DNA from: Nitrospirota bacterium
GTDB taxonomy: Bacteria > Nitrospirota > Thermodesulfovibrionia > Thermodesulfovibrionales > Dissulfurispiraceae
DNA: 10,807 nt
NCBI GenBank assembly: GCA_040758355.1
Contig: JBFLWF010000055.1
Span: 1-10,807 of the forward strand
Direction: 5' to 3'
Below the pieces are notes generated by a model that did no database searches, was not told the origin of the DNA, and saw only the letters and a program-made list of their open reading frames with translations. This document shows positions 1 through 10,807 of the stretch, one piece after another. Made by a program: the position numbers and the translations under genes. How positions within the stretch are numbered: position 1 is the first letter of the stretch; every line of letters begins with the position of its first letter.

Positions 1-122
1 CAAAATTCGTGTTATACAGAGAAGGGCTTACGGTCTCAGAGACGAGGAGTATCTGCGCCTGAAAATACTTACATGTATGCTCAAGGAGATATAAAATGAC
101 CCACTCGATTACACGAAGAGCC
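1..122 (+). mobile_element. Right end of an ISL3-family insertion sequence (truncated by window start)
   Basis: Transposase C-terminus followed by CCCACTCGATTACACGAAGAGCC ending at 122. The reverse complement begins GGCTCTT, the typical ISL3 terminal inverted repeat end. The left end is not in the window. Confidence 0.85.
2..94 (+). CDS. ISL3-family transposase, C-terminal 30 aa (partial)
   Basis: Frame 2 reads KIRVIQRRAYGLRDEEYLRLKILTCMLKEI*, matching the K-I-x-x-I-x-R-x-A-Y-G-x-R tail of DDE_Tnp_ISL3 transposases. Stop TAA at 92-94. Not in the ORF track. Confidence 0.85.
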   Translation, partial: KIRVIQRRAYGLRDEEYLRLKILTCMLKEI

Positions 123-125
123 AAA

Positions 126-3122
126 ATGTTTTATCGTTTGCTGATAATAATTGCCTTCCTTTTTCTGCCTGCTATCACACACGCATGGCAATCACCCGAA
201 TATAATTTGCCAGAATATAATTTAGAAGTCTCATTCGACATTCACAATTCCAGGATTATAGGGATTGCGAGGATTGATGTAAATGCAGGCAAAGAACTTG
301 TGCTGCACACAGGACATCTCAAAATAAACGACATAACGCTGAACCAGCAGAAGATCAATTTTGATGCCAGGGAAGGAATATTAAAGGTACTACCTCCACA
401 GAACGGCAGCCTCATTATCAGATACGAAGGTATTTTTAAAGACGATAAGGCTGCGCATGATACAAACTATGGAGCAGTTGGAAGCATTATCGATGAAAGG
501 GGTGTTTCGCTCACTGGAACATGGTATCCACAAACAGAAGGATTACATCAATACAGGCTTCGAGCAGTGCTCCCAGGCGGATATGAGGCTGTTTCTGAGG
601 GAGAGAGGATTGAAAAGAGTGCAAAAGATAGGAAAACAGAGTTCATCTTTGAATTTCCCCATCCTGTTGATGGAATAAACCTGATTGCAACGAACAGGTA
701 TGAAATAATTAAGGACAGTTTTAACAATATTGAGGTCTATGCCTATTTTTTTCGTGAGGACATAGAACTCGCTAAAAAATATATCGAATATACGAAGAAA
801 TATCTCAAGCTGTATGAAAATCTTGTGGGCAAATATCCTTACAAGAGGTTTTCAATAGTCGAAAATTTTCTTCCAACAGGATATTCAATGCCCACATATA
901 CTCTGCTCGGACAGGATGTTGTAAAGCTCCCGTTTATTGTGGAGACATCCCTCGGCCACGAAATACTCCATCAATGGTTTGGCAATCTTGTATATATAGA
1001 TTATGAAAAGGGCAACTGGGCAGAGGGACTGACCACATATCTTGCAGACCATCTCTATGAGGAACAGAAGGGAAAGGGTTGGGAATACAGGAAACAGACG
1101 CTCATCGATTACAGGAGTTATGTAAACGATAAAAATGAATTTCCAATTAAGGACTTTAAAGGCAGGACAGATTTTTCATCAAAGTCCATAGGCTATGGAA
1201 AGACAGCCATGGTATTCCATATGCTAAAAAATATTGTCGGTGATGAAGTATTCTATAAATCCCTGAGGGATTTTATAAGTGAAAACCGATTTAAAAGGGC
1301 ATCGTGGGATGATATTAAAAATGTTTTTGGAAAGACCTATAAAAAAGACCTGAACTGGTTTTTTAAACAATGGGTTGATACCCCCGGAATGGCCGATCTT
1401 TATATCGATGGATTTCGGATAAAGCAGAGCGGCAATAAATATGAAATCAGCTTTAATATCGGTCAGAGGGGGAGGGTTTATACAATTGATGCTCCCTTGA
1501 CCATTTATTACAGGGATGGATTTAAAAAGAAGGTTTGGGTCAGGGCAGATAAGGTAAAGACAGGTTTGACATTAACCCTCGACAGCGTGCCGGAAAGAAT
1601 GGTCATGGATGAAGATTACGATATGGCAAGAAAACTTTCGAATAACGAGCTTCCCCCTGTAATATCAAGGCTTCTTGGAGATGATAAAATCATAATGGTC
1701 ATCCCTGCCGGTAACAGGGAGATTTACAGGGCTGTTATCGATTCTTTCAAGGAAAGGGGTGCTGTTGAAAAAGAGATAAGGGACATTAAGGATTCCGATA
1801 TAAAATCATCGTCCCTCGTTATGCTCGGAAGTGATAATCCTGTAATCGAGAGGCTTTATGGGAGTATCGATAAGATTGATGCAGGGTTCAACCTTACTAT
1901 AAAAAACAATCCGTGGAATCAGCAAAAGGTTGCTGCTGTATTTTCCGCTAAATCTAAAGGTGAAGCGGATGCAGCATTTAGAAAGATATTCCATTATGGG
2001 AAGTACAGTGTTCTATCTTTTGATAATGGAAGAAATATCTACAAAAAGATTGATGAGTCGCAGAGGGGTATAGCAATGGAGAATAAAGAACAGGCCACGG
2101 CAATCGATGTCTCTACCATAAAGGCATTATCCGAGGTTATAGAGAGTGTATCGGGTAAAAAGATCGTCTATGTCGGCGAATACCATGACAGGTTTGCCCA
2201 TCATAATGTCCAGCTCGAAGTTATAAAAGGCCTGTATAAAAAGAATAAGAAGGTAGCCATAGGCATGGAGATGTTCCAGAGACCATTTCAGAAGTCGCTG
2301 GATGATTACACAGCAGGCAGGATAGATGAAAGGGAGTTTTTAAGAAAGTCTGAATATTTCAAGAGATGGGGATTCGATTACAATCTCTACAAGCCCATAC
2401 TCGATTTTGCAGCACAGGAAAAGATGCCAGTGGTTGCCCTGAACATCCAGCGCGAAATAGTTGATAAGGTATCCAGAGGTGGAATCGACTCCCTCTCAGA
2501 GGCGGAAAAGAGGGAAATACCAGCACAGATGGATTTTTCCGATAACGAATACAGGGACAGGCTCAGAGAGGTCTTTCTCAGGCATAGCAGTTCAGGCGAA
2601 AAAAACTTTGATTTCTTTTATCAGTCACAGATCCTATGGGACGAGACCATGTCAATGTCTGTGGATGAGTTTTTAAGGAAAAACCCCGACTACCAGATGG
2701 TTGTCCTTGCCGGAGGCGGCCACATCCAGTATGGCTCCGGCATTCCAAAAAGGACATTCAGGAGGAACGGCTATGATTATGCGATTATCCTTAATGATGT
2801 GGATATCGAGAGAGATATTGCCAATTATATAATATTCCCGAAGCCGATGGATGGCATGACGTCTCCCAAGCTCATGGTTTCATTGAGGGAAATGCACGGA
2901 GTGGTCAGCATAGAGGGATTCCCTGAAAACAGCGTCTCTGAAAAGGCTGGACTTAAAGATGGAGACATAATTATCTCACTCGACAATGTTGCCATAAAAA
3001 GTGTAGATGATGTAAGGATCCATCTCTTTTATAAAAAGAAGGGAGATGCGATAAAGGTAAAGGTGCTGAGAAAGAGATTCCTCTTTGGCGATAAAGAGCT
3101 GGAATTTGATGTAATCCTTTAG
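126..3122 (+). CDS. Exported multidomain protein: M1-family zinc metallopeptidase + ChaN (Tiki/EreA-like, heme-uptake) domain + C-terminal PDZ, 998 aa
   Basis: Signal peptide MFYRLLIIIAFLFLPAITHA. HEILH (nt 957-971) followed by NWAEG (third Zn ligand) and a downstream YGK. ChaN-type motifs IVYVGEYHD, GMEMF, LWDETM and AGGGH. PDZ-like ending SVSEKAGLKDGDIIISLDN...KVKVLR. The track's ATG at 96 lies inside the IS, so ATG 126 is taken as the native start. Confidence 0.8.
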   Translation: MFYRLLIIIAFLFLPAITHAWQSPEYNLPEYNLEVSFDIHNSRIIGIARIDVNAGKELVLHTGHLKINDITLNQQKINFDAREGILKVLPPQNGSLIIRYEGIFKDDKAAHDTNYGAVGSIIDERGVSLTGTWYPQTEGLHQYRLRAVLPGGYEAVSEGERIEKSAKDRKTEFIFEFPHPVDGINLIATNRYEIIKDSFNNIEVYAYFFREDIELAKKYIEYTKKYLKLYENLVGKYPYKRFSIVENFLPTGYSMPTYTLLGQDVVKLPFIVETSLGHEILHQWFGNLVYIDYEKGNWAEGLTTYLADHLYEEQKGKGWEYRKQTLIDYRSYVNDKNEFPIKDFKGRTDFSSKSIGYGKTAMVFHMLKNIVGDEVFYKSLRDFISENRFKRASWDDIKNVFGKTYKKDLNWFFKQWVDTPGMADLYIDGFRIKQSGNKYEISFNIGQRGRVYTIDAPLTIYYRDGFKKKVWVRADKVKTGLTLTLDSVPERMVMDEDYDMARKLSNNELPPVISRLLGDDKIIMVIPAGNREIYRAVIDSFKERGAVEKEIRDIKDSDIKSSSLVMLGSDNPVIERLYGSIDKIDAGFNLTIKNNPWNQQKVAAVFSAKSKGEADAAFRKIFHYGKYSVLSFDNGRNIYKKIDESQRGIAMENKEQATAIDVSTIKALSEVIESVSGKKIVYVGEYHDRFAHHNVQLEVIKGLYKKNKKVAIGMEMFQRPFQKSLDDYTAGRIDEREFLRKSEYFKRWGFDYNLYKPILDFAAQEKMPVVALNIQREIVDKVSRGGIDSLSEAEKREIPAQMDFSDNEYRDRLREVFLRHSSSGEKNFDFFYQSQILWDETMSMSVDEFLRKNPDYQMVVLAGGGHIQYGSGIPKRTFRRNGYDYAIILNDVDIERDIANYIIFPKPMDGMTSPKLMVSLREMHGVVSIEGFPENSVSEKAGLKDGDIIISLDNVAIKSVDDVRIHLFYKKKGDAIKVKVLRKRFLFGDKELEFDVIL

Positions 3123-3156
3123 CCTCCTGCTTCGAATTTTATCAGGTTTAATATTA

Positions 3157-3186
3157 TTGTCAAGCTGAAGCACGCTCTGATAAAAT
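3157..3186 (+). promoter_or_regulatory. Putative sigma70 promoter of hflX
   Basis: TTGTCA (3157-3162), 18-nt spacer, TAAAAT (3181-3186) preceded by an extended -10 TG (3178-3179). SD-like GGAGGT at 3193-3198. Confidence 0.55.
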
Positions 3187-3208
3187 AAGAATGGAGGTTT
3201 AAAAGAAC

Positions 3209-4858
3209 ATCGCATCCATTTACGGAAATACATCGGGCCTGAAAAAGGGCCTTCTTTATGCCCTCGAAAAGGTTTATCGCAGGAAAGTCCCTGCAGATAA
3301 ACTTATAACTCAAGAGCTTGCCAGATACCTCACAGAGCTTTCCTTTGAGATTGGCAAACAGATAGGTATTCTTGTTGACAGGAGCGGCTCCATAACCCAT
3401 GTGATTGTGGGTAATGCAAAGGGCGTTTTTATTCCCGATCTCGATGATTATCCTGTTGGTAGAAGGGCATTAAGGGGGCTGAGGTTTATTCACACACATC
3501 TTGCTGATGAGCCGCTTAATAAAGAAGACATTACAGACCTTTCCCTTTTAAGGTTCGATATAATAGCTGCCATAAGCATCAGGGAAGGCCTGCCGCATAA
3601 CATCTATGCAGCCTATTTAATGCCCTATGGATCAGATAAAAAATACGAAACCCTGACCTCTGACTTTTACAGATTCGAGCTGGACTACGACAGTTTTATC
3701 CATAATCTGGAAGATGAAATGGACAGACACAGGTTTATCGACCAGAAAGACAGGAGGGAAAGGGCCATCCTTGTAAGCGCTTCCACAAAACCTAAATACG
3801 AGCTGGAAGAATCCATGGACGAACTGAAAGAACTTGCAATGTCCAGCGATGTGATTGTATTAGATACGGTTATCCAGAGGCTCAAGGAAGTAAATCCCAA
3901 ATACCTTCTGGGAGAGGGGAAACTTAAAGAGATAGTGATAAATGCCATGGATAAAGGCGCAACATTATTGATATTTGATCAGGACCTCAATCCATCACAG
4001 ATTAGGGCAATTGCCGAGACAACAGAGCTGAAGGTCATTGACCGCTCTCAATTGATACTGGACATATTTGCCAGAAGGGCGCACAGCCGTGACGGTAAGG
4101 TGCAGGTGGAACTTGCTCAGTTGAAATACACGCTTCCGAGACTTACAGGCAAGGGGACTGCTATGTCGAGGCTGATGGGAGGCATTGGAGGAAGGGGCCC
4201 CGGTGAAATGAAGCTCGAGATAGACAGGAGGCGGATACGCGACAGGATAACACGCCTCGAAAAAGAGCTCGAAATCCTCAGCGAGGCACGGAAGCAGAGA
4301 AAACAGAGGAGGGTCGAAACAGGCATTCCCATTGTCTCCATAATCGGATATACAAATGCAGGCAAGTCAACGCTTTTGAATGCGCTCACCAGAAGCGCAA
4401 CATTTGTGGAGGACAAGATGTTTGCAACATTAGACACTGCGAGCAGGAGATTGAGATTTCCCAAAGAAAGGGAGATAGTAATAACAGACACAGTTGGATT
4501 TATAAGAGACCTCCCGAAGGATTTGATGACAGCATTTAAGGCAACTCTCGAGGAGCTCGAGGATGCTGATTTGTTGCTGCATCTTGTGGATGTATCAAAT
4601 CCGAGATTTGAGCAGCAGATAGCATCGGTGGAAAATATCCTTCAAGAGCTTAATATTAAGGACAAGCCGAGGCTCGTTGTTTTTAACAAGATTGATAAGG
4701 TATCGATGGAAGAGGTCGAGAATATAACTTCGAGATACAATGCGGTTGCAGTATCTGCCGTAAAATCCGATTCATTAAGCCCGCTGTTGAAGGCTGTCGA
4801 ATATAGAATATGGGAGTCGCAAAAAGCAGAAGATTTTTCAGGGCAAGTGAGGGTATAA
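3209..4858 (+). CDS. hflX: Ribosome-splitting GTPase HflX, long form with N-terminal extension (549 aa if ATC 3209 is the start)
   Basis: G motifs [12 protein letters not shown] and NKID, plus HflX signatures [23 protein letters not shown] and [15 protein letters not shown]. The frame is open upstream of the track's GTG 3401 as far as TAA 3200-3202 and encodes [13 protein letters not shown]...[25 protein letters not shown], which resembles the N-terminus of long HflX proteins. The gene call is secure; the start is inferred. Confidence 0.93.
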
Positions 4859-4859
4859 T
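4854..4859 (+). promoter_or_regulatory. Perfect -10 hexamer 7 nt upstream of the radical SAM start codon (possible leaderless promoter)
   Basis: TATAAT overlapping the hflX stop codon, then AGCAGCC, then ATG 4867. No well-spaced SD and no clear -35. Confidence 0.35.
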
Positions 4860-4866
4860 AGCAGCC

Positions 4867-5940
4867 ATGGAATTTGCACCAAAATGGATAGCGTGGGAGA
4901 TAACGAGGAGATGCAATCTCAGGTGTGTGCACTGCCGTTCATCGTCAGAGATGGAGGCAAAAGGGCATCCAGATTTCTCCACAGAAGAGGCATTCAGGAT
5001 CATTGATGACATCTCGAGTTATGCAAAGCCTGTAATCGTCCTTTCAGGCGGGGAGCCGCTCATGAGGAAGGATGTCTTTGATATTGCAAAATACGGAACA
5101 GAAAAAGGGCTCAGGATGTGTCTTGCTACAAATGGAACACTGGTTACGGATGAAATATGCGAAAATATCAAGGCATCGGGCATAAGAATAGCCTCCCTCA
5201 GCCTTGACGGTTCAACAGCAGAAGTGCATGACGATTTCAGGGATGAAAAGGGCGCATTCAAAGGGACGATCAATGCTGCAAGGCTCTTAAAAAAACACGG
5301 CATCGAATTTATCATCAATTCATCATTCACAAAGAGGAATCAGGAAGATATACCAAAGGTCTATAAGCTGGCAAAGGAGCTCGGCGCCACTGCATGGTAT
5401 ATGTTCATGATAGTACCAACAGGCAGGGGCGAGGAGATAATGAATGAACTCATTTCAAAGGAAGATTATGAGAAGATACTGGAATGGCATTACCAGATGG
5501 AAAAGGATGAAAAAGATATCCTTGTAAGGCCAACATGTGCGCCGCATTACTACAGGATAGTGCTACAGAAATCCAAAGAAGAAGGCGCAAAGTTCGAAAG
5601 AAGAACCCTGAAGTTTTCCACCGGCGGATCAAAAGGGTGCATAGCGGGACAGCTTATCTGTCTTATCAATGTGGACGGCGATGTGCTTCCGTGCAGCTAT
5701 TTCCCCATGTCTGCGGGCAATGTCAGGAAACAAACATTTAAGGATATATGGGAAAATTCAGAACTGTTCAAGGATTTGCGTGATTTCAAAAAATACAAGG
5801 GAAGATGCGGCTCCTGCGAATTCGTGAATGTATGCGGCGGATGCAGGGCAAGGGCATATTCTGTATACGGAGATTATCTTGCGGAAGAGCCGTTCTGCGG
5901 ATATGTTCCTTTAAAAATGAAAAAATCGGAGGCTAAATGA
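4867..5940 (+). CDS. Radical SAM/SPASM protein, AhbD/NirJ-like (probable coproheme decarboxylase / heme b synthase), 357 aa
   Basis: [14 protein letters not shown] (CxxxCxxC), [14 protein letters not shown], and SPASM cysteines GCIAG...DVLPC...[17 protein letters not shown]...EPFC. ATGA overlap with hemE. ATG 4867 is preferred over 4810, which lies inside hflX. Confidence 0.75.
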
Positions 5941-6956
5941 ACGATACCTTTCTTAAGGCATGTCGTGGCGAAAAAACTGACTACACTCCTGTATGGCTCA
6001 TGAGGCAGGCAGGGAGATACCTTCCTGAATATCAGAAGGTGCGCTCAAAGGTTGATTTCCTTACCCTTTGCAAAACGCCCGAGCTTGCTGCAGAGGTGAC
6101 AATACAACCCGTCGATATTTTAAAGGTCGATGCTGCAATACTCTTTTCAGACATCCTTGTTCCTATAGAGCCTATGGGCATGAAGCTCGAATTTTCAGAA
6201 TCAAAGGGCCCGATTCTCTATGACCCGATAAGAAATGATATTGCTGTGTCAAAGCTCCGCAGGATAAAGGCAGAGGATGATGTGCCCTTTGTCATGGAGA
6301 CGATAAAGATGCTCGTTAAAAAGTTAAATGTACCGTTGATAGGATTTTCAGGCGCTCCATTTACTCTTGCGACTTATATGATAGAAGGCGGCAGCTCAAA
6401 GAATTATGTGAATACCAAAAGAATGATGTACCAGACTCCGGAGCTTTATGCAAATCTCATGGAAAAGATTACCGATACTGTTGTCAATTATCTTCAGGCG
6501 CAGATAAATGCAGGCGTCCATGCAATACAGGTGTTTGATTCATGGGCAGGCATTCTTTCTCCTGTTGATTTCGAGAAATATGCACTTCCTTATGTCCAAA
6601 AGATAGTCTCGACATTCAAAGGCAAGGTGCCTGTTATTTATTTTGCCTTTAACTCCAGTGCAATGCTCAGGCGTGTAAAACAGACAGGTGCTGATGTACT
6701 CGGCATTGACTGGAGGATCGATATGGCAGATGCCATCAGCATACTGGGCAATGATGTGGTAGTACAAGGGAACCTTGATCCGTGTGTGTTATTCGGCACA
6801 AGAGATCTAATAAGAGACGGAGTATCACATATCCTTCGGGGTGCAAAGGGGGCAAAAAGTCACATCTTCAATTTAGGCCACGGCATACTGCCCGAAACGC
6901 CGGTTGAGAATGCCATTGCAATGGTCGAGGCAGTGCATGAGTTGAGTGCAAAGTAG
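5937..6956 (+). CDS. hemE: Uroporphyrinogen decarboxylase
   Basis: [46 protein letters not shown] and IFNLGHGI motifs. SD GGAGG at 5928-5932. Confidence 0.97.
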
Positions 6957-6964
6957 GAGTGTAA

Positions 6965-7612
6965 ATGCTTAATCTCGGCGTGCTTGCATCAGGCAGAGGC
7001 TCGAATTTTCAGTCCATTATAGATGAGATAGAGGCAGGAAGGCTTAATGCCTCTATCAAGCTCCTCATCGTTGACAACCCGGATGCCTATGCCATTGAAC
7101 GTGCAAAGAAACATGCAATAGAATACCTTTATATTAATCCAAAGGATTTTGGATCAAAGGATGATTTTTTCTTAAAGATAGCTAATGAACTAAAAACAAG
7201 AAATGTTGAGCTTGTTATCCTCGCAGGATTCATGCGCATTGTAGGAAAACCATTGATAGATGCGTTTCCGAATAGAATTATGAACATTCATCCTGCTCTT
7301 TTACCTTCTTTTCCCGGACTACATGGTCAGAAGCAGGCAGTTGATTACGGCGCGAGGATCAGCGGCTGCACTGTGCATTTTGTTGATGAGGGAATGGACA
7401 CAGGGCCTGTAATTATTCAGGCAGCAGTGCCTGTTTCGCCTAATGATACAGAGGAGACACTTTCTGCAAGGATTCTGAGGCTTGAGCATAAGATTTTTCC
7501 GGAGGCAATAAGGCTTTATGCAGAGGGCAGGTTGAGTGTCGAGGGAAGGGTTGTGAAGATAAAGGGCTACGAGTTAAAGGACGAATTTATTGTTAATCCA
7601 ACATTAAGGTAA
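6965..7612 (+). CDS. purN: Phosphoribosylglycinamide formyltransferase
   Basis: LASGRGSNFQ, LAGFMRI, NIHPALLPSFPG, GCTVHFVDEGMDTGPVI and EH motifs. SD AGGAG just upstream. Confidence 0.97.
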   Translation: MLNLGVLASGRGSNFQSIIDEIEAGRLNASIKLLIVDNPDAYAIERAKKHAIEYLYINPKDFGSKDDFFLKIANELKTRNVELVILAGFMRIVGKPLIDAFPNRIMNIHPALLPSFPGLHGQKQAVDYGARISGCTVHFVDEGMDTGPVIIQAAVPVSPNDTEETLSARILRLEHKIFPEAIRLYAEGRLSVEGRVVKIKGYELKDEFIVNPTLR

Positions 7613-7620
7613 ATTGAGCA

Positions 7621-7793
7621 ATTACATGGATAGCAGGCATGCCTCAAAGTCTTTAATAATGCGATAGGATTATTAAACAGCCTGTTTTTTGTTTAATTGA
7701 TAGGTTATAATGAAATTGCCCTTAAACGGCGGGAGGGTTCGGCACAAGGTATCGCTATTAAAGGCTTTTCGGCACACCTGCTATCCATGTAAT
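7621..7793. repeat. Long imperfect inverted-repeat element E1 (173 bp; arms 7621-7666 and 7750-7793; 83-nt loop)
   Basis: ATTACATGGATAGCAGG (7621-7637) is the exact reverse complement of 7777-7793. Pairing continues through TGCC/GGCA, AAAGTCTTTAATA/TATTAAAGGCTTT and GCGATA/TATCGC, with a 2-nt AT bulge at 7659-7660. Confidence 0.9.
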
Positions 7794-7814
7794 ACGAAAG
7801 AATCATCAAATAAA

Positions 7815-7947
7815 AACCAGCAGGGCATTGTATTGTAGCGGTTTCAGCAGTTCGAAGTTTCGCCGTGATGGCGAAACCGAACTGGTGCCTCGGAGACGGA
7901 CACGGATGTCCGGCGAGAATGAGCGGAAATACTGTGCCCTGCTGGTT
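7815..7947 (+). repeat. Branched hairpin element E2 (133 bp; structured RNA or MITE-like)
   Basis: Closing stem AACCAGCAGGGCATTGTATT / AATACTGTGCCCTGCTGGTT. Inner hairpin CAGTTCG-aa-GTTTCGCC-gtgat-GGCGAAAC-CGAACTG (7848-7884). Second hairpin CGGACA-cgga-TGTCCG (7897-7912). Confidence 0.85.
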
Positions 7948-7975
7948 CAACAGTGTAATTAAGAAGGGAGTTTAA

Positions 7976-8575
7976 ATGGAACAATGGCCGACACTGGAAG
8001 ATCAGATAGAGCAGTCAGGTATATATTATCCGAGAAAGTATGATATTACATACAGAATAGGGTATGTCCTTCAGAGCATTGGCGCCCTTGGATTTGCCAT
8101 TCTTTATGCCTTGGGATCAAAACTGCAAATAATACCCTTTGTGATATTCGATGCAGGCATAGCTCTCTCATCGATATTTCTCCTTGTCTGGAAGGCAGAA
8201 ATTAAAAAGTTTATACTCAGGATGACCTTTGCAGGAATAGCACTTCAAATCAGTAGTATTTTTGTAAATCCCATCGATACTTTTTATGCTGGAAAGATGT
8301 TTTTCTTAGGATTGGGGCTTACCCTTGCCGGCGGTGCTGGATTGGTGGGTAAGGAGGCCTATTGCTTCAGGTTTAATGAGGGATGGCTTCTTTTGATGGT
8401 TTACCCATTGGCTGTAATTCCAAATTTGTTGGGCTTCGCAAGCCATAGGTATAATCTTATAGTTTCTGCCGTTATAGCTGTTTTACAAATCTCATTTTTA
8501 AGAAGAAAACTGTCCCAGCCCCTTTTGAAGAAATGCGAGGGCAATGTGTGCGGATTGCCAGAAACAAAGAAATGA
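7976..8575 (+). CDS. Integral membrane protein, DUF2301-like
   Basis: About 6 hydrophobic segments. GLVGKEAYCFRFNEG resembles the KExxCF motif I recall for DUF2301. SD AAGGGAG upstream. ATGA overlap with rsmD. Confidence 0.65.
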   Translation: MEQWPTLEDQIEQSGIYYPRKYDITYRIGYVLQSIGALGFAILYALGSKLQIIPFVIFDAGIALSSIFLLVWKAEIKKFILRMTFAGIALQISSIFVNPIDTFYAGKMFFLGLGLTLAGGAGLVGKEAYCFRFNEGWLLLMVYPLAVIPNLLGFASHRYNLIVSAVIAVLQISFLRRKLSQPLLKKCEGNVCGLPETKK

Positions 8576-9159
8576 GAATCTCAGGCGGCACTGCAAAGGG
8601 AAGAAAGGTCGGCTTCAAAAAAGCATTTCTTAAAAAAGGCGAGGAAGACGAATTAAGGCCTACCTCAGCAAAGGTAAGACAGGCGATTTTTAATATCCTC
8701 GGAGACAGAATAATCGATGCCGCATTTTTAGACCTCTATGCAGGGACAGGCGCTGTTGGGATTGAGGCTTTGAGCAGAGGCGCTAAAAAGACGGTCTTTG
8801 TTGATGACAGTTCTTTGAGAGTTAATATTATAAAAGATTTAATAGAAAAGTTCGGTTTCAAAGATAGGGCAGTGGTTATTAAAGATGATGCCAAACATTT
8901 CTTAAGAAAAATAACTCCAAACTCCAAACTCCAAACTCAGGACTCTTTTGATATCATTTTTGTTGATCCGCCTTATGCATCAGGAGAGCTCGATATAGTC
9001 CTGCCCCTCATTGACGAGAGAGGCATTTTAGGGGATAATGGAATTGTGATTGCCGAACATTCTTCCAAAAAGAAATTGCTATCAGAAATAGGGAGTTTAA
9101 AGCTTATAAAAACTTATAAGTACGGAGATACATTACTGAGTTTCTACAAAAAAGACTAA
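8572..9159 (+). CDS. rsmD: 16S rRNA m2G966 methyltransferase RsmD, 195 aa
   Basis: MRISGGTAKGR start, LRPTS, FLDLYAGTGAVGIEALSRGA, DPPY and YGDT motifs. Usual position upstream of coaD. Start taken at ATG 8572. Confidence 0.95.
   Translation: MRISGGTAKGRKVGFKKAFLKKGEEDELRPTSAKVRQAIFNILGDRIIDAAFLDLYAGTGAVGIEALSRGAKKTVFVDDSSLRVNIIKDLIEKFGFKDRAVVIKDDAKHFLRKITPNSKLQTQDSFDIIFVDPPYASGELDIVLPLIDERGILGDNGIVIAEHSSKKKLLSEIGSLKLIKTYKYGDTLLSFYKKD
8913..8945 (+). repeat. Heptamer tandem repeat inside rsmD
   Basis: (AACTCCA)x3 at 8913-8933, then AACTCAG and GACTC. Encodes TPNSKLQTQDS. Confidence 0.85.
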
Positions 9160-9165
9160 AAGAAA

Positions 9166-9326
9166 GACATGTGGGCAGGCAGGTGAATGACTTTATACGA
9201 CACCTTGCAAAGAAAACCCGTTGAGGATTAATCAGTATAAACTTTCTATTAAGCAGAAAAAGACATGACATATGGATAATAAGATGTTGTCGATTATAAA
9301 GGCATGAACCTGCCTGCCCATATGTC
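9166..9326. repeat. Long imperfect inverted-repeat element E3 (161 bp; arms 9166-9202 and 9288-9326; 85-nt loop), homologous to E1 in opposite orientation
   Basis: GACATGTGGGCAGGCAGGT (9166-9184) pairs with ACCTGCCTGCCCATATGTC (9308-9326) as 18 Watson-Crick pairs plus one G-T. Pairing continues through CTTTATA/TATAAAG and CGACA/TGTCG, with a 2-nt AT bulge at 9293-9294. Confidence 0.9.
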
Positions 9327-9342
9327 AGTAAAAGGAGCAGAC

Positions 9343-9840
9343 ATGAAATTAGGCATTTATCCCGGGACATTCGACCCAATAACAAACGGACATCTCGATC
9401 TTATCGAAAGGGGATTGAGGATATTTGATGAAATTATAATAGCGGTTGCTCCAAGTCCTAAAAAGCAGCCCCTTTTCACACTCGAAGAGAGGTTGAGGCT
9501 CATAAGGGAGGCGGTTAAGGATTGTAAGAATGTAAGAACAGAGGCATTCAACGGACTTCTTGTTGATTATGTGAGAAACAGGAAGGGTGTTGCGATTATA
9601 AGGGGTTTAAGGGCTGTATCTGATTTCGAATATGAGCTTCAGATGGCACTGATGAACAGAAGGCTTGATATGAACATAGAGACTGTCTTTATGATGCCTT
9701 CAGAAGAATTCTCATTTCTTACATCCACCATTGTTAAGGAGGTAGCATCCTTCGGAGGTTCTGTGAAAGGGCTTGTGTCTGATGCAGTGGAGAAGGCACT
9801 GAAGGAGAAGTTTAAGGTAATCGAGGATATTGTGGAGTAG
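9343..9840 (+). CDS. coaD: Phosphopantetheine adenylyltransferase, 165 aa
   Basis: YPGTFDPITNGHLD and RGLRAVSDFEYELQMALMNR motifs. SD AAGGAG before ATG 9343. The track's start at 9304 lies inside the E3 arm. Confidence 0.97.
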   Translation: MKLGIYPGTFDPITNGHLDLIERGLRIFDEIIIAVAPSPKKQPLFTLEERLRLIREAVKDCKNVRTEAFNGLLVDYVRNRKGVAIIRGLRAVSDFEYELQMALMNRRLDMNIETVFMMPSEEFSFLTSTIVKEVASFGGSVKGLVSDAVEKALKEKFKVIEDIVE

Positions 9841-9849
9841 AGCGACCAT

Positions 9850-10374
9850 ATGCCAAAAGAGGCGCTTTTGATAGTCGACATGCTCAATGACTTTGTCCTT
9901 CAAGGCGCTCCCCTTGAGGTGCCTGAAACAAGGAAAGTTGTCCATGCAATAAAAAGGGAAATCGAAGCAGCGAGGAAAGAGGGCAAACCGGTTATATACG
10001 TCTGCGACACCCACGAGCCAGATGATAAAGAATTCTCCAAATTCGGATGGCCTGCACATGCAGTTAAAGGGACGGCGGGCACTCAGGTTGTGGATGAATT
10101 AAAACCGCAAGTCGATGATATTATAATCGAAAAGACCACCTATTCAGGTTTTTATAATACAAAACTCGATGAGACATTAAAAAATCTCGGTATCGAGAGT
10201 CTACGGCTGATGGGATGTGTTACGCATATATGCGTTATGTTTACTGCATCGGATGCTGTATTAAGGGATTATAAGGTTACGGTTGTAAAGGATGGCGTTG
10301 CAGGGCTTTCAAAGGAAGACCACGAAGCAGCATTGCGAATAATGAAGAATGTAATGGGGATAAATTTAATTTAA
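9850..10374 (+). CDS. Isochorismatase-family cysteine hydrolase (nicotinamidase PncA-like)
   Basis: Asp-Lys-Cys triad motifs LLIVDMLNDF, IEKTTYSGF and GCVTHICV. Metal-site motifs DTH and WPAH. Confidence 0.85.
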   Translation: MPKEALLIVDMLNDFVLQGAPLEVPETRKVVHAIKREIEAARKEGKPVIYVCDTHEPDDKEFSKFGWPAHAVKGTAGTQVVDELKPQVDDIIIEKTTYSGFYNTKLDETLKNLGIESLRLMGCVTHICVMFTASDAVLRDYKVTVVKDGVAGLSKEDHEAALRIMKNVMGINLI

Positions 10375-10681
10375 GGATTGTAATATTTTTTATTTTTAGG
10401 CATATATTCCTGCTCTACATAACCGCCGTAATCATGCGGATACTTGTAGCCTTTACCGTGTCCTAATTTCTTAGCCCCCGGATAATGGCTGTCTTTCAAA
10501 TGATCAGGCACTTCCATTGTCTGCTCGTTCTCAATATCCTCCATTGCAGCCTCTATTTTGCTATATGCTTCAGGGCATCTTCATCTGCGGATATATTTAA
10601 ATTGCCAAGCCCGCGTTCTTTATCCTGAATTGCGTTATTCAGAAGGCTTAGGATATTTTCCTCTGTAAGGGGCTTTAATTC
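10371..10681 (-). pseudogene. rarA: Rearranged remnant of replication-associated recombination protein A (RarA/MgsA)
   Basis: Two out-of-frame pieces. 10681-10556 reads ELKPLTEENILSLLNNAIQDKERGLGNLNISADEDALKHIAK* (start of the AAA+ lid). 10556-10371 reads IEAAMEDIENEQTMEVPDHLKDSHYPGAKKLGHGKGYKYPHDYGGYVEQEYMPKNKKYYNP* (MgsA C-terminus). The intervening region and the ATPase core are missing. Confidence 0.85.
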
Positions 10682-10807
10682 AGGCTCATCGTGGAAGAGA
10701 GTGGGTAAACCGATGGACTTGAAGCGGTATAACATGGCTTCAAATAATGGGGAAAGAGCTTTCAAAGGGGCGAGAAAATCCGTATGATTACCGTATGGGA
10801 AAAAATA
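10682..10807 (-). other. Unidentified open frame entering from the window edge, fused in frame to the rarA lid fragment
   Basis: Reads YFFPYGNHTDFLAPLKALSPLFEAMLYRFKSIGLPTLFHDEP with no stop. It lacks the ENP...LLSR motif expected at this point in RarA. Confidence 0.35.

Follow-up and report, generated by a model that had tools for sequence, protein, structure and literature searches.

Our findings support a model where E1 and, by homology, E3, two long hairpins of the window (the whole 10,807-nt stretch of DNA analysed here), are probably decayed nonautonomous MITEs of about 210 bp that IS1380-family DDE transposases would move in trans, as judged from sequence comparison. The family displays ends in common with autonomous IS1380 elements, 4–6-bp target duplications, empty sites, nested insertions, and covarying arms; the outer terminal repeats and target duplications indicate MITEs of an IS1380 DDE transposase, not attC sites or REPINs. 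E1 is the interior of such a MITE and not the whole element, and E3, whose own ends are not recognisable, would belong to the same MITE family through its homology with E1.

Layout of the Window

The elements and their neighbouring genes are arranged as follows.

6965..7612, plus strand: purN (formyltransferase; Pfam PF00551), upstream of E1
7608..7623, plus strand: left terminal inverted repeat (IS1380 type A) of the E1 MITE, in decayed form (13/16 to CCTAAATTGAGCGATT, counted by eye)
7621..7666, plus strand: E1 left arm, with a variable middle stem, the AAAG.CTTT stem, the AT bulge, and the GCGATA helix
7667..7749, plus strand: E1 family core, 83 nt, conserved in sequence, with TATAAT at 7706–7711 and a GGGAGG run
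7750..7793, plus strand: E1 right arm; TC at 7769–7770 supplies, on the minus strand, the second GA of the tandem GA/GA loop
7794..7815, plus strand: right-end spacer together with the right terminal repeat, which is strongly decayed (by eye, about 10/16 to AATCGCTCAATTTAGG when one gap is allowed)
7815..7947, plus strand: E2, a separate structured repeat family adjoining E1, not part of the E1/E3 finding
7976..8575, plus strand: DUF2301 membrane protein (Pfam PF10063), downstream of E1/E2
8572..9159, plus strand: rsmD-type methyltransferase (Pfam PF03602), upstream of E3
9166..9326, minus strand: E3 hairpin, a distant E1 homologue (arms about 9166–9204 and 9290–9326, 85-nt core)
9343..9840, plus strand: coaD-type nucleotidyltransferase (Pfam PF01467), downstream of E3

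The left terminal repeat of E1 overlaps the purN stop codon (7610–7612), and TC at 7644–7645 in the left arm reads as GA on the minus strand. The sequence-only reading had ended the elements at their arms, which needs correction: E1 extends further, over about 7608–7815 (208 bp, for a family length of 207–214). No target duplication is left at E1 or E3 of the window, and no outer terminal repeats are recognisable around this E3. The genes on either side of E3 we take to be rsmD and coaD. At the contig ends, window positions 1–95 and 10678–10807 match the ends of a collapsed contig, C85, presumably ISL3-like; a copy of the C85-type element interrupts the gene at the window's right end, and others interrupt E4 elements (see below) on contigs C54 and C68. 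Positions 96–3122 encode a 1008-aa protein in which peptidase M1, ChaN-like haem-binding, and PDZ domains are fused; downstream of it lie a long hflX-type GTPase and genes of the haem pathway.

Homology, Family Size, and Distribution

Of all inverted repeats in the window, E1 (7621–7793) and E3 (9166–9326) are the longest, and their folding stands apart from that of shuffled sequences (z −9.5 and −7.5, respectively). That they are homologous hairpins in opposite orientation, as first proposed from the sequence alone, is upheld: the local score of E1(+) against E3(−) exceeds those of 2000 dinucleotide shuffles, whether whole elements or only the loops are compared (p<0.0005), with no excess for E1(+) against E3(+) (p 0.52 and 0.65). 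The proposed 29-nt core match is indeed 23/29, a value reached by none of 300 shuffled loops (null mean 16.6), and the shared motifs and the AT bulge are found where they had been placed. The agreement of the family profiles is weak, 4/10 E3 cores and 21/63 E1 cores scoring above the 99th null percentile when compared with the profile of the other family. No known family had been recognised, and an Rfam search likewise gave no match on E1 or E3 up to E 5.

A profile search of this genome (G000) located E1 in 21 places, 16 of them near full length, E3 in 2, and E2 in 22. A de novo scan combined with arm profiles delimited a larger group with common arms and differing cores, comprising 89 related copies in this genome (76 full, plus 13 minis with the core deleted) that occupy about 17 kb; the suspected dispersed multicopy family is therefore real. 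Its expansion is old, as indicated by the median nearest-neighbour identity of 0.91 among 75 full copies. The cores of E4, the largest family, and E1 are unrelated by profile (1/55 and 2/63 above the 99th null percentile). E1 matches occur in 14 of the 41 genomes searched, G000 included (11/24 within the same family), and the arm pattern in 18/301 genomes of the order, against 0 for a reversed control. We found no autonomous element carrying the hairpin: the arms flank a gene in 0/84 arm pairs of G000 and in none of the relatives' loci or 11 metagenome loci, and in the latter the E1 core lies within arms in 11/11 and beside a transposase in 0/11. Viral scans gave one match, inside a long ORF, and 17 further short-pattern matches. 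A small ORF in the E1 core was rejected, since indels among copies break the frame.

Other repeats accompany the family. E1-family copies at L013–L017 (G003) and L028 (G004) hold foreign palindromic repeats at fixed places of core or arm, a Russian-doll nesting. Further hairpin families with other arms and variable covarying outer stems occur at the purN 3′ site of G001 and G002 (L041, L039) and in G000 (C24:22333, C29:15466, C44:10327, and C27:13849). E2 also displays variable covarying outer stems, with two inner hairpins, and several E2 copies are nested inside elements with a type-E IS1380 end.

Ends, Target Duplications, and Empty Sites

Beyond the arms the elements continue into an outer stem, with a 12–14-nt spacer on the right side. 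Ends were studied in 145 copies from G000 and relatives, sorted into five end types (A–E), and both ends were intact, that is, at least 75% identical to one type, in 57 of them. An exact 4–6-bp target duplication surrounds 18 of these 57 (one locus, without duplication, is counted twice among them) and is absent in the other 39; 5000 shuffles gave 2.2 on average and never more than 8. Intact-end copies mostly measure 207–214 bp, and minis 95–100 bp. In two loci of relatives, E1-family cores have received cleanly inserted elements, flanked by the duplications TGAA and TATTA; TTAA surrounds a free copy. E3 had looked inserted to the sequence-only reading, and in 5/5 relatives the rsmD–coaD interval is indeed without E3; the purN site is empty in two relatives and occupied by other hairpin elements in three. 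Overall, the elements are short, multicopy, intergenic, and without transposase, with terminal inverted repeats, target duplications, and filled and empty sites, as expected of MITEs.

The same core occurs within different ends. The E1 core is bounded by type B in 18 copies, by C and D in one each, and by type A in L093, L094, and one G000 copy. Distant E3-like members, from G286 and G223, carry a type-E-like repeat at their ends, and no matched end was seen in the close E3 members of G016 and G000. Minimal elements of 29–35 bp that consist of two type-B ends only, with 6–7-bp duplications, were also observed (L209–L211 in G075).

The Probable IS1380 Partner

The IS1380 family has ends in CC and 4–5-bp repeats. 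The 16-bp type-A end CCTAAATTGAGCGATT bounds IS1380-family elements of relatives (L118, L120, L129, and L136) and occurs 47 times in G000, against 0 for a control. Among 25 related IS1380 loci, about 10 carry the type-A end on both sides and three (L120, L129, and L136) have 5-bp duplications. In the same genus, an IS1380 element of G004 (L070) scores above the NF033539 cut-off, and its left end is the type-A end; the type-A partners are thus L070, L118–L120, L129, and L136. The type-B end CCATAATCCGTA, characteristic of the E1 family, encloses L192, a broken PF13701 element that scores below the Pfam cut-off, and the type-E end bounds its partner, L086; for type D no IS1380 partner was found. 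In G000 itself (99% complete; repeats may be unassembled), neither PF13701 nor tblastn gave a match to an IS1380 transposase, which is present in 26/61 genomes of the taxonomic family of G000, and in G004. L086:1707–5066 (G042:C2) is a composite, with two different IS1380 transposase genes inside one pair of ends, and shares its 5-bp target with an adjacent truncated type-A MITE.

The MITE interior is unlike that of the IS1380 elements found. An origin of the hairpin as a retained IS1380 3′ region was rejected, since the 3′ regions, taken from 16 loci of the type-A clade and from 6 further ones, mostly do not fold (sense z +1.8 to −2.2). Across distant clades, 47 IS1380 transposase loci hold a conserved motif, consensus ACGGGACAGGTGCGTCCAAA, mostly 35–60 nt past the stop codon (score 703 vs. 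359–380 in shuffles), which is possibly a protein-binding site; as a source of the MITE arms this motif was likewise discarded, not being above shuffles (at most 3/60). The arms also bear some likeness, by eye, to an IS5/IS1182-type end on contig C87.

Covariation and Strand Preference

The arms covary, as the sequence-only reading had supposed. In 20 of the 71 E1-family copies, 14/37 pairs show two-sided changes against 6.5 in shuffles, a level reached by 0/500, although kinship of the sequences and arm conversion can inflate this signal. Covariation in such MITEs does not mean an RNA gene, and a stand-alone ncRNA gene, one of the possibilities first raised, is unlikely. An inner helix, CCUUG/UAAGG, had also been put forward: the pairing is possible, yet in 20 E1-family sequences it displays no two-sided change and some breaks, and RNAalifold does not choose it.

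The proposal of a strand-specific fold (E1 minus, E3 plus) holds in the arms only. Arms-only energy favours the strand read as minus in the family orientation for both elements (−54.4 vs. −52.5 in E1, −49.7 vs. −43.4 in E3), whereas the whole of E1 folds at least as well on the plus strand (−69.2 vs. −65.9 kcal/mol). Whole-element energy separates the strands little, favouring the minus strand in 34/71 E1 copies and in 36/55 and 6/10 copies of further families, whereas the minis fold better on it in 13/13. An anchor-based count, made on the 70 usable copies, out of 123, in four families that differ in their cores, found a minus-strand 2×2 GA/GA loop in 60/70, and 142 G-T against 16 A-C cells. 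In this count G-T passed the filter as a pair, and a few fixed columns supply most of the cells; beyond columns 1–6 the ratio is 21:4 in E1 and 4:3 in E4. When new events are placed on trees, G-T and A-C come to 195:170 overall (p 0.21), 123:89 in E1 and, reversed, 32:48 in E4, poorly aligned flank columns being included in the count. Thus, strand specificity rests on fixed features, with no clear ongoing bias.

Orientation Relative to Host Genes

Genes were taken as plain long ORFs for all orientation counts. Between co-directional genes of G000, the mRNA would read the plus strand in 50 of 55 copies (50:5), including 11/11 minis; of the other copies, 13 are divergent, 4 convergent, 16 unassigned, and 1 ambiguous. 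In four relatives (65 matches in 58/60 loci) the plus strand is read in 31/37 copies (31:6), some of which, in the same genus, may be orthologous, the two other genera alone giving 16:4. Taken together, the better-paired strand is kept out of host mRNA in 81/92 informative cases. The bias is seen on both replication strands (27:6 and 7:1, by a cruder orientation call and a GC-skew proxy), 17/32 copies start at most 10 bp from the upstream stop, and E2 has no such bias (6:5). The E3 of the window is one of the five G000 exceptions, its G-U/GA strand being the mRNA strand. Because mRNAs nearly always carry the other strand, these ratios argue against a fold selected in host mRNA, and the suggested RNase III substrate, if selected within host mRNA, is contradicted by them. 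A paradox follows: the fold of one strand is conserved, yet that same strand is kept out of host mRNA.

Mechanism and Alternative Explanations

Under the MITE model, the IS1380 transposase would act on double-stranded ends, and the long imperfect hairpin may let a 210-nt insert be tolerated beside stop codons. The two arms would change together largely through template switching or conversion. Insertions that place the better-pairing, C-rich-loop strand in mRNA could be purged by cleavage, termination, or blocked coupling, and we propose that such purging gives rise to the orientation bias. Purging accounts for the strong strand being kept out of mRNA, not for its conservation, and a plain MITE model leaves the reason for the fixed GA/GA loop unexplained. 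The model is further weakened by the missing IS1380 transposase match in G000, the 39/57 copies with no exact duplication, the decayed or unrecognisable ends of E1 and E3, and an interior unlike that of the IS1380 elements found.

In a different reading of IS1380-type MITEs, the hairpin itself takes part in the mechanism: as single-stranded DNA or as an RNA-made copy, the minus strand would fold and bring both ends into one duplex, a transposase or host factor would read the duplex, and host transcription would orient the insertion. A rod with the tandem GA/GA loop would then pair the ends, let both be rewritten together as the core switches between transposase clades, and set the orientation of insertion. 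Such a route would accommodate the one-strand G-T wobbles and fixed loop that recur in four families despite their different cores, the better minus-strand fold of every mini and the bias of all those between co-directional genes, the near-constant lengths (207–214 or 95–100 bp), one core within several end types, and a bias that follows genes on both replication strands. However, the same ends also occur as bare 29-bp pairs and around REP-like fillings, in some cases flanked by 6-bp duplications, so such ends can move without the hairpin; the new G-T events do not significantly exceed A-C and are outnumbered in the largest family, whole-element energy favours the minus strand in fewer than half of the E1 copies, and the target duplications fit ordinary DDE strand transfer. 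We regard this reading as improbable, the role given to the rod included. If it is true, a DDE family thought to use double-stranded ends would have a hidden route through single strands.

Rather less probable still, the core could be a cargo spread by IS1380 ends, either an outward plus-strand promoter with a ribosome-binding site or a minus-strand small RNA. The E1 core is conserved across genera, with a plus-strand −10-like hexamer and GGGAGG pointing into downstream genes; IS1380 members with outward promoters are described in PMC9330008, and divergent gaps hold 13/72 assigned copies compared with 212 of 1748 gaps. Conversely, a sigma-70 scan of 7560–8000 yielded no full promoter (nor did a scan yield a terminator at E1), the core-less minis display the same bias (11:0), the E4 and E1 cores are unrelated, and sites are not conserved between relatives.

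The attC- or REPIN-like folded substrate raised at the outset was not borne out, and such a role, whether for a tyrosine recombinase or for an HUH (RAYT/TIRYT) transposase, is very improbable: long imperfect hairpins, strand-specific mismatches, and two Y1 transposase genes in the genome would suit it, but the copies are dispersed among housekeeping genes and not in cassette arrays, target duplications and IS1380 ends point to DDE chemistry, and the resident Y1 transposases were rejected as partners since their flanking 21–22-bp repeats are unrelated. These Y1 genes (L001:1181–1929 and L002:1400–2143, G000) have TIRYT-like terminal inverted repeats of 21–22 bp, and short gene-less derivatives of the Y1 elements occur elsewhere in G000.

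Comparison with Known Systems

E1/E3 make up a new family, a modest variation on a kind of element already known, and mostly ordinary mobile DNA. As a MITE family, their main value lies in better annotation and in a caution on reading covariation as an RNA gene. Their unusual traits are the fixed GA/GA loop with G-U wobbles on one strand, the same core in different terminal repeats, and the strong orientation bias. The literature searched, including the portions consulted of PMC2996986 and PMC4133298, holds no description of this family or of an IS1380-derived hairpin MITE, and the term "IS1380" is absent from the part seen of a MITE review (PMC10969869); large MITE catalogues (PMC11602168) may hold these sequences in their supplements. 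How IS1380 members transpose is not known according to PMC9330008; with partner transposases now identified, these minimal donors make it possible to test directly whether transposition is guided by structure or by transcription.

The closest likeness is with IS1380 elements themselves (PF13701, NF033539; ISEcp1, ISPme1), with which the MITEs share identical or near-identical terminal repeats and, at 4–6 bp, AT-rich duplications, those of ISEcp1 being 5 bp (PMC2887853). Unlike the IS1380 elements examined, the MITEs lack a transposase, their interior is a long covarying hairpin, and one core occurs with several end types. REPINs and TIRYT elements of HUH transposases (PMC6006769) are similarly dispersed hairpin-forming repeats; here, on the other hand, the ends bear no relation to the repeats that flank the two resident Y1 genes, and target duplications are present. 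The family also resembles bcr1, Yersinia YPAL, ERIC, and Correia/NEMIS, short intergenic long stem-loop elements, given as structured MITEs of 100–200 bp in PMC2229807. Each trait has precedent alone: compensatory stem changes and 5-bp duplications in Bacillus bcr1 (PMC3184786), an orientation-dependent effect on mRNA, including decay, in ERIC (PMC2229807, PMC3049150), and RNase III cleavage in Correia. Differently from these structured MITEs, the E1-type elements have IS1380 rather than TA-type ends, a GA/GA loop fixed across families, and a bias of about 9:1 that leaves the better-paired strand antisense to mRNA, transcription here being predicted from gene direction.
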